NCBI GenBank assembly: GCA_007121075.1 | Contig: SKMK01000034.1 | Span: 21,700-85,699, forward strand | Length of the DNA stretch: 64,000 bases | Reading direction: 5' to 3' | Origin: Syntrophomonadaceae bacterium | GTDB taxonomy: Bacteria > Bacillota > Dethiobacteria > DTU022 | Part shown: in pieces, positions 1-64,000 of the stretch | How positions within the stretch are numbered: the first letter of the stretch is position 1 | How the letters are laid out: the number at the start of each line of letters is the position of its first letter | Made by a program: the position numbers and the translations under genes | The notes under the pieces: generated by a model | Told to the model about the DNA's origin: nothing | Database searches by the model: none | The model's input: only the letters and a program-made list of their open reading frames with translations

Positions 1-2339
1 ACACTGTCAATAGCGCTGTCGAGCTGGCTGATCGCCCGGTTGGCAGCATCTTGATTGGTAACCAGGATATTGTCGACGCCAAGGGCGCCTGCCCTCATGT
101 CCCCGATGGCAGCATCGACGTCCTGCAGCGGGTTGGCCCCGATCTGGAAGACCATCGAATTATCGGCCAGATGGACAAAAGTTTCGTAAGTCCCTTCAGA
201 CGAATTCCAGACGAAAGCATCATCAGTTGCGGATGAAGCCAAATCGATGCCTGCCATAGGATCAAACCTGACATCAACATTTTCATGGACGGCGCCAATC
301 AGCATGTTGCCCGAAATCCTCTCCTGGGTAACTTCTTCACCGGTATGGGCATCGGTTACAGTTACATCATAGAGAGTTTCGCTTGACTCCTGGATAGTAG
401 TCAGGCTCAGGGCATTGATAATGTTTTCATCACCGACAAAAGTGATTTCACCGTCACTGCCTGTTACCGCCGACTGGATGACAAATGTCCCTTCAACACT
501 GTAGAATTCAGAGGCTTCTTCAGCCGAAGCAACATACTTGGCATAAGCTTCCGGGTCGATGGAATTAAATTCTTCCTGTCCCAGACCTTCATGGATAGCA
601 TTGTTAAGCTTATCCTGCACATCCTGGATCGTGTCTGTTCCAAAAAGGGTAAATGAAGTTTTACTGCCATCCCCCTGGACCAGGGTGATGGTCTGCGGAT
701 CATCTACCAGGAAGTTGCCGCTGGCATCCCAGAAACGATCGATATTTCTCAAGGTAGTACCAGTGTCTGCAATTTCGCCTACTGCCTCAACCCCTTCGAT
801 ACCGGAGGTGTCCATGGTGATCAGGTCCTGGGACTCTCCTGCAAAATCAGTGCCATCAAACTCGACTACCCATGCACCAGCTTCTCCAGTCACTGTAACC
901 GTCTTATTAGCATCATCTAAAGCATCATTGATAGCTGTTTCTACGGCACTTGGATCTGCATCATAATCGATGGATGCGGTTTCCTCACCATCAACCGTCA
1001 AGGTGAAGGTGCCGCCTTCTGCACCTACAAGAGTTATGGTTTGTTGTTCGTTCTGTTGTACGGCACCTTCCAACTCGCTGCCATCAAAAGTAAGCCCGGA
1101 GGCTCCTTCTGCAGCATCAAATAAGATGGTGAACGAGCCGTCTTCGCCTGTCACAGTTACACCATGATCAATACCAGTCAGGCCTCCAATCGCGGTTGCC
1201 AGATCTTCAGCTGAAATGTCGTAGTCTAAAGGAACCGTATCACTAGATCCTCCATCACCTAACGTAAAGGTGCCGCCATCTGCGCCGCCCAGGTTAAGAG
1301 TCTGTTCTTCAGGAGTTACATCAGTGCCGGTGGCAGTTGCATTATCTTCTATTCCTGTTAAGGTTGCCGCATCAGTTGCATTAGCACCCTCATAAGTTAC
1401 AGTAATAGTGTTCTCTCCAGCTGTATTATGAGTAATTGTAATCACGTTAGCTTCTTCCGTAACAGTGGCTAAATCGGCTAATGTACCATCTCCTCCATCA
1501 CCTGCCCCTTCAATGGCTGAAACAATTGCAGCTACATCAGTATATTCTTGACCATCTAAATCTAAAGTGTAATCTGTACCATCAACAGTAATAATCATAT
1601 TTGCGTCGGATAATTCACCTGAGTCCGGATCAGCTGTAGTACCACCTTCTATCTCGGCAGCTGTCGCTTCTGCATAGGCCTGTATCACTTCCAGACCAAG
1701 TTGTGAAGCCTCCTGGGTGACCTCTACATCGTAGGCACCGGAATCATTATTAACCTTCATGATGTCTGTCTTCTGGACCTGGCCTTCACCGGGGGTGGCT
1801 TCGATGTCAAGCTTGAAGTTGCCGCCCTGGACTTCCTTCTGGCCAAACTGGTCGACAGTGCGCAGGCCGTCGCGCATGAAAACCTGGGTTTTCAGGTCGC
1901 TGGTGCTGGTCAGAGCCGAGGTGGTGCCGTCGAGCAGTTTCTTGGTGTTGAACTCGGTAGTGTTGGCAATGCGGTCGATCTCGGTGGTGAGCTGATCGAT
2001 CTCTTTCTGGATCTCCATGCGGTCTGAAGCGGTGAGGGTGTCGTTGGCCGCCTGGACCGAGAGCTCGCGCATCCTCTGCAGGATAGAGTGGGTTTCGTTG
2101 AGGGCGCCCTCTGCGGTCTGGATTAAGGAAATACCGTCCTGGGCGTTCCTCATGGCCTGGTTCAGACCCTGGATCTGGCCGCGCATTTTTTCACTGATGG
2201 CCAGGCCGGCCGCATCGTCAGCGGCGCGGTTAATACGCAGACCTGAAGATAATCTCTCGAGGGATTTGTTCAAGCGGTTTTCAGTCCCTACCATGTTCCT
2301 GTACGCATTTAATGCAGAAATATTTTGGTTGATTCTCAT
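1..2339 (-). CDS. fliC: Flagellin, giant form (779 codons inside the window; the last ~60-70 codons and the stop lie beyond position 1)
   Basis: Minus-strand ATG at 2339, with GGAGG (2350-2354) 10 nt upstream. The N-terminus MRINQNISALNAYRNMVGTENRLNKSLERLSSGLRINRAADDAAGLAISEKMRGQIQGL is a canonical flagellin N-domain. I spot-checked the frame at 987-1022, 1260-1280 and 3-101. At the window edge it reads ...IGDMRAGALGVDNILVTNQDAANRAISQLDSAIDS, the start of the conserved C-domain. It is absent from the ORF track because its stop is outside the window. Confidence 0.9.
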   Translation of the reverse strand, partial: MRINQNISALNAYRNMVGTENRLNKSLERLSSGLRINRAADDAAGLAISEKMRGQIQGLNQAMRNAQDGISLIQTAEGALNETHSILQRMRELSVQAANDTLTASDRMEIQKEIDQLTTEIDRIANTTEFNTKKLLDGTTSALTSTSDLKTQVFMRDGLRTVDQFGQKEVQGGNFKLDIEATPGEGQVQKTDIMKVNNDSGAYDVEVTQEASQLGLEVIQAYAEATAAEIEGGTTADPDSGELSDANMIITVDGTDYTLDLDGQEYTDVAAIVSAIEGAGDGGDGTLADLATVTEEANVITITHNTAGENTITVTYEGANATDAATLTGIEDNATATGTDVTPEEQTLNLGGADGGTFTLGDGGSSDTVPLDYDISAEDLATAIGGLTGIDHGVTVTGEDGSFTILFDAAEGASGLTFDGSELEGAVQQNEQQTITLVGAEGGTFTLTVDGEETASIDYDADPSAVETAINDALDDANKTVTVTGEAGAWVVEFDGTDFAGESQDLITMDTSGIEGVEAVGEIADTGTTLRNIDRFWDASGNFLVDDPQTITLVQGDGSKTSFTLFGTDTIQDVQDKLNNAIHEGLGQEEFNSIDPEAYAKYVASAEEASEFYSVEGTFVIQSAVTGSDGEITFVGDENIINALSLTTIQESSETLYDVTVTDAHTGEEVTQERISGNMLIGAVHENVDVRFDPMAGIDLASSATDDAFVWNSSEGTYETFVHLADNSMVFQIGANPLQDVDAAIGDMRAGALGVDNILVTNQDAANRAISQLDSAIDS

Positions 2340-2564
2340 TATACTCAATCCTCCGTGATTGATTTTTTGTTCGGCATCTGTGCCGTTTTTTATTTCAGCC
2401 CTTCCCGTCCGGTTTCAGCTGCTTCTTAACTTTCGCCTCCTTTCCGAAACGGCTTCTGAAACCCTCCAGGGATGAGCAGAAATCCCTGCATTTGCTTTAA
2501 CCCGGGCTTTTTTCGCTTTTCAGGAGAGCTTTTCCCGGGAGGGCTATAATCAGCCTTATAGATA

Positions 2565-2591
2565 TTATCGGCAGGGGGTAAAGTTAATTAA
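2565..2591 (-). promoter_or_regulatory. Sigma-D/FliA (sigma-28) type promoter for the flagellin gene
   Basis: The minus strand reads TTAA-N15-GCCGATAA (-35 at 2588-2591, -10 at 2565-2572). The consensus, from memory, is TAAA-N15-GCCGATAT. It sits about 225 nt upstream of the flagellin ATG. Confidence 0.55.
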
Positions 2592-2789
2592 GGGGTAAAA
2601 TGAAGTTTTTTAGACTTTTTGGGTCAAACCTAAATCTGATCCAGGGCCGTTTGGGTGAGATTAGGCATTGCTGTACCAATATATATATGTGTAACTCCTG
2701 CCCGAAAAGCAGTTTTAGCTGCTTTTATGCTATAATCTGATCGATTTCAGTTTGCAAAGATTCGCCCGGGGGAGATGAGGTAGGGCCGG

Positions 2790-3008
2790 GTGGAAAAATT
2801 TACGGCAAAGGTCGGAACGGTTTTGAAAAGCAACCGGGCAAGCGAAAATAGAATCAACTGCCTTAACTGCCGTCACTATTACATCACGTGGGACAGGAAT
2901 TTTCCCCGCGGCTGCCGGGCCCTTGAGTTTAAGACCAGGTTTTCCCCGGCCGTGGTGGTTTACCGCTCTTCCGGCATGAAATGCCTTTATTACAGCCCCA
3001 AAAAATAA
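2790..3008 (+). CDS. Small Cys-rich hypothetical protein (72 aa)
   Basis: GTG-start ORF with four Cys (CLNC ... GC ... KC). It ends immediately before a strong hairpin terminator and is divergent from the flagellin promoter. The overlapping minus-strand ORF 2730-3014 is judged a shadow. Confidence 0.5.
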   Translation: MEKFTAKVGTVLKSNRASENRINCLNCRHYYITWDRNFPRGCRALEFKTRFSPAVVVYRSSGMKCLYYSPKK

Positions 3009-3033
3009 CTGCACGGGCCCTAAACCCGTGCAG
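3009..3033. terminator. Bidirectional intrinsic terminator
   Basis: CTGCACGGG-N7-CCCGTGCAG, a 9 bp perfect stem. On the minus strand it is followed by TTATTTTTT, so it terminates the 3081-4727 gene. On the plus strand T-rich sequence follows the 72 aa ORF. Confidence 0.7.
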
Positions 3034-3080
3034 TATTCACCTGCTATTTTCTTTATTGCCTTATTATCCTCATTATATCG

Positions 3081-4727
3081 CTACTTCTTTGCCGTTTCCT
3101 TCGGGTCGGCCTCGTCCTGGCCGGTAGTTTCGCCTAATTCTGTCGAACGGGGCGCCGGCACTTCACCGTAAGTCTGGTTAGTGAAAGCTGTCCCCTCAAA
3201 AATCCGGTAAAGGTCCCGGCGGCGGTCTTTCAGGTGGGTGACGGTGCCGGTGATGCGGTTGCGGCGCAGGATTTCTAAGTCCACATCGCCGATGACCACG
3301 GTTTCTATATTGGCGCTGCATTCGCCGACGATGCCGTCACGGGAAAAGGCAAAGTCGGACGGGGAAAAGATGCCCGACTGGGCGTACATGGTGTCGCTGC
3401 GGGGCACATGGGTCAGGTTGCCGACTGTGCCGGAAATTACGGTGTAGATCTCGTTTTCAATGGCCCGGGCCTGGGCGCAGTAGCGCACCCGCAGGTAACC
3501 CTGGCGGTCGTCGGTGCAGAAGGGAGTAAAGATAATGCGTGCTCCCTTGTCGGTGGCCATGCGGCAGAGTTCGGGAAACTGGGTGTCGTAGCAGATCAAG
3601 ATGGCGACCTTGCCGCAGTCGGTGTTAAACACTTTGAGCTCATTGCCCGGCTGGATGGCCCACCATTTGCGTTCATCGGGGGTGATGTGCAGCTTGTACT
3701 GCTGGTCAATGGTGCCGTCGCGGTGGAACAGGTAGCTGACGTTGTAGAGGAGCTCGTCTTCCTCAACAAAGTGCGAACCGCCGATAATATTGATGTTGTG
3801 CTTGACAGCAAGCATGCTGAACAACTTGATATAGTCCTCAGTAAATTCGGCCAGGTTGCGGACCTGCTTACTTGGTATGGTTTCATCCAGGAACGAAAGC
3901 AGCTGGATGGTGAAAGTTTCCGGGAAAACGACAAAGTCGGATTCGTCCAGGGCGGCCACGTCGACAAAGTACTCGCACTGGCTGGCGAAGTCCTCGAAGG
4001 AATCGATTTTCTTGAGCATGTACTGCACGGTGCAAATGCGAACCGGAAAAGCACGCCGGTAGAGCCGCTTGGAGCTGGGCATGTAGTCGACGTTGTTCCA
4101 TTCCAGCAGGACGGCATAGGTGCGGGAAGCCTTGTCATCAGACAGGTAATTGGGATTGACCCACTTGAGTTTGAAACCGCTCATGAGTTGAAAGCTCAGT
4201 ACGGGGTCGTAAAGCTTCTGCTGGATCACCTGCTGAACGTACTCGTTGGCCGACATCTGGTCGGCATATTTATGATAATAGGGAATCCGGCCGCCGACCA
4301 GGAAACTTTCTAAGTTCAGGCGTCGGGTCAGGTTTTTGCGCTCTTCATAAATCCTGGTCCCGATATGCAGGCGGCGGAAATCGGGATGAACCATAATCGC
4401 TATTCCGTAAAGGTGCTTGCCTTCCGGGTCGTGGTTGCTAATATAACCGTTATCAGTGATCTCATCGAAGGTGTGGCGGTCTTCGTACTCGTTAAAATCG
4501 ATGATCAGGCTCGAAGAGGCACCGATGATTTTGCCGTCGTACTCGACGCAGAACTGCCCCTCCGGGAATATCTCGATATGGCTCTTCAGCTGATCGCGGG
4601 TCCAGGGATCCATGTTCGGAAAACAGATCTTGGACAGCTCCACGATCTCATCGATATCCTTCTCCTCTACCTGACGGATAATCAGTTTCTTTTCAATTTT
4701 TGATAGGTCAATACGTTCAGACGTCAA
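3081..4727 (-). CDS. Bifunctional GNAT N-acetyltransferase / carbon-nitrogen hydrolase (nitrilase superfamily) protein
   Basis: 548 aa, TTG start with GGAGG 10 nt upstream. The N-terminal ~210 aa are GNAT-like. The C-terminal half carries the nitrilase E-K-C triad contexts (VVFPETFT, YKLHITPDE, VAILICYDTQFPE). Confidence 0.88.
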   Translation of the reverse strand: MTSERIDLSKIEKKLIIRQVEEKDIDEIVELSKICFPNMDPWTRDQLKSHIEIFPEGQFCVEYDGKIIGASSSLIIDFNEYEDRHTFDEITDNGYISNHDPEGKHLYGIAIMVHPDFRRLHIGTRIYEERKNLTRRLNLESFLVGGRIPYYHKYADQMSANEYVQQVIQQKLYDPVLSFQLMSGFKLKWVNPNYLSDDKASRTYAVLLEWNNVDYMPSSKRLYRRAFPVRICTVQYMLKKIDSFEDFASQCEYFVDVAALDESDFVVFPETFTIQLLSFLDETIPSKQVRNLAEFTEDYIKLFSMLAVKHNINIIGGSHFVEEDELLYNVSYLFHRDGTIDQQYKLHITPDERKWWAIQPGNELKVFNTDCGKVAILICYDTQFPELCRMATDKGARIIFTPFCTDDRQGYLRVRYCAQARAIENEIYTVISGTVGNLTHVPRSDTMYAQSGIFSPSDFAFSRDGIVGECSANIETVVIGDVDLEILRRNRITGTVTHLKDRRRDLYRIFEGTAFTNQTYGEVPAPRSTELGETTGQDEADPKETAKK

Positions 4728-4939
4728 TTTCTTAATACCTCCTGCCTACTAAATTAACACAGGACAGGCGTCGTGACAACTTAATTTTTCCTTTATAGAG
4801 AGGTCTTTAAGGGGTTTTTGAAGCTGGACAAAAGGAAAGTCCTCGGCTGCAAGAAGGTTGCTCTGCCAGCAGGCAGAACAGCCGCCGGCAGAGTTTCCCG
4901 CTGTTTGAGGCCAATAAATTAATCCTGCTATTTTCATCT

Positions 4940-5773
4940 TTATTTATCCTTCGGCCCGGAGGGATAGACGGGACCGGGGTTGTATTCCACGCTCGGCCGG
5001 GCGGCGCGCGGCTGGGGGAAAAGGCTCATCAGGGCATAAACATCGGCGGGCATATCGGTATTGACGTTAATGCCCAACTCGGCCATTTCCCTGACATCGA
5101 TGGGGTAGTCATGGGTCCAGGTGCCCTGGGTCAGCTTTTCGGCCGTTTTGTCGGCCTGCTCCTCGTCCATGTGCTTAAGGAGAAGGTTTTTAACGGTCAC
5201 TCTGATCTGGTGCAGAGCTTTGCCGGCCACGTCAGCCAGGATGAAAGTCTGGTCGTCAATATCCTTGGCTTCTTTTTTCTCCAGGACCTTGATCAGGGAA
5301 GCTGCCGGGCATTGTCCCAGCTGGGGATCAAGCGGCCCGAGAACGGCGTTCTCATCCATGACCACCTCGTCTGCAGCCAGGGCCACCAGGGTCCCGCCGG
5401 ACATTGAGTAGTGGGGCACAAAAACAGTGACCTTGCCCGGGTGGCGCAGGAGCGCTTCCGCAATCTGTTCCGAAGCCAGGACCAGGCCGCCGGGGGTATG
5501 CAGGATCAGGTCGATAGGTACGTCCTTGTCGGTCATGCGGATGGCGGTCAGGACCTGTTCCGAATCCTCGATGTTGATGAAACGGGTCAGGGGGATTCCC
5601 AGCAGGCTCAAAGCCTCCTGGCGGTGAATCAGGGTAATCACCCGGCTACCCCGGGCCTTTTCCAGGTCGGACATCTTGCGCGTCCGGGCGGAGCGGAGCA
5701 TTTGCTGCTGCAGGTAAGGCGTCAGGGCCATTACGATTATAAAGATCCAGAACAGCTGTGAAAGGTTTTCCAT
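4940..5773 (-). CDS. SDH-family Clp-fold serine proteinase (membrane-anchored, ClpP/SppA-like fold)
   Basis: The ORF track starts at TTG 5791, but that codon lies inside the SD. ATG 5773 (MENLSQLFW...) has GGAGG 9 nt upstream. Motifs: LHTPGGLV, MSGGTLVALAADE, LGPLDPQLG. One N-terminal TM helix. Confidence 0.8.
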   Translation of the reverse strand: MENLSQLFWIFIIVMALTPYLQQQMLRSARTRKMSDLEKARGSRVITLIHRQEALSLLGIPLTRFINIEDSEQVLTAIRMTDKDVPIDLILHTPGGLVLASEQIAEALLRHPGKVTVFVPHYSMSGGTLVALAADEVVMDENAVLGPLDPQLGQCPAASLIKVLEKKEAKDIDDQTFILADVAGKALHQIRVTVKNLLLKHMDEEQADKTAEKLTQGTWTHDYPIDVREMAELGINVNTDMPADVYALMSLFPQPRAARPSVEYNPGPVYPSGPKDK

Positions 5774-5815
5774 GTTTATTGACCTCCTCAATCTATAACC
5801 TTAACTTAACTATCA

Positions 5816-6493
5816 TTAACAGTAGTCGCGCCAGCACTCCCAGAAGGGGTCAGCCCGGTAAATGCGCTTTGGCCGCATATACAGGATCAGGACCATGCCG
5901 AGGACAAATCCCCCGATATGGGCCCACCAGGCCACGCCTGGCTGGCCGGAAACAGCAAAAACAAACTGGATCAGGGCCCAGTAACCAAGATAGATTGGGG
6001 CCGGGAGCAAGAAGAAAAAAAATATAAAAGGTGGAATAATGGTTAAAATACGGGCCCGGGGGAAGAGGACCAGGTAGGCGCCCAGGATGCCGGATACCGC
6101 CCCGGAGGCACCGACCATGGGAATATCGCTGGCGGGCATAAAAAATCCCTGGGCCAGGGCGGCGGCCACCCCGGAGAGCAAATAAAGAATCATGAAGCGC
6201 TTAAAGCCGAGCCGGCCCTCAACGGCGGGGCCGAAAACCCAGATAAACCACATGTTGCCGAGCAGGTGGGCAATAGATCCATGCATGAACATGCTGGTAA
6301 AGATGGTCCAGGATTCACCAACCGGGTCCTGGAAAAACAGGGCTGGCACGAACCCGAAGTTGTAAAAAAGAACGGGCATCATCTGGGGGCCCAAAGACAG
6401 CTGGTAAAAAAAGGCCAGGGTGTTTAGTACAACCAGACCGATGGTGGCAATAACGGCGCCGTGATAGGTAATTGTGTCGCGCAGTGGGAACAT
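5816..6493 (-). CDS. Rhomboid family intramembrane serine protease
   Basis: 225 aa polytopic protein with HGSIAHLLGNMWFIWVFG, the catalytic GASGAVSG, and a downstream AHIGGF histidine. Confidence 0.9.
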   Translation of the reverse strand: MFPLRDTITYHGAVIATIGLVVLNTLAFFYQLSLGPQMMPVLFYNFGFVPALFFQDPVGESWTIFTSMFMHGSIAHLLGNMWFIWVFGPAVEGRLGFKRFMILYLLSGVAAALAQGFFMPASDIPMVGASGAVSGILGAYLVLFPRARILTIIPPFIFFFFLLPAPIYLGYWALIQFVFAVSGQPGVAWWAHIGGFVLGMVLILYMRPKRIYRADPFWECWRDYC

Positions 6494-6681
6494 GAACCTA
6501 AATGCCCCTCTCTCCTCCAGCCGGTTACAGCCGGACTTTATTAATTATATCATATCCTTCTAAAGCTTAAAGAGGCACTCCCGTCGAAAGGAATTGCAGC
6601 GGGGGTGTTGAAATATATATAGAAGAAAAATACCGGTCAGGATTACCCTGGCGCACGGTAGACAACAAGAGGTGATAGGAT

Positions 6682-7785
6682 TTGCGTATAGTCGTTTTAG
6701 GTGGGGCCGGGGACATGGGCGCCGGAGTAGTCCGCGACCTGGCCCGCTACTCCAGGGCCACTGAAATTGTCATTGCAGACATGAACGAACACAAAGGAAA
6801 AAAACTGGCCGAAGAACTCGGAGATGCAAGGCTGACCGTGGAAAAAGTCGATGCCCGGTCCCGGGAAAGCCTGGTTAAGGTCATGAAAGGAAGCGCCGCC
6901 GTGGCCGGAACCCTGGGTCCCTTCTACCTGTTCGAGCGTCCCATCGTAGAAGCGGCTATTGAAGCGGGTGCTAACTATGTCAGTATTTGCGACGACCACG
7001 ATGCAGCCAAATCGGTCCTTGAACTGGACCTGGAAGCCCGCCAGAAAGGCCGCCGCATCCTGACCGGTTTGGGCTGGACCCCGGGCCTGAGCAACCTGCT
7101 TGTCCGCAAGGGCTATAACCGGCTCGACCAGGCTTCTGCCGTATGCATTTACTGGGCCGGCAGCGTGGGCGACTCAAGGGGGCTGGCCGTGATCCTGCAC
7201 CTGGTCCACATTTTCACCGGCCGGGTGGTGTCCTACCGGGAAGGCAAAACAGAGCGGATCAAGGCCGGCTCGGAAAAAGAAACCGTGCAATTTCCATCAC
7301 CTCTCGGCCAGGTTAATACTTACCATTTAGGGCACCCGGAACCGATTACCATTCCCCTTTACCTGGAAGGCCTGCAGGAAGTTGTCTTAAAAGGTGGGAT
7401 GGTCGAACACTATATCAACCTGCTGGCCCAGTTTGTCTCCTCCCTCGGCCTGACCAGGAACCGGCTGACCAAGCAGGCCCTGGGCTGGTTTTTTAAGATT
7501 GTCACTCCCCTGTTCCCGGCCGATAAAGAACGCAGCCTGTCCGGGATCAGGGTCGATGTAAGCGGGACCAAAAACGACAGGCCATTGCACTTGTCCTTTG
7601 GCACAGCAGGCCCGATGCGCAATCTGACCGGCCTGCCTTTAAGCATCGGCACCATCATGATGGCTGAAAACCGGATTCCCCGGTTCGGGGTTTTCGGCCC
7701 GGAGGCGGACAATGCCGTCGACTGCGATGCCTTTTTCGAAGAACTGGGCCGTCGGGGTATCAAAATTGAAGAACGGGAACTGTAA
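6682..7785 (+). CDS. Saccharopine dehydrogenase-like NAD(P)-binding oxidoreductase
   Basis: 367 aa, TTG start with AGAGGTGA 6 nt upstream. Rossmann motif VVLGGAGDMG at the N-terminus, with a Sacchrp_dh-like C-terminal half. Confidence 0.8.
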   Translation: MRIVVLGGAGDMGAGVVRDLARYSRATEIVIADMNEHKGKKLAEELGDARLTVEKVDARSRESLVKVMKGSAAVAGTLGPFYLFERPIVEAAIEAGANYVSICDDHDAAKSVLELDLEARQKGRRILTGLGWTPGLSNLLVRKGYNRLDQASAVCIYWAGSVGDSRGLAVILHLVHIFTGRVVSYREGKTERIKAGSEKETVQFPSPLGQVNTYHLGHPEPITIPLYLEGLQEVVLKGGMVEHYINLLAQFVSSLGLTRNRLTKQALGWFFKIVTPLFPADKERSLSGIRVDVSGTKNDRPLHLSFGTAGPMRNLTGLPLSIGTIMMAENRIPRFGVFGPEADNAVDCDAFFEELGRRGIKIEEREL

Positions 7786-8077
7786 AAAAACCGGCTTAAC
7801 ATTAATAACCACCCTGGCGATCAACCACGGCCATGATCCATATAAAGTTTTCATAATTCACCTCTACCACCTGCTTTCCATAAAATTATTTATTCCACTT
7901 GTCCTGATGATCATGATTTAGGGCTGTTCCGGGCTTTTTTTTGAATTTTTACTCTTATTGGCCGTGGCAGGAATTTACTGAATGGATCGAGAAAATAAAT
8001 TTGGTTATAAGTGAGTAAATTTAGCATTTGCTAAACTTTGCGCGAAAATTTAAAGATAATTGAATGGAGGGAAGGAT

Positions 8078-8536
8078 TTGCAGGAACAAACCAGCAAGGC
8101 TTTGTCAGGTTTTGAAGGTAAGACCAACGAAGTTATTCCTATGCTGCAGGCAGTCCAGAACGAAATCGGCTACCTGCCGGAAGAAGCAATCCGCGATATT
8201 GCCGACATAATCGGCATCCCGGAGAGCAAGGTTTATGGAACCGCCACTTTTTATTCCCAGTTTTACTTCTCCCCCCGGGGAGAACGCACGATAAAGGTCT
8301 GCCTGGGAACGGCATGCCACGTCCGCGGCGGCATGCAAGTTATGGAGGCCCTGGAACGTGAAATGGGGATCAACGCCGGTGAAACAACACAGGATTTCAA
8401 GTTCAGCCTGGAACGAGTAAACTGCGTCGGTTCATGCGCACTGGCCCCCGTGGTCATGGTTGATGACGATGTTTTCGGACGGCTTGTCCCGAAGCAGGCA
8501 AAGGAGGTTCTAGAAAAAAGTGATCCAGAAGTTTGA
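8078..8536 (+). CDS. NuoE/HydC-like [2Fe-2S] thioredoxin-fold subunit of a soluble formate dehydrogenase/hydrogenase-type diaphorase
   Basis: The ORF track starts at TTG 8060. TTG 8078 is 7 nt after GGAGG (8066-8070) and is the likelier start. Cys pattern: CLGTACHVRG ... CVGSCALAP. Confidence 0.85.
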   Translation: MQEQTSKALSGFEGKTNEVIPMLQAVQNEIGYLPEEAIRDIADIIGIPESKVYGTATFYSQFYFSPRGERTIKVCLGTACHVRGGMQVMEALEREMGINAGETTQDFKFSLERVNCVGSCALAPVVMVDDDVFGRLVPKQAKEVLEKSDPEV

Positions 8537-10436
8537 TGCAGTAGAAAAAGAAGCCCTGGAATCTTTGGAAAAAGAGCAAAATAACGATATCCCCCAGATT
8601 TATGTCGGCTGTGCCACCTGCGGCAACGCCACCGGGGCCCAATCGGTAGTCCAAACCATAAAAAACAAGCTGGAAAGAGAAGGCGTCAAGGCCGAGATCA
8701 AAGAGGTCGGCTGTATCGGGATGTGCTTTGCCGAAGTCCTGGTTGACGTGATCAAACCCGGACGGCCGCGCATTTCCTACCAGGATGTAACCGCGGAAAA
8801 AGCCGAAGAAATCATCGACAGCTACATCATCAACGACGACCACCGCCCCGACCTGGCCCTTGGATTTTTCGGTGAAGGCGGCCCGGAAGACGTCGAGAGG
8901 ATCGACACCGGCGACGTGTTCAAAAACCAGCAGAGAGTTATTTTGAAAAACTGCGGGGTTATAGACCCGGAGAACATTAACGAATATATCGCCAGGGGCG
9001 GTTACAGAGGCCTGGCCGAAGCGCTCGAAATGAAGCAGGAAGGCATTATCGGCGTCCTAAAGGATTCAGGGCTGAGAGGACGCGGCGGCGCCGGCTTCCC
9101 GGCCGGGCGCAAGTGGGAATCCTGTTTGAAACCCCAGGCCGATCAAAAATACGTCATCTGCAACGCCGACGAGGGAGACCCCGGCGCCTTCATGGACCGC
9201 TCGGTCCTGGAAGGAGACCCACACTCGGTGATCGAAGGGATGATCATTGCCGGGTACACCATCGGCTCCTCAAAGGGTTATTTCTACGTCCGCGCCGAGT
9301 ATCCCCTGGCCATCAAGCGGCTGCGCAAAGCTATCGCCCAGGCCAAGGAGAAAAACCTGCTCGGCGAAAACATTCTGGGCACGGGCTTTGACTTTGATCT
9401 GGAAATATTCCAGGGCGCAGGCGCCTTTGTCTGCGGCGAATCGACGGCCCTGGTCATGTCTATCGAAGGCAACCGCGGCTGGCCCAAACCACTGCCCCGC
9501 CCCAGGACCACCGAGGAAGGTCTGTGGGGAAAACCGACCCTCTTGAACAATGTCAAGACTTTCTCCGTGGTGCCCCAGATCCTGAGCAAGGGCGCCAACT
9601 GGTTCAGGAGTATCGGCACCGAGGGCAGCCCCGGCACGGCTGTTTTTGCCCTGACCGGAAAGATCAACCGCAGCGGTTTGATCGAAGTGCCCATGGGTAT
9701 CGAGTTGAAAAAAATTATTTATGAAGTCGGCGGCGGCATCCTGGACGACAGGAAGTTCAAGGCCGTTCAGACCGGCGGCCCTTCGGGCGGTTGTTTGCCG
9801 GATGATAAACTACACCTGTCGGTCGATTTCGACACCCTGGTCGAAGCTGGATCGATGATGGGTTCAGGCGGTATGGTCGTCATCGACGAAACCACCTGTA
9901 TGGTTGACGTGGCCCGCTACTTCCTCGATTTTACCTTCGAGGAGTCCTGCGGCCAGTGCGTGCCCTGCAGGCAGGGCACCCAGCAGATGCTTGAGGTGCT
10001 GAACGATATCTGCGAGGGCAGGGGCCGTGAAGGCGACATCGAACACCTGATTGAACTGGGCGAGTCGATTATCAAAGGTTCCATCTGCGGTCTGGGCCAG
10101 ACAGCGCCCAACCCGGTCCTGAGTACGATCCAGTACTTCCAGGATGAATATGAAGCCCATATTAAAGACCACTCCTGCCCGGCCCTGGTCTGCAAGAACC
10201 TGATCGTATACCATATTGATGAAGAAAAATGCACCGCCTGCGGGCGCTGCCGCAAGGCCTGCCCGGTTGAGGCGATCAGCGGCGAGAAGAAAGTGCCGCA
10301 CAAGATCGACCAGGAGTTGTGCACGAAGTGCGGCATTTGCTTCCAGGAATGCCCCGAGCGCTTCAGCGCCGTGGAGCGCCTGACAGGAAAAGAAAATCTG
10401 GCTGCTGCGGCTAGAGGGAGGTTAACCGATGTTTAA
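8520..10436 (+). CDS. NuoF/HydB-like FMN- and NAD(H)-binding subunit with N-terminal thioredoxin-like [2Fe-2S] domain and C-terminal 2x[4Fe-4S] ferredoxin domain
   Basis: 638 aa. Motifs: GRGGAGFPAGRKW, CNADEGDPGAFMDR, ESCGQCVPCR, and C-terminal CTACGRCRKACP / CTKCGICFQECP. It overlaps the upstream gene by 17 nt. Confidence 0.9.
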   Translation: MIQKFDAVEKEALESLEKEQNNDIPQIYVGCATCGNATGAQSVVQTIKNKLEREGVKAEIKEVGCIGMCFAEVLVDVIKPGRPRISYQDVTAEKAEEIIDSYIINDDHRPDLALGFFGEGGPEDVERIDTGDVFKNQQRVILKNCGVIDPENINEYIARGGYRGLAEALEMKQEGIIGVLKDSGLRGRGGAGFPAGRKWESCLKPQADQKYVICNADEGDPGAFMDRSVLEGDPHSVIEGMIIAGYTIGSSKGYFYVRAEYPLAIKRLRKAIAQAKEKNLLGENILGTGFDFDLEIFQGAGAFVCGESTALVMSIEGNRGWPKPLPRPRTTEEGLWGKPTLLNNVKTFSVVPQILSKGANWFRSIGTEGSPGTAVFALTGKINRSGLIEVPMGIELKKIIYEVGGGILDDRKFKAVQTGGPSGGCLPDDKLHLSVDFDTLVEAGSMMGSGGMVVIDETTCMVDVARYFLDFTFEESCGQCVPCRQGTQQMLEVLNDICEGRGREGDIEHLIELGESIIKGSICGLGQTAPNPVLSTIQYFQDEYEAHIKDHSCPALVCKNLIVYHIDEEKCTACGRCRKACPVEAISGEKKVPHKIDQELCTKCGICFQECPERFSAVERLTGKENLAAAARGRLTDV

Positions 10437-13104
10437 AGTTACTATTAACGGTTTAGAAACTGAAATCGAAAAGGGAGCAACAGTATTAGAAGCAGCGGAA
10501 AAAGTAGGTATTTATATCCCCACCCTCTGTCATCACCCTGATCTTTCCACTTTCGGCGGCTGCCGGGTTTGCATGGTCGATACCGACGGCAAAATTGTCA
10601 CTGCCTGCCGGGCGCCCGTTGCAGATGGCATGGTTGTCAAAACTGACACGGAAGAAGTACGCCAGGTGCGCCTTTCCAACGTGGAGCTGATCCTGGCCAG
10701 CCACAATGAAGACTGCCAGAACTGCACGCGCAACAATAGCTGCCGGCTCCAGGAAGTGAGCGCCTTTGTCGGGATCAACCAGGAGCGAATGAGTCGGATC
10801 CGTCGCTCTGTGGAACCGGTTAAGGAGGACGACAGCAACCCCTTCTTCCACCGCGATTTTACCAGGTGCATCCAGTGCGGGATCTGCATCCGTACCTGTG
10901 AAGAAATCAACGGGGTGGCGGCCATTCATTTTGCCTTCCGCGGCTTCCACACCAAGGTTTCCGTTTTAGGAGACAAGCCAATCAAGGACTCCAAGTGCGA
11001 GTCCTGCGGCGAGTGTGTGGTGCGCTGTCCAACCGGGGCCCTGTACCTGACCAGGCCGGAAACACCGGAGCGCGAGGTGGAAAGCGTCTGCACCTACTGT
11101 GGAGTGGGCTGCGGCATTAAGATCGGTGTTCGCGGAGACCGGGTGGTCAAGGTCGACGGGAACCGGGATAACGAAGTAAATCGCGGCGATCTATGCGTTA
11201 AAGGGCGATATGGGTTCGACTTTATCAACCACCCCGAACGTCTGAAGACACCCCTGATTAAAAAAGACGGGATCTTCGTGGAAGCTAGCTGGGATGAAGC
11301 TCTTGATTTTATTGCCGATAAAATGAGCGACATCAAGGCCAAACACGGGGCCGATGCTTTAGGCGGGATCAGTTCAGCCCGCTGCAGCAACGAAGAAAAT
11401 TATCTCTTCCAGAAGCTGTTCCGGGCCATGGGCACGAACAACGTGGACCACTGCGCCCGCCTCTGACACGCTCCGACCGTAGCCGGTCTGGCTACAGTAT
11501 TCGGCAGCGGGGCAATGACCAACAGTATCGATGACATCGCCGACGAGGCTAAGGTTTTCTTCATCACCGGATCCAATACCACCGAGACTCACCCGGTTAT
11601 TTCTTACCGGATAAGGCGGGCCATCAAGAACGGCGCTAAATTGATCGTGGCCGATCCCAGACGAATTAAGATGGCAGAAAATGCAGATGTATTTCTACAG
11701 CTTAAACCGGGAACTAACGTCGCCCTGCTCCAGGGCATGGCCAAAGTCATCCTTGACGAAAAGCTTTACGATGAAGATTTCATCAAGAACCGCACCGAAG
11801 GATTCGAGGATTATGCCGAAAAAATTGGCGGCATTGATCTGAACGAAATGGCCGAAATCACAGGGGTCCCTGCGGAAAAAATAACCGATGCAGCCCGGAT
11901 TTATGCCGGTAGCGATCCGGCAGCCATTCTTTATACCATGGGCATCACCCAGCACACAACCGGCACGGACAACGTCCTGGCCCTGGCCGGCCTGGCCACC
12001 CTGACCGGGAACCTGGGCAAACGCGGCGGCGGCGTCAATCCGCTGCGGGGTCAGAACAACGTGCAGGGGGCCTGCGATACGGGCGCTTTGCCCAATGTTT
12101 TTCCCGGTTACCAGCCGGTCAGTTCGCCGGAAGCGAACCAAAAATTCTCTGAAGCATACGGTGCTGAAATACCGGATAAACCGGGCATGCCCATGACAAA
12201 AATGTTTAAGGCGGCCCTGGAAGGCCAAATCAAAGGGGTTTATGTGATGGGAGAAAACCCGGCTGTAAGCGAACCGGACATCTGCAAAATCACAGAAGCC
12301 CTGGAAACGATGGAACTGGTCGTTGTGCAGGACCTCTTTTTCACCGAAACAGCAGATTACGCCGATGTTGTTCTTCCGGCAGCTTCATTTGCCGAAAAGG
12401 ACGGCACTTTCGTTAATACCGAAAGGCGGGTCCAGAGGATCCGCAAGGCAGTTAACGCCCCCGGCGAGGCCAAAAGCGATCTTGACATCTTCTGCGATCT
12501 GGGTCAAAAGCTGGGCCTGAAAGGCTTTAATTACAGCGGCGCCACCGAGGTAATGAAAGAAATCGGCGAGCTGAACCCGAAGTGGAAAGGGATCACCTAC
12601 GAAAGGCTCGAGGAAGGCGGCCTGTGCTGGCCCTGCCTCGACGAAAACCATCCAGGCACGCCAATCCTGTACGGTGAAAAGTTCCTGACCGGAAGTGGCA
12701 AAGCCCAGTTTAAACCAGTCGATTACAAACCATCGGCCGAAGCTCCGGACGATGAATACCCGTTCATCCTCACCACCGGAAGGTCACTTTACCATTACCA
12801 TACCGGGACCATGACCCGCCGGTCCGCAGGCTTGAGCGATCTTTACGATATGGAAAAAGCCCTGATCAGCAAGGAAGATGCCGAACGCCTGGGCTTGAAC
12901 GAAAACGACAGGGTCCGCCTGACCTCCAGGCGAGGCGAAGTTGAAGCTGAAGTCAAGCCCGTTTCGGAATTAAAGGAAGGAACGGTCTTTATGACCTTCC
13001 ATTTCGCCGAAACCTGTGCCAACCAGCTGACTAACTCCGAGCTGGACCCGGTGGCAAACATTCCGGAACTGAAGGTCTGCGCGGTAAACCTGGAGAAGGT
13101 CTAA
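10429..13104 (+). CDS. fdhA: Formate dehydrogenase alpha subunit, selenocysteine-containing (N-terminal 2Fe-2S/4Fe-4S NuoG-like domains fused to a molybdopterin oxidoreductase); UGA 11464-11466 decoded as Sec
   Basis: ORFs 10429-11466 and 11515-13104 are in the same frame, and the 48 nt between them are open. The junction reads [26 protein letters not shown]. The ATG at 10429 has GGGAGG 7 nt upstream. The molybdopterin and C-terminal beta-barrel domains follow. Confidence 0.85.
11464..11504 (+). other. UGA(Sec) codon plus bacterial SECIS-like hairpin
   Basis: TGA at 11464-11466. Hairpin GTAGCC-GGTCT-GGCTAC (11479-11495), extended by CCGA (11473-11476) pairing with TCGG (11501-11504). The apical loop GGUCU resembles the E. 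coli fdhF SECIS loop. Confidence 0.7.
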
Positions 13105-13220
13105 AGTAAGTTTTAAAATACAGGATCCGGGTTCCATGGCGACATTTAAAAACCCGGTTTAATCAAAGTTTCGAACAGCAGTCAAAATAATCCAGGCAGG
13201 CTTCTGTCGCATATTAAAAA

Positions 13221-13253
13221 GTTGTCAGGAAACATGGGCCTGGCAACTTTTTT
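13221..13253 (+). terminator. Intrinsic terminator of the fdh operon
   Basis: GTTGTCAGG-N9-CCTGGCAAC (9 bp stem with one G-U pair) followed by TTTTTT (13248-13253). Confidence 0.7.
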
Positions 13254-13282
13254 ACCCTTTCCTGGAAAGGATTGAACAGTAA

Positions 13283-13450
13283 ATGCCGGATTGGGTCCAC
13301 TCCATCCTCTACATCGCGATAATGGCCACAATAATGATCACAACCGCTTACTACACCGAAAATATTATTGCAGTGATCGCCAGCCTGATAGTGGGCCATA
13401 TATTTACGTCTGCCATTATCAAGCTCATGCCCGGTTTCTGGGGGGATTAA
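13283..13450 (+). CDS. Small hydrophobic protein (55 aa, two predicted TM helices), below the ORF-track size cutoff
   Basis: ATG at 13283, with GGAAAGGA 11-12 nt upstream. Translation: MPDWVHSILYIAIMATIMITTAYYTENIIAVIASLIVGHIFTSAIIKLMPGFWGD. The listed antisense ORF 13214-13399 looks non-coding. Confidence 0.35.
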   Translation: MPDWVHSILYIAIMATIMITTAYYTENIIAVIASLIVGHIFTSAIIKLMPGFWGD

Positions 13451-13524
13451 TGTCCGGTTAAGCGATTATTATAGTAGAAATACTGGACAAATATGATATA
13501 ATAGGCAAAAAGGAGATGAGCAAT

Positions 13525-14031
13525 ATGTTATCAGAAAAACTTTTAGCCAAATTAAATGAACAGATTACCCACGAGTTTTATTCCGCCCACTACTACCTGG
13601 CCATGGCCGCCTACTTCAAAAAGGAAGACTTGGACGGCTTCGCCAACTTCTTCCTGGTCCAGGCCGAGGAAGAACGGTTCCATGCCATGAAATTCTTCAA
13701 CTTTATTATTGACCAGGGAGAAGAGGCGGTCATTACCGGCTTTAAAAATCCCAGGCGTGATTTTAAGTCGGTCGAAGAGATCTTTAACCTGGCCCTGGAG
13801 CACGAGCAGCTGGTCAGCAGCCTGATCAACGATCTAATGGCCGTGGCGCAGGAAGAAAAGCACTATGCCAGCATCAGCTTCCTGCAGTGGTTCGTAGACG
13901 AACAGGTGGAAGAAGAAGCAACCATGGGCAAGCTGTTAAACCAGATCAAGCGGGTCGGGGAACAGGGCCACGGCATCCTGATGCTGGACAGGGAACTGGC
14001 TGCCAGGAGCTTTACCCCGGAAGGGGAATAA
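13525..14031 (+). CDS. ftn: Ferritin (non-heme, Ftn-type)
   Basis: The ORF track starts at ATG 13516, which abuts the SD. ATG 13525 (MLSEKLLAKLNEQITHEFYSAHYYLAMAAYF) is 9 nt after GGAG. Ferroxidase-centre residues sit in typical contexts (EFYS, EEERFHA, LEHEQ). Confidence 0.88.
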   Translation: MLSEKLLAKLNEQITHEFYSAHYYLAMAAYFKKEDLDGFANFFLVQAEEERFHAMKFFNFIIDQGEEAVITGFKNPRRDFKSVEEIFNLALEHEQLVSSLINDLMAVAQEEKHYASISFLQWFVDEQVEEEATMGKLLNQIKRVGEQGHGILMLDRELAARSFTPEGE

Positions 14032-14076
14032 GGCGGGGAGCTCACAAAGAAAGACTTTTTAAAACAGGAGAATAAT

Positions 14077-14120
14077 GAAAAAGCCCTTCACAGTTTTAAT
14101 CCGGCCGGGGGGCTTTTTTC
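14077..14120. terminator. Bidirectional terminator between ferritin and the DUF2284 gene
   Basis: AAAAGCCC ... GGGCTTTT stem flanked by A-run and T-run (GAAAAAGCCC-N22-GGGGCTTTTTTC). Confidence 0.55.
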
Positions 14121-14140
14121 TAAGTGTCGATCAGGTGTTT

Positions 14141-14584
14141 TTATTCAACCATCAGGAAGGCATAGCGGTTCATTTCCTGGTCATAGCTGTGCAATACTTC
14201 AATTGGATAACCTACACTGCGCACCGTAGAAAATACGTCCACTGCCAGAGACTCGGGGCCGGGCCGCGAGTCTTCCTTATTCACGCAGGCTTCTCTTTCC
14301 CCGGTGCAGCTGGCGCAGAGGCGGCACTCATCCATAAACAGCATAAAAGCCTTGTGGTAGCCGGACCAGAATACCTCCCTTTCCAGTTTGAGCAGCTCTT
14401 TGCTTACTTCCCTGCTCCAGGCCACCCGATCTTCGGGACGGTCGACCTTTTTAGCCAGATGAAAAATTACTGCTTGCTCGTATTCATTGAAAAAAGCGCG
14501 GCACTCCTCAACTGAAGGCACCTGGGGCGGGCAGGATCCCTTTTTGCCGTAACTGGTGCAGCCGAAAATGCACTTGAAACGCAC
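14141..14584 (-). CDS. DUF2284-type predicted metal-binding protein (N-terminus probably extends to ~14680)
   Basis: Motif RFKCIFGCTSYGKKGSCPP. The frame is open 32 codons upstream of the listed GTG (ISDYSRLEEIFKRHSFDDFRWIKASQIEVVHW) but has no canonical start there. See findings. Confidence 0.75.
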   Translation of the reverse strand: MRFKCIFGCTSYGKKGSCPPQVPSVEECRAFFNEYEQAVIFHLAKKVDRPEDRVAWSREVSKELLKLEREVFWSGYHKAFMLFMDECRLCASCTGEREACVNKEDSRPGPESLAVDVFSTVRSVGYPIEVLHSYDQEMNRYAFLMVE

Positions 14585-14838
14585 CCAGTGGACAACTTCA
14601 ATCTGGGAGGCCTTGATCCAGCGGAAATCATCAAAACTGTGACGCTTGAAAATCTCTTCCAGCCTGCTGTAATCAGAAATAGCAACTTCCCCCTTTAATT
14701 ACAACGGATAAACTGCTTCCTTACTGGTATAAGAGTTGATTAAAGATTAATTAACGGCCCTGCTAATATTTCTGCAGGGCCGCCCTAAATCCTGCCTGGT
14801 GAAGGAGATCGCCCTGCAGGGAGATAAGGTTGCCTAAA

Positions 14839-14867
14839 TTGATCAAAATCCCTATTTGCTCTATAAT
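14839..14867 (+). promoter_or_regulatory. Sigma-A type promoter for the RnfD-like gene
   Basis: TTGATC (14839-14844) - 17 nt - TATAAT (14862-14867), 27 nt upstream of the ATG at 14894. AAGGAGG lies between them. Confidence 0.6.
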
Positions 14868-14893
14868 ATTTATATAGATAAGGAGGTCCAAAC

Positions 14894-15751
14894 ATGAAAA
14901 TGATGAAAGGTATGCTCATTGCCCTGGCGCCAATAACGATCTTTGCCATTTACTCTTACGGCCTCAATGCCGTACTCCTTATTGTCGTCAGCGTTGCCGC
15001 GGCAGTTGCCTCGGAAGCCCTCTACCAGTATACAACTAAAAAACCTCTTAAAATTAATGATTTAAGCGCCGTCGTGACCGGCCTGCTCCTGGCCCTGACC
15101 GTCTCGCCTTCTCTTCCCCTTTATGTGGCAGCGGCAGGCTCGGTATTCGGGATTATCATCGGCAAGCAGTTGTTCGGCGGGTACGGAAAAAATATTTTTA
15201 ATCCGGCCCTGTTCGGGCGGTTGTTTATTATCTACGCCTTCCCGGGAACGATGACTCCCTGGCTGGCTCCTGTTGACGGGACGGCCACGGCAACCCCCCT
15301 GCAAATTGCCCGCAGTGAAGGCGTCCTTACTCCCCTTCAGGACCTGTTCCTGGGGACTGTACCCGGAAGCCTGGGCGAAACTTCAGCACTCCTGATCTTG
15401 ATTGGCGGAGGCTGGTTAATCTACCAGCGTTATGCCAACTGGCGCATCCCGGCCAGCTGCCTGGCCGCTGTAATCCTGGTTTCCCTGTTTACAGGGCAAA
15501 ATGTGCTGTTCCATCTCCTTTCCGGGAGTTTACTCCTGGGCGCGTTCTTCATGGCCACTGATCCGATTACCTCGCCAAAAACTCAGCCCGGCCGTTACAT
15601 TTTTGGCTTCGGGGTGGGCTTGATTATCATGGCTATGCGCCTGTGGGGATGGTTGCCGGAAGGAACAACTTTCGCCATTATTGGCTTGAACCTGTTCGTA
15701 CCCCTGATCAACCGGTACACCAGGCCCAAGCCTAAACCCAAAACAACATAA
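14894..15751 (+). CDS. RnfD/NqrB-family membrane protein, orphan copy
   Basis: 285 aa polytopic protein with AAGGAGG 8 nt upstream. Family segments: GKNIFNPALFGR, VDGTATATPLQ, GETSALLILIGG, FMATDPITSP, LINRYTRP. No other rnf or nqr genes are in the window. Confidence 0.8.
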   Translation: MKMMKGMLIALAPITIFAIYSYGLNAVLLIVVSVAAAVASEALYQYTTKKPLKINDLSAVVTGLLLALTVSPSLPLYVAAAGSVFGIIIGKQLFGGYGKNIFNPALFGRLFIIYAFPGTMTPWLAPVDGTATATPLQIARSEGVLTPLQDLFLGTVPGSLGETSALLILIGGGWLIYQRYANWRIPASCLAAVILVSLFTGQNVLFHLLSGSLLLGAFFMATDPITSPKTQPGRYIFGFGVGLIIMAMRLWGWLPEGTTFAIIGLNLFVPLINRYTRPKPKPKTT

Positions 15752-15769
15752 CAAAGCAAAGGTCATCCC

Positions 15770-15804
15770 AAAAACCCGGGGGACAGCTTCCCCGGGTTTT
15801 TTTT
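15770..15804 (+). terminator. Intrinsic terminator after the RnfD-like gene
   Basis: CCCGGGG-N7-CCCCGGG followed by TTTTTTTT (15797-15804). Confidence 0.8.
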
Positions 15805-15923
15805 GCACGGCCTGTAAATAATCTGTTAATTACAGCTTCGCCTTGACGATAATAACTACAGGAAGAAAGATATTTGAGCAATTTCAACAGGCTGGAAAAG
15901 CCGCTAAAACAGGGGGTATAACC

Positions 15924-17048
15924 ATGGAAAAACTGACTGTAGGAATTAAACAGGCCGCTTTTCTTGCAGGGTTGGACCAGCTGATGAACAAAGCCTGGTT
16001 GTGCCTGGCAGGATCAGTATTATTACTGCTCGTCCTTGCCCGCCTGCCGGAATGGATCCTGCCCCCTGAAACCCAGATTTTCCTGGTACCGGCCGTGGCC
16101 ATTATTTCCATCGTGGCCGCCTTTTTGTTTAATTATGCCGGTTTAATCGTGGCCCTGGCCGCAAACTTTTCAGCCACAGCCCTGCTTTATAACCGCTGGG
16201 CGGCTACGGGGGAAGAAGCGATCCCGGTAATTATTGCCCTGCTCATCTATTCAACCCTGGGCGCGCTGATTATCTCCTTTTTCAAAGGAAAAGAAGAAAC
16301 CCACCGTCAAAATCTGGAGTGGATATCGACCATCGACTGCCTGACCGAAATTTACAACCACCGCTACTTTCAGCAGAGGCTTACCGAAGAATATGCCCGT
16401 TCCAAACGCAGCAAAACGCCCCTGGCCCTATTGTTTATCGACCTGGATAATTTCAAAACCTTCAACGATCAAAACGGACACTTGCTTGGCGACCGGGTGT
16501 TGAAAAAAACAGCTTCTTTCCTGAAAAAAGAGGTCCGGATCCACGATATTGTTTGTCGCTATGGCGGAGACGAGTTCGTGATTATACTGCCGGACACGGA
16601 TGCAGAAGAAGCCGGCCTTCTGGCAAAACGCCTGGTCAAAACGTTCAATATGCAAAAATTGCCCGGCCGGCCCGGCACGAGGGTCAGGCTGAGCATGTCA
16701 ATCGGGACCTCATCGTACCCGGACCGCAGCAGTGATATTAAAGAGCTGGCCCAGCACGCCGACCACGCCCTCTACCTGGCCAAGGAGGCGGGCAAAAACA
16801 AAACCAGGGTCTACGGCAATGATCACCCTGAAGATAAAGGCAAAACCAAATCAGCCAAAACCAGCTTTAGTTACAAAGCCTGCAAGCACGCCCTGATTTC
16901 AAATTGCCGGGCCATGATGAATGGACCAAAGGAAAAATATGATAACACGATCATAATCGGCATAGCCCTGAGCATCGGCCATACAGGGTTTGATGACAGC
17001 ACGCTGCTGTCCTGCGGCAGTAAAAATGTGAAGGTTAAAGTACATTAA
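15924..17048 (+). CDS. Membrane-anchored diguanylate cyclase (GGDEF domain)
   Basis: The ORF track starts at TTG 15843. ATG 15924 (MEKLTVG...) has GGGGG 8 nt upstream. About 4 TM helices, then DCLTEIYNHRYF ... RYGGDEFVIILP ... HADHALYLAKEAGKN. The ~80 aa C-terminal tail is unassigned. Confidence 0.85.
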   Translation: MEKLTVGIKQAAFLAGLDQLMNKAWLCLAGSVLLLLVLARLPEWILPPETQIFLVPAVAIISIVAAFLFNYAGLIVALAANFSATALLYNRWAATGEEAIPVIIALLIYSTLGALIISFFKGKEETHRQNLEWISTIDCLTEIYNHRYFQQRLTEEYARSKRSKTPLALLFIDLDNFKTFNDQNGHLLGDRVLKKTASFLKKEVRIHDIVCRYGGDEFVIILPDTDAEEAGLLAKRLVKTFNMQKLPGRPGTRVRLSMSIGTSSYPDRSSDIKELAQHADHALYLAKEAGKNKTRVYGNDHPEDKGKTKSAKTSFSYKACKHALISNCRAMMNGPKEKYDNTIIIGIALSIGHTGFDDSTLLSCGSKNVKVKVH

Positions 17049-17737
17049 GGCAGTTCTTCCAGGAACAACTCCAGCTCCCTGACATCCACGGCCAGTCCCA
17101 TCACCTCGGAAGGATCGGAATTACGCAGGGTGGCAAACACAATCCCCACCACTTCGCCATCTTCATTGAACAGCGGGCTGCCACTGCTGCCGGGGTACAC
17201 TGCGGCCCTGACCACCAGGAAGGGTAGATCCCGGCTGGGATTTTCCGAGTGGCCAATCAGGAGGCCCTTGTTGGCTATCCGGGCAAATTGAAGCGGGTTG
17301 CCGATCACCAGCAGCTCCCATTCAGGTGGAGGCGGCTGTGCTGCCAGGGAAACAGCGGGCAGATTTTCTCCCTCAATCTCGACTACGGCCAGGTCCACGT
17401 GGGGCGATACTTCCCAGCCCCTGGCGATAAAAGTGCCCCGGCCCGGAAAAGAAACCCTCACCACTGAAGCATCTTCCACCATATGGCGGTTGGTTACAAT
17501 TAAACCTTCAGGATCAATATTGAAGCCGCTGCCGCGCCTCTGCCCCCCGGGTGCGCCGGCGGCCGAGTCGACATAGATCTGGACCACCGCGTTCCTGGTT
17601 TCCTCGACTACGGGGTGATCCGATAAGGCCCATGACTCCTGCAAAAATTCAAGGGCGGGCCCGGCAAAAACCTGCAGCCAGCGGGCGGTTACCGAAAACA
17701 GGAACGCAACGGCTACAATCAGGGCTGTAATCCCCAT
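17045..17737 (-). CDS. Trypsin-like (S1C/HtrA-like, no PDZ) serine protease, N-terminally membrane-anchored
   Basis: His, Asp and Ser contexts: VTNRHMVED, DLAVVEIE, YPGSSGSPLF. One N-terminal TM helix. Its 3' end overlaps the convergent cyclase gene by 4 nt. Confidence 0.8.
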   Translation of the reverse strand: MGITALIVAVAFLFSVTARWLQVFAGPALEFLQESWALSDHPVVEETRNAVVQIYVDSAAGAPGGQRRGSGFNIDPEGLIVTNRHMVEDASVVRVSFPGRGTFIARGWEVSPHVDLAVVEIEGENLPAVSLAAQPPPPEWELLVIGNPLQFARIANKGLLIGHSENPSRDLPFLVVRAAVYPGSSGSPLFNEDGEVVGIVFATLRNSDPSEVMGLAVDVRELELFLEELP

Positions 17738-18030
17738 AATAAACCGGCGCCTCCTGTAGCGGGCGGCAAGGTCTATATCTTCTTCCCCCTGCTCGTATTT
17801 GCGGTTTATCTCTTCAATTATTTCCCGGTCGAGTTCATCGAACTCACGGTTGTTTTCATCTCCGCCTCTGTCCCTGACAGCTGTTCACCTCTTCATTTAC
17901 AGGTTAGCTTAACTTTCCACTATTATCGCTTATTTTTTTCTTTTTATAAACACTATTTATTATAACCATGTCCCAATTTTTTTAATACGGGCCTCATCAA
18001 TTACTATCCATTGCTATCCCAAGAAGATTG

Positions 18031-18059
18031 TTGTATGCTCCAATCCCAGCTGCTATAAT
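18031..18059 (+). promoter_or_regulatory. Sigma-A type promoter
   Basis: TTGTAT (18031-18036) - 17 nt - TATAAT (18054-18059), about 70 nt upstream of the ORF at 18132. Confidence 0.5.
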
Positions 18060-18131
18060 ATGATGTAAATAACAGCCAAACGAGGTGAAAGGCCTGTCTT
18101 AACTTATGCAGGGTAGGAGCAGGCTCAAGAT

Positions 18132-18398
18132 ATGGATAAAGATATCAACAAACAGCCCTTTCGCTCCGGCGAAAAAGAAGCCTTAAAGAAAAAAATCCAC
18201 CGGGCCCTCGTGGAAGCCAGGAAAGCCCGCTACCACGGGGACGAAGAAAAAGCCCGCGAAATTGTCCGCCAGATGATGGCCGAAGCCGCCCCGGCAGCCC
18301 AACGGGCCAGCCGCGAGGGCGGGTTCAACTGGGTAGTGGAAGCGCTTAAACCGCTTGATGATCTGATGCTGCCCGACGATGATCCCAACGGCTGCTGA
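18132..18398 (+). CDS. Hypothetical small charged protein (88 aa)
   Basis: ATG ORF with GGTAGGAG 12 nt upstream and its own promoter. Helical, Lys/Glu/Ala-rich. I recognise no family. Confidence 0.45.
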   Translation: MDKDINKQPFRSGEKEALKKKIHRALVEARKARYHGDEEKAREIVRQMMAEAAPAAQRASREGGFNWVVEALKPLDDLMLPDDDPNGC

Positions 18399-18430
18399 AG
18401 TTTTTTCTTTGTGAAACGGGAGCCCCACTT

Positions 18431-19039
18431 TTAGATGGAAACAAACAGCGCCGCTATGATGGCTACCGCTATCGCCACCGGGATGGCAATGATGATGACA
18501 AAGTGGATCACATAGGCGCCGATGCTGGCCCCGGTGGAAAGGCCGTGGCTTTCCCGCAGGGCAATTACCTGCAGGACGATTACCCAAATTGACAGCCCGA
18601 AAGTTACCAGGCCGCCGAGGATAGCGCCTACAGTGCCCACAAGGGTGGCAATAAAGGTAACAGGAACGCTGATGATCATGGGAAAGTCAGCAAAGGCATA
18701 TGCGCTGAACAGGTTCCAGTAACTGCCCCTGCCACCAAACAGCCTGGCCAGAAGGTGCAGCAGGGCAGTAATGATAAAAATGGAAACAACAGCAAAAACC
18801 AGCGCCCCGGCAATAATCACTGAAGAAGGTATAAAGACCCCCAGTTCAGCCATTGACTCTTCCAGGACCGCAAATCCCCCGTCGCCGAATATATTGGAAG
18901 CCATGACCAGGAGGGCCACTCCCAGGTAAACCAGGAAGGCAGGCCCAACCGGTTTTTCCCGGGCAATTTCATTTAAAGTGCGGACCGGGCTGGCCAGCAC
19001 GCCGTAAAGCCACTCAAGCAGTTTTTCTCCCATTGACAA
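18431..19039 (-). CDS. Yip1-domain membrane protein
   Basis: 202 aa with 5 predicted TM helices. The N-terminal LEWLYGVLASPVRTLNEIAREKP is typical of bacterial Yip1/DUF1282-like proteins. GGAGG lies upstream of TTG 19039 and ATG 19033. Confidence 0.65.
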   Translation of the reverse strand: MSMGEKLLEWLYGVLASPVRTLNEIAREKPVGPAFLVYLGVALLVMASNIFGDGGFAVLEESMAELGVFIPSSVIIAGALVFAVVSIFIITALLHLLARLFGGRGSYWNLFSAYAFADFPMIISVPVTFIATLVGTVGAILGGLVTFGLSIWVIVLQVIALRESHGLSTGASIGAYVIHFVIIIAIPVAIAVAIIAALFVSI

Positions 19040-19241
19040 TAATGCCTCCTTTTTATACTGATTCCTTGTAAAGCTGTTTTACTTGCATCCCCTTATCTAA
19101 GATTAAAAAATGAGCCAACACCTGTCCTTCTTTTCTTATAGGGCAAAGCTTACCCTGCAGGCTGCCCGGGTATCCGGGCAGGGCGGTTTCGATTACCAGC
19201 CTCTGCAGCAGGTCCCGCGCCTTACCGAAAAAATCAAACTT

Positions 19242-20177
19242 TTACCTGACCTGGTAGCGGATCTCGGGAGGTACGCCTTCCCGCAGTTTTTCTAAAAGAA
19301 TCAGCTCCGGATCAATGAAAGACCGTTCCAGGGAAGCAAGTACGCTATAGCCGTAATCAAAAAGCTGGGTCAACAGCGAAGGGGCCGGAAATTCGTAGCG
19401 AACCGGAGTTTCCAGGTTGTTCAGTTCGGCCAGGTAGTCGATGGCTTCATCCACCCCACCCAGACGGTCAACCAGGCCCAGATCTTTGGCCTGGCTGCCG
19501 AGGAAAAGTTCACCGGTGGCCAGTTTCCTGACCTCCTCAACATCCATATCCCGGCCTTCGGCCACTTCGTTAATAAACTGATCGTAAGCTTCGTCAGAGA
19601 TGTCCTGCATAATCTGCCTTTCTTCTTCGGTCAGGCTCCGGTTGAACATATCCTTGTGCTCGCCCGATTTTATAGTTTCCACATTTATGCCCAGCTTGTC
19701 ATAAAGCTCCTCTAAATCTATGATACTGCTGATCACCCCGATCGAACCGGTTATTGTTCCCGGCTGGGCCACGATCCCCTGGGCCGGGGCAGAGATATAA
19801 TAACCCCCGGAAGCAGCCATGTCGGCCATGGAAACTACAACCGGTTTTTCAAACTCCCGGACCATGCCCGCTATTTCCTGCGAGGCCGCTATCGAGCCGC
19901 CGGGGCTTTGTACGCGCAATACAACCCCCTCGATGCCGGGATCTTCTCCTGCCCGCTGCAGCTGATTATAGACATAGTCGGGGGAAATCCCGGCGGCAAA
20001 AAAACCGCCCATACTTTCCTGGATCGGTCCCTGCAACTTGATGACCACGATCCGGTCTTCCTCGGCGACCGGTTCTCTCTTTGGGCTGACCCCGTCAATT
20101 AAGGGTAAAGCCAGGACCGCGATCACCGCCACGGCGATCAAGGAAATAATAATGATCTTTTTCTTATCCATTCTCAC
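19242..20177 (-). CDS. sppA: Signal peptide peptidase SppA (36K type, S49)
   Basis: 311 aa. N-terminal TM helix, catalytic Ser context SMADMAASGGYYIS, and GSIGVISS, KSGEHKDM. Confidence 0.88.
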   Translation of the reverse strand: MRMDKKKIIIISLIAVAVIAVLALPLIDGVSPKREPVAEEDRIVVIKLQGPIQESMGGFFAAGISPDYVYNQLQRAGEDPGIEGVVLRVQSPGGSIAASQEIAGMVREFEKPVVVSMADMAASGGYYISAPAQGIVAQPGTITGSIGVISSIIDLEELYDKLGINVETIKSGEHKDMFNRSLTEEERQIMQDISDEAYDQFINEVAEGRDMDVEEVRKLATGELFLGSQAKDLGLVDRLGGVDEAIDYLAELNNLETPVRYEFPAPSLLTQLFDYGYSVLASLERSFIDPELILLEKLREGVPPEIRYQVR

Positions 20178-20409
20178 ACACCCCTGCTCTCATAATAATC
20201 CATTCCATGTAACATTAGACAGCAGCTTTCCAATTCCTGCCCGAAATTATTTAAGCCTGGACGGCACCGCAATTATTTAAAGCAGCCTCCCCCGGCGAGA
20301 ATATTTAGACAATGATTAGAAATAATGGTTGTGCGCAGTGCCAGCCTGTGATAAAATATACTTAACTGATATAGTTACAAATCAAGAATACTCTTGAGGA
20401 GGTAATTAC

Positions 20410-20736
20410 ATGGGCGAAAATAACCTGGCAGAACAGACTTTAAATTTAAAAAACCTGGTAGATTACCAGGACGGATCAATTGTTAGCAAAGAAATCATGA
20501 AAAAAGACACGGGTACTGTTACTCTCTTTGCGTTTGACCGGGGTCAGGGACTGAGCGAACACACCGCCCCTTTTGATGCCATGGTCTGTATCCTGGACGG
20601 AACCGCCGAAGTAATTATCTCGGGCCAGTCTCACCAGGCCCGGGAAGGCGAAATGATCATTATGCCGGCCAACAAACCGCATGCCCTTAAAGCCAATGAA
20701 CAGTTTAAAATGATGCTGGTTATGATCCGGTCCTGA
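20410..20736 (+). CDS. Cupin domain protein
   Basis: 108 aa, GAGGAGG upstream. Cupin motifs GLSEHTAPFDAMVCILDG and MPANKPHAL. Probably co-transcribed with the flavodiiron gene. Confidence 0.75.
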   Translation: MGENNLAEQTLNLKNLVDYQDGSIVSKEIMKKDTGTVTLFAFDRGQGLSEHTAPFDAMVCILDGTAEVIISGQSHQAREGEMIIMPANKPHALKANEQFKMMLVMIRS

Positions 20737-20792
20737 TTCCTTAAACAGCACCTGCTTTTTTTCCGGAACAACTTAAAATGGAGGTTAAATAA

Positions 20793-21989
20793 ATGTCTTT
20801 CAAAGTAAACGACAATGTAACCTGGGTTGGAAAAATTGACTGGGAACTGCGCAAATTCCATGGCGAAGAACTGAGTACCCACAGGGGGACCAGCTACAAT
20901 TCCTACCTGGTTCAAGGAAGCGAGAAGACCGTTGTGATCGACACGGTCTGGAAGCCGTTTGCCGAAGAGTTTGTAGAAAACCTGAAAAAAGAAATTAATT
21001 TGAATGAAATTGACTACATCGTTGCCAATCATGGTGAGATCGATCACAGCGGTGCCCTGGCCGAACTGCTCAGAGAGATACCGGGCACACCGGTTTACTG
21101 CAGCCAGGCCGGCGAAAAATCACTACGGGGCCACTACCACCAGGACTGGAATTTCCATACGGTTAAAACCGGCGACAAGCTGAGCCTGGGCGACAAAGAA
21201 CTGATTTTCGTAGAAGCAAAAATGCTCCACTGGCCTGACAGCATGTTTTGTTACCTGACCGAAGACAATATCTTGTTTCCCAATGACGCCTTCGGCCAGC
21301 ACTATGCTTCCGAGCATATGTTTAACGATCTGGTGGACCAGGACGAACTCTACAGTGAGGCCATTAAATATTATGCCAATATCCTCACTCCTTTCAGCAA
21401 ACTGGTCGCCGCCAAGATCAAGGAGGTAACCGGGCTCAACCTTCAGGTCGACATGATCTGCCCCAGCCACGGCGTTATCTGGCGTAAGGATCCTCTGCAG
21501 ATCGTTAATAAATACATGGAGTGGGCCCAGGCCTACCAGGAAAACCAGGTCACCATTGCTTACGATACGATGTGGGACGGAACCAGGCGGGGTGCCGAAG
21601 CAATTGCCGCCGGCATTAAGGAAGCCAACCCGGATATAACGATCAAACTCTACAATGCCGCCCGGTCCGACATAAACGATGTAATCACAGAAATATTTAA
21701 ATCCAAAGGGATTGTAGTGGGTTCGCCGACCATAAATAGGGGGATCCTGCATTCTATCGCCGCCCTGCTGGAGATTGCCAAAGGCCTTAAATTCCAGCAG
21801 AAAAAGGCCTGTGCTTTCGGTTGCTACGGATGGAGCGGCGAATCAGTAAAAGTGATCACCGGGCTGCTTGAAGAAGCCGGTTTTGAGCTAATCAACAGCG
21901 ACGGCTTAAAGATATTCTGGAACCCGGACGAGGAAGCAGTTGCCAATGCCAACGCTTACGGCCGGGAAATTGGAACTGCTCTGGCCTAA
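20793..21989 (+). CDS. fprA: Flavodiiron protein (FprA/ROO type: metallo-beta-lactamase-like di-iron domain + flavodoxin domain)
   Basis: 398 aa. Di-iron ligand motif NHGEIDHSGA and flavodoxin-type IVVGSPTINRG. The length and architecture are typical of class A FDPs. Confidence 0.88.
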   Translation: MSFKVNDNVTWVGKIDWELRKFHGEELSTHRGTSYNSYLVQGSEKTVVIDTVWKPFAEEFVENLKKEINLNEIDYIVANHGEIDHSGALAELLREIPGTPVYCSQAGEKSLRGHYHQDWNFHTVKTGDKLSLGDKELIFVEAKMLHWPDSMFCYLTEDNILFPNDAFGQHYASEHMFNDLVDQDELYSEAIKYYANILTPFSKLVAAKIKEVTGLNLQVDMICPSHGVIWRKDPLQIVNKYMEWAQAYQENQVTIAYDTMWDGTRRGAEAIAAGIKEANPDITIKLYNAARSDINDVITEIFKSKGIVVGSPTINRGILHSIAALLEIAKGLKFQQKKACAFGCYGWSGESVKVITGLLEEAGFELINSDGLKIFWNPDEEAVANANAYGREIGTALA

Positions 21990-22078
21990 AAAGGCTCTGA
22001 CCGCATTCAGATTGATCAAAGTTTAAGTGAAGGATAGCGTTGCAAGGGGGATACGGTTTATAGTAGCCGTGCCCCTTT

Positions 22079-22714
22079 TTAATGTCCCTGTCGGGAGCGG
22101 TTATTGCCGATCCCGTTCCAGTAAATATCAAGAAGATCCTTTAATCGCTTTTCTTCCACCTCGATATTGTCTAAGACTACCATTTCCCCGATTACCATGT
22201 GGTTCAGGGCCAGGAAAAAACGGCCGGCCAGTTCGACATCCACATTGGGACGAATCTCGCCAAGCCTGATACCTTCTTTAATTAAGCCGGTTACGTTTTC
22301 AATCAATTCCCGGCGCCGCTTCAAGATCCAATCCTGTAGCTCTTTAAAGCTCTGGGGGCGCTCGTTAAACAGGAGATGGAGTTTCCTGCGGTTCTCCTTA
22401 ATCAGATCAAGGTGGTTGACGAAAATGTTTTCCATAGTCTGTCTGGCCGAGGTAACCTCCTCAAGGTGAGCTTCAAATAATTTCAGATAGGCATCGGCAC
22501 AGTAAGAAAAGCATTCCTTGAACAGCTCTTCCTTGCTCGAAAAATATTCGTATACTGTCCCCTTGCCCACTTCGGCAAGCTCTGCAATTTCAGTTACCGT
22601 GACCTGGTAAAAATCTTCTTCCAGGAATTTTTCCACGGCTGCGTGCAATATCTGCTTTTTCTTGGACCCTGCTTCTTTATGGTTGATGCGGCTTTCGTCG
22701 AATACCATCGGCAT
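22079..22714 (-). CDS. TetR/AcrR family transcriptional regulator
   Basis: The N-terminal HTH TVTEIAELAEVGKGTVYEYFSSKEELF is the canonical TetR_N signature. It lies directly downstream of the RND pump gene. Confidence 0.9.
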   Translation of the reverse strand: MPMVFDESRINHKEAGSKKKQILHAAVEKFLEEDFYQVTVTEIAELAEVGKGTVYEYFSSKEELFKECFSYCADAYLKLFEAHLEEVTSARQTMENIFVNHLDLIKENRRKLHLLFNERPQSFKELQDWILKRRRELIENVTGLIKEGIRLGEIRPNVDVELAGRFFLALNHMVIGEMVVLDNIEVEEKRLKDLLDIYWNGIGNNRSRQGH

Positions 22715-22864
22715 TAACTCCCTTTCCCTGGATCTCTTATCTTCAATAAAAAATCAACCTGGTGAGCCACCCGGCAACCCAAACCGGGATCAGCCCCTTA
22801 TGTATATTATTATGGCAGCCCCGACCCTAACCATTGGGATCGACTCCCCGGGTAAAGATAACGG

Positions 22865-25800
22865 TTAGCGGATCACTAACAGAGGTTCCTGGCCCCCTGC
22901 ATTGAGCAGGGTTAAAATCAGCGCGGCCAGGATCAGCACCACCACCATGCGCAGGACGGCCCCGACCAGCACCCTGTCTTTCTTTTTCCAGTTCTGCCGC
23001 CTTTCAGGCTTCCGGGCGCCGTATTCAGTATTTTCGTAATAATCGGATGAGCTAAGGCCGCTGCCGGGTTCTCCGACCGCGTAGGCAGGGGAGGCTTCAA
23101 AACCGTCATTGACATTAAAAGCACCTGCAGAGATTATACCCGGATGCTCCCTGGTAACGGCCCTGTAAATGGAAGGCACGGCCAACAGAAGCAGGATGGT
23201 TCCCGTGATCTGACCCCCGATAATGGCAATGGCCATCGGGGCCTGCAGTTCTGCTCCTTCCCCGATGCCGAGGGCCAGGGGGAAAAGCCCCAGCACAGTG
23301 GTAGCCGTGGTCATCAGGATCGGGCGGAGGCGGGCTGCCGCCCCCTCGATAATCGCCTGCTTAAGGGCTAGGCCGTGCAGTCTTCGCTGCTGATTGATAT
23401 AGTCAACCATGATAATGCCGTCGTTGACCAGGATGCCGGACAGGACAATCAGACCGATCAGGGCCGGCACGCTGATGTTATTGCCGGTTATGATCAAAGC
23501 AATTACCGACCCGGCATAAGCCAGAGGTAGGGTGCAGATAATTATAAAGGGATGAAGCAGGGATTCAAACTGGGCCGCCAGTACCAGGTAAACCAGCGCC
23601 ATAGCCACGAAGAGGACCAGCTCCAGTTCGTCCAGCACATCACCCATCATCACGGCGCTGCCCGCTGCCTTGATTTCATAGCCGGGGGGAAGATTGATCT
23701 CCTCCAGTGCTTCTAAAGCCACAGTCGTTGCCGTGCCCAGGTCGAGGCTTTCATACTGGGCTTCAATCTGGCCCACTATCTCCCGGTTTTGCCTCGGTAT
23801 GCTACGGGGCCCAAAAGCTTCTTCCAGTTCGGCCACTTCGTTGATCCGCACGTACTCGGCGGCGGCGGTGTAAAAACCGACCTCGCCCAGGTCTTCAATG
23901 GTCTTGATTTCCTGTTTTTCATAACCGAGCACTATTTCCATGATCCCGTCGGCAGTTTCGATCCGGCTCACCGGTACTCCTTCCAGGGACTCCCTTACCG
24001 CCCCGGCTACCTGGGCCAGGGTCACCCCTTTCTGCAGCGCTTCGCTGTGATCAAGGCGGACGTGGACTTCGGGGCGATTTTCTTCCAGCGAAGACTGAAC
24101 ATCGCTAAACTGGGAATGGGCGGACAATATTTCCACCGCCTGCCCGGTTATCTCCATCACCCGTTCCAGGTTTTCGCCGCTGATCACCAGGTCGAGACTG
24201 GTCTCCAGGCCGGCTGAATCCAGTACGGACTGGCGGGAAAAGGCAGTTTCCGCCTCGTAGGGAAGGCTGTCTGCAGCCTGCCTGACTTCGTCGATCACCC
24301 GGTCAATTTCCCCGGTGTATTCAGGTTTAATATTCACTCTGATCCGGCCTTCATTGGAAGATCCACCGCTGCCTGGCATACCCATGAAACCTGATCCTCC
24401 CACCCGGGCCGAATAGCTTTCCACCTCAGCCCTGCCGGCAAGTATTTTTTCAAACTCCACCACGTAAGAGTCGGTCCGATCAAGGGTGGTGCCAGGGGGC
24501 AGGGTAATGTTGATTGAAAAAGACGATTCCTCGGGGTTGGGGAACAGCTCGGTTCCCATGGTCGTGAATCCGAATGCCCCGCCGGCCACAAACACCAGGG
24601 CCAGGATGATCACCCACCAGGGGCGGTTTACGGCCAGTTTAAGCATGCGGCGGTAAAAAGGCAGCCGGGACGGTTTTGATGGTTCAGCATCGAGACTTTC
24701 GCTTCTCTGCAGGGAACGGGAGGCCAGCAGGGGTATTACGGTCAGGGCCATAAACAGGGAGGCCAGGATAGCGCAGCCAACGGTCAGGGCAAATTCCCAG
24801 AACAGCTGGCCGGCCAGTCCGGTAAGAAAGACCACCGGGAAAAAAACGCTAATCGTGGTCAGAGTGGAAGCGGTAATCGCCCCGGCCACTTCCCGGGCCC
24901 CGTTGATCGAGGCCTCGGCCGGCTTTTCACCAAGCTGGTAGTGACGGTATATATTCTCGCTGACCACGATGGCGTTATCGACCAGCATCCCCGCGGCCAG
25001 GGCCAGCCCACCCAGGGTCATCAGGTTAATAGTTATATTCGTAAAATAGAGCAGGGTAAAAGTCGCTATAACAGCTGCCGGGATGCTCAGGCCAATAAAC
25101 ATGGTAGTGCGCCAGTTTTTCAGGAACAGGAGCAGAACCAGGATGGCCAGGGCGGCACCGCCGAGCAGCGACCGGGCCAGGTCGACCAGGGCATGCTCGA
25201 TCTCTTCAGCCTGGTCAAAAATAGTGTTAAACCGGATCTGGGAAAAAGAACCAATACTCTCTTCGGAAAGTTCATCCAGTGCTTGCCGGACCTGGCGGGC
25301 TACGGTAACGGTATTGGCATCCCCTTCTTTTTGAATTGAAAGGCCGATGCTCGGTTGCATGTTGTACCGGGAAATGGAAACCGGCTCGTAAGTATCCTGC
25401 CCTATTTCGGCAACCATGCCAAGCGTTACCGGGATGATCGGAAAATCATCGCCCAGATCTATTCCGACAAAAGGGTTGCCTCCCGCTCCACCCCCGGCCA
25501 GGTTGCCGCCCATCATCGCCGCCGCCAGTTCGGTCAGCAGGTCTTCTACGCCGCGGGAGGCATCATCAAGCCCCCGCCGGGCCTGGCCCTCGAGATCAGA
25601 AATCCAGTTTTCCAGGTCGGGAATGGAAATAAGCGGCTCCCGACGGATCTCGGGCCAGTTTTCATGAAAACTGATCAAAACATAATTGGCAGTGGCTGCA
25701 GTGATCAGGGGATGAATTTCAGCCAGCCTTTCCAGTTCAGCAGAGGTAAGGTTATAGTTACCCGGTGCGGCCGGGTCCAGGGGGACAATAACCCGGTCGT

Positions 25801-26953
25801 TATCCCAGACAGCATACTCCATGAGCCATAAGTCGGCGAGGGTGATGGGGCCGCTTTCAACAACATCCGTCAGATCCAGGCCGGCCGGGACCACCGCTTT
25901 GCCCAGTGAAGAAAGGGACAGGACCAGATGCCTGCTTTCCGGTCGGTAGGTGATCTCGGGATTAACCGTAAAGAGGCGCATGCTCTTTTCGAGGTCCACA
26001 TCTTCCCTGCCAGCTGCCCCATCCTTTACAGGCAGGATAATGCTCCCACCCACAACGGTGGCTCCGTTAAAATCAAAGATGTCGTCCCAGTACAGTTCCC
26101 GCACCGGCATTCCGCCGGAGCCGCTGCCGGTAAAGCCGGCGGTTTGTTCTTCAATGATCCGGTTTAAATCAACATTTATCTCCTGGCCAACCAGCTTCTC
26201 CAGTTCTTCCTGGTCAATTTTAAAACCGACGATCAGGTCGGAAAGCATTTCCGGTTCCGCGTACCGGCCCAGGAAACGCAGCCTGACCCGGCGGTCTTCC
26301 AGATCGATGATCCCGGCCGGAAAATCCATCAGGCTGGACCGGAGCACATTGGCTACCTGTTCAAAGGAAACTTCGTATTCAGACATTTCCCCGGGGTTGG
26401 CCCGGACAAAAATATCCTCCTCCACCCCGCCCTGGATCTGCACCTCGGCCACACCGCGGATCGATTCCAGCCTGGGAGCGGCCGTTTTTTTAAGCCAGGC
26501 AGTGAGCCGGGCCGGATCGTCGGCGCCGCTGGCCGAAATCTGCATGATCGGCATCAGGGTGGGATCAAATTCGAGGATCATCGGGAGCCGGGTCTCATCG
26601 GGCAGGCTGACCAGATCCATGCGCATCCGCACGTCTTCCCGCAGACTTTTCACGTCGGCTCCCCAGTCAAACAGGACGATCACCAGGGACAGGTTTTCCT
26701 GGGAAATGGAATTGATGCCGGTAACCCCGCCCACCGTGGCGACGCTTTCTTCGATCGGTTTGGTAACCAGCTCCAGCGATTCCTGGGGGGAACTGCCGGG
26801 AAAGGGAGTAATAACAGCCAGCACCGGGGCTTCAATTTCCGGCAGCAGGTCAAGGGGACTCTGGTAAAGGCTCACCAGCCCGATCACCAGGATCAGGATC
26901 AAAATGGCCCCCGTGGCTACGGGCCGTTTAACGGCGAGTTTGGATATGTTCAT
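22865..26953 (-). CDS. RND (AcrB/SwrC-like) efflux transporter, oversized (1362 aa)
   Basis: N-terminus MNISKLAVKRPVATGAILILIL, with two 5-6 helix TM bundles and two large extracytoplasmic loops. Typical segments: VDNAIVVSENIY, GILVNDGIIMVDYI. There is extra sequence in loop 1 and at the C-terminus (see findings). Confidence 0.9.
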   Translation of the reverse strand: MNISKLAVKRPVATGAILILILVIGLVSLYQSPLDLLPEIEAPVLAVITPFPGSSPQESLELVTKPIEESVATVGGVTGINSISQENLSLVIVLFDWGADVKSLREDVRMRMDLVSLPDETRLPMILEFDPTLMPIMQISASGADDPARLTAWLKKTAAPRLESIRGVAEVQIQGGVEEDIFVRANPGEMSEYEVSFEQVANVLRSSLMDFPAGIIDLEDRRVRLRFLGRYAEPEMLSDLIVGFKIDQEELEKLVGQEINVDLNRIIEEQTAGFTGSGSGGMPVRELYWDDIFDFNGATVVGGSIILPVKDGAAGREDVDLEKSMRLFTVNPEITYRPESRHLVLSLSSLGKAVVPAGLDLTDVVESGPITLADLWLMEYAVWDNDRVIVPLDPAAPGNYNLTSAELERLAEIHPLITAATANYVLISFHENWPEIRREPLISIPDLENWISDLEGQARRGLDDASRGVEDLLTELAAAMMGGNLAGGGAGGNPFVGIDLGDDFPIIPVTLGMVAEIGQDTYEPVSISRYNMQPSIGLSIQKEGDANTVTVARQVRQALDELSEESIGSFSQIRFNTIFDQAEEIEHALVDLARSLLGGAALAILVLLLFLKNWRTTMFIGLSIPAAVIATFTLLYFTNITINLMTLGGLALAAGMLVDNAIVVSENIYRHYQLGEKPAEASINGAREVAGAITASTLTTISVFFPVVFLTGLAGQLFWEFALTVGCAILASLFMALTVIPLLASRSLQRSESLDAEPSKPSRLPFYRRMLKLAVNRPWWVIILALVFVAGGAFGFTTMGTELFPNPEESSFSINITLPPGTTLDRTDSYVVEFEKILAGRAEVESYSARVGGSGFMGMPGSGGSSNEGRIRVNIKPEYTGEIDRVIDEVRQAADSLPYEAETAFSRQSVLDSAGLETSLDLVISGENLERVMEITGQAVEILSAHSQFSDVQSSLEENRPEVHVRLDHSEALQKGVTLAQVAGAVRESLEGVPVSRIETADGIMEIVLGYEKQEIKTIEDLGEVGFYTAAAEYVRINEVAELEEAFGPRSIPRQNREIVGQIEAQYESLDLGTATTVALEALEEINLPPGYEIKAAGSAVMMGDVLDELELVLFVAMALVYLVLAAQFESLLHPFIIICTLPLAYAGSVIALIITGNNISVPALIGLIVLSGILVNDGIIMVDYINQQRRLHGLALKQAIIEGAAARLRPILMTTATTVLGLFPLALGIGEGAELQAPMAIAIIGGQITGTILLLLAVPSIYRAVTREHPGIISAGAFNVNDGFEASPAYAVGEPGSGLSSSDYYENTEYGARKPERRQNWKKKDRVLVGAVLRMVVVLILAALILTLLNAGGQEPLLVIR

Positions 26954-27147
26954 CAGTTCTTTCTCCAGTGAAGCAACACCGATCGGGACCTCTATGCAAA
27001 AGTCCGGGGACCGGATTGATTTTGTCCGTCAATTGGACCGGTACGGGCGGAACGTAAACAATACCGGCCGACCGGTCAGTCAGTCAAAGCTATTATAGCA
27101 CAAAAAGGTTAACCTGACCGTTAAAAATCAAGGTTTATATTTTCAGA

Positions 27148-28563
27148 TTAAGGCTGCAACAGCCGGGCGGCGGTTTGGGTAAGCAGGTCCCAGGCTTCGC
27201 GGACATGCCTTTCTTCCGTTGCCCTCTGGCCGATGGCCATCCGGATCGCATAACGGCCCTTGAGCGAAGTATGGGTCATGAAAACCCGGCCGGATCGGTT
27301 TACTTTTTCCAGCAGTTCGGCGTTCAGGCGGGCCAGCTTTTCCTCATCGGCCCCTTCTATTTTCAGGCGAAAGCAAACCAGGCTGAACTGAACGGGCGCC
27401 ATCACCTCAAAGCGGCTGTCTTCTTCCACCCACTGCCGGAAGAGGCTGGCCAGGCGAATGTGTTCGCGGATCATGTCTCGCAGGCCTTCCACCCCGTAGG
27501 AGCGGATCACAAACCACAGCTTTAGAGCCCGAAACCGCCGTCCCAGCTGGATTCCCCAGTCCCGGAAATTTTTCACCTGCGCATCAAGGCCGGTTTTTAA
27601 GTACTCGGGGTGGATCTCAAAGGTGCGGATCAGGGCCTCTTCATCTTTAACAAAATAAGCGGAGCAGTCAAAGTTGGTCAGCATCCACTTGTGGGGATTG
27701 ACCACAAAAGAATCAAAGTATTCGGCCCCGGTGAGCAGATCTTTTTTCTCATCAAGCAGGGCTGCCGTGCCTCCGAATGCGGCATCGACGTGGAACCAGA
27801 GTCCGTAGCGGCTGCAAATTGCCCCGATTTCGGGCAGGGGATCCACCGCAGTGGAAGAGGTGGTGCCGAGGGTACCGATTACACAGGCCGGCTCAAGCCC
27901 TTCTGCCCGGTCATTTTCAATCGCTTTCTCCAGTTCTTCCGGGATCATGGCAAAATCATCATCGGTGGGAATATGGCGCAGGGATTCGATGCCGTAACCG
28001 GCAATTTTTACCGCCTTGTCGATGCTGGAGTGGCCCTCTTCAGAAGTGTAGACACAGAGCGGGCGGTCAAGACCGGTCAGGTTGGCTTCGAAACCGGTCG
28101 CTTTCTCCCTGGCGCTGAGCAGTGCACAGAGGGTGGCCGTGGAAGCAGTATCCTGGATTACCCCGCTCGTTCCTTCTGGCAGGCCGAGCATGCGGCCGAG
28201 CCACCGCATGACCACTTCTTCGAGTTCGGTCGCCGCGGGAGAAGTCTGCCAGATCATGCACTGCGCCCCCAGGCCGGCGGTTAAAAGTTCGGCCAGGACC
28301 GATTCGGGGCTGTTATTGGCCGGAAAATAAGCAAACCAGCCCGGGTGCTGCCAGTGGGTAATGCCGGGCATGATAACTTCCCGGAAGTCTTCAAAAATTG
28401 TTTCCATCGGCTCGCCGGCAAGGGGCGGCCGGTCCGGCAGGGCTGCTTTTATTTCACCGGGCCTGACGGGAGAGCGAACCGGGTATTGTTCCACTTCTTC
28501 AAAATAGTCCGCCACCCAGTCAATAAATTCGTGTCCGTAGTATCGGAAAGTCTCTTTATCCAT
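27148..28563 (-). CDS. Group II PLP-dependent (aromatic-L-amino-acid/tyrosine-type) decarboxylase
   Basis: 471 aa. PLP-lysine motif NPHKWMLTNFDCS, and HWQHPGWFAYFPANNS near the N-terminus. The ATG overlaps the upstream stop (TAATG). Confidence 0.88.
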   Translation of the reverse strand: MDKETFRYYGHEFIDWVADYFEEVEQYPVRSPVRPGEIKAALPDRPPLAGEPMETIFEDFREVIMPGITHWQHPGWFAYFPANNSPESVLAELLTAGLGAQCMIWQTSPAATELEEVVMRWLGRMLGLPEGTSGVIQDTASTATLCALLSAREKATGFEANLTGLDRPLCVYTSEEGHSSIDKAVKIAGYGIESLRHIPTDDDFAMIPEELEKAIENDRAEGLEPACVIGTLGTTSSTAVDPLPEIGAICSRYGLWFHVDAAFGGTAALLDEKKDLLTGAEYFDSFVVNPHKWMLTNFDCSAYFVKDEEALIRTFEIHPEYLKTGLDAQVKNFRDWGIQLGRRFRALKLWFVIRSYGVEGLRDMIREHIRLASLFRQWVEEDSRFEVMAPVQFSLVCFRLKIEGADEEKLARLNAELLEKVNRSGRVFMTHTSLKGRYAIRMAIGQRATEERHVREAWDLLTQTAARLLQP

Positions 28564-29399
28564 TAGTGATCATCCCTCCTTGCAAGGTTATACACAGCTG
28601 TTCCCAGGTAAGCAAAACAGGCGGGGTAAAACATAACCAGGGCCCCAGAACCGTTAAGAAAAAGTTCGCTGACGATAAAAATAGCTACCACAACCCTGGC
28701 CAGAAAAATGCGGCGGTTGTCGAGCGGCCCGGTCCCGGTATCGTCAAAAGCCCGGGTTTTACCTGGACGCAAAGCCAGGATGGCAGTTGAGATGACAACC
28801 GCCAGGGCGGCTGGGCCGGTGTAAACATTGAAACCGGCAGCATAATCATGTTCGGGATAAAAAAAGAGGAGCATTAGTGCAAACAGGACCAGGGCAAGAA
28901 GGGCCGCTGCTGTCTGGTTTTTTCCGGTAGAGGCCGTTGCAGCATCGATCCCAAAGGCGGCGGCCAGGACCGGCAGCCCGGTTAAGACTCCGTTGTTGAA
29001 CAGGACCGTCCCCAGCACCAGGAGTATGGCCAGATCAAGTGGTGTAGCCCTGCGGCCGGTGGACCCGTTTATAAGTCTGCCGAGGAGCAGGACAAAAACC
29101 AGGGAAATCAGGGCCGGGGGTCCTAAAATAAAGGCGGCAACCATGGTCAAAGGCAAACCCGCGAAAGCAGACCACTCGCGAATGGGATCCAGTTCCCGGC
29201 TGATGGCCCAGCAAAGGAAAAAAGCAAAAGCAGATACCGCGGCAGCACCTATGGCTTCCAGGAAAGGATCGGCCAGAGCCAGGCGGTAAAGCAAGATGCC
29301 CGCCAGGACGGTCAGGGACAAAAGCACCACAAGGCGGTTGGTACTATAGCTAAAAACAACCGGCCGGCCGAGCGCTGTCAGTTTGCTTATGATAACCAC
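28563..29399 (-). CDS. Polytopic membrane protein of unknown function (about 8 TM helices)
   Basis: 278 aa, very hydrophobic, GTG start. Translationally coupled to the decarboxylase gene. No family recognised. Confidence 0.6.
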   Translation of the reverse strand: MVIISKLTALGRPVVFSYSTNRLVVLLSLTVLAGILLYRLALADPFLEAIGAAAVSAFAFFLCWAISRELDPIREWSAFAGLPLTMVAAFILGPPALISLVFVLLLGRLINGSTGRRATPLDLAILLVLGTVLFNNGVLTGLPVLAAAFGIDAATASTGKNQTAAALLALVLFALMLLFFYPEHDYAAGFNVYTGPAALAVVISTAILALRPGKTRAFDDTGTGPLDNRRIFLARVVVAIFIVSELFLNGSGALVMFYPACFAYLGTAVYNLARRDDH

Positions 29400-29469
29400 C
29401 CCTCTTCAGGTTAATGCAAAACCCTGGTGTTCACCTGGATCAGCATCCCGGCTGCTTCAATCCTGAGGC

Positions 29470-31107
29470 TCAAGTCTGAGGCTCCCTGCGGTAAACAATT
29501 TTCCCGCCGACAACACTCAAATCCACCTTCAGATCTGCAATTCGGGGCGGGTCAATGGCGGTTATGTCATCCGACAGGGCCACAAGGTCGGCCAGTTTCC
29601 CCTCGGCAATGCTGCCTTTTTCGTTTTCTTCAAAAGTACAGTAAGCTGAGCCCATGGTGTAAATATATAGGGCTTCCCCCAGTTCCAGGCACTGGGCGGG
29701 ATTCCATCCGCCGGGAGGATTGCCATTCCGATCCTGCCTGGTTACGGCGGCATGGATCCCTTCAAGGGGCTCATAATTTTCCACCGGGCAGTCGGAGCCG
29801 CCGGCCAGCCTGATGCCCCGATCAATGAAGTCTCTCCAGCGGTAGGTCCAGGCGGCCCTTTTGGGGCCCAGGTGCCGGTCCACCAGGATATAATCGGAGG
29901 GAATAAAGGAAGGCTGAATATCGGCAATCACTTCCTGGTTTTCAAACCGGTCCAGGATCCTGGGACCGGCCATGGAGGCATGAATAACCCGGTAGCGCGG
30001 ATCCGTCCGGGGGTGGCGCCTGGCCGTTTCCTGGTAAACCTCGAGGACCATTTTGACCGCCGCATCGCCGATAGCATGCACAGCACATTGCATATCATGC
30101 TCAGCGGCCAGGCCGACCAGCTCTTCCACTTCCCCGCGGGCCAGGACCGATACCCCGTATGTGTCCGGGCTGTCCTCGTAAGGAGCGGAAACCAGGGCCG
30201 TGCGGCCCCCGATAGAACCGTCCGTCAATAGTTTAAGCGGGCCAATTTTGAAATAATCACCACCCTGGCCGGTCCGGTGCCCCCGGCCGAGAAAAGACCG
30301 CAGCTGCTCCGGTTCCGGGAGAAAGGCCTGCAGGTTTACCCGCAGGGGCAGTTCTCCGGCCGCTTCCAGCTCCCGGTAGGCATCGATCAGGACCGGGGCA
30401 AGTTCCCCTCCCACGCTGGCCAGATCGTCGGTCTGCACCGAGGTCAGCCCGGCCGCCAGAAAGGCGGCTGAAGCCGATTTGATCAGGCTTTTCAGCTTTT
30501 CCTTGTCCAGGGGCGGCTGCAAACCGGTCACCAGGCTCATCGCATTCTCTTCCAGCACCCCGGTAGGCACTCCGCGGGCATCGACTGCGATATTGCCTCC
30601 CTCCATCGGCACCGCCGCCCGATCGATACCGGCTTTTTTCAAGGCCTCTGTATTGGCGGAAAGGACATGAAGGCAGGTGCGAATTATCGCTACCGGGTGG
30701 TCGGGTGCGGCCTGATCCAGATCTTCGCGGGTGGGGAGGCGCGGATCGGAAAAGAGGCCCTGATCCCAGCCCCAGCCGAAGACCCACTGCCCCGCTTCCA
30801 CACGGTTTTCCCTGACAAAATTACGGACGGCTTCCACTATTTCGTCTACCCCGCTACAGTGGCGCAGGTCGACCTTTTCCGCAGTCAGGGCATAGCCGAT
30901 CAGGTGCATGTGGCTGTCGTTAAAGCCCGGCAGAAGGGCCCTGCCCTTTAAATCGACCATGGTGGTCCGATTCTCCTGCAGGTTTATAAGATCATTGGTC
31001 CTCCCCACGGCGGTGATCCGGTCGCCGGTTACCGCCACGGCTTCCGCTTCGGCCGGTTTTTCCTCCATGGTTATTATCCGCCCGTTATAAAAGATCAAAT
31101 CACTCAA
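29470..31107 (-). CDS. Amidohydrolase family protein (YtcJ-like, amidohydrolase_3)
   Basis: 545 aa, TTG start 6 nt after GGGGGAGGG. Metal-ligand contexts GFNDSHMHL, VHAIGDAA, GSDCPVE. Confidence 0.85.
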   Translation of the reverse strand: MSDLIFYNGRIITMEEKPAEAEAVAVTGDRITAVGRTNDLINLQENRTTMVDLKGRALLPGFNDSHMHLIGYALTAEKVDLRHCSGVDEIVEAVRNFVRENRVEAGQWVFGWGWDQGLFSDPRLPTREDLDQAAPDHPVAIIRTCLHVLSANTEALKKAGIDRAAVPMEGGNIAVDARGVPTGVLEENAMSLVTGLQPPLDKEKLKSLIKSASAAFLAAGLTSVQTDDLASVGGELAPVLIDAYRELEAAGELPLRVNLQAFLPEPEQLRSFLGRGHRTGQGGDYFKIGPLKLLTDGSIGGRTALVSAPYEDSPDTYGVSVLARGEVEELVGLAAEHDMQCAVHAIGDAAVKMVLEVYQETARRHPRTDPRYRVIHASMAGPRILDRFENQEVIADIQPSFIPSDYILVDRHLGPKRAAWTYRWRDFIDRGIRLAGGSDCPVENYEPLEGIHAAVTRQDRNGNPPGGWNPAQCLELGEALYIYTMGSAYCTFEENEKGSIAEGKLADLVALSDDITAIDPPRIADLKVDLSVVGGKIVYRREPQT

Positions 31108-31134
31108 AACGGTCCCTCCCCCGGTTTTGTATTA

Positions 31135-32406
31135 TCACAGCTCAAAAAGTTCGCTGTGGATATTTAGCGGTGAAACATCCAGATGCTTGAGTTCGTTTAT
31201 CACGGCCCTGCTCATAGCCGGGGGACCGCAGATATAAAATTCTTTGTTATCCGTGGTTTCAATATAATTCAGGATCAAAGGCGCTTTGAGATGGCCCTTT
31301 TCCCCCTGCCAGTCCGGTTGGTTGGACATGACCGGGATTACTTGCAGGCCGGGCATCTTTTCCTCCATCTCGGCCAGCTCATCCCCGAAGCAGAGGTTTT
31401 TCTCGCTGCGGTTGGCCCAGAATATGGTCACCTTTTTGTCCAGATTTTGATCGGACATGTAGCGGAGCATACTCATAAACGGCGTGATACCAATACCGCC
31501 GGCAATGAAAACCGGTTCGCCCCGACCGTAATTGAGAAAGCTGAACACCCCGTAAGGGGCATCAATAAGAGCTTGGTCTCCAACCTTTGTATCTTTTATG
31601 GTTTTTGTAAAATCGCCTAGCTCCTTGGGGGTTATGGACAGGTATTCGGCAGTGGGGCTGGCTGATATGGTAAACGGGTGGGATGATGAGAGTTCACCGT
31701 TTCTTAACAGCTGGACAAACATAAACTGTCCCGGTTTAAAATCAAGGTAGGGCCCTTTAAAAAACAGGCTCCAGATATCTTCCGCTTCCTGCCTGACTTC
31801 AACTACCTCGTAAGGATTGCGGCGAATGGAAAAGATTCTTATGGCCCGGTAAACAACTACGACCAGGAATAAGGCCGATAAAAGCAGTAAATAATAGTAA
31901 AGCAGTGACCCGGACGGGGCGTTATAGAAAGAGTGAACCATGGCTAGGGGGAATAAGAGGTAATTGGCCAGGTGAATATTGCGCCAGGTTTCATAGGCCA
32001 GGCCGATTTTTTTATAGGTGGAAGCCACCCCGGCCGTTATTATAAATCCCAGCAGGGCGACAATACCGACCAGTAGGATCAGCTCAAATAATATTTCACC
32101 GTACTGTTCAAGGCGGAAAATAATGATCAGCACCACGTGCAGTAGGACCAGCATCAGGCCGGTACGACCGAATACACGGTGCCAGCGGAACATCCTGTCA
32201 AGTCCAAAACCGTCCTCCAGCATTTTGATCCTGGATACCAGCACAAACTGGAGCAGTATAAAGGTCAGACCCAGCAGGGCAAAAAGCAGGCTGATATAAC
32301 GGAGATAAAAATCACCAAAAAGTCCCCAATCAACCCTTAATAACCAGGCCAAAACGGCGAAAAGAATGAGAAAGGCAGTAATCAAAGACAGGCGTTGTGA
32401 TTTCAT
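31135..32406 (-). CDS. NOX/FRE-like ferric-reductase transmembrane domain fused to an FAD/NAD(P)H-binding dehydrogenase domain
   Basis: 423 aa, ATG 7 nt after GGGGAGG. Bis-heme His pairs: H-x13-H (WHRVFGRTGLMLVLLH) and H-x12-H (HLANYLLFPLAMVH). FAD motif HPFTISASP, NAD(P)H motif GGIGITPF, terminal CGPPAM. Confidence 0.85.
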   Translation of the reverse strand: MKSQRLSLITAFLILFAVLAWLLRVDWGLFGDFYLRYISLLFALLGLTFILLQFVLVSRIKMLEDGFGLDRMFRWHRVFGRTGLMLVLLHVVLIIIFRLEQYGEILFELILLVGIVALLGFIITAGVASTYKKIGLAYETWRNIHLANYLLFPLAMVHSFYNAPSGSLLYYYLLLLSALFLVVVVYRAIRIFSIRRNPYEVVEVRQEAEDIWSLFFKGPYLDFKPGQFMFVQLLRNGELSSSHPFTISASPTAEYLSITPKELGDFTKTIKDTKVGDQALIDAPYGVFSFLNYGRGEPVFIAGGIGITPFMSMLRYMSDQNLDKKVTIFWANRSEKNLCFGDELAEMEEKMPGLQVIPVMSNQPDWQGEKGHLKAPLILNYIETTDNKEFYICGPPAMSRAVINELKHLDVSPLNIHSELFEL

Positions 32407-32721
32407 TTTGCAACCTCCCCGGGGAATGCCCCATAAAACTTAGAAGCCTTTAATCTTATTTTATAAAAAAGTGACAATAATTACAAACAAAGCAGAACGG
32501 GTGAGCCTGAACAAGGCCGGTAGGGCCAGAGCCATTAAAAAAAACTGATCAATCTTGATTTTCTCACTTTTTTCATTTATAGTATAATTAAGGAAGCTTA
32601 AAATAACAACAAGCTTAGTGTTTTATGGAATATTGCGTTTTCTCAGGCGTCAAGAATAAACAGCAAAGGGAGAAAAATCCTGCTGAGCCCCCACAAGGCC
32701 ATACCTAACAGAACCCTGTTA

Positions 32722-33384
32722 ATGATCATCCTGCTGGTTGGATGGATCATTTTAGTAATGTACCCCAACCCCTTTTACCTGGCATCCAGCATTTACCGCT
32801 TAAAAAACCCACCGGTAATGCCGGGCATGGTGAGCGAATATGCCCGGGATCTGAAGAACAAGACGCCCATGGAAATAGAACAGTTTGTATATACCAGAAT
32901 ACCCTACAGTTATGACTGGGAAGTTTACAGCATGCCCTGGTACTTTCCCACCCTTAATGAAGCACTATCCAGGGACAGCGGCGACTGCAAGGCGCGCTAT
33001 CTGTTGTTTGCTTCCCTGATGGAGGAACTGGACATTCCCTACCGGAAAAACTTTTCTTTAACCCACATCTGGGCCGAATATGAAGGCAAGCCGCAAACCG
33101 CCCTGGAAAATACAGATGAATCGATGCTGACAATCGATGAAGAAGGCAGCCTTAGCTTCAGCCTGCCCCGCCCGGAACTGTCCAGGGTCCGGCGCAGCTT
33201 TGTCCAGGCTTTCTGGGAAGTAATGCCCGTGGGAAGGAAGTATCTCCTGTTTACCGGGTTTCCTTTAATTGTCGGCTTTTCTTACCTGCCTCTCCCGAAA
33301 TCAAACCGGCTTTTACCATCAGTCAGCTTCCTTTTGCCCGCAAAGAAAAAAGAGTTGTCTCGATTCGCTCAACCAGAAAGATAA
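32722..33384 (+). CDS. Transglutaminase-like (papain-fold Cys/His) membrane-anchored protein
   Basis: Core DSGDCKARYLLFASLMEELDIPYR ... LTHIWAEY gives the catalytic Cys and His contexts. ATG 32722 has no SD. An in-frame CTG at 32680 sits 7 nt after GGGAG (32668-32672), so the true start is uncertain. Confidence 0.65.
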   Translation: MIILLVGWIILVMYPNPFYLASSIYRLKNPPVMPGMVSEYARDLKNKTPMEIEQFVYTRIPYSYDWEVYSMPWYFPTLNEALSRDSGDCKARYLLFASLMEELDIPYRKNFSLTHIWAEYEGKPQTALENTDESMLTIDEEGSLSFSLPRPELSRVRRSFVQAFWEVMPVGRKYLLFTGFPLIVGFSYLPLPKSNRLLPSVSFLLPAKKKELSRFAQPER

Positions 33385-33422
33385 ATTACTCCCTTTCATA
33401 ATGTTTCATTTTGTTGAGCCTC

Positions 33423-35588
33423 TTACCCTTCCTGTTTTTCTTGTTCTGCCTGCTTGATGGAAAGCGATATCCGACCGCGCTCGCGGTCGATGGAAAGGAT
33501 CTTTACCGGCACCGCCGCTTCAATCTGCAGCACTTCCAGGGGATGGCTGATGTAGCGGTCGGCGATCTCCGATATATGGACCAGGCCGTCCTGGTGGACG
33601 CCGATATCAACAAAAGCCCCGAAGTCGACAATATTGCGGACGATGCCCATCAGGTTCATACCCGGTTCAAGGTCGTCCAGTTCTGTTACCGCTTTTAAAA
33701 AGACCGGCCGGGGCAAATCTTCGCGGGGGTCCCGGCCGGGTTTACGGAACTCTTCCAGGATGTCTTTAACCGTCGGTTCACCGGCCTCAAGCTGCAGGGC
33801 CAGGTTGGCCACCTCTTCTTCAGAAAGCTCCGGCACTGCGCCGGTTTGACCCAGGGTTTCGGGGCTGATTCCCAGGCCAGCCATGATCTTTCCGGCCAGT
33901 CCGTACGATTCGGGGTGCACCGCGCTCCTTTCCAGGTAATTGTTGCTGTCGGGCAGGCGCAGGAACCCGGCACACTGTATAAATACCTTTGGCCCAAGGC
34001 CGGATACTTCCATGAGTTGATCCCGGCTTTCAAAAGTGCCGATTTCATTTCTTTTGGCAACAATCTTTTCCGCCACAGAGGAATTGATGCCGGCCACATA
34101 AGCGAGCAAGGCTGCCGAAGCGCTGTTTAAATCAACACCCACGCTGTTAACACAGCTTTCAACCGTCCCGGCCAGGGCGGAATCCAGTTCCCTGGCCGGC
34201 ATATCATGCTGGTACTGGCCGATTCCGATTGCTTTGGGATCAATTTTGACCAGTTCGGCAAGCGGATCCTGGAGGCGACGGGCGATGGACACGGCGCTCC
34301 TTTCAGCCACGTCAAGATGGGGAAACTCTTTTTTTGCCGCGGGGGAAGCTGAGTAAACACTGGCTCCGGCTTCATTGACAATAGTGTATTCCACGGCCAG
34401 GTCCTGTGCTCCGATCAGCTCTGAAACAAAAGCTTCGCTTTCCCTGGAAGCAGTTCCGTTGCCGATAGCGATACAGTCGATCCGGAATTTTTCCAGTAGT
34501 TGCAGCACTTTTTTAGCGGCTCCTTCTTTATCGTTGCGGGGAGCGGTCGGAAAGATGGCCGCCGTTTCCAGAAGTTCGCCGGTTTCGGAAACGCAGGCTA
34601 GCTTGCAGCCGGTCCGGTAACCGGGATCCCAGCCCAGCACCCGGCGGTGCCGGACCGGGGGGACAAGGAGCCGTTTTTTCAAGTTTTCTTTAAAAACCAC
34701 CAGGGCTCCTTCGATTGCCTTTCCCAGGAGGTCGTGCCACATCTCCCTTTCGAGGGAATGGTGGATCAGGCGCCGGTAGCTGTCGGTGGAAGCACTTTCT
34801 ATTAATTCCCGGCAGGCCTGCCCCTGGCTCGGATCGATGTACCGATCCAGGATAATCGGATAGACTTCTTCCTCCGGTACAGTCACTTTTAAATCAAGAG
34901 CCTTCTCCCTGGCGCCCCGGTTAATGGCCAGGATCCGGTGCCCTTTAATTCTAGCCAGGGGTTCCCGGTAACCGTCATAGTCGTCATAGGTGCCGACTGT
35001 GACATTGTCTTTTTTGTTTACTTCGATAGCGGCTTTGCTCCTGTAGATCTTCCTCAGGGCTTTGCGCACTGCGGCATCATCAGAAATAATTTCTGCGATT
35101 ATATCAGCAGCTCCCTGCAGAACGGCCGCGCTGTCGAACAGGTTTTTTTCGGGATCGAGGTATTTTTGTGCTTCTTCTTCCGGTTCGGGCCACCCCTCCA
35201 GGATGGCCAAAGTCAGAGGTTCAAGCCCTTTTTCGCGGGCAGCTGAGGCCCGGGTCCTTTTCTTGGGCCGGTAAGGGCGGTAGAGGTCATCCAGTTCCGT
35301 AACCGTGGCCGCTTTTTTGATCTGCCCCTGAAGATCTTCAGTGAGCGCCCCCTGAGCTTCGATCAAGCGCAGCACTTCTTCGCGCCGCTGTTCAAGGTTG
35401 CGGTAGCCGGTCAATTTATCCCCTAGCAGGCGGACCTGCTCATCGGTCAGCCCGCCGGTCATTTCCTTGCGGTAGCGGGCAATAAAAGGCACCGTGTTTC
35501 CTTCATCCAGGAGGTCCGCCGTCTGGACCACCTGCTTTTCGGATATGTTTAATTCCCTGCTTAAGCGTTTATAAATTTGTTCTTGCAT
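33423..35588 (-). CDS. tex: Tex-like RNA-binding transcription accessory protein (YqgF/HhH/S1 domains)
   Basis: 721 aa. The N-terminal LDEGNTVPFIARYRKEMTGGL is the Tex signature. The C-terminal S1 domain reads GIVRNIVDFGAFVDIGVHQDGLVHISE. Confidence 0.92.
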   Translation of the reverse strand: MQEQIYKRLSRELNISEKQVVQTADLLDEGNTVPFIARYRKEMTGGLTDEQVRLLGDKLTGYRNLEQRREEVLRLIEAQGALTEDLQGQIKKAATVTELDDLYRPYRPKKRTRASAAREKGLEPLTLAILEGWPEPEEEAQKYLDPEKNLFDSAAVLQGAADIIAEIISDDAAVRKALRKIYRSKAAIEVNKKDNVTVGTYDDYDGYREPLARIKGHRILAINRGAREKALDLKVTVPEEEVYPIILDRYIDPSQGQACRELIESASTDSYRRLIHHSLEREMWHDLLGKAIEGALVVFKENLKKRLLVPPVRHRRVLGWDPGYRTGCKLACVSETGELLETAAIFPTAPRNDKEGAAKKVLQLLEKFRIDCIAIGNGTASRESEAFVSELIGAQDLAVEYTIVNEAGASVYSASPAAKKEFPHLDVAERSAVSIARRLQDPLAELVKIDPKAIGIGQYQHDMPARELDSALAGTVESCVNSVGVDLNSASAALLAYVAGINSSVAEKIVAKRNEIGTFESRDQLMEVSGLGPKVFIQCAGFLRLPDSNNYLERSAVHPESYGLAGKIMAGLGISPETLGQTGAVPELSEEEVANLALQLEAGEPTVKDILEEFRKPGRDPREDLPRPVFLKAVTELDDLEPGMNLMGIVRNIVDFGAFVDIGVHQDGLVHISEIADRYISHPLEVLQIEAAVPVKILSIDRERGRISLSIKQAEQEKQEG

Positions 35589-35675
35589 GGTGGTGATTCT
35601 ACTCCCCGTTCTATAAATATACTAGTGAGTGAATGTAATATGTAAATAATCCGGGCTTGTCCAGGTGGCCAACCA

Positions 35676-36260
35676 TTAATCCTTTGGCTTTTGCAGGGGA
35701 ATTTTTTTCCGGCACAGCGGGCAATCTTCAGGGGCATAAGATTCGATCTCCATCGAAAGGAGGGTTTTAAGCGGCACCCCGAAATCAACCTGCCCGGAGG
35801 TGCGGTCGATCATGATCGAAACCCCGGCAATCTCGGCGCCGGTGCCGGCCAGCAGGTCCAGTACTTTTTGAACCGAGCCGCCGGTAGTTATCGCATCTTC
35901 GACAACAAGCACTTTCTCGCCCGCTTCTACCCGGAAGCCACGCCGCAGGGCCATTTTCCCCTCCCCTGTCCGTTCGGCAAATAAGGCCCTTGCTCCCAGG
36001 GCCCGGGCTGTTTCATAAGAAAGGATCACCCCGCCCATGGCGGGCCCAATCACAGTATCGATGTTTTCGTCCCTGAAAGGCTCGGCCATCAGGCGGCAGA
36101 CTTTTTCTGCGTGCTGCGGGTACTGCAGAAGCTGGGCACACTGCAAGAAACAGGTGCTGTGCCTGCCGGAGGTGAGCAGAAAATGCCCTTCCATGATCAC
36201 CCCGGTCTGCTTCAACAGCCCAACCAGGTCATCCTGATCCAGGTTAAAGTCTTTCTTCAT
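35676..36260 (-). CDS. pyrE: Orotate phosphoribosyltransferase
   Basis: 194 aa. PRPP-binding motif VLVVEDAITTGGS. Last gene of the pyr operon. Confidence 0.9.
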   Translation of the reverse strand: MKKDFNLDQDDLVGLLKQTGVIMEGHFLLTSGRHSTCFLQCAQLLQYPQHAEKVCRLMAEPFRDENIDTVIGPAMGGVILSYETARALGARALFAERTGEGKMALRRGFRVEAGEKVLVVEDAITTGGSVQKVLDLLAGTGAEIAGVSIMIDRTSGQVDFGVPLKTLLSMEIESYAPEDCPLCRKKIPLQKPKD

Positions 36261-36284
36261 AATTTTTTCTTCCTCCCTTAAAGG

Positions 36285-37067
36285 TCAACACCCATATCTG
36301 TCAATAGCCATATCGGCCAGTATGTTTCGGACAGCCTCCAGAGGATCCGGGGCCCTGGTAACAGGCCTGCCCACTACGAGGTAATCGCCCCCGGCCCTGA
36401 TCACCTGGGCAGGAGAGGCGATCCGGGACTGGTCGCCCGGGTCCTCGCCGGGACCCCTGATGCCGGGGGTAACCGTTATAAAGGATCCTTTAATATTCTT
36501 TTTAACCGGCTCGACTTCAAGGGGAGAACAAACTACACCATCCAGCCCGCAGTCCCTGCTCAAACCGGCCAGGCGGACCACCCGATCGGCGGCGCTGCCG
36601 GGACAACCGGTTTCAGCCATTTCCCGGTCGTCCATGCTGGTCAATACAGTCACGGCCAGGAGCAGGGGTTTATGGGGCAAACCTTCTACCGCCTCCCGGG
36701 CGGCGGTAAGCATCTTCCTGCCCCCGGCGGCATGGACGTTGAGCATCCACACCCCGTGCGAAGCAGCGGACCTGACCGCGGCAGCCACCGTGTTGGGTAT
36801 ATCATGGAATTTGAGGTCGAGAAAAACCCGGCTTTCCCCGGCCAGTTTTTTAACCAGGGGCGGACCGCCGGCCAGAAACAGCTCCAGGCCCACTTTGAAG
36901 CTAACTCCAAGCGGGGCAAGCAGGTCAACCAGTTCCCCGGCCTGTCCCGGCTCGGAATAATCAAGGCCGATGATCAGCTGTTTTGAAGAAATTCCCGCTC
37001 GCCGACCTGATCCGGTTTTGGGCTTTTTATTATCTGTCACCGCAACCCTTCCTTTCATCTTCTTCAT
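36285..37067 (-). CDS. pyrF: Orotidine 5'-phosphate decarboxylase
   Basis: Motifs LIIGLDYS, DLKFHDIPNTV, VVGRPV. It has a ~30 aa Lys-rich N-terminal extension compared with typical PyrF. Confidence 0.88.
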   Translation of the reverse strand: MKKMKGRVAVTDNKKPKTGSGRRAGISSKQLIIGLDYSEPGQAGELVDLLAPLGVSFKVGLELFLAGGPPLVKKLAGESRVFLDLKFHDIPNTVAAAVRSAASHGVWMLNVHAAGGRKMLTAAREAVEGLPHKPLLLAVTVLTSMDDREMAETGCPGSAADRVVRLAGLSRDCGLDGVVCSPLEVEPVKKNIKGSFITVTPGIRGPGEDPGDQSRIASPAQVIRAGGDYLVVGRPVTRAPDPLEAVRNILADMAIDRYGC

Positions 37068-37157
37068 CTTTTCCAGCCCCTACCCTGCCCGGTTCTGAGT
37101 CATTTAAGGGCACTTCGAAGCTTTCAAATATGCCTGCCTGGGCCTGACGGAAGCAGT

Positions 37158-38090
37158 TCAGGGGCGGGCAGCCCCTTCGATTTCGTGCAGGTTTTTCAGG
37201 CCTTCTTTCTTCATGTATTCCAAAAGGCCGGTTTTGATTTGCGAGGGCAGGTGGGGATCATAAAACAGGCCCGTTCCTACCGCCACCGCCCGGGCCCCGG
37301 CCATGATAAACTGGAGGGCATCGTCGGCCGTGGTAATCCCACCGATGCCCAGGACCGGTATTTTTACCACTTCTGCAACCTGCCAGGCCATTCTCAAGGC
37401 CACCGGCATAACAGCCGGCCCGGAAAGGCCGCCAAAAATATTGCCCAGCAGGGGCTTTTTATGAGCGGTGTCGATCAGCATCCCCGAAATGGTGTTGATC
37501 AGCGAGATGCCGTCGGCACCGGCCTCTTCGGCAGACCGGGCAACGGCGCCGATATCGGCAACATTGGGCGACAACTTGACCAGGAAGGGCAAGGAGGTCT
37601 TGCGCCGCACGGCTGCGACCACCCGCCCGGTTGCAGCCGGATCGGTCCCGAAAGCCATGCCTCCGGCCTTGACATTGGGGCAGGATATATTTAATTCCAG
37701 GCCGTCAATTCCTTCCACCCCTTCCAGCCCGGAAGCCACCCCGGCATATTCTTCGACAGTGCAGCCAACCACATTGACCAGCAGCCTGGGGCCGGGGCCG
37801 CGCAGGCGGGGCAGGTCTTCTTCCAGGAAGCTTTTCAGTCCGGGATTTTGAAGCCCGATCGCATTGAGCATGCCCGAAGGTGTTTCCGCCACCCGCGGAG
37901 GAGGATTGCCTGCCCAGGGCTCCAGTGAAACACCTTTAACTATGATCCCGCCTAAATCTTTAAAACCGGTCAATTCCCGGTACTCATGCCCGTAGCCAAA
38001 TGGGCCCGATGCCGCCAGGATCGGATTTTCCAGGGCAATACCAGCCAGGTCGACTCTTAAATCCGGCTCAAAAATTTTTTCAGCCATCAA
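37158..38090 (-). CDS. pyrD: Dihydroorotate dehydrogenase, class 1B catalytic subunit
   Basis: 310 aa. Motifs NISCPNVKAGG (active-site Cys) and GIGGITTADDA. Overlaps pyrK by 11 nt. Confidence 0.9.
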   Translation of the reverse strand: MMAEKIFEPDLRVDLAGIALENPILAASGPFGYGHEYRELTGFKDLGGIIVKGVSLEPWAGNPPPRVAETPSGMLNAIGLQNPGLKSFLEEDLPRLRGPGPRLLVNVVGCTVEEYAGVASGLEGVEGIDGLELNISCPNVKAGGMAFGTDPAATGRVVAAVRRKTSLPFLVKLSPNVADIGAVARSAEEAGADGISLINTISGMLIDTAHKKPLLGNIFGGLSGPAVMPVALRMAWQVAEVVKIPVLGIGGITTADDALQFIMAGARAVAVGTGLFYDPHLPSQIKTGLLEYMKKEGLKNLHEIEGAARP

Positions 38091-38871
38091 AGATTACCTC
38101 CTCTGCCGGAAAGACCGGGCCGTCCCTGCATACCCGCCTGTACCCGCCGGTTGTGGCCACGGCACAGCCCACACAGGCTCCAATACCGCAGGCCATTCTT
38201 TCCTCCAGTGAAAACCAGGTTTCAATTTTTGCCCGGGAGCAGATTTCTTTGACGGCGGCCAGCATCGGCCGGGGTCCGCAAGCAAAAACCGCCCCTGCTT
38301 TTTCGATCCGGTTGGAAAGAAGATCGGCGGCAGTGCCTTTTACACCCCTGGAGCCGTCATCGGTGGCTTCCATAACACTTAAGCCCGGCAGATCCAGATC
38401 GGTATCGGGACAGACCAGAAATTCGGACGAGCGGGCACAGTAGAGCAGGGTCCGCGGCGCTGCGGTTGATGCTGCCAGAAAAGCAAGGGGGGCAATACCC
38501 GCTCCTCCGGCTACCAGGAGAGACCGGGGCGGCAAGTCCGGGAAGCCGCGTCCCAGGGGACCGAGCAGCTTCAAAGAAACACCCGGGGTAGTTTCTGCAA
38601 GCAGGGCCGTGCCCTTACCCTTGATTTCAATTAGAAGAGAAATTTCGCCGCTCAAAGTGTCCGCCCTGTAAACACTGAAAGGACGGGGCAGCATATTGCT
38701 CTGCCCGGGAGACATAAATACTTGCACGAACTGCCCGGGTTTGACAGAACAGGCTAGATCAGGCGCATAAAAGCTCAGCCGGAAAAACCCGGATCCAATA
38801 GGCCGGTTATCTAAAACTGGGCAGCTTTCCTGCCGGTATTTACCCCTGGAATTCTCTTTCAGCCACAACAC
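38080..38871 (-). CDS. pyrK: Dihydroorotate dehydrogenase electron-transfer subunit (FAD/[2Fe-2S])
   Basis: 263 aa. C-terminal cluster motif CGIGACVGCAV...C. Its position between pyrC and pyrD fits a class 1B DHOD. Confidence 0.85.
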   Translation of the reverse strand: MLWLKENSRGKYRQESCPVLDNRPIGSGFFRLSFYAPDLACSVKPGQFVQVFMSPGQSNMLPRPFSVYRADTLSGEISLLIEIKGKGTALLAETTPGVSLKLLGPLGRGFPDLPPRSLLVAGGAGIAPLAFLAASTAAPRTLLYCARSSEFLVCPDTDLDLPGLSVMEATDDGSRGVKGTAADLLSNRIEKAGAVFACGPRPMLAAVKEICSRAKIETWFSLEERMACGIGACVGCAVATTGGYRRVCRDGPVFPAEEVIFDG

Positions 38872-40159
38872 CTTCTTTCATGGTTATCTCGCCCCCGACA
38901 ATAGTATAGACCGGCGCCCCCTTGAGGTGCTTACCGGCAAAGGGAGTGTTGCGTGATTTGGAATACCATTTTTCAGGGTCGATAATAAATTCGCGGTCCA
39001 GGTCGATGATGGTCACGTCGCCCGGGCTGCCCGCTTCCAGGGTGCCGCCGGGAAGATCAAGGATTCTGGCCGGTGCACTGGTCAGCTTTTCCACCAGCAG
39101 GGGCAGGAAAAAATCTTTGACCCTGCCGGAAGACAATTCGTCCAGGAGGAGCGGCAAAGTGGTTTCCAGGCCGGCTATCCCGCAGGGGGCAAAGTCATAT
39201 TCAACATCTTTGTCATCCGGGTGGTGAGGGGCATGATCCGAGGCAATAGCGTCGATGGTCCCGTCGAGCAAACCCGACCACAGGGCCTGGCGATCATTTT
39301 CGGTCCTTAGAGGGGGATTGACCTTGGTATTGGTGTTGTAACCGGAATTCTTGACCAGACGGTCGGTAAGTAAAAGGTGATGGGGGGTAACCTCGGCAGT
39401 TACGTTTAAACCTTCAGCTTTGGCGCGGCGCAGCATTTCCACGGACCCGGCGGAGGAAACATGGGCAATGTGGAGCCTGCCGCCCGTAATCTTCAAGATC
39501 AACAGATCGCGGCTGATCATGGCTTCTTCAGCCGCTGAAGGAATACCCCTTAACCCCAGCACAGAAGAGACAGTTCCTTCATGCATCATTCCCCCGGCAG
39601 AAAGGTAGGGGTCTTCTTCATGGGCGATGACCACAGTCCCGATCCCCGAAGCATAATGCAGGGCGTTGCGCATCATCATACCACTCTTTACCGGCCTGCC
39701 GTCGTCGGAAAAAGCAGCCGCCCCGGCCAGTTTCATCCGGCCGAGCTCGGCCATTTCCCTGCCTTCCAGGCCCCTGGTCAGGGCCCCAATCGGATAAACC
39801 CTGGCCGCTGCTCCGGACGCTTTCCTGCGTACATATCCGATCATGGAAGGATCGTCACCGACCGGATCAGTATTGGCCATCACCGCCACGGCGGTAAACC
39901 CGCCCGCTGCGGCCGCCCTGGCTCCGGAAGGAATATCTTCTTTATATTCCTGGCCGGGATCGCGCAGGTGGACGTGAATGTCGATCAAACCAGGGGTTAC
40001 GACCAGTCCGGCGGCATCGATTTCCTCCGCCCCGGTTGGGGTTTTGAGGGCCGGTTCCACTTTTTCCACGATCCCGTCTGTGATTAACACATCGGCAGTT
40101 TGATCATAGCTGCGGGCCGGGTCAATGACCCTGCCCCCTTTAATTAAGAGCTGTTTCAT
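38840..40159 (-). CDS. pyrC: Dihydroorotase
   Basis: 439 aa. Motifs DIHVHLRDPG and ASDHAPH. Confidence 0.9.
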   Translation of the reverse strand: MKQLLIKGGRVIDPARSYDQTADVLITDGIVEKVEPALKTPTGAEEIDAAGLVVTPGLIDIHVHLRDPGQEYKEDIPSGARAAAAGGFTAVAVMANTDPVGDDPSMIGYVRRKASGAAARVYPIGALTRGLEGREMAELGRMKLAGAAAFSDDGRPVKSGMMMRNALHYASGIGTVVIAHEEDPYLSAGGMMHEGTVSSVLGLRGIPSAAEEAMISRDLLILKITGGRLHIAHVSSAGSVEMLRRAKAEGLNVTAEVTPHHLLLTDRLVKNSGYNTNTKVNPPLRTENDRQALWSGLLDGTIDAIASDHAPHHPDDKDVEYDFAPCGIAGLETTLPLLLDELSSGRVKDFFLPLLVEKLTSAPARILDLPGGTLEAGSPGDVTIIDLDREFIIDPEKWYSKSRNTPFAGKHLKGAPVYTIVGGEITMKEGVVAEREFQG

Positions 40160-41088
40160 TGTTCCTTTGTCCCTCCCAGCAAAAGATAGAGAAGTGCCAT
40201 CCGGACGGCAACACCTGAAGCGGCCTGCTCGAGGACGACAGAACGGGGGCCATCGGCCAGTTCGGAGCTGATTTCGATGCCCCGGTTCATCGGGCCGGGA
40301 TGCATAACCAGGGCATCTTCCTTAGCCCGGGCCATCTTCTGCGGTGTTATTCCGTACAGTTCAGCATATTCGCGCATGCTCGGGAAGAGCCCGCTTTCCT
40401 GGCGCTCCTGCTGCAGCCTGAGGGCCATTACCACGTCGGCACCTTCAACCGCTTCTTCCAGGTCAGTATAATATTTGACTCCGAATACATCCAGGTCCGG
40501 GGGCATTAGAGTTGGAGGCCCGGAAACAACCACCTCTGAACCCATCTTCTGCAGGCCCCACAGGTTGGAGCGGGCCACCCGGCTGTGACGGATATCGCCG
40601 ACAATGGTAACCTTCAGTTCTTCCAGCCGCCCTTTCTTTTCCCAGATGGTAAACATATCAAGCAGGCCCTGGGTGGGGTGCTCATGCATACCGTCACCGG
40701 CATTGATGACCGATGCTTCCACGTTTCGGGCCAAATAATGAGAAGACCCGGAAACCGGGTGCCTCATGATCACACATTCAATGCCCATTATCTCGACGTT
40801 GCGGACCGTGTCTTTCAGTGTTTCTCCCTTGATCAAACTAGAAGAAGATCCGGCCACGCTGACCGAATCAGAGCTCATGTACTTCTGGGCCAGCTCAAAA
40901 CTGGCCTTGGTCCTGGTACTGGGTTCATAAAATAAGTTCAATACAGAACGGCCACGCAGGGTGGGCACTTTTTTGATTTTCCGCTGCATAATTTCCCGCA
41001 TGGAACGGGATGTTTCCAGGATCAGGGTTATTTCTTCGGCAGAAATTTCTTCCAATCCCAAAATGTCTTTGCGCCTTAAAGTCTGCAC
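40156..41088 (-). CDS. pyrB: Aspartate carbamoyltransferase catalytic subunit
   Basis: 310 aa. Motifs STRTKASFE, HPTQGLLD, HPGPMNRG. Confidence 0.92.
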   Translation of the reverse strand: MQTLRRKDILGLEEISAEEITLILETSRSMREIMQRKIKKVPTLRGRSVLNLFYEPSTRTKASFELAQKYMSSDSVSVAGSSSSLIKGETLKDTVRNVEIMGIECVIMRHPVSGSSHYLARNVEASVINAGDGMHEHPTQGLLDMFTIWEKKGRLEELKVTIVGDIRHSRVARSNLWGLQKMGSEVVVSGPPTLMPPDLDVFGVKYYTDLEEAVEGADVVMALRLQQERQESGLFPSMREYAELYGITPQKMARAKEDALVMHPGPMNRGIEISSELADGPRSVVLEQAASGVAVRMALLYLLLGGTKEQ

Positions 41089-41141
41089 CTGGCAAATACC
41101 TCCTCCGGCAATAAGCTTACAGGAAGCCCTTTCAGATATAA

Positions 41142-41693
<552 letters not shown>

Positions 41694-41753
41694 CTAATCA
41701 CCTCCTTCCCCGCCCCGCCGGGAAGCAGTGGGCGGAAGGATCCCGGGCGCATT

Positions 41754-41831
41754 AAAAAACCGCCCGAAGCAGTGGGAGCGGGCGGTACATGTATTCTGAA
41801 ACTGTCGCTCCCTTGCCAGCCTCACAGGACT
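41754..41831 (-). promoter_or_regulatory. PyrR-dependent transcription attenuator (binding loop + intrinsic terminator) in the pyr leader
   Basis: The minus strand reads AGTCCTGTGAGGCT (41818-41831), against the PyrR box ARUCCAGAGAGGYU. It is flanked by a CCCTT/AAGGG stem. Then comes terminator CCGCCCG-N12-CGGGCGG (41760-41785) plus TTTTTT (41754-41759), about 60 nt before the pyrR ATG. Confidence 0.75.
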
Positions 41832-42066
41832 ATCCTTAAAGGGTGCCTGACTGTAAAAAGTGTAGCACCTAACAGGAACCCTGTCAAACTTTTTCTGTTC
41901 CTGCTCCTTTGCCGTTACCTTTCTCCGCAGGGAACGGCATTTCCTTTTTCAACTGCCGCAAAAAACGGTGTGTTCTATAATTTCCGCTTAAACCGGTGAC
42001 ATATAAGCTTCAAGAGCCTATCCTGCGGGTTTTACTTTTAGCTCTCCATTTGGTTTTCTTCCGGGT

Positions 42067-43365
42067 TTAATCCTGATCATCGTTATCATCCTCCGGCCCA
42101 GACTGTTCATTTTGATCAGGGCCGTTTTCGGGTTCCTTTTCCTGCTCCCCGGGATCTTTGTTTTCGTCCGGTTTTTCAGGATCTCCTGGATCTTCAGGAT
42201 CCCCGGGATCTTTGTCTTCGTCCCCGGGGTCCTCTTCTCCGTTTTGTTCCGGATCAGGTTCCGGCTCTTCTTTTTGATCTTCATCGGGTTCAGGATCCGG
42301 CTCCGGCAATGGTTCCGGTTCTGGCTCCGGCTCCGGTTCTTCGGGTTCGGGGGCAACCGGACCGGGGAGGGTAACCTGGGCTTTCTGCTCAACCGTAACC
42401 CCAAAAATCCGTTCAATAATATTCACCCGTTCCGTTTCATCGATGACCAGGTACCAGATATTTTGCCCATCCCGGTAAGAAAGCTGGCCGCTCCCGCTGA
42501 AAACAGCGGTCTCAATATCGGCCGGATCAACACGCAGGCCAAACAGGCCCAGGCCCAGGAGCTGGGGCAGGCTGAGATCGGTATCTACGTTGCCTTTAAC
42601 GGCCAGGAAAAGGCCTGGAAGGCGGGGAATATTGGCCGGTCTTTTAAACTGTTCAAATAATGCGATCAGGATGTTCTGCTGCCGTTCGGTGCGGCCCCGT
42701 TCGCCGCCCTGGAAACCGGCCCTGTTGCGGACGTAATCCATAAATTTTCTGCCGTCAAGACGCTGGTATCCCTCTTCAACCAGCAGCCGGCCGGTTCCGA
42801 ATTCATCGCGCACTTCAATTTCGACATCGTAATAGATGCCGCCGATACTATCTATAATCGTTTCTGCACCTTTAATATCAACAACCACATGGCCGTGCAG
42901 GGGCACGTCGCCCAAAAAGTCTACTATGGTGTTAAGAGTGGTGTCAATTCCGCTCCGGTAGCGGTTTTCTCCTTGCCCGGCCCGGTAATGGCCGTACATA
43001 AATGAATGGTTAATTTTGTCGTAAGTGCCCGTACCGTAAATTTCCACATAACTGTCGCGGGGAATGCTGACCATGGACACTTCGCCGGAGCGGAAATTAA
43101 AAGCTGCAATTAAGATTGTATCGGGACGGTATATATTCTGCTCTTTGTCGGGTGAAACGGTCCCGTCAAAACCAAGCAGGGCGATATTGACCGTTTCACC
43201 GCTTAAAAAACCGGGACCGGCCGCAGGCGAACCGAACAGCAGGGCCGGGAAAAAAGCGATCACCGTCCCTGCGGCCAATATCAATATCAGCGCTATAAGA
43301 GCCAGCTTAAAAAAAGAAAACTTCTGTTTCTTATCTTTCTTCATGCTCCTGTTTTTCCTGCTCAT
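42067..43365 (-). CDS. LytR-CpsA-Psr (LCP) family cell-wall glycopolymer ligase with ~95 aa acidic Pro/Glu/Asp tail
   Basis: 432 aa. N-terminal TM helix, and LCP core NIALLGFDG...RPDTILIAAFNFRSGEVSMVSIPRDSYVEI. The C-terminal tail starts APEPEEPEPEPEPEP. Confidence 0.85.
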   Translation of the reverse strand: MSRKNRSMKKDKKQKFSFFKLALIALILILAAGTVIAFFPALLFGSPAAGPGFLSGETVNIALLGFDGTVSPDKEQNIYRPDTILIAAFNFRSGEVSMVSIPRDSYVEIYGTGTYDKINHSFMYGHYRAGQGENRYRSGIDTTLNTIVDFLGDVPLHGHVVVDIKGAETIIDSIGGIYYDVEIEVRDEFGTGRLLVEEGYQRLDGRKFMDYVRNRAGFQGGERGRTERQQNILIALFEQFKRPANIPRLPGLFLAVKGNVDTDLSLPQLLGLGLFGLRVDPADIETAVFSGSGQLSYRDGQNIWYLVIDETERVNIIERIFGVTVEQKAQVTLPGPVAPEPEEPEPEPEPEPLPEPDPEPDEDQKEEPEPDPEQNGEEDPGDEDKDPGDPEDPGDPEKPDENKDPGEQEKEPENGPDQNEQSGPEDDNDDQD

Positions 43366-43439
43366 GGGGTTTACCGCCTTTGTGTTTGATGTCCGTACAG
43401 GACCGGGTAACCCGGCCGGCCTGGGATTGTTTTTAGCTT

Positions 43440-44042
43440 TTAAAATGTACTGACTTTATCTACCGGAAAAAAGCGCAGGACCACCCGGCCCTGGATATTG
43501 CTGATCGGAACCGGGCCGATCTGCCTGCTGTCACTGCTCCGGTTCCGGTTATCGCCCATGATATAAATATGATCTTCAGGGACTTCAACCGGATCAAAAC
43601 CGGAGCTCATCTCCCCGGCAACATAATCTTCTTCCAGCCTGCTGCCATTGCGGTAGACGTAGCCGTCTTTGTATTCGAGTTTATCGCCGGGCAGGCCGAC
43701 CACTCTTTTGATCCAGAGATGTTCGTTATACTCGCCCATAATAATTGATATGATCGGGTTTTCCCTGATTCTGTCCTCAAAGGTCCGTTCATTGTCCACC
43801 CTGCTGTCGACGATCAGGATATCGCCGTGATCCGGTTCGGCGTTAAAAATATAGGGAGTTAAAAAGACCAGGACCCGGTTTCCCTGCCGATCGAAAGTCG
43901 GTTCCATGGAAACGTCGTTGATGTTGTAAGTCTGGACGATCAGGGTGCTGATCAGCAAAGTGGCGACGATAATGAGCAGGAGCTGTTTGACCCAGTAAAT
44001 CGCCGCGGAAATGTTTCTCGGGGTGTTCTGTGTTTCACTCAT
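43440..44042 (-). CDS. lepB: Signal peptidase I
   Basis: 200 aa. Catalytic Ser box SMEPTF, Lys box, GDNRNRSSDSR. N-terminal TM anchor. Confidence 0.9.
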   Translation of the reverse strand: MSETQNTPRNISAAIYWVKQLLLIIVATLLISTLIVQTYNINDVSMEPTFDRQGNRVLVFLTPYIFNAEPDHGDILIVDSRVDNERTFEDRIRENPIISIIMGEYNEHLWIKRVVGLPGDKLEYKDGYVYRNGSRLEEDYVAGEMSSGFDPVEVPEDHIYIMGDNRNRSSDSRQIGPVPISNIQGRVVLRFFPVDKVSTF

Positions 44043-44140
44043 ATCCGGGTTTCCCTCTCATTCCCATTAATTTAATCCTTATAGATTATAGCATTGAAAA
44101 AAGAATAATGTCAGGGGTGTAATTGGCACTTAATTAGCAA

Positions 44141-44170
44141 GAAAGCCCGGGAATCGAGCCGGGCCGCTTT
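44141..44170 (-). terminator. Possible intrinsic terminator after the response-regulator gene
   Basis: On the minus strand, GCCCGG-N8-CCGGGC (44145-44164) is followed by TTTC. The U-tract is short, so it may be weak or leaky. Confidence 0.4.
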
Positions 44171-44197
44171 ATCCTGTAAAATCTGGGATGTTTATCA

Positions 44198-44833
44198 TTA
44201 TTCCACCAGTTTGTTGTTGATGGCGTAAATGGCCAACTGGGTACGGTCATGTAAATCCAGTTTCTCCAGCAGATGGGTGACATGGGTTTTAACGGTGCGT
44301 TCGCTGATATATAAATCCTCTGCAATCTTCCGATTGCTGAAGCCGCGGGCGATCAAGTGCAGTACTTCCATTTCCCGCGGGCTGATCTGCTTCCGCTCTT
44401 CCTTCTCTTTTTTACCGGCCTGCATTTCCTGCATCATTTTGGACGCAGCCATCGGGTGAAGGGTTGGTTTCCCAGATGCGGCACTGCGGATAGCATTCGC
44501 CAGCTCCGAAGCCGAAACATCTTTGAGCAAATAAGAAAGGGCCCCTGCCCTAACCGCCGGCAAAACCAGATCGTCTTCGGCCTTGCTGGTCAAGACCACC
44601 ACTTTTGAACCAGGACTGGCTTCGAGGCAGAACCTGGTCCCTTCCACCCCATCCACGTCAGGCATAATCAGGTCCATCAAAATGACATCGGGGTTTAGCT
44701 TTCCGGCCAGCAGGGCCGCTTCCCCGCCATCTGCCGCTTCTCCGGCAACTTCGATGTCGTCTTCCACTTCCAGGTAGTACTTCAGGCCTTCCCGGACCAT
44801 GCCATGGTCGTCTACCAGCATTACCCTGATCAT
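44198..44833 (-). CDS. NarL/LuxR-family response regulator (LiaR/VraR-like)
   Basis: Receiver domain (VMLVDDH, DVILMDLIMP) plus a C-terminal LuxR HTH (ISPREMEVLHLIARGFSNRKIAEDLYISERTVKTHV). Overlaps the kinase gene by 4 nt. Confidence 0.9.
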   Translation of the reverse strand: MIRVMLVDDHGMVREGLKYYLEVEDDIEVAGEAADGGEAALLAGKLNPDVILMDLIMPDVDGVEGTRFCLEASPGSKVVVLTSKAEDDLVLPAVRAGALSYLLKDVSASELANAIRSAASGKPTLHPMAASKMMQEMQAGKKEKEERKQISPREMEVLHLIARGFSNRKIAEDLYISERTVKTHVTHLLEKLDLHDRTQLAIYAINNKLVE

Positions 44834-45918
44834 TGCTGTTTTCCCCTTTCATTGTGATCCGGCCCTTCTTCAGGCACCGTTATGGCAACCATTGTCCCCT
44901 GGCAGGGAGCACTTTCTATTTCCAGACTCCCACCAATCGATTTTACCCGTTCGCTAATCCCGGACAGGCCGACTGCTGTAGGACGAATACGGCTTTCCGG
45001 GTTAAAACCGGACCCGTCATCATTGATTTCCATTTTGATACCTTGTCCAACCTGGGCCAGGCGAACTGCAATTTTTTTCGCACTGGCATGCTTGCTGACA
45101 TTGTTCAGGGCTTCCTGGGCGATGCGAAACAGGCTTTCTCCGATCAAGCCTCCCGGGCGCACGGATGGATCTATGTCGGTTGTAACCAGCCAGCCTTCAC
45201 GTTCTGCCGTTTTGTTGACATACTCTTCCAGTGCGGCCCCCAGCCCTTCATTTTCCAGGGTAACCGGCCTGATCTGGAGGATCAACTCCCGGGTCTGGCT
45301 GTGGGCCTGCCTGGCAAGCTGCTCAAGCTTTTCCATTTCAGCAGATAGCTGCCTGCTCCCGGAGGTTTTATCCCCTTCTAATTCATCTTTTTCCAGGCGC
45401 TTTTTAAGGGCTGCAGCGCGCATTGCCAGCACAAATAATTGCTGGTTGACCGTATCATGCAAATCACGGGCCAGGCGCATCCTTTCTTCAAGGGCCGCTC
45501 CCCGGCCGGCCTCTTCGCCTAGACGCCGGTTCTGCTCGGCCATTTCCCGCAGTGATCCGACCGCATTTTCCAGCTGGCCGGCCATGTGGTTAAGCTGTTC
45601 TTCCAGCCAGCCCACTTCATCCCGCAGGCCAACTTCGACCCGGACCCGGAAATCTCCCCGGGCTATCCGGCCGGCCATTCGCCCCGCTTCCCACAGTCTC
45701 AGTTTAACAGAACGGGCAATCAGAGATCCGGCAACCGCACCAAACAGCCCCACCAGGATACCGGCTCCGAAGCCGAGGGCCATAGAGGCATACAGGTCCA
45801 GGCCATAGTATTTCCCAAGCTGGTAAACAGCCAGCGCCACCAGTGGACTGCCGGCGCCGACCAGGATATAGATATAGGCCTGCCGCCACTGCAGGCCTAA
45901 TGTGCGTTCACTTTTCAA
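44830..45918 (-). CDS. HisKA_3-type sensor histidine kinase (LiaS/VraS-like; 2 TM + HAMP)
   Basis: 362 aa. H-box LARDLHDTVNQQLF, N-box EALNNVSKHA, G-box DDGSGF. Overlaps the upstream LiaF-like gene by 4 nt. Confidence 0.9.
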   Translation of the reverse strand: MKSERTLGLQWRQAYIYILVGAGSPLVALAVYQLGKYYGLDLYASMALGFGAGILVGLFGAVAGSLIARSVKLRLWEAGRMAGRIARGDFRVRVEVGLRDEVGWLEEQLNHMAGQLENAVGSLREMAEQNRRLGEEAGRGAALEERMRLARDLHDTVNQQLFVLAMRAAALKKRLEKDELEGDKTSGSRQLSAEMEKLEQLARQAHSQTRELILQIRPVTLENEGLGAALEEYVNKTAEREGWLVTTDIDPSVRPGGLIGESLFRIAQEALNNVSKHASAKKIAVRLAQVGQGIKMEINDDGSGFNPESRIRPTAVGLSGISERVKSIGGSLEIESAPCQGTMVAITVPEEGPDHNERGKQQ

Positions 45919-46697
45919 TTTGATACCCCCGGAACAGCCGGCATATAGAGCACCTGCATGTCTCCGAGCCCCATCCTGGCCTCGATTTCAATCGAAGCAG
46001 CGGCATTCTCCGCGTTAATTTTTCTTTTCAAGGAGAGTCCTCCGATTCCTGATTTTTGTTCACCGAAAACATCCAGTTCCCCGACTCCGACCGAGGCATT
46101 AATATCTACATTAACGCCGTCCGGGACCCTTATTGTTACATCTCCAATCCCTGCTTTCAGGTAAACCCGGTGATTACCCGGTTTGACATTGGCGGTGGTA
46201 AAATCGATTACCACATCTCCGATACCGTGAAAGAACTCAAGGTCCTGATCAAGGGTCCAGGGAACCCGGCCATGATAAAGATCACCGATGTGCCGCAGGC
46301 TAGAGTAGGCTTCTTTATCCGTATCATGATCACCATGCCGGAAAAAAAGTTTCCTGAAAAACAGGTTCCGGTCCCCAAGCAATATCGACAGCCCTACGGC
46401 CACCAGGATCAGGGGCCAGCCAAACCGGGCAATGTCGCCACCGCTGATATCAGTTATCCCGGCACCTGAAAGGATCCCGAACAGGCCAATTCCGCCAACC
46501 CACAATCCCAGGCCCAAAGTGACCCAGGAGATAAGGCCAAAACTGATACTTTCCGAGAGTATTACAATACCAAGCAGCAGCAGCACCGTAGGCCAGAATG
46601 CAAACCCGAAGTCATAAACTCCGAGAACCTGCAGTAAAACGAGGACCCCAAGAACTACGAAAATTAATCCCCATAACCGCTTTTTCATTTCAAGCAA
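45915..46697 (-). CDS. LiaF-like membrane protein (cell-wall-active antibiotic response, DUF2154-type C-domain)
   Basis: 260 aa. 4-5 N-terminal TM helices, then a beta-rich C-domain with repeated GIGDV(V/T)I segments. The gene order F-S-R is as in liaFSR/vraTSR. Confidence 0.75.
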   Translation of the reverse strand: MLEMKKRLWGLIFVVLGVLVLLQVLGVYDFGFAFWPTVLLLLGIVILSESISFGLISWVTLGLGLWVGGIGLFGILSGAGITDISGGDIARFGWPLILVAVGLSILLGDRNLFFRKLFFRHGDHDTDKEAYSSLRHIGDLYHGRVPWTLDQDLEFFHGIGDVVIDFTTANVKPGNHRVYLKAGIGDVTIRVPDGVNVDINASVGVGELDVFGEQKSGIGGLSLKRKINAENAAASIEIEARMGLGDMQVLYMPAVPGVSN

Positions 46698-46998
46698 CCC
46701 CTTTGTTTTTTCGTTTGGCGGCCTGTTCCAGTATTCCTGCCGCTGCTTAAAGATTAACAGGGCCCTTTATTAAAACAAAGGTTCTGCAGAACGATCTTTA
46801 TATCGTCCTAAAGTATGATTTTTACCTTTTAAAGAATTATAACACAGGAGCGGGTAAGCAAGACTGAATCCGGTCCTGTGTGAAAATCTAAAAAAGGCGA
46901 AATTAAAATTGGGGTTTATTGCTATGCTTTAAACAGCAAACTATGGTAAAATCAGAGGTGTGTTTTGCTGATTTATGCTGTGAGGTGAGGCAACAACC

Positions 46999-49140
46999 AT
47001 GCATAAGATGTTTTACCCTGAATCAATCGTCATCATCGGATTATCTTCAAAATCAAGCAATATTCCCAGGCTTACCCTGGAGAATCTACTGCGCTGGGGC
47101 TACCGGGGCAGAATTTTCGGGGTTAACGAAAGAAGCGAAGACGTCCATGTAGACGGCATCAAGATGTTTAAAAATATCGAGGACCTGCCCGAAGTCCCGG
47201 ACATGGCCTACTGCATGACCCCGGCTAAACTGATTCCGGGTATGATGGAGCGCTGCGGCGAGTTTGGCATCAAGAGGATGGCCATTCCTTCAGGCGGCTT
47301 TTCCGAATACAGCGATGAAGGAAGATCACTGTCCGAAAGATTGATGACTCTGGCCCGCAAGTACGGCATCCGCTTTGTCGGGCCCAACAGCGTTACCGTG
47401 GCCAATACCGACAACGGCCTCTGCCTCCCATTTGTCGCCCTCCACAAGGCCCCAAAAGGCAACATGTCTATCATTTCCCAGAGCGGCGGCGTAGCCCTGA
47501 CCATGCTCAACTACCTGCAAGATGAAAAGATCGGCCTGGCCAAGTTTGCGAGCATTGGGAACAAGCTTGACCTGGACGAAGTCGATTTCCTGAAGTATTT
47601 CGGCCGGGATCCGCAAACCGAAATCATCTGCGTGTACCTGGAAAGCTTAAACCGGGGCCGGGAATTTATAAAGGTGGCCGAGAAGATTGACAAACCGGTA
47701 ATTGTTTACAAGGCCAGCACCACCGAAACGGGCAACCGGGCCGCCATGAGCCATACGGCGGCCATAAGCAGCGACGAAAGCATTATCAATTCAGCCTTTG
47801 AAGAAGTCGGCGTGATCCGCATCGAAAACTTCCTGGACTTTATCGAAGTAACCAAAGCTTTTCAGCTGCCCCCAATGAAGGGGCGGCGGATCATGGTCAT
47901 GAGCCCGGCCGGTGGCTTTTCGGTCATGGGTGCCGACCTGTGCGAAAAAGCCGGTTTCGAATTTGCCGATATGGGCAAAGATTTTTACGACAGCCTAAAG
48001 CAGTTCAGCAACGCCGGGGTAATCAGGTTTTCCAACCCGCTTGATATGGGTGACATTTATGACCCCCAGCTGACCGCTCACGTGATTTACTCGGTCATGC
48101 ATTCCGACCGGGTCGACGGTTCCATCTACATCAGCCAGAGGCCGCAGATGCCCTCAGGTGACAATATCTTTCAGAGAATGTTTTTATCCGACCTTTCCAA
48201 GGAAGCCTGGGGTTCAATCCTTTCATCAGGCAAACCCCTCGGCGTATGTCTTTTTGGTCCAACCCGGATCATCCAGCAGAGCAAGCGCTCTGTGGAATTT
48301 CCCATCTTCAACAGCCCGGAGGAAATGATCAAGGCCCTGGGACTTCAGATGAATTACTACCAGAGAAAAACCTGGGGCCAAACCCTGGATAAATACACTC
48401 CTCCCCACGGCATCGACCGCAAAACGGCACTGCAGTGGCTCACCGATAAAGAAGGGGATTACGGTGAAGAAGCCCTGGAACTTTTAAACGCCTACGGTCT
48501 GCAAACCGCCCCATCGGCAACAGCATCGAACAGAGATGAAGACGCCACCCTGGCTGAAGAACTGGGTTTTCCGGTAGTGATGAAGGTTGTTTCCCCCGAC
48601 GCCCTCCACAAATCTGATGCCGGCGGGGTTTTGCTTGGCCTGGAAGACCCTCAGCAGGTAACCGAAGGTTATGACACCATCCGCCGGAACCTTCTTGCCT
48701 ACAAGGAAATGGCCCGGTTTGAAGGAGTCAGGATCCAAAAAATGGCAGAAGAAGGCTATGACATGTTCATAGGGGGCAGGCAGGATCCCTCCTTTGGCCC
48801 GGTTATATTTTTTGGCATGGGTGGTATATATGTTGAAGCTTTCCAGGATATAGCCAATGTCATCTGTCCTGCCGGGAAAGAAAGTGTGGAAAAAAGGATT
48901 CGGAGATTAAACGCTTTCAAAGTACTCAAAGGCATACGCGGAAAAGCACCAGGCGACACAGAAGCTTTCGTCGACCTGGTGGTTCGCACATCCAACCTGC
49001 TGACTGATCATCCCGGCATCAAAGAGCTCGACATTAACCCGGTCCGGGTTTTCCCTGAAAAAGGCGGAGCAATCGCTCTCGATGCCAGGATTCGTTATCA
49101 ACCTCAACCGGTGGGGAAAACAGCTTCAAACCGGGTTTAA
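46999..49140 (+). CDS. ADP-forming (NDP-forming) acyl/acetyl-CoA synthetase, fused alpha-beta type
   Basis: 713 aa. N-terminal CoA-binding domain, phosphohistidine context AAMSHTAAIS, C-terminal ATP-grasp domain (FPVVMKVVSPDALHKSDAGGV). No GNAT domain, so it is not Pat-like. Confidence 0.82.
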   Translation: MHKMFYPESIVIIGLSSKSSNIPRLTLENLLRWGYRGRIFGVNERSEDVHVDGIKMFKNIEDLPEVPDMAYCMTPAKLIPGMMERCGEFGIKRMAIPSGGFSEYSDEGRSLSERLMTLARKYGIRFVGPNSVTVANTDNGLCLPFVALHKAPKGNMSIISQSGGVALTMLNYLQDEKIGLAKFASIGNKLDLDEVDFLKYFGRDPQTEIICVYLESLNRGREFIKVAEKIDKPVIVYKASTTETGNRAAMSHTAAISSDESIINSAFEEVGVIRIENFLDFIEVTKAFQLPPMKGRRIMVMSPAGGFSVMGADLCEKAGFEFADMGKDFYDSLKQFSNAGVIRFSNPLDMGDIYDPQLTAHVIYSVMHSDRVDGSIYISQRPQMPSGDNIFQRMFLSDLSKEAWGSILSSGKPLGVCLFGPTRIIQQSKRSVEFPIFNSPEEMIKALGLQMNYYQRKTWGQTLDKYTPPHGIDRKTALQWLTDKEGDYGEEALELLNAYGLQTAPSATASNRDEDATLAEELGFPVVMKVVSPDALHKSDAGGVLLGLEDPQQVTEGYDTIRRNLLAYKEMARFEGVRIQKMAEEGYDMFIGGRQDPSFGPVIFFGMGGIYVEAFQDIANVICPAGKESVEKRIRRLNAFKVLKGIRGKAPGDTEAFVDLVVRTSNLLTDHPGIKELDINPVRVFPEKGGAIALDARIRYQPQPVGKTASNRV

Positions 49141-49178
49141 CCGTAATTTCCTGTTTGACACTCAACGCCGCCAAAAAA

Positions 49179-50132
49179 TCATCTGCGGTTGTTCCTGATT
49201 ATGCCGGAGCAGGGAATAACTTCGATCCCTTTTTGCTCGAGATCATCGAGAAGCAGGTTCATGCCGATCGAGTCACTGGCGATATGGCCGGCAATAACCA
49301 CGTTGATATGGTGCTTTTCCGCCTGTTTGCGGTTTTTCTCGCTGATGTGCATTCCTACTATGGTCCCTACTCCCGCCTGGGACAGCCTGGCATAGGCCTT
49401 TTCGGAACCGCCGGTGCCACCGGTCATGTCCACCAGGACTTTGCCGGCGCGGCGTTCCTTGTTGCCAATGAAGATATCGGGACCGGCCCCATGTTTGCTT
49501 GCCTCGGTGTATTCTGGAATATCCTTTAAAAGCTTCAAAATATCGTCCAGGGTGCGCGGTTCCTCTTTGTCAAACAAATCCTGCAAAAATGCCGTAACCT
49601 GGTTGTCGGCTACAGTGTGGGCGCTCATTATGGCAATGTCCAATATTTTTGCCGCATCGATGGCCCGGTTATGGTTGATCGGCATTAACCCTCGTTTGAC
49701 CTCACTGATCCGTGAAGACATAATACCCTCGGCAACGTTGATCGGAACTCCGTACCGGGCCAGGATATCTTCCTGCATATGCATGACATCGTGCAGCCTG
49801 GACAGGGCCTTGCCTTCCGGGTGGTGGGTCATGATTAAATCGACCGGCCGGCCTTTTTCGGCCAGGCGATCGGCCAGGAGGACTTCCCCCACTTCGATAT
49901 CGACCCCAACCATTATTCTTTTTACTTCGGCCTCCGGGTCACCACACAATATCCGCGTATCGCTGTAGGGGTTGCTTAACTTTTCCTGATCATAACTTTC
50001 TTTTTCTTTCTCCTTCATCTCTTCGAACTTTTTCTTTTCCCTGTTCAGTAATTCTTCGATTTCTTCGCGTTTCCGGGGATCCTTTTCCATGCCTTTCTCG
50101 ACCACAAAATCATATATTTCCTTGATTTTCAA
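49179..50132 (-). CDS. NIF3 (NGG1p-interacting factor 3) family dinuclear-metal protein
   Basis: 317 aa, TTG start. Motifs DLIMTHHPEG and HTVADN, HIASD. A Lys/Glu-rich insertion lies near the N-terminus. Confidence 0.7.
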   Translation of the reverse strand: MKIKEIYDFVVEKGMEKDPRKREEIEELLNREKKKFEEMKEKEKESYDQEKLSNPYSDTRILCGDPEAEVKRIMVGVDIEVGEVLLADRLAEKGRPVDLIMTHHPEGKALSRLHDVMHMQEDILARYGVPINVAEGIMSSRISEVKRGLMPINHNRAIDAAKILDIAIMSAHTVADNQVTAFLQDLFDKEEPRTLDDILKLLKDIPEYTEASKHGAGPDIFIGNKERRAGKVLVDMTGGTGGSEKAYARLSQAGVGTIVGMHISEKNRKQAEKHHINVVIAGHIASDSIGMNLLLDDLEQKGIEVIPCSGIIRNNRR

Positions 50133-50238
50133 GTTGGTAACCGCTCCTTTTTAAGGTTTTATATTATTCCCGGTTACTCTTTAGGCCTGTTCTGTGGTGA
50201 AGCCGGGTAAAACTTGTTATTTATGATGATGCCAGTTA

Positions 50239-51528
50239 TCACTTACCGGCAATCCTGCGGATTTCTTCCAAAAGACGGTCTATTTCTTCTTCTGTATTGT
50301 AGGGACAAAGTCCTGCCCTGACCAGGCCGCCACATTGATCAAGGCCCAGTTTTTCCACCAGGCGGATAGCGTAAAAATGCCCATCCCAGACAAAGAGGCC
50401 TTTTTGGCCCAGTTCGGCGGCCACCCGGCCCGCATTTATTCCCTCGACGGTGAAGGAAATGGTCGAGGTGCGCGGGTAGTCACGAGGCGGTCCGTATACC
50501 CGGACCCTTCTAATCGATGAAAGCTCGTCAAGCATTTTTTCCGCCAGGGGCTGTTCATAGCGTTCCATCGCCTCCATTCCGGCCAGGACATTACGGCGCC
50601 GCCCGGATAGATGTTCCTCACCCGCTATTCCAGTCTTTCTTTCCTGGCGGCCAAACCGCTTGCCCAGATCGGCAATGAAGTGCACCGCTTCAGAGGCTCC
50701 GGCTATGCCTTCATGGTTGAGGGTCCCCGTTTCGATCAAGTGGGGAATCGAGTCGGACTGGGTCCGGAGCCGGTAAGCGGGTAGTTCAGAGAACAGATCT
50801 TTTTTCCCGTACAGGATCCCGATATGAGGGCCGAAAAACTTATACGCCGAGCACAGGAGATAGTCGGCGCCGATTTTTTTTACATCGATAGGACCGTGCA
50901 GGGCATAGTGCACCGCATCGACAACACTGATCGCCCCGGCCTCACGGGCCAGGCGGATTAATTCTTCCACATTGTTTATGGTGCCGACACCGTTCGAGGC
51001 ATAGTTGAACGCGGCCACGAAAGTGTTTTCCGAAAGCTTATCCCGGTAATCCTTCATATCAATGGTGCATGTTTCAGGGTCCATCTTGACCTCGCGGATT
51101 GTGTAGCCTCTTTCCTCCAGGTCCAACCATGGACCCCGGTTGGCCTCGTGGTCAATCTCAGTAATTATTATCTCACGGCGCCGGCCCGGCCTGCGGGCCA
51201 GGGCCAGGGCCAGTTGATAATTCATGGTGGTCATATTTTGCCCGAAGGCAATCTCGTCAGGCCCTGCTCCCAGAAAATCAGCCATGGCTAACCTTGCCTC
51301 TTTGATTACGTGATCCGAGTTGCTGCTGGTAAAAAACTTTCCTCCTGCATTGGCATTGCAGTGAACCAGATAGTCGGTAACGGCATCAAGGACCCTCCGG
51401 GGCACCTGCGTCCCGCCGGGGCCGTCAAAGAACGCCGCCGGATAACCGTTTACCTTTAGCGAAAGGGCCGGAAATTGGTTCCTGATATATTCGAGATCGT
51501 AATATGGATCTTGATTTAGGCTCATCAT
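50239..51528 (-). CDS. Class V aminotransferase, cysteine desulfurase-like
   Basis: 429 aa. PLP-Lys context LLCSAYKFFGPH, and DAVHYALHG. Its start is directly adjacent to the stop of the upstream MBL gene (51528/51529). Confidence 0.8.
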   Translation of the reverse strand: MMSLNQDPYYDLEYIRNQFPALSLKVNGYPAAFFDGPGGTQVPRRVLDAVTDYLVHCNANAGGKFFTSSNSDHVIKEARLAMADFLGAGPDEIAFGQNMTTMNYQLALALARRPGRRREIIITEIDHEANRGPWLDLEERGYTIREVKMDPETCTIDMKDYRDKLSENTFVAAFNYASNGVGTINNVEELIRLAREAGAISVVDAVHYALHGPIDVKKIGADYLLCSAYKFFGPHIGILYGKKDLFSELPAYRLRTQSDSIPHLIETGTLNHEGIAGASEAVHFIADLGKRFGRQERKTGIAGEEHLSGRRRNVLAGMEAMERYEQPLAEKMLDELSSIRRVRVYGPPRDYPRTSTISFTVEGINAGRVAAELGQKGLFVWDGHFYAIRLVEKLGLDQCGGLVRAGLCPYNTEEEIDRLLEEIRRIAGK

Positions 51529-52470
51529 TTACACCTCTTCTTTCCCGGGTAATTTAATAACCAGACCCGTGCGAAGCTTCTCAAATCGGTCTTTAAATCT
51601 GTCCAGTAACCTGGCTTCAGCTTTCAATCCAGTGCAGTGGCCGGTGTGTATTTGGCCCACATCCATCCCGATCAGGTTTTCAATGGTTTTGTCGATCCTT
51701 TCATCTTTAGCATCAATCAGGTGAAATCCGCCAATAATGGCGGCAACCTTGTTAACTCCCGTTAACCGGACAGCAGTTTCAACTATACTGATAATCCCGG
51801 CGTGGGAGCACCCGGTAATAATGACCAGTCCTTCCTGCATGATGAAAATAATGGAAGTATCATCGGCCATCCAGTCTGGAACCTGCTTACCTTCCTGCAG
51901 GGTTAGCAAGGAAAGGGTGGGCGAGGCCTCAAACTGAACCCGCTCCCTTATTTCTCCGGTACTGACGGCGCCCGGCATCAGGAGCAACGGTTCCCCGGTC
52001 AGGAGCATTTCTCCTCCCGCCTTTCTGATCGCTTCAGAGCTGTTTTCCGGGCCCATTCCTACAAGCCGCAGGGCTGTCTTAACCGAATAATTAGGGCGAA
52101 AAATAGAAGGATGAGCTATTACCGGAATCCTGCAGCGGTCGCTTGCCTCCAATATTTTCACCAGGCCTCCAGTGTGATCATAGTGGCAATGAGAAAGGAC
52201 TACCAGGTCTAGATCCCGGGGTTCTTTACCCAGAAGCTTCATATTGCCCAAAACCGGTCCGGCAGACTGCCCGGTATCAAAGAGAATCGTCCGATCCGCT
52301 TTTTTATCCTGCCTGTAACCGGCTTCGATCAAATACGATACCCCGTGCTGGGACAGCAGTCCGGAATCATATCCGGCATAATCATCCATGAGTACCGTAA
52401 CTTTTAAGGTGTCAAGAAAACCATAGTCCGTTTTCACCCAATCAACTCCTTCCACTACTTTATTAAGCAA
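51529..52470 (-). CDS. MBL-fold metallo-hydrolase (beta-RFAP-synthase-like subgroup)
   Basis: 313 aa. Motifs LSHCHYDHTGG and GCSHAGI, TGHCTG. Confidence 0.75.
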   Translation of the reverse strand: MLNKVVEGVDWVKTDYGFLDTLKVTVLMDDYAGYDSGLLSQHGVSYLIEAGYRQDKKADRTILFDTGQSAGPVLGNMKLLGKEPRDLDLVVLSHCHYDHTGGLVKILEASDRCRIPVIAHPSIFRPNYSVKTALRLVGMGPENSSEAIRKAGGEMLLTGEPLLLMPGAVSTGEIRERVQFEASPTLSLLTLQEGKQVPDWMADDTSIIFIMQEGLVIITGCSHAGIISIVETAVRLTGVNKVAAIIGGFHLIDAKDERIDKTIENLIGMDVGQIHTGHCTGLKAEARLLDRFKDRFEKLRTGLVIKLPGKEEV

Positions 52471-52614
52471 AGAGGCTGTAATCTTTTCATCATTCTATAA
52501 GCATTGATCTATTTCACTGGTTTCTAATCTAAAATTATATCACAACCAGGCGAGGCAGGAATTTTACATACAGGCAACGAATTGCTGATTAACCGTTCAT
52601 ATTTACAGGATTGA

Positions 52615-52872
52615 AGATCCAAGAAAAACATAGTTTTGCTTCCGGATACTCACCTCGAAGGAGCCTGCAAGGTGGCTGAAAAAATGCGCCGGACCATAGA
52701 GGGATGCACATTCACCGGAAAAATGGAAGATCTGCGCCTTACCGCCAGTTTCGGATTAGCATCATTAGATCATAATGAAAACGCTACATTTGATAGTATT
52801 TACCAGAAAGCGGACAGGCCTTTATACGAAGCTAAAACCAGCGGCCGAAACCGGGTGGAACTTGCCCGATAA
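52615..52872 (+). pseudogene. Remnant of a diguanylate cyclase gene (C-terminal third of a GGDEF domain only)
   Basis: The frame opens after TGA 52612-52614 and reads RSKKNIVLLPDTHLEGACKVAEKMRRTIE...TASFGLASL...IYQKADRPLYEAKTSGRNRV. That is the part of a GGDEF domain that follows the GGDEF motif. The motif and everything N-terminal to it are missing, and there is no SD. Confidence 0.6.
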
Positions 52873-52892
52873 AAGCCAGAGGAGGAGTTTAT

Positions 52893-53621
52893 ATGAGTTT
52901 TGGTGATGAATTTCAACGCCTGAGCAAATATTTAAGAGAGTCACTGAAAGGAAAAGGACTGGACTGGGGAAATAAACCGTCCCTGTATAAAAAATACTCC
53001 GGGGCCAAGGAGACAGCTGAGCTTCCCGGAGCCGAGTGTGAGGGCGGCAAACCCCTGTACCAAACTATACAGCAGAGGCGATCTGTCCGAAATTATCAAG
53101 ATACTGCCGTAGACGGCAAAACTCTCTCCCAGGTGCTGTGGGCTGCCCAGGGTATAACTTTAGCCACAGAGTACCACCAGTTCAGGGCCGCCCCTTCGGC
53201 CGGGGCTCTGTATCCGATCGAAACTTACTGTGTGATCAATAATGTTGAAGGTTATAAGCCCGGCCTTTATCACTACCAGGTTCCTTACCACACCCTGCTC
53301 CTGATCAAAGAGGGCAGTTTCGGCTCAGATTTGGCCCGGGCGGCACTCGGCCAGAAAATGTTGCGCGATTCTGCTTTTAATTTAGTCTGGGCTGCTGTGA
53401 TCGAGCGGTCGAAATGGAAATATGACCAGCGCGCCTACCGCTATATTTACCTTGATGCCGGACATATTGCCCAGAATGCCGCCCTGGCAGCTGCAGCATG
53501 CGGCCTCGGCTCCTGCCAGGTAGGCGCTTTCTTTGATGAAGAAGTAAACCGGGTTATTGATGTCGACGGAGAAGCCGAATTTGCCATATACATGTCTTCG
53601 TTCGGCATCCCCAAAGTGTAA
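52893..53621 (+). CDS. SagB-type dehydrogenase / nitroreductase-family protein
   Basis: 242 aa, GGAGGAG upstream. Motifs RRSVRNY, APSAGALYP and YLDAGHIAQN are typical of the SagB/ThcOx nitroreductase clade. Confidence 0.8.
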   Translation: MSFGDEFQRLSKYLRESLKGKGLDWGNKPSLYKKYSGAKETAELPGAECEGGKPLYQTIQQRRSVRNYQDTAVDGKTLSQVLWAAQGITLATEYHQFRAAPSAGALYPIETYCVINNVEGYKPGLYHYQVPYHTLLLIKEGSFGSDLARAALGQKMLRDSAFNLVWAAVIERSKWKYDQRAYRYIYLDAGHIAQNAALAAAACGLGSCQVGAFFDEEVNRVIDVDGEAEFAIYMSSFGIPKV

Positions 53622-53699
53622 AAATATCGGGGATTCCTTAATATTTAGAACTCCTCCCGGTTTTCACGCCCCTAATTATTCGATTTTAGGAGGCCTGAG

Positions 53700-54113
53700 A
53701 TGGACTGCAAACGGGTAGAAATTTCATTTAGTACCTCCAGCCGGGAAATGCTCTACGACATTACCAGCCGGGTTAAGCAGGTAGTCCGGGAAAGCGGATT
53801 GCAAAATGGCCTGGTAAATGTTTACGCCCAGGGGGCGACAGCGGCAGTGATGATCCAGGAGGGGTGGGACGACAGCGTCCAGAACGATGTAGTCAATCTG
53901 CTGGCCAGAGTAATCCCCCGGGGGATCTGGGAACATGACCGCCAGGACGGCAATGCCGACGCCCACTTGAAAGCCGGCCTGGTCGGGCCCAATGAAACAA
54001 TCCCTCTCCTGGACGGGAAAATGGGCCTTTCCACCTGGCAAAACATTTTCTTCTGCGAATTTGACGGCCCGCGCCGGAAAAGGACCGTTTACGTGACTGT
54101 GATCGGAATATAA
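53700..54113 (+). CDS. yjbQ: YjbQ/UPF0047 family protein (secondary thiamine-phosphate synthase-like)
   Basis: 137 aa, AGGAGG upstream. Motifs HTTAA-like ATAAVMIQE, DADAHLKAG, GTWQNIFFCEFDGPR. Confidence 0.8.
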   Translation: MDCKRVEISFSTSSREMLYDITSRVKQVVRESGLQNGLVNVYAQGATAAVMIQEGWDDSVQNDVVNLLARVIPRGIWEHDRQDGNADAHLKAGLVGPNETIPLLDGKMGLSTWQNIFFCEFDGPRRKRTVYVTVIGI

Positions 54114-54165
54114 AGCAAGAGGTAAGAAAATATTTTTAACGCAGGCAAAAAGTAAAATAACATAA

Positions 54166-54209
54166 ATTAAACTGAGCCGCGGGAATTAACATATGCAGCT
54201 CAGTTTAAT
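54166..54209. terminator. Long perfect hairpin between convergent genes (bidirectional terminator candidate)
   Basis: ATTAAACTGAGC (54166-54177) - 20 nt - GCTCAGTTTAAT (54198-54209), a 12 bp perfect stem with AT-rich flanks on both sides. Confidence 0.55.
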
Positions 54210-54263
54210 ATATATCTTTCCTTCAGCCGGGCCTAAATTGATCATTAAACAGGGTTTGTTTTT

Positions 54264-54962
54264 CTAATAGTGAACATCACCATCGATCCTGAAAACAACA
54301 TCTCCGGGCTCAAGCTCTATTTCTTCGCTAAAAACTACCCGCCAACGATCATCACCATCAAATGTAGCCTTGTCACCCAAAATCCTTACTTCTTCAATAT
54401 TAGCTATATAATATCCTAACTCGCTATACAGGGCACCTTCACCAACAATTACGTCTACGATTGAAAATCCCCACGGTTCATGCCAGGTCTCCTGAACCTC
54501 ATACCAGTCCGCATAATCGGTTGGCCTCGGAGTCCGGAACTTTACAGTGGCGACTCCTTCCAGGTACATTTCCAAATCCGGGTCTGGCGGATCAACCACG
54601 TACTTCTCACCTTCTTGTTCAGGATCTGCAATTAAATCATCATAACTCAGGCCGTCTTTAACCGCTTCACTATAGTGAAGAACATATTGATTTCCATTGA
54701 TTTCCATCTCGATCCAGACATCCAGATGGTTCTTCAATGCCTCTGTTATTCCGGTAACAGTGGCATCATAAAGCGCTTTTTTGTCCTGCCAAAAATATTC
54801 GATAGCCTCTTCGTAATCAACAACAATAATTTTTCCATCCGCACGTTCAAAGTAGACCTTTTCAGGGACACTAACTTCATTCGCATAAGCAGCAGCTGAG
54901 AAAGCAATAAGTAAAACCATCATTACCGCCAGGCTTATGGCAGTCTTTTTAAATAAAACCAT
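54264..54962 (-). CDS. Hypothetical secreted/membrane-anchored protein (232 aa from ATG 54962)
   Basis: The ORF track starts at TTG 55001. ATG 54962 has GGGAG 10 nt upstream. A signal-anchor (FKKTAISLAVMMVLLIAFSAAAYA) is followed by an acidic beta-rich domain. No family recognised. Confidence 0.6.
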   Translation of the reverse strand: MVLFKKTAISLAVMMVLLIAFSAAAYANEVSVPEKVYFERADGKIIVVDYEEAIEYFWQDKKALYDATVTGITEALKNHLDVWIEMEINGNQYVLHYSEAVKDGLSYDDLIADPEQEGEKYVVDPPDPDLEMYLEGVATVKFRTPRPTDYADWYEVQETWHEPWGFSIVDVIVGEGALYSELGYYIANIEEVRILGDKATFDGDDRWRVVFSEEIELEPGDVVFRIDGDVHY

Positions 54963-55083
54963 TTTACTTTTTCTCCCTTCATTTTTTTTATATTTTTCCA
55001 AGCAAACCCGGCCCCCATAATTTTTCCTTTCAACCCACCTCCCTATCCAATAATACCTTTCTTCGGATCACAAGAAGCACAAT

Positions 55084-55491
55084 TCAATCACCGATATTGA
55101 TTGTTTCTTCCTGAACCCGTCCCTCATCTTCGGCAATTATTTCTATAACCAGCTGTTCTCCTGCGCTGTATCCGTCCAGTGAAATTTCCCACATATTATC
55201 TTCAGGGCTATATTCCATGGTTCTTCCTCCGATAACAGCACTTAAATCTTTATCTTCGATGTCATCAAGCAAATAAACCCTAACATGGGTGATGCCAAAT
55301 ACATCTGTAAAGGCGGCTGTTCTGTCCAAATCAATCAAGTCTGCTTCTTCCTCAAAGCCTCCACCCATATTTTCGTAAAGCAAACTGGCCAGACCCAGAG
55401 CCAGCACTACTGCCAGGGCTATAAAAAGAATCCTGACCTGTTTTTTCTTTGTTTGCTGCTTGTTTTCCCTGGCTTTTTCAAACCTGGACAT
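55084..55491 (-). CDS. Hypothetical membrane-anchored acidic protein (135 aa)
   Basis: ATG with AAGGGGTG 8 nt upstream. Lys-rich N-terminus, one TM helix (ILFIALAVVLALGLASLLY), then an acidic extracytoplasmic domain. Confidence 0.55.
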   Translation of the reverse strand: MSRFEKARENKQQTKKKQVRILFIALAVVLALGLASLLYENMGGGFEEEADLIDLDRTAAFTDVFGITHVRVYLLDDIEDKDLSAVIGGRTMEYSPEDNMWEISLDGYSAGEQLVIEIIAEDEGRVQEETINIGD

Positions 55492-55663
55492 AAATAAAAC
55501 ACCCCTTGAAGTGCAAATAAATTTATAACCATAACAAGGGATAACATTATATCAATTTTCTGTTAATCCTGTCAACTGATTCTTGTAAATTTTATTACTT
55601 ATTTTCAAATAGATGGCAGCATTGGAAACAAAAATCTTAAAATAATAGCATCATAGATCAAAT

Positions 55664-56122
55664 TTAACCTGGGTTAAGAAAGGAGAAATAAGGCAGGTTC
55701 CTGATGATCCAAAAGATGATAATCAGGGCTAAAATAGACCATAGCCAAAAAGGGGCAATCTTGAGGTCGGAAGGTTCAAAATTACGGTCAAAAACCAGCC
55801 TGGAAGCTGTAACTGTACCGTAAACAACCAGGGGAAGGCTTAAGACGGCCAGGGTATTGTATTTCAGGGCCAGCTGCAGGCGGCCGTCCAGGAGGTGGCC
55901 TAAAGCCCTGGTCCCCCCGCAGGCCGGGCACAGCAGGCCTGTGGCCTGTAAAAATAGGCATTGATGGGGGCGAACCAGATCACGCAGGCCGGGGGTAGTC
56001 ACATAAAAATAAACCACCACGATCATGACCAGGGCAAAGATGAGCAGGGTCCGTTCTGCCCATATTCTTAGAGGTGAGTTCAAAACAGTTCCATCCTTTG
56101 CCGAAAAACGCTTTGCCAGCAA
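55664..56122 (-). CDS. DUF2752 domain membrane protein
   Basis: 152 aa. The signature CPACGGTRA lies between TM helices. It sits 21 nt downstream of the DUF4190-like gene. Confidence 0.7.
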   Translation of the reverse strand: MLAKRFSAKDGTVLNSPLRIWAERTLLIFALVMIVVVYFYVTTPGLRDLVRPHQCLFLQATGLLCPACGGTRALGHLLDGRLQLALKYNTLAVLSLPLVVYGTVTASRLVFDRNFEPSDLKIAPFWLWSILALIIIFWIIRNLPYFSFLNPG

Positions 56123-56143
56123 AACTTGGGCCTAAAATCGAGG

Positions 56144-56449
56144 CTAGAACTGCATCATCCTGAGCTCGCGCTGAATTATGGGCATGAGTTCACGCAGTAA
56201 AACCTGGCCCACAATAATAAAGACAATGCCCAGCACGATCGAAATTGCCCCGAGGATAATCCCGGCCAGGGCAAACTGCTGCTTTTGCTGGTAAGCCAGT
56301 ATTCCGCAAATTAAAGCCACGATACCGAGCACCACAGAAATGTAGGAACAGCAGAGAAATAAAAGGACACCAATGATGCCTGCTACCAGGGAAATAATAC
56401 CCAGTGTATTGTTCTGGGATCCTACCGCTACCGGCCTCGTATCAGTCAT
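56144..56449 (-). CDS. DUF4190-like small membrane protein
   Basis: The ORF track starts at GTG 56464. ATG 56449 (MTDTRPVAV...) is 8 nt after GGAGG. It has two or three Gly/Ile-rich TM helices (GIISLVAGIIGVLLF..., GIVALICGILAY, AGIILGAISIVLGIVFIIVG). Confidence 0.65.
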   Translation of the reverse strand: MTDTRPVAVGSQNNTLGIISLVAGIIGVLLFLCCSYISVVLGIVALICGILAYQQKQQFALAGIILGAISIVLGIVFIIVGQVLLRELMPIIQRELRMMQF

Positions 56450-56559
56450 CGACTGCACCTCCACTGGTTCAATTTATTTACTGTAATAATAGTTCTTGTT
56501 AAATTCAGATTTTCCTTTAATTAGAGCGGTTTAATTAAAGTTTTGGTGGAGGCGGTTAA

Positions 56560-59043
56560 TCACTGCCTCCACCAATCGCTTTCGTTATTTTCATCTCCGC
56601 CATCACCCTGGCCGCCGCTGCCCTGGTTGCCGGAGCCGTTGTTAGAATCACCGTTATCCGGCTCTTCCGGAGGATCATCCGGGGGATCATCCGTCTGGTC
56701 ATTTCCATTGGAAGGCTCATCCGGTTCATCGCCATCATCCGGGGGCTCACCGTTCGGATCATCCTCAACTGGTTCACCGTTATCCGGTTCACCGTTATCC
56801 GGTTCACCGTTATCGGGTTCATCGACCGGTTCATCATTTTCATCTTCATCGGGCTCTTCCGGCTCCGGAACCTGGTGTCGATCACAGGGGACTCTGGGCG
56901 CATACTGTTCGTTAAAATAATCGTACCTGACGCTTCCGGCTGACCGACAGGCTTCAGTAGCTCTCAGCCCGGTAACAGTGCATACTTCCATCCTCACTAT
57001 ACCGTCAGGGCGGTTGAAGTCCCTGATCTCAAGGTCCTGAAAAGCCTCCAGGAATACTTCGCGCAGGAAAGCGGTAGAATAACGCCAGCCCTGCTGGATT
57101 CCACCCATTTTCGGCTCGTCGTAACCCATCCAGAATGTGGCGACTACGTTTGGGGTATAAGCAGCCAGGTAAACATCTTTCCAGTTTTCCGTTGTGCCTG
57201 TTTTAGCCGCTACAGGCCGGTCAATCTGTAAAGCCCGGCCGAGGTAAACTTGTACAAAATCCTGCAAAATATCATTGACCAGAAAGGTACTCTGGGGGCT
57301 TAACACCTGGGCGGGGTTTATTTCCCGTTCGTAAAGAATACCTCCCTGGCGATCTTCAATCCTTTCCACGGTGTGCATATCGACCTTGACGCCTTCATTG
57401 GCCAGGACCCCGTAAGCCTGGGCCATTTCAATAGCTGTTACTCCCCTCGTAAAGCCGCCCAGGGCCAGGCTGAGGTTATCAATTTCATCGGGTACAAAGG
57501 AGTTTATGCCCATTTTTTGAGCATAATGCACACCTACCCTCGGGCCCAAGTCTTCGAAAGCTCGCACCGCAGGGACATTATAGGAGTAATAAAGGGCATC
57601 CCGGGCCGGTATCCAGCCCCGGAAGCGGTTATCAAAGTTCTTCGGCTGCCAGCCTTGTGGCCCGGTATAGGGCGAGTCATTAAGGGTCGAACCGGCGCCG
57701 GCCAGCACTCCTTCTTCAAAAGCCGGCGCGTAAGTAATGATCGGTTTGATCGCCGATCCGGGCTGGCGATGGGTGCTGAAACGCAGGACTTCATCGACAT
57801 TTTTCTGGTAATCGCGTCCTCCTCCCAGGGCCCTGATCCGGCCGGTGGTCGGATCGGCCAACACAATAGCCGCCTGGGGTTGGGGAACGCCGTCTTCCTC
57901 ATCTATGAATTCCTGCAGCTGTTCCCAGGACAGGTCGCGTCCTGGCGGGAGCTGGGCAATCGCTTCTTTTACCCGGGGCATATCGACATAAATTGTAGTC
58001 GGATAAAGGTCATCCCGGTTCAAAACAGTTTCTACGTGACTTTGCATTTTGGGATCAAGAGTTGTATAAATCCTCAGGCCGCCGGTATAGATCGCCCGGT
58101 AAGCTTCTTCCCGGGTTTCGATTGAGGGTATGGCACTTAGTATTTCTATCAGCTCATGGTGGACTACATGATCGACAAAGTGAGGATAGGGATACTCGGG
58201 ATCGCGCGGTTCCGCATAGTCAAGTTCTTGTGCCAGCGCATCCCGGCGCTGGCTTTCCGTAATATAGTTTAACCTTTCCATGCTTGAAAGAACGGTCTGC
58301 ATCCTTTCTATCGACCTGACCTCATCATCAATAGGGTTAAAATTGTTTGGAGAACGGACAATACCGCCCAGCATTGCCGCTTCAGCCAGGGTTATCTCAT
58401 CAACACTTTTATTAAAATAAGTCTGGGCCGCCGCCTCAACACCATAAGCGCTGTTTCCAAAGTAGATCCGGTTCAGGTAAAGTTCTAATATTTCTTCCTT
58501 GCTGTAGCTACGCTCAAGCTGCAGGGCCAGCCATATTTCCTGAACTTTGCGCCTGTATGTCTTTTCCGTTGTTAAAAAAGCATTTTGGGCCAGCTGCTGG
58601 GTAATGGTACTGCCGCCCTGAATAATCTCACCGGCCTGGAAATTGGCATAAGCCGCTCTTATACTGCCGGTAACATCAAAGCCAAAATGATCATAAAATC
58701 GTTCATCCTCGATGGCGATAAACGCCTGCCGGACATGGTCCGGCACATCGTCAAGGCTGACTACAATCCGGTTTTGCTCTTCGTGGAGGACAGTTATTTC
58801 ATTGCCCTCGCTGTCAAAGAGATATGAGGTTTCCACCGTAGCCAGGCGGGCAGGATTAAAGGGCGGAGTTTCATTGACATAATGAATTACAACCGCCGCC
58901 GTAGCCCCACCTCCAATAAGAAAGAAGATAATCAGCAGGGCAAAAAGGACTTTCAAGATACTCCCCAGCCGGACTGTCCGGCTGTTAGTCTTAGCTGTAG
59001 CATTTTTTGTTTTAGTATCCATGGGGACTTTCTTTTCAGCCAC
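56560..59043 (-). CDS. Class A penicillin-binding protein (PBP1A type: glycosyltransferase GT51 + transpeptidase) with ~100 aa acidic C-terminal tail
   Basis: The longest ORF runs to 59103. GTG 59043 follows GGGAGGA by 10 nt, and ATG 59022 is an alternative start. GT51 motifs: EDERFYDHFG, GGSTITQQLA, RKVQE. Transpeptidase motifs: SAIKP, SYN, KTGTT. Confidence 0.9.
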   Translation of the reverse strand: MAEKKVPMDTKTKNATAKTNSRTVRLGSILKVLFALLIIFFLIGGGATAAVVIHYVNETPPFNPARLATVETSYLFDSEGNEITVLHEEQNRIVVSLDDVPDHVRQAFIAIEDERFYDHFGFDVTGSIRAAYANFQAGEIIQGGSTITQQLAQNAFLTTEKTYRRKVQEIWLALQLERSYSKEEILELYLNRIYFGNSAYGVEAAAQTYFNKSVDEITLAEAAMLGGIVRSPNNFNPIDDEVRSIERMQTVLSSMERLNYITESQRRDALAQELDYAEPRDPEYPYPHFVDHVVHHELIEILSAIPSIETREEAYRAIYTGGLRIYTTLDPKMQSHVETVLNRDDLYPTTIYVDMPRVKEAIAQLPPGRDLSWEQLQEFIDEEDGVPQPQAAIVLADPTTGRIRALGGGRDYQKNVDEVLRFSTHRQPGSAIKPIITYAPAFEEGVLAGAGSTLNDSPYTGPQGWQPKNFDNRFRGWIPARDALYYSYNVPAVRAFEDLGPRVGVHYAQKMGINSFVPDEIDNLSLALGGFTRGVTAIEMAQAYGVLANEGVKVDMHTVERIEDRQGGILYEREINPAQVLSPQSTFLVNDILQDFVQVYLGRALQIDRPVAAKTGTTENWKDVYLAAYTPNVVATFWMGYDEPKMGGIQQGWRYSTAFLREVFLEAFQDLEIRDFNRPDGIVRMEVCTVTGLRATEACRSAGSVRYDYFNEQYAPRVPCDRHQVPEPEEPDEDENDEPVDEPDNGEPDNGEPDNGEPVEDDPNGEPPDDGDEPDEPSNGNDQTDDPPDDPPEEPDNGDSNNGSGNQGSGGQGDGGDENNESDWWRQ
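56771..56815. repeat. 15-bp tandem repeat x3 inside the PBP tail coding region
   Basis: GGTTCACCGTTATCC, GGTTCACCGTTATCC, GGTTCACCGTTATCG on the plus strand, encoding (GEPDN)x3 on the minus strand. Confidence 0.9.
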
Positions 59044-59334
59044 TAAACCTAAATCCTCCCTTAAATTACACTGGATGCTCGAAAAAACAACCCCAATTTG
59101 CATACTTCAAATCTTAGCAGTCGCTTCAAACCACTACCAAAACAATGCAAAAAGAGGTTTATTGTATAAATCTTATTACAATTATATCATAGTTGTCACT
59201 ATCCATACCCGGTAGTGAGCTGCCAGGATAAAACATGCCTCGACGACCACCCGGCAAGCCATAATTCCTCTCTCATAATTATGACCACCGGAATCCTTTT
59301 AAGGTTCCCCGAAGGTTATAAATTTATCAAAGGG

Positions 59335-59481
59335 TCACGGGGCGCTGTCTTTGTTTTCCTTATCGGCATAGGGATTTTCAAGCTCCTGGTTGCAATAACA
59401 ACATTCTATGGTGTCTTTTTCCCTTTCCGGACAGGAACTGTAGAATTTGCGGTGGCAATGCGGGCATTTCCATTCAAACAT
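59335..59481 (-). CDS. Small zinc-ribbon protein (48 aa), below the ORF-track size cutoff
   Basis: ATG 59481 with GGAGGGAG 5 nt upstream. Translation: MFEWKCPHCHRKFYSSCPEREKDTIECCYCNQELENPYADKENKDSAP (CxxC ... CCxC). TGA stop at 59335-59337. It is antisense to the listed 59215-59532 ORF, which I reject. Confidence 0.55.
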   Translation of the reverse strand: MFEWKCPHCHRKFYSSCPEREKDTIECCYCNQELENPYADKENKDSAP

Positions 59482-59598
59482 TTAATCTCCCTCCACCCAT
59501 GCTTTAGCAACGGTTTCCCGAACCGGTGGTAAAGACAGAATCATTATTTTTTAGGATCACTACTTAACAAAAAACCACTCGCCTGATTCTCCTTGTAT

Positions 59599-60378
59599 TT
59601 ACCGCCCTTTCCAGTGCGGTTCTCTCTTTTCCATGAAAGCGGCAATTCCTTCCCTGAAGTCTTCGGTTTGCAGTAAGTTTCCCAGGGCTTGCTGTTCAAT
59701 CTCCAGCCCCGTTTCCAGATCAGCATCGATCCCCTTGTTGATCGCCTCCTTAATTTTTTTAAGTCCGACCGGGGGCTTGCCGGCCAGTTTTTCGGCAAAC
59801 TCGCTCACAGTCCGGTCCAGATTTTCCTTGGGCACTACCTCATCGGTCAAACCAATACTTTTTGCCTCAGTGCCGTTAACGGCTTCACCGGTCAAAATCA
59901 TCCATTTGGCCCTCGAAACGCCTACCCGACGGGGCAAACGCTGAGTTCCGCCCCAACCGGGTAAAAGGCCCCGGTTTATTTCGGGCAGGCCTATTTCAGA
60001 ATTCTCGGAAGCAAAAATAAAATCGCAGGCCAGGGACAATTCACAGCCTCCACCAAGGGCATAGCCATTAATCATGGCAATAACCGGTTTTTCATATGCA
60101 GCAACCAGTTCCACGATCGGTTCCACCTGGGCAGTTTCTGAAAGATCCCAGCCGGCTGAAAAACAGTGGGTAATTTCCTGTCGCCCTTCTTTTTCCCTGA
60201 TCCTGGGGTTGCCGGTAATAACCAGGACCCTGATTTCATCATCCTGCGCTATATCTTCAAGGGCCTCTTTCATCTCCTGGCCCAGGGTGCTGTTAATCGC
60301 ATTCAGGCGCTGTGGACGGTTAAAGATTATTCGCGCTACATGATCTCTTTTTTCTACGATAATCGCCTCATAGGCCAT
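59599..60378 (-). CDS. Enoyl-CoA hydratase/isomerase (crotonase) family protein
   Basis: 259 aa. Oxyanion-hole and catalytic segments FSAGWDL, GYALGGGCELSLACDF, EINRGLLPGWGGTQRL. Confidence 0.88.
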   Translation of the reverse strand: MAYEAIIVEKRDHVARIIFNRPQRLNAINSTLGQEMKEALEDIAQDDEIRVLVITGNPRIREKEGRQEITHCFSAGWDLSETAQVEPIVELVAAYEKPVIAMINGYALGGGCELSLACDFIFASENSEIGLPEINRGLLPGWGGTQRLPRRVGVSRAKWMILTGEAVNGTEAKSIGLTDEVVPKENLDRTVSEFAEKLAGKPPVGLKKIKEAINKGIDADLETGLEIEQQALGNLLQTEDFREGIAAFMEKREPHWKGR

Positions 60379-60475
60379 CCCGACACCTCTTTCATTAGAT
60401 TATTTACGCAATATAAAAACTTCTATATTAATCTATTTATTCCTGCCGGGGGCCGTCAGATTGCCATCCACCCGA

Positions 60476-60670
60476 TTATTGCTTTCTTCCCTTCAAAACG
60501 GGCTCAATCCTGCTTTTTAAAGGCTCGGGAACATTTTTAATTTTATGATCATCCACTTTTTTTATAACTGGGCTGTTTACATTTACAATCATGGCCAGTT
60601 CTTTTGCGGTCAGACCCTGTTTCTTACGCAGTTCTTTGACGGTTTTGTTGCCAAAAATCCAAAAGAGCAT
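60476..60670 (-). CDS. Small XRE-like helix-turn-helix protein (64 aa)
   Basis: The ORF track starts at 60700. ATG 60670 is 6 nt after GGAGG. HTH segment: VKELRKKQGLTAKELAMIVNVNSPVIKKV. Confidence 0.55.
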   Translation of the reverse strand: MLFWIFGNKTVKELRKKQGLTAKELAMIVNVNSPVIKKVDDHKIKNVPEPLKSRIEPVLKGRKQ

Positions 60671-60686
60671 CACTTTCCTCCCCTGG

Positions 60687-60947
60687 TTAGATCCCTGCAC
60701 TGAATAGCATTATAAAGCCTATGGCCATAAAATAAAAGACTATCCCCAGGGCGATCACAGCCAGTATTTTCTCGAAAACATCAATTTTTTTCTGACGTTC
60801 CAGGCAGTTGGGACACAATGGCATTTTTTCAAAATGGAACAACGGAAAATGCTCCCGTTTGTAACCGCCCCTGATCGGGTGATTGGTTACTTCCCGATCA
60901 TTAACCTGCTTGGCGCATTTATGGCATCTTTGTTCTTCATTAGTCAT
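60687..60947 (-). CDS. Small zinc-ribbon protein with a C-terminal TM helix (86 aa)
   Basis: CHKC ... CPNC, then the TM helix ILAVIALGIVFYFMAIGFIMLF. It starts 13 nt after the korB stop. Confidence 0.5.
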   Translation of the reverse strand: MTNEEQRCHKCAKQVNDREVTNHPIRGGYKREHFPLFHFEKMPLCPNCLERQKKIDVFEKILAVIALGIVFYFMAIGFIMLFSAGI

Positions 60948-60959
60948 AATTACTCACCT

Positions 60960-61811
60960 TTACAGAAACTCTTCCTGTAGACCTGACATTTCTTGCGGAT
61001 CAAAAGGCCTGAAGCTTAAGGGCTCTCCTTCCAGGGCCGCCCTGCTCTCTTCAAAAGTCCGGTGCGGGTTGTTGTAAAATATACCGAGAGGGATTTGCTC
61101 GCCCCACTGCCGGGACAGATCCATGGCAGCAGACCAGTCCCGGGGATCTTCGATTTCCGGGAAGTAAACCCGCTTTTTATACCAGCCGCGAGTGTTAACC
61201 TTGTTGAACGATGGGCAGGGCTGCAGGATATCGATCAAGGCATAGCCGCTGAAATTAATGGCCTCTTTCATGGTTTCTTTAAGATGTTCTTTTTCACCGC
61301 TGAAACAACGGGCTACAAAACCTGCTCCCATGACCAGGGCCAGGGAAAGCGGGTTTAGGGGCGAGACCGTTACCCCCTCGACCTGGACCCCGGTTACCAT
61401 GCCGGGATCGCTGGTAGGGCTGGCCTGCCCCTTGGTCAGGCCGTAGACCTGGTTATCGTGGACAAAATGGGCAATGTCGGGATTGCGGCGGATATTATGA
61501 ATAAAGTGGTTGCCACCCTCTCCGTAACTGTCCCCGTCACCTGATTCTACAATTACTTTTAAATTATGGTTAGCCACCCTGGCCCCCACTGCCGGGGACA
61601 GGGCCCTGCCGTGTAAGCCGTTAAAACCATTTACCCGGATGTAATGCGGGATTTTAGCCGCCTGACCAATTCCTGATACCAGCAGCACCTGGTGCGACTC
61701 CAAGCAGTGTTCCGCCAGGGCTCCGGCCAGGGCTTCGCGGATGGCAAAATTGCCGCACCCTGGACACCAGGCTGTTTCGCCAATAATGTAGTGTTCAGCT
61801 TTACAGGTCAT
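60960..61811 (-). CDS. korB: 2-oxoacid:ferredoxin oxidoreductase beta (TPP-binding) subunit
   Basis: The ORF track starts at 61859. ATG 61811 (MTCKAEHY...) follows GGAGGAGG and overlaps the korA stop by 11 nt. Motifs: WCPGCGNF, GDGDSYGEGGNH. Confidence 0.88.
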   Translation of the reverse strand: MTCKAEHYIIGETAWCPGCGNFAIREALAGALAEHCLESHQVLLVSGIGQAAKIPHYIRVNGFNGLHGRALSPAVGARVANHNLKVIVESGDGDSYGEGGNHFIHNIRRNPDIAHFVHDNQVYGLTKGQASPTSDPGMVTGVQVEGVTVSPLNPLSLALVMGAGFVARCFSGEKEHLKETMKEAINFSGYALIDILQPCPSFNKVNTRGWYKKRVYFPEIEDPRDWSAAMDLSRQWGEQIPLGIFYNNPHRTFEESRAALEGEPLSFRPFDPQEMSGLQEEFL

Positions 61812-63510
61812 CTTGCACCTCCTCCACAATTTCACGGGACAGGAAAGGCCTGCCGTCATATTTCAGGATCAAACCGCCGATCGAAAGGCCGGATTCCCGG
61901 CGGATCAGGGCAGAGAGCTGTCCACCGGCATTGTTTTCGACACAGTAACTATTTTCTACTTCGGCAAGCAGGCTGCGCAGCCTTTTTTGGGGGAGTGGCC
62001 ACAGATCGCTGAAATGGAGCATGGCCGTTTTTGTTCCCAGGGCGATCAGAGCATCCACTGCCTCCCTGATCACTCCGTAAGTTGAGCCCCATCCGATTAA
62101 TAAAACTTCCGGGTGGGGATCACCGTAAAGATCTGGCTCGTCCATTTCCTCGGCCAGGCTGTCTAGCTTGCGCATCCTCTTTTCAACCATGGCCCTGCGG
62201 GTGGCGGCATCTTCGATGATATTGCCTTTTTCATCGTGTTCGTCGCTGTCGACCAGGACCACTTCATTTTCGAATTGCCCGGGCAGGGCCCGCGGGGAAA
62301 TCCCGTTATCGGTGATCCGGTAGCGCTGGTAGGGTTTTTCTAAACTGCCTTCTTCGGCCAACTGCCGGTTGTATCCGAGACGGCTGAAATCGTAAGGTTC
62401 GACCGATCGGTGCGTATCGGCAAAATTCTGATCGGAAAGAAAAAAGATCGGGGTCTGGTAGCGATCGGCCAGTTCAAAAGCCTTGTTGAGGCGATAGAAG
62501 GCATCTTCATGCGAAGTAGCACTTAACACCGCTCGCGGAAATTCGCCGTGCCCGCTGTGCAGGATAAATTCAAGGTCGGCCTGTTCCGTCCGTGTAGGCA
62601 GGCCGGTTGCAGGACCGGGCCGCATGGCCACCACAACAACAATCGGGGTTTCGATCATCCCGGCCAAAGATACTCCTTCCACCATCAGGGAAAAACCACC
62701 GCCCGATGTGCAGGTCATGGACCTGACTCCGGTATAGGAAGCGCCCAGGGCCATATTTATGGCCGCTATTTCATCTTCTGCCTGCTCGACTATTACCGGG
62801 TAATCCGGGCTTTTCCCGGCCAGGTAATTCATAATGCCAGTCGATGGGGTCATGGGGTAAGCCGATAAAAACCGGCAGCCGCTGGACATGGCAGCCATAC
62901 CCAGGACCTGGTTACCGTCGATAAAAAGTTTCTTACCGTCTTCGTTTTTAGGCGGCAAATCAAAGCAGGCGCTGCAAAACCGGGCCGCCGCATCATAACC
63001 GGCTTTCAGGGCGGTGATATTTTTACCGGCAACCCCTTCTTTGCCGGCGAAGGTGTCTTTCAATAATTCTTCCACGGTCGGAGTTTCAAGGCCTATCAGG
63101 ACCAGGAGGGCTCCGACGGCCACCGTGTTGGCCATAACCTTCCCGCCTGCTTCCTCGGCCAGCTTTTGCAGTTCCACAGGTATGCCTCGATTTTCATTTT
63201 CGGGAATGCTGAACAGCTGCGGGTCGTAAATAACTCGCCCCGAAGGGGTCAGATTGTCGCGATGGAGGTTGTAGGTTTCTTCATTTAGCGCCACCAGGAT
63301 ATCAACCGACTCCACTGTGCTCCAGGGGGTGCCCGGGGCAATCCTAAGCCTTGAAAAGTTATGCCCGCCCCGGACCCGGGACATATAATCCTTGGTATAA
63401 ATCAACCCGAACCCTTCCCTGACCAGGGTTTTGCCGAGCAGGTTCATAATCGTTTCCATTCCTTGGCCGGCGGCTCCCCCGATGAGAATGTTTATTTCCA
63501 TAACCGACAC
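61801..63510 (-). CDS. korA: 2-oxoacid:ferredoxin oxidoreductase alpha subunit with fused N-terminal gamma domain
   Basis: 569 aa. The N-terminal GGAAGQGMETI is the gamma-domain signature, and the alpha (pyrimidine-binding) domain follows. ATG 63501 is an alternative start. Confidence 0.88.
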   Translation of the reverse strand: MSVMEINILIGGAAGQGMETIMNLLGKTLVREGFGLIYTKDYMSRVRGGHNFSRLRIAPGTPWSTVESVDILVALNEETYNLHRDNLTPSGRVIYDPQLFSIPENENRGIPVELQKLAEEAGGKVMANTVAVGALLVLIGLETPTVEELLKDTFAGKEGVAGKNITALKAGYDAAARFCSACFDLPPKNEDGKKLFIDGNQVLGMAAMSSGCRFLSAYPMTPSTGIMNYLAGKSPDYPVIVEQAEDEIAAINMALGASYTGVRSMTCTSGGGFSLMVEGVSLAGMIETPIVVVVAMRPGPATGLPTRTEQADLEFILHSGHGEFPRAVLSATSHEDAFYRLNKAFELADRYQTPIFFLSDQNFADTHRSVEPYDFSRLGYNRQLAEEGSLEKPYQRYRITDNGISPRALPGQFENEVVLVDSDEHDEKGNIIEDAATRRAMVEKRMRKLDSLAEEMDEPDLYGDPHPEVLLIGWGSTYGVIREAVDALIALGTKTAMLHFSDLWPLPQKRLRSLLAEVENSYCVENNAGGQLSALIRRESGLSIGGLILKYDGRPFLSREIVEEVQDDL

Positions 63511-63827
63511 TCAACTCCCTTTCAATCAGATTTTAAATTGCCGTTTTCTGCCTTCATATTTATGATGTGTGTTTTTTTATCTTTCCCGGGCAATTTATTA
63601 ATGAAATCCAAGAATGCATTTTCATAATAATATCATATTTAGGACCTGAAACCATAATCAATGATGCTGAAAGCTATTGGTAGTAGAGGTAACTTGCGGG
63701 CAGTTTAAAACAAAAAGTTCAGGGCCTAAAAAAATTATCCAGTAAATCAATAATTTTCTTCGGGATTAACCGCCCTGTTTCGGACGCAGTAATTTTTCAA
63801 AAGGTTCTTGTGGCATTTATTAAGAAC

Positions 63828-64000
63828 TTATAACGGACCTTGGACCCAGTTGACCCAGGCCAGAAGAACTAATCCCAACAGAACCAGGATCAGGCCGCTG
63901 ATGTAGGTCAGGTAGCGGGTATACTGGTTTATCTTCGGCAAGCTGCGAGCCAGACCGGTAAAAGTGCCGGCGGCCAGCAAGGGGATCCCATGGCCCAGGC
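63828..64000 (-). CDS. CcdA/DsbD-family cytochrome c biogenesis-type thiol-disulfide transporter, C-terminal fragment (5' part beyond the window)
   Basis: The minus-strand frame reads ...LGHGIPLLAAGTFTGLARSLPKINQYTRYLTYISGLILVLLGLVLLAWVNWVQGPL, then a TAA stop (63828-63830). Confidence 0.55.
   Translation of the reverse strand, partial: LGHGIPLLAAGTFTGLARSLPKINQYTRYLTYISGLILVLLGLVLLAWVNWVQGPL

Follow-up and report, generated by a model that had tools for sequence, protein, structure and literature searches.

The window analysed here, a 64-kb stretch of DNA, carries three overlapping genes on the forward strand, in the order nuoE-like, nuoF-like and fdhA, and the third of them contains an in-frame UGA followed by an RNA hairpin. 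The features of the locus are as follows:

8060..8536, + strand: NuoE/HydC-like (BfuC-like) [2Fe-2S] subunit, first gene of the operon (NF005722 NuoE, 165 bits for a cutoff of 141)
8520..10436, + strand: NuoF/HydB-like (BfuB-like) flavoprotein of 638 aa (domains and Cys motifs)
10429..13104, + strand: fdhA, a single gene of 891 codons for a selenocysteine (Sec)-type formate dehydrogenase catalytic subunit (read-through translation)
11464..11466, + strand: in-frame UGA, predicted to be read as Sec, residue 346 (alignment with Sec140 of E. coli FdhH)
11469..11509, + strand: extended SECIS with a lower stem including CCGA/UCGG (minimum-free-energy structure of this sequence)
11479..11495, + strand: upper SECIS stem-loop with the 6-bp stem GUAGCC/GGCUAC and the apical loop GGUCU (folding and covariation)
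11515..11517, + strand: internal Met codon within the conserved G-S-G-A-M-T-N motif, the false start of a 'headless' ORF

The initial annotation had proposed that the ORFs 10429-11466 and 11515-13104 are one gene for a Sec-containing formate dehydrogenase. Translation of the region established that both ORFs share the same frame, that the first one stops at the TGA of 11464-11466 and that the 16 codons between them contain no stop; the read-through sequence at the junction is the one originally given. The single-gene proposal was borne out by profile searches. The formate dehydrogenase alpha profile TIGR01591 matched residues 220-887 of the read-through protein in one stretch, running unbroken across the UGA (864.4 bits for a cutoff of 666.25), and the Pfam Molybdopterin domain PF00384 covered residues 271-693 in one piece, across residue 346. 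A strong Shine-Dalgarno sequence, GGGAGG, lies ahead of the ATG at 10429, and the frame 3' of the UGA is open for 545 codons. The resulting FdhA combines a NuoG-like Fe-S domain at its N-terminus with downstream Mo/W-bis-PGD domains, the N-terminal [4Fe-4S] motif domain PF04879 covering residues 215-268.

Alternatively, the TGA could be a true stop, in which case a 345-aa Fe-S protein and a molybdopterin protein starting from the ATG at 11515 would be produced separately and would assemble after translation. This is how the gene is rendered on L001, an independent public twin contig of 2.3 kb from another assembly: as the initial annotation had anticipated for a standard gene caller, the identical gene is divided there into a product of 345 aa and another one beginning at the internal Met. 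A G-rich GCGGGG is also found ahead of the ATG at 11515. However, such a split would cut the PF00384 domain (271-693) and would lose the catalytic Sec/Cys-His pair together with 16 conserved residues. The Met of 11515 is internal to the Molybdopterin domain and is kept in Sec-type and Cys-type homologues as well as in E. coli FdhH (GNGAMSN). Comparing the inter-ORF codons with those of L002, one of the closest relatives, we counted 5 codons that differ synonymously and 1 that differs non-synonymously, the totals over all Sec loci being 360 synonymous and 172 non-synonymous; these counts indicate that the 16 codons are translated and change mainly synonymously. Finally, none of 82 homologues is encoded as two separate genes, all of them being contiguous with either TGA or TGY at the corresponding site. 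Two separate proteins are therefore very unlikely, and we retain a single fdhA gene.

The 82 homologous genes, collected from 80 genomes of many phyla, were used to inspect the column of the alignment that contains the UGA. In this column the UGA faces Sec140 of E. coli FdhH, and each of the 82 homologues has either Cys or Sec. The codon at this site is TGA in 56 of the 82 genes and TGT or TGC in the remaining 26, with at least 12 switches between Sec and Cys on the tree. FdhA is the most widespread selenoprotein of bacteria (PMC1794560). E. coli FdhH (FdhF, PDB 1AA6/1FDO) shares this catalytic module, the alignment spanning residues 216-890 of FdhA with an E-value of 2e-171. The catalytic residues and the Fe-S cysteines are common to both proteins: U346, H347 and R540 align with Sec140, His141 and Arg333, and C221, C224, C228 and C256 with the [4Fe-4S] cysteines C8, C11, C15 and C42. 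The resemblance of the junction to E. coli FdhF, noted initially, was verified on the actual fdhF DNA, in which E. coli reads ...CCARV-U-HGPSVAGLHQSVGNGAMSN. The two enzymes differ in that the NuoG-like N-terminal Fe-S domain of 215 residues present here has no counterpart in FdhH, and in that FdhH partners hydrogenase 3 whereas FdhA is associated with NuoE/NuoF-like subunits.

TGA being one base away from TGC and TGT, and the source organism being uncultured, we also considered that a Cys codon TGY could have mutated to TGA in a pseudogene, or could have been misread through an assembly or sequencing error. Against this, the identical TGA is present on the independent contig L001; the closest two genomes, L002 and L003 (83% identity), also have TGA at this site, as do another 53 genomes. 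Moreover, the 545 codons after the TGA are intact, and so is the hairpin described below, which goes with TGA and not with TGY. A degraded or misread Cys gene is thus as improbable as the two-protein reading, and we keep the UGA as a genuine codon of fdhA.

The hairpin GTAGCC-GGTCT-GGCTAC was located at 11479-11495, 12 nt 3' of the UGA, in agreement with the initial annotation. Folding of the segment 11464-11510 formed this hairpin with an energy of -20.1 kcal/mol, and in the minimum-free-energy fold it was extended by the proposed pairing of CCGA (11473-11476) with TCGG (11501-11504). The z-score of -2.66 is modest for a single sequence, 6 of 200 shuffled sequences folding equally well. GGTCT occurs 87 times in the window, both strands included, and only the occurrence at 11479-11495 sits between the two arms of a 6-bp stem; stems of this kind have a background frequency of 0.32%. 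The spacing between the UGA and the loop is 18 nt, which falls inside the range of 16-37 nt reported for the apical loop of bacterial SECIS elements (PMC10778597). The likeness of the loop to that of the fdhF SECIS was also upheld. With a numbering starting at the U of the UGA, G23 and U24 of the apical loop, which are the conserved loop bases in fdhF numbering (PMC8659212, PMC1794560), are found at the same distance from the UGA as in E. coli fdhF, whose SECIS lies over the same codons (V-A-G-L). The E. coli hairpin carries six nucleotides in its loop and a bulged U17, whereas the present one has a continuous 6-bp stem and a 5-nt loop. The E. coli fdhF element depends on this bulge (PMC8659212), which is absent here; in 54/55 distinct sequences U17 forms a U-A or U-G pair. 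The bulge belongs to the E. coli element and not to the whole SECIS class.

The conservation of the hairpin was analysed with RNAalifold on 57 sequences, which again gave this stem of 6 bp and its 5-nt loop. G23 and U24 are invariant in 57/57 Sec sequences, E. coli included. In the upper stem, 97.3% of cells are paired, and 35 cells are altered on both sides in a compensatory manner, compared with 6.1 in shuffles, a value of 35 being reached by 0/500 shuffles; this covariation signal collapses once the pairing partner is slid. The lower helix is weakly conserved among relatives, with 66.8% of cells paired, and on this count it was dropped as a part of the conserved element.

The hairpin was then compared between Sec and Cys genes using a Fisher test (p about 1e-14). 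All six stem pairs are intact in 52 of the 56 Sec genes versus 2 of the 26 Cys genes (p = 2e-14), and the GGUCU loop is found in 54/56 and 6/26 genes, respectively (p = 7e-12). The encoded peptide, V-A-G-L-A, does not differ between the two groups. The hairpin is thus tied specifically to TGA and not to the shared amino-acid sequence. Because the encoded amino acids largely dictate 4 of the 6 stem pairs, the independent evidence consists of two wobble-position pairs, the choice of the Gly codon and the contrast between Sec and Cys genes. Sec and Cys genes could not be told apart by the folding energy over the 60 nt after the codon (Mann-Whitney p = 0.97) because the G+C content varies, and only the specific stem-loop discriminates between the two. 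With 56 Sec and 26 Cys genes encoding the same peptide and at least 12 switches between them, this family provides a clean natural control for identifying synonymous positions constrained by a SECIS.

The Rfam family RF01989 (SECIS_3) describes the same stem-loop with the UGA at the position expected by the model. A permissive local scan aligned 11461-11519 to the full model (1-59) with 42.3 bits and an E-value of 9e-9. At gathering thresholds, no Rfam match was obtained in the window, the gathering score of SECIS_3 being 63. Ten related loci likewise showed no gathering-level match to SECIS_3; because these relatives also score below the threshold, the curated SECIS_3 family is narrower than the present group of elements.

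A further possibility is that a standard amino acid (e.g. Trp, Gly or Cys) is inserted at the UGA, by read-through or by codon reassignment, in an organism devoid of Sec machinery. Such machinery was indeed not seen in the 64-kb window: ARAGORN detected no tRNA-Sec, whether in the window or across 60 related loci, tblastn searches with the E. coli SelA, SelB and SelD proteins recovered no selA, selB or selD in the window and 81 related loci with their flanks, and family scans of about 45 ORFs of the window revealed no sel genes. The lone tblastn match was a weak PLP-fold similarity (28% over 135 aa) to a cysteine-desulfurase-like gene at 50239-51528. Yet TGA is a normal stop codon in this genome segment, ending 13 of the 45 other, well-supported genes of the window, which rules out a global reassignment, and no other long in-frame TGA was found in a real gene. 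In addition, selection maintains the hairpin at TGA loci only, which makes sense only with SelB-dependent decoding. Decoding of the UGA as a standard amino acid is accordingly improbable, if marginally less so than the two alternatives discussed above, and insertion of Sec remains our preferred reading. Two other in-frame TGA codons were considered as candidate selenoproteins and rejected. The TGA at 1993-1995 joins two + strand ORFs that only represent the opposite strand of a flagellin gene, and at 36285-36287 the codon lies between an OMP-decarboxylase-family (pyrF-like) gene and a phosphoribosyltransferase-family (pyrE-like) gene which share a frame by chance.

Taken as a whole, we hold with high confidence that the locus encodes one fdhA with SECIS-directed Sec at codon 346, the enzyme being most likely NAD(H)-linked and probably of the type 1 Fdh-Bfu kind. 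Its product would be the catalytic subunit of a metal-dependent formate dehydrogenase, with Mo or W presumably bound by the bis-PGD cofactor. Codon 346 (UGA, 11464-11466) would be recoded to Sec, which would act as a ligand of the active-site metal, and the recoding would be directed by the hairpin located within the coding sequence (11479-11495, loop GGUCU). SelB, the elongation factor that delivers Sec-tRNA(Sec), is expected to dock on this hairpin when the ribosome arrives at the UGA. The organism is accordingly predicted to need selenium and to carry selABCD elsewhere in its genome. The recoding is conventional: an ordinary Sec formate dehydrogenase gene with a standard bacterial hairpin constitutes a textbook case and no new phenomenon, so that knowledge of Sec decoding is left unchanged. 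The consequence is one of annotation, both ORFs having to be merged as one fdhA with Sec at codon 346. Left unmerged, the key formate/CO2 enzyme of the organism looks broken, and fdhA would be missed in reconstructions of formate-based syntrophy or of the Wood-Ljungdahl pathway in soda-lake Syntrophomonadaceae.

The type of enzyme was assessed from the genes located upstream of fdhA. The overlaps between the three genes measure 17 and 8 nt, and fdhA would be the third gene of a translationally coupled operon with the NuoE-like and the HydB-like NuoF subunits. The first gene (8060..8536) matches PF01257 with an E-value of 4e-50 and its product has four Cys at positions 81, 86, 122 and 126; its listed TTG start is not preceded by a Shine-Dalgarno sequence and the exact start codon is uncertain. 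The NuoF-like subunit comprises the domains Complex1_51K (181-352), NADH_4Fe-4S (463-547) and two Fer4 (565-614). It exhibits an N-terminal CxxC...CxxxC motif (Cys 31/34/65/69), an FMN/NADH module with an N3-type cluster (Cys 477/480/483/523) and two C-terminal [4Fe-4S] ferredoxin motifs (Cys 571/574/577/581 and 601/604/607/611), a pattern compatible with one [2Fe-2S] cluster at the N-terminus and a pair of [4Fe-4S] clusters at the C-terminus. Its best solved relatives are the bifurcating StnB/NfnB/HydB proteins, with 694-725 bits (query 27-611), compared with 351-382 bits for the non-bifurcating FdsB (6tg9_B, 6vw7_B). For FdhA itself, the PDB search returned 7qv7_S, 6tg9_A and 1aa6_A as relatives and no close solved structure.

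Because of its NuoE-like and HydB-like NuoF operon partners, FdhA most likely belongs to a soluble formate dehydrogenase / CO2 reductase linked to NAD(H). An NAD-dependent enzyme of this architecture is FdsGBA of Rhodobacter capsulatus (PDB 6TG9/6TGA), whose alpha subunit aligns with residues 4-888 of FdhA (E-value of 4e-220), shows the same overall organisation and is likewise associated with NuoE/NuoF-like partners. It differs from the present system by a Cys in FdsA in place of the predicted Sec and by an FdsB lacking the C-terminal ferredoxin clusters, which scores 351 bits versus about 720 for HydB-type proteins; FdsGBA is non-bifurcating (PMC9304861). The predicted extra Fe-S clusters of the NuoF-like subunit, which resemble those of bifurcating HydB/BfuB proteins, suggest that the complex is probably a three-subunit type 1 Fdh-Bfu, an electron-bifurcating kind that would also use ferredoxin. 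In the type 1 Fdh-Bfu of the BfuABC/HydABC family, as in Carboxydothermus hydrogenoformans (PMC9304861), three genes are present and the pterin domain is fused to a NuoG-like BfuA, as here. Type 1 BfuB also has an N-terminal [2Fe-2S] and two extra C-terminal [4Fe-4S] motifs, which the Cys motifs observed here would match; the additional clusters of BfuB (B2-B5) are lacking in non-bifurcating homologues (PMC9304861). In the characterized bifurcating formate dehydrogenases of Gottschalkia acidurici and Clostridium autoethanogenum, the pterin is carried by an additional subunit, and no member of type 1 had been characterized when that paper appeared (PMC9304861). The more specific proposal, a Sec-containing three-subunit type 1 Fdh-Bfu coupling NADH and reduced ferredoxin to CO2/formate by bifurcation or confurcation in a haloalkaliphilic syntrophic relative of Syntrophomonadaceae, stands in our view at about even chances.

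The genomic context was compared with that of the closest loci. The best genome match to fdhA is 83% identical, and the host would be an anaerobic relative of the soda-lake Syntrophomonadaceae. Two metagenome-assembled genomes of this group, L002 (SKXC01000095.1) and L003 (SLRT01000146.1), encode a Sec-type FdhA at 83% protein identity, a level corresponding to a different species or genus. The nuoE-like gene is kept 5' of fdhA in L002 (89%), L003 and a third locus, L004, and the gene order is conserved in all three; in L002 and L003 it reads nuoE-nuoF-fdhA-ferritin-ORF-rnfD, as here. Both L002 and L003 carry TGA at the same codon and the identical upper hairpin GUAGCC-GGUCU-GGCUAC, while their lower stem differs synonymously.

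The initial annotation read ORFs 10429-11466 and 11515-13104 as a single selenocysteine formate dehydrogenase gene. Translation bore out that the first ORF stops at a TGA (11464-11466), that the second lies in the same frame and that none of the 16 intervening codons is a stop. The read-through gene, fdhA, comprises 891 codons, with the UGA at codon 346. The split expected from a standard gene caller was indeed seen for an identical gene on a public contig, where one called product has 345 aa and a separate one begins at an internal Met. ATG 11515 encodes the Met within a conserved motif, GxGAM(T/S)N, also found in the E. coli enzyme and in Cys-type enzymes (TGT or TGC in place of the TGA of Sec-type genes). 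The true start, ATG 10429, is preceded by a Shine-Dalgarno sequence (GGGAGG). Differences in the 16 inter-ORF codons are mostly synonymous (5 synonymous and 1 non-synonymous relative to L002, a locus of a soda-lake Syntrophomonadaceae MAG; 360 and 172 overall relative to relatives), which indicates that these codons are translated in the fdhA frame. TGA being the ordinary stop of 13 of the 45 other window genes, no codon reassignment has occurred.

The read-through protein supports the union of both ORFs. It matches NCBIfam TIGR01591 (formate dehydrogenase subunit alpha) with 864 bits against a cut-off of 666, in a single stretch (220-887). In Pfam, a NuoG-like Fe-S N-terminus and an Fe4S4 domain precede a single Molybdopterin domain (271-693), uninterrupted across residue 346. 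The top solved-structure relatives are formate dehydrogenases: HDCR FdhF (7qv7), Rhodobacter FdsA (6tg9) and E. coli FdhH (1aa6). Using the E. coli fdhF gene itself, annotated 'selenocysteine-containing', for comparison, U346, H347 and R540 align with Sec140, His141 and Arg333 of FdhH, and C221, C224, C228 and C256 with its [4Fe-4S] cysteines.

A scan of species-representative genomes yielded 80 homologous loci, the nearest being soda-lake Syntrophomonadaceae MAGs (83% identity). Inspection of the U/C column, which places U346 on E. coli Sec140, showed TGA in 56 genes and TGT or TGC in 26. The possibility that the Fe-S and molybdopterin halves are genuinely separate genes was also examined; no split gene was found among these Sec- and Cys-type homologues. 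A neighbour-joining tree implies at least 12 switches between the Sec and Cys states. One Desulfonema MAG has a second, divergent paralogue (L006:661, NNIDHCAHLRHSSTGAGL) with CGA (Arg) at this position; it is probably not a formate dehydrogenase.

The hairpin noticed downstream of the UGA was recovered by folding:

11479-11495, upper stem-loop GTAGCC-GGTCT-GGCTAC, 12 nt past the UGA

RNAfold of 11464-11510 returned the upper stem together with a lower stem that includes the proposed CCGA/UCGG extension (-20.1 kcal/mol; z = -2.66 against dinucleotide shuffles). The two strands of the window hold 87 GGTCT sites, and none but this has a 6-bp stem around it; stems of this kind have a background frequency of 0.32%.

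Over the hairpin, the encoded peptide is V-A-G-L-A in Sec- and Cys-type genes alike, so the Cys-type genes were used as a control for amino-acid constraint.

Hairpin features in Sec-type and Cys-type genes
Loop GGUCU: Sec-type 54/56, Cys-type 6/26, Fisher p 7e-12
All six stem pairs formed: Sec-type 52/56, Cys-type 2/26, Fisher p 2e-14

Upper-stem cells are paired in 97.3% of cases, and 35 are changed on both sides versus 6.1 in shuffles (0/500). Numbering from the U of UGA, two wobble-to-wobble stem pairs covary: 18-30 (GC 30, AU 13, UA 6, CG 3) and 21-27 (CG 46, AU 6, UA 2). The signal vanishes when the partner is slid by 1-3 columns, and RNAalifold, unaided, returned exactly the upper 6-bp stem. 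In the tree, four Cys-type genes nested among Sec-type ones (L004:5503, L010:7024, L022:7114 and L045:7051) still have the GGUCU loop and 4-6 of the 6 stem pairs; such hairpin remnants have also been described for FdhA (PMC1794560). These look like remnant SECIS elements after recent Sec-to-Cys conversion. Conservation of the lower stem seen in the window sequence is poor, with 66.8% of cells paired. In the hairpin alignment its columns 8 and 44 (window 11471 and 11507) covary, with C-G in 37 sequences and G-C in 12, because the serine of the downstream G-S-G motif is encoded by AGY in some sequences and by UCN in others. This covariation hints that lineages differ in the lower stem they build.

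The UGA-to-loop distance of 18 nt falls within the 16-37 nt reported for bacterial SECIS elements (PMC10778597). The SelB determinants of E. coli fdhF are G23, U24 and a bulged U17 (PMC8659212). The window element shares the register of the loop G23 and U24, but its U17 is paired and its loop has five bases instead of six; from these features it would work like the E. coli SECIS, yet as a different variant of the class. A local scan gave a full-length match to Rfam SECIS_3 (11461-11519, 42.3 bits, E = 9e-9), below the gathering score of 63. As no gathering-level Rfam match occurs in the window or in ten related loci, we did not file the element under this family. Neither tRNA-Sec nor selA, selB or selD was found in the window, nor did the flanks of related loci contain any of them; that selection keeps the hairpin only alongside a TGA codon indirectly supports the operation of SelB-dependent decoding in this lineage. 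A cysteine-desulfurase-like PLP enzyme (50239-51528, minus strand; TIGR01976, 417 bits) shows weak matches to selenocysteine lyase SclA and E. coli SelA (28% over 135 aa), most likely reflecting the shared PLP-fold and not a selenium gene.

The fdhA gene is the third of an operon with overlapping genes, and is followed by three further genes:

8060-8536, NuoE-like gene, first in the operon
8520-10436, NuoF-like gene (638 aa), second in the operon
13516-14031, ferritin gene, downstream of fdhA
14075-14515, ORF without family match, downstream of fdhA
14894-15751, lone RnfD/NqrB-family membrane protein gene, downstream of fdhA

No further rnf genes lie near the last of these. The order nuoE-nuoF-fdhA-ferritin-ORF-rnfD is common to the window and L002, the closest MAG. 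The NuoF-like protein exhibits a CxxC...CxxxC motif at its N-terminus and two [4Fe-4S] motifs at its C-terminus; it scores about 720 bits with subunit B of the bifurcating HydABC/NfnABC/StnABC, versus about 350-380 bits with non-bifurcating FdsB. By the scheme of PMC9304861, the nuoE-nuoF-fdhA arrangement is that of a predicted type 1 Fdh-Bfu (electron-bifurcating formate dehydrogenase), and the complex may bifurcate electrons. Overall, the initial observation is confirmed and the results support its interpretation. Genes of this kind are very well known: no bacterial selenoprotein is more widespread than FdhA, which occurs in 67 of 75 Sec-using genomes (PMC1794560). The value of the result lies in an annotation correction and, possibly, in an uncharacterized type 1 Fdh-Bfu enzyme. 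Moco/Wco riboswitches (gathering score 36) were detected a few kb 3' of Sec-type fdhA in the Caloranaerobacter and Dethiothermospora loci (L053:6614-6735, 93 bits; L080:5704-5822, 81 bits), and none in the window.

By family annotation, the remaining window genes are housekeeping. They comprise a gene cluster for pyrimidine biosynthesis, PBP1A and an RND pump, a 2-oxoacid:ferredoxin oxidoreductase, an ADP-forming acyl-CoA ligase, an enoyl-CoA hydratase, and a LiaF-like gene adjoining a LiaS-like histidine kinase and a LuxR-type response regulator. A stop-free minus-strand frame of 804 codons (3-2339), open at the left window edge, has a flagellin-like N-terminus (MRINQNISALNAYRN...). The central region behind it is Thr/Gly/Asp/Glu-rich and of unusual length, suggestive of a giant flagellin. 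The plus-strand ORFs 1759-1995 and 2017-2358, joined by an in-frame TGA, were rejected as merely antisense of this frame. Finally, an RND efflux permease (22865-26953, minus strand; 1362 aa) is about 330 residues longer than its family profiles. Its match to them falls into two stretches, indicative of either a fused domain or a large insertion.
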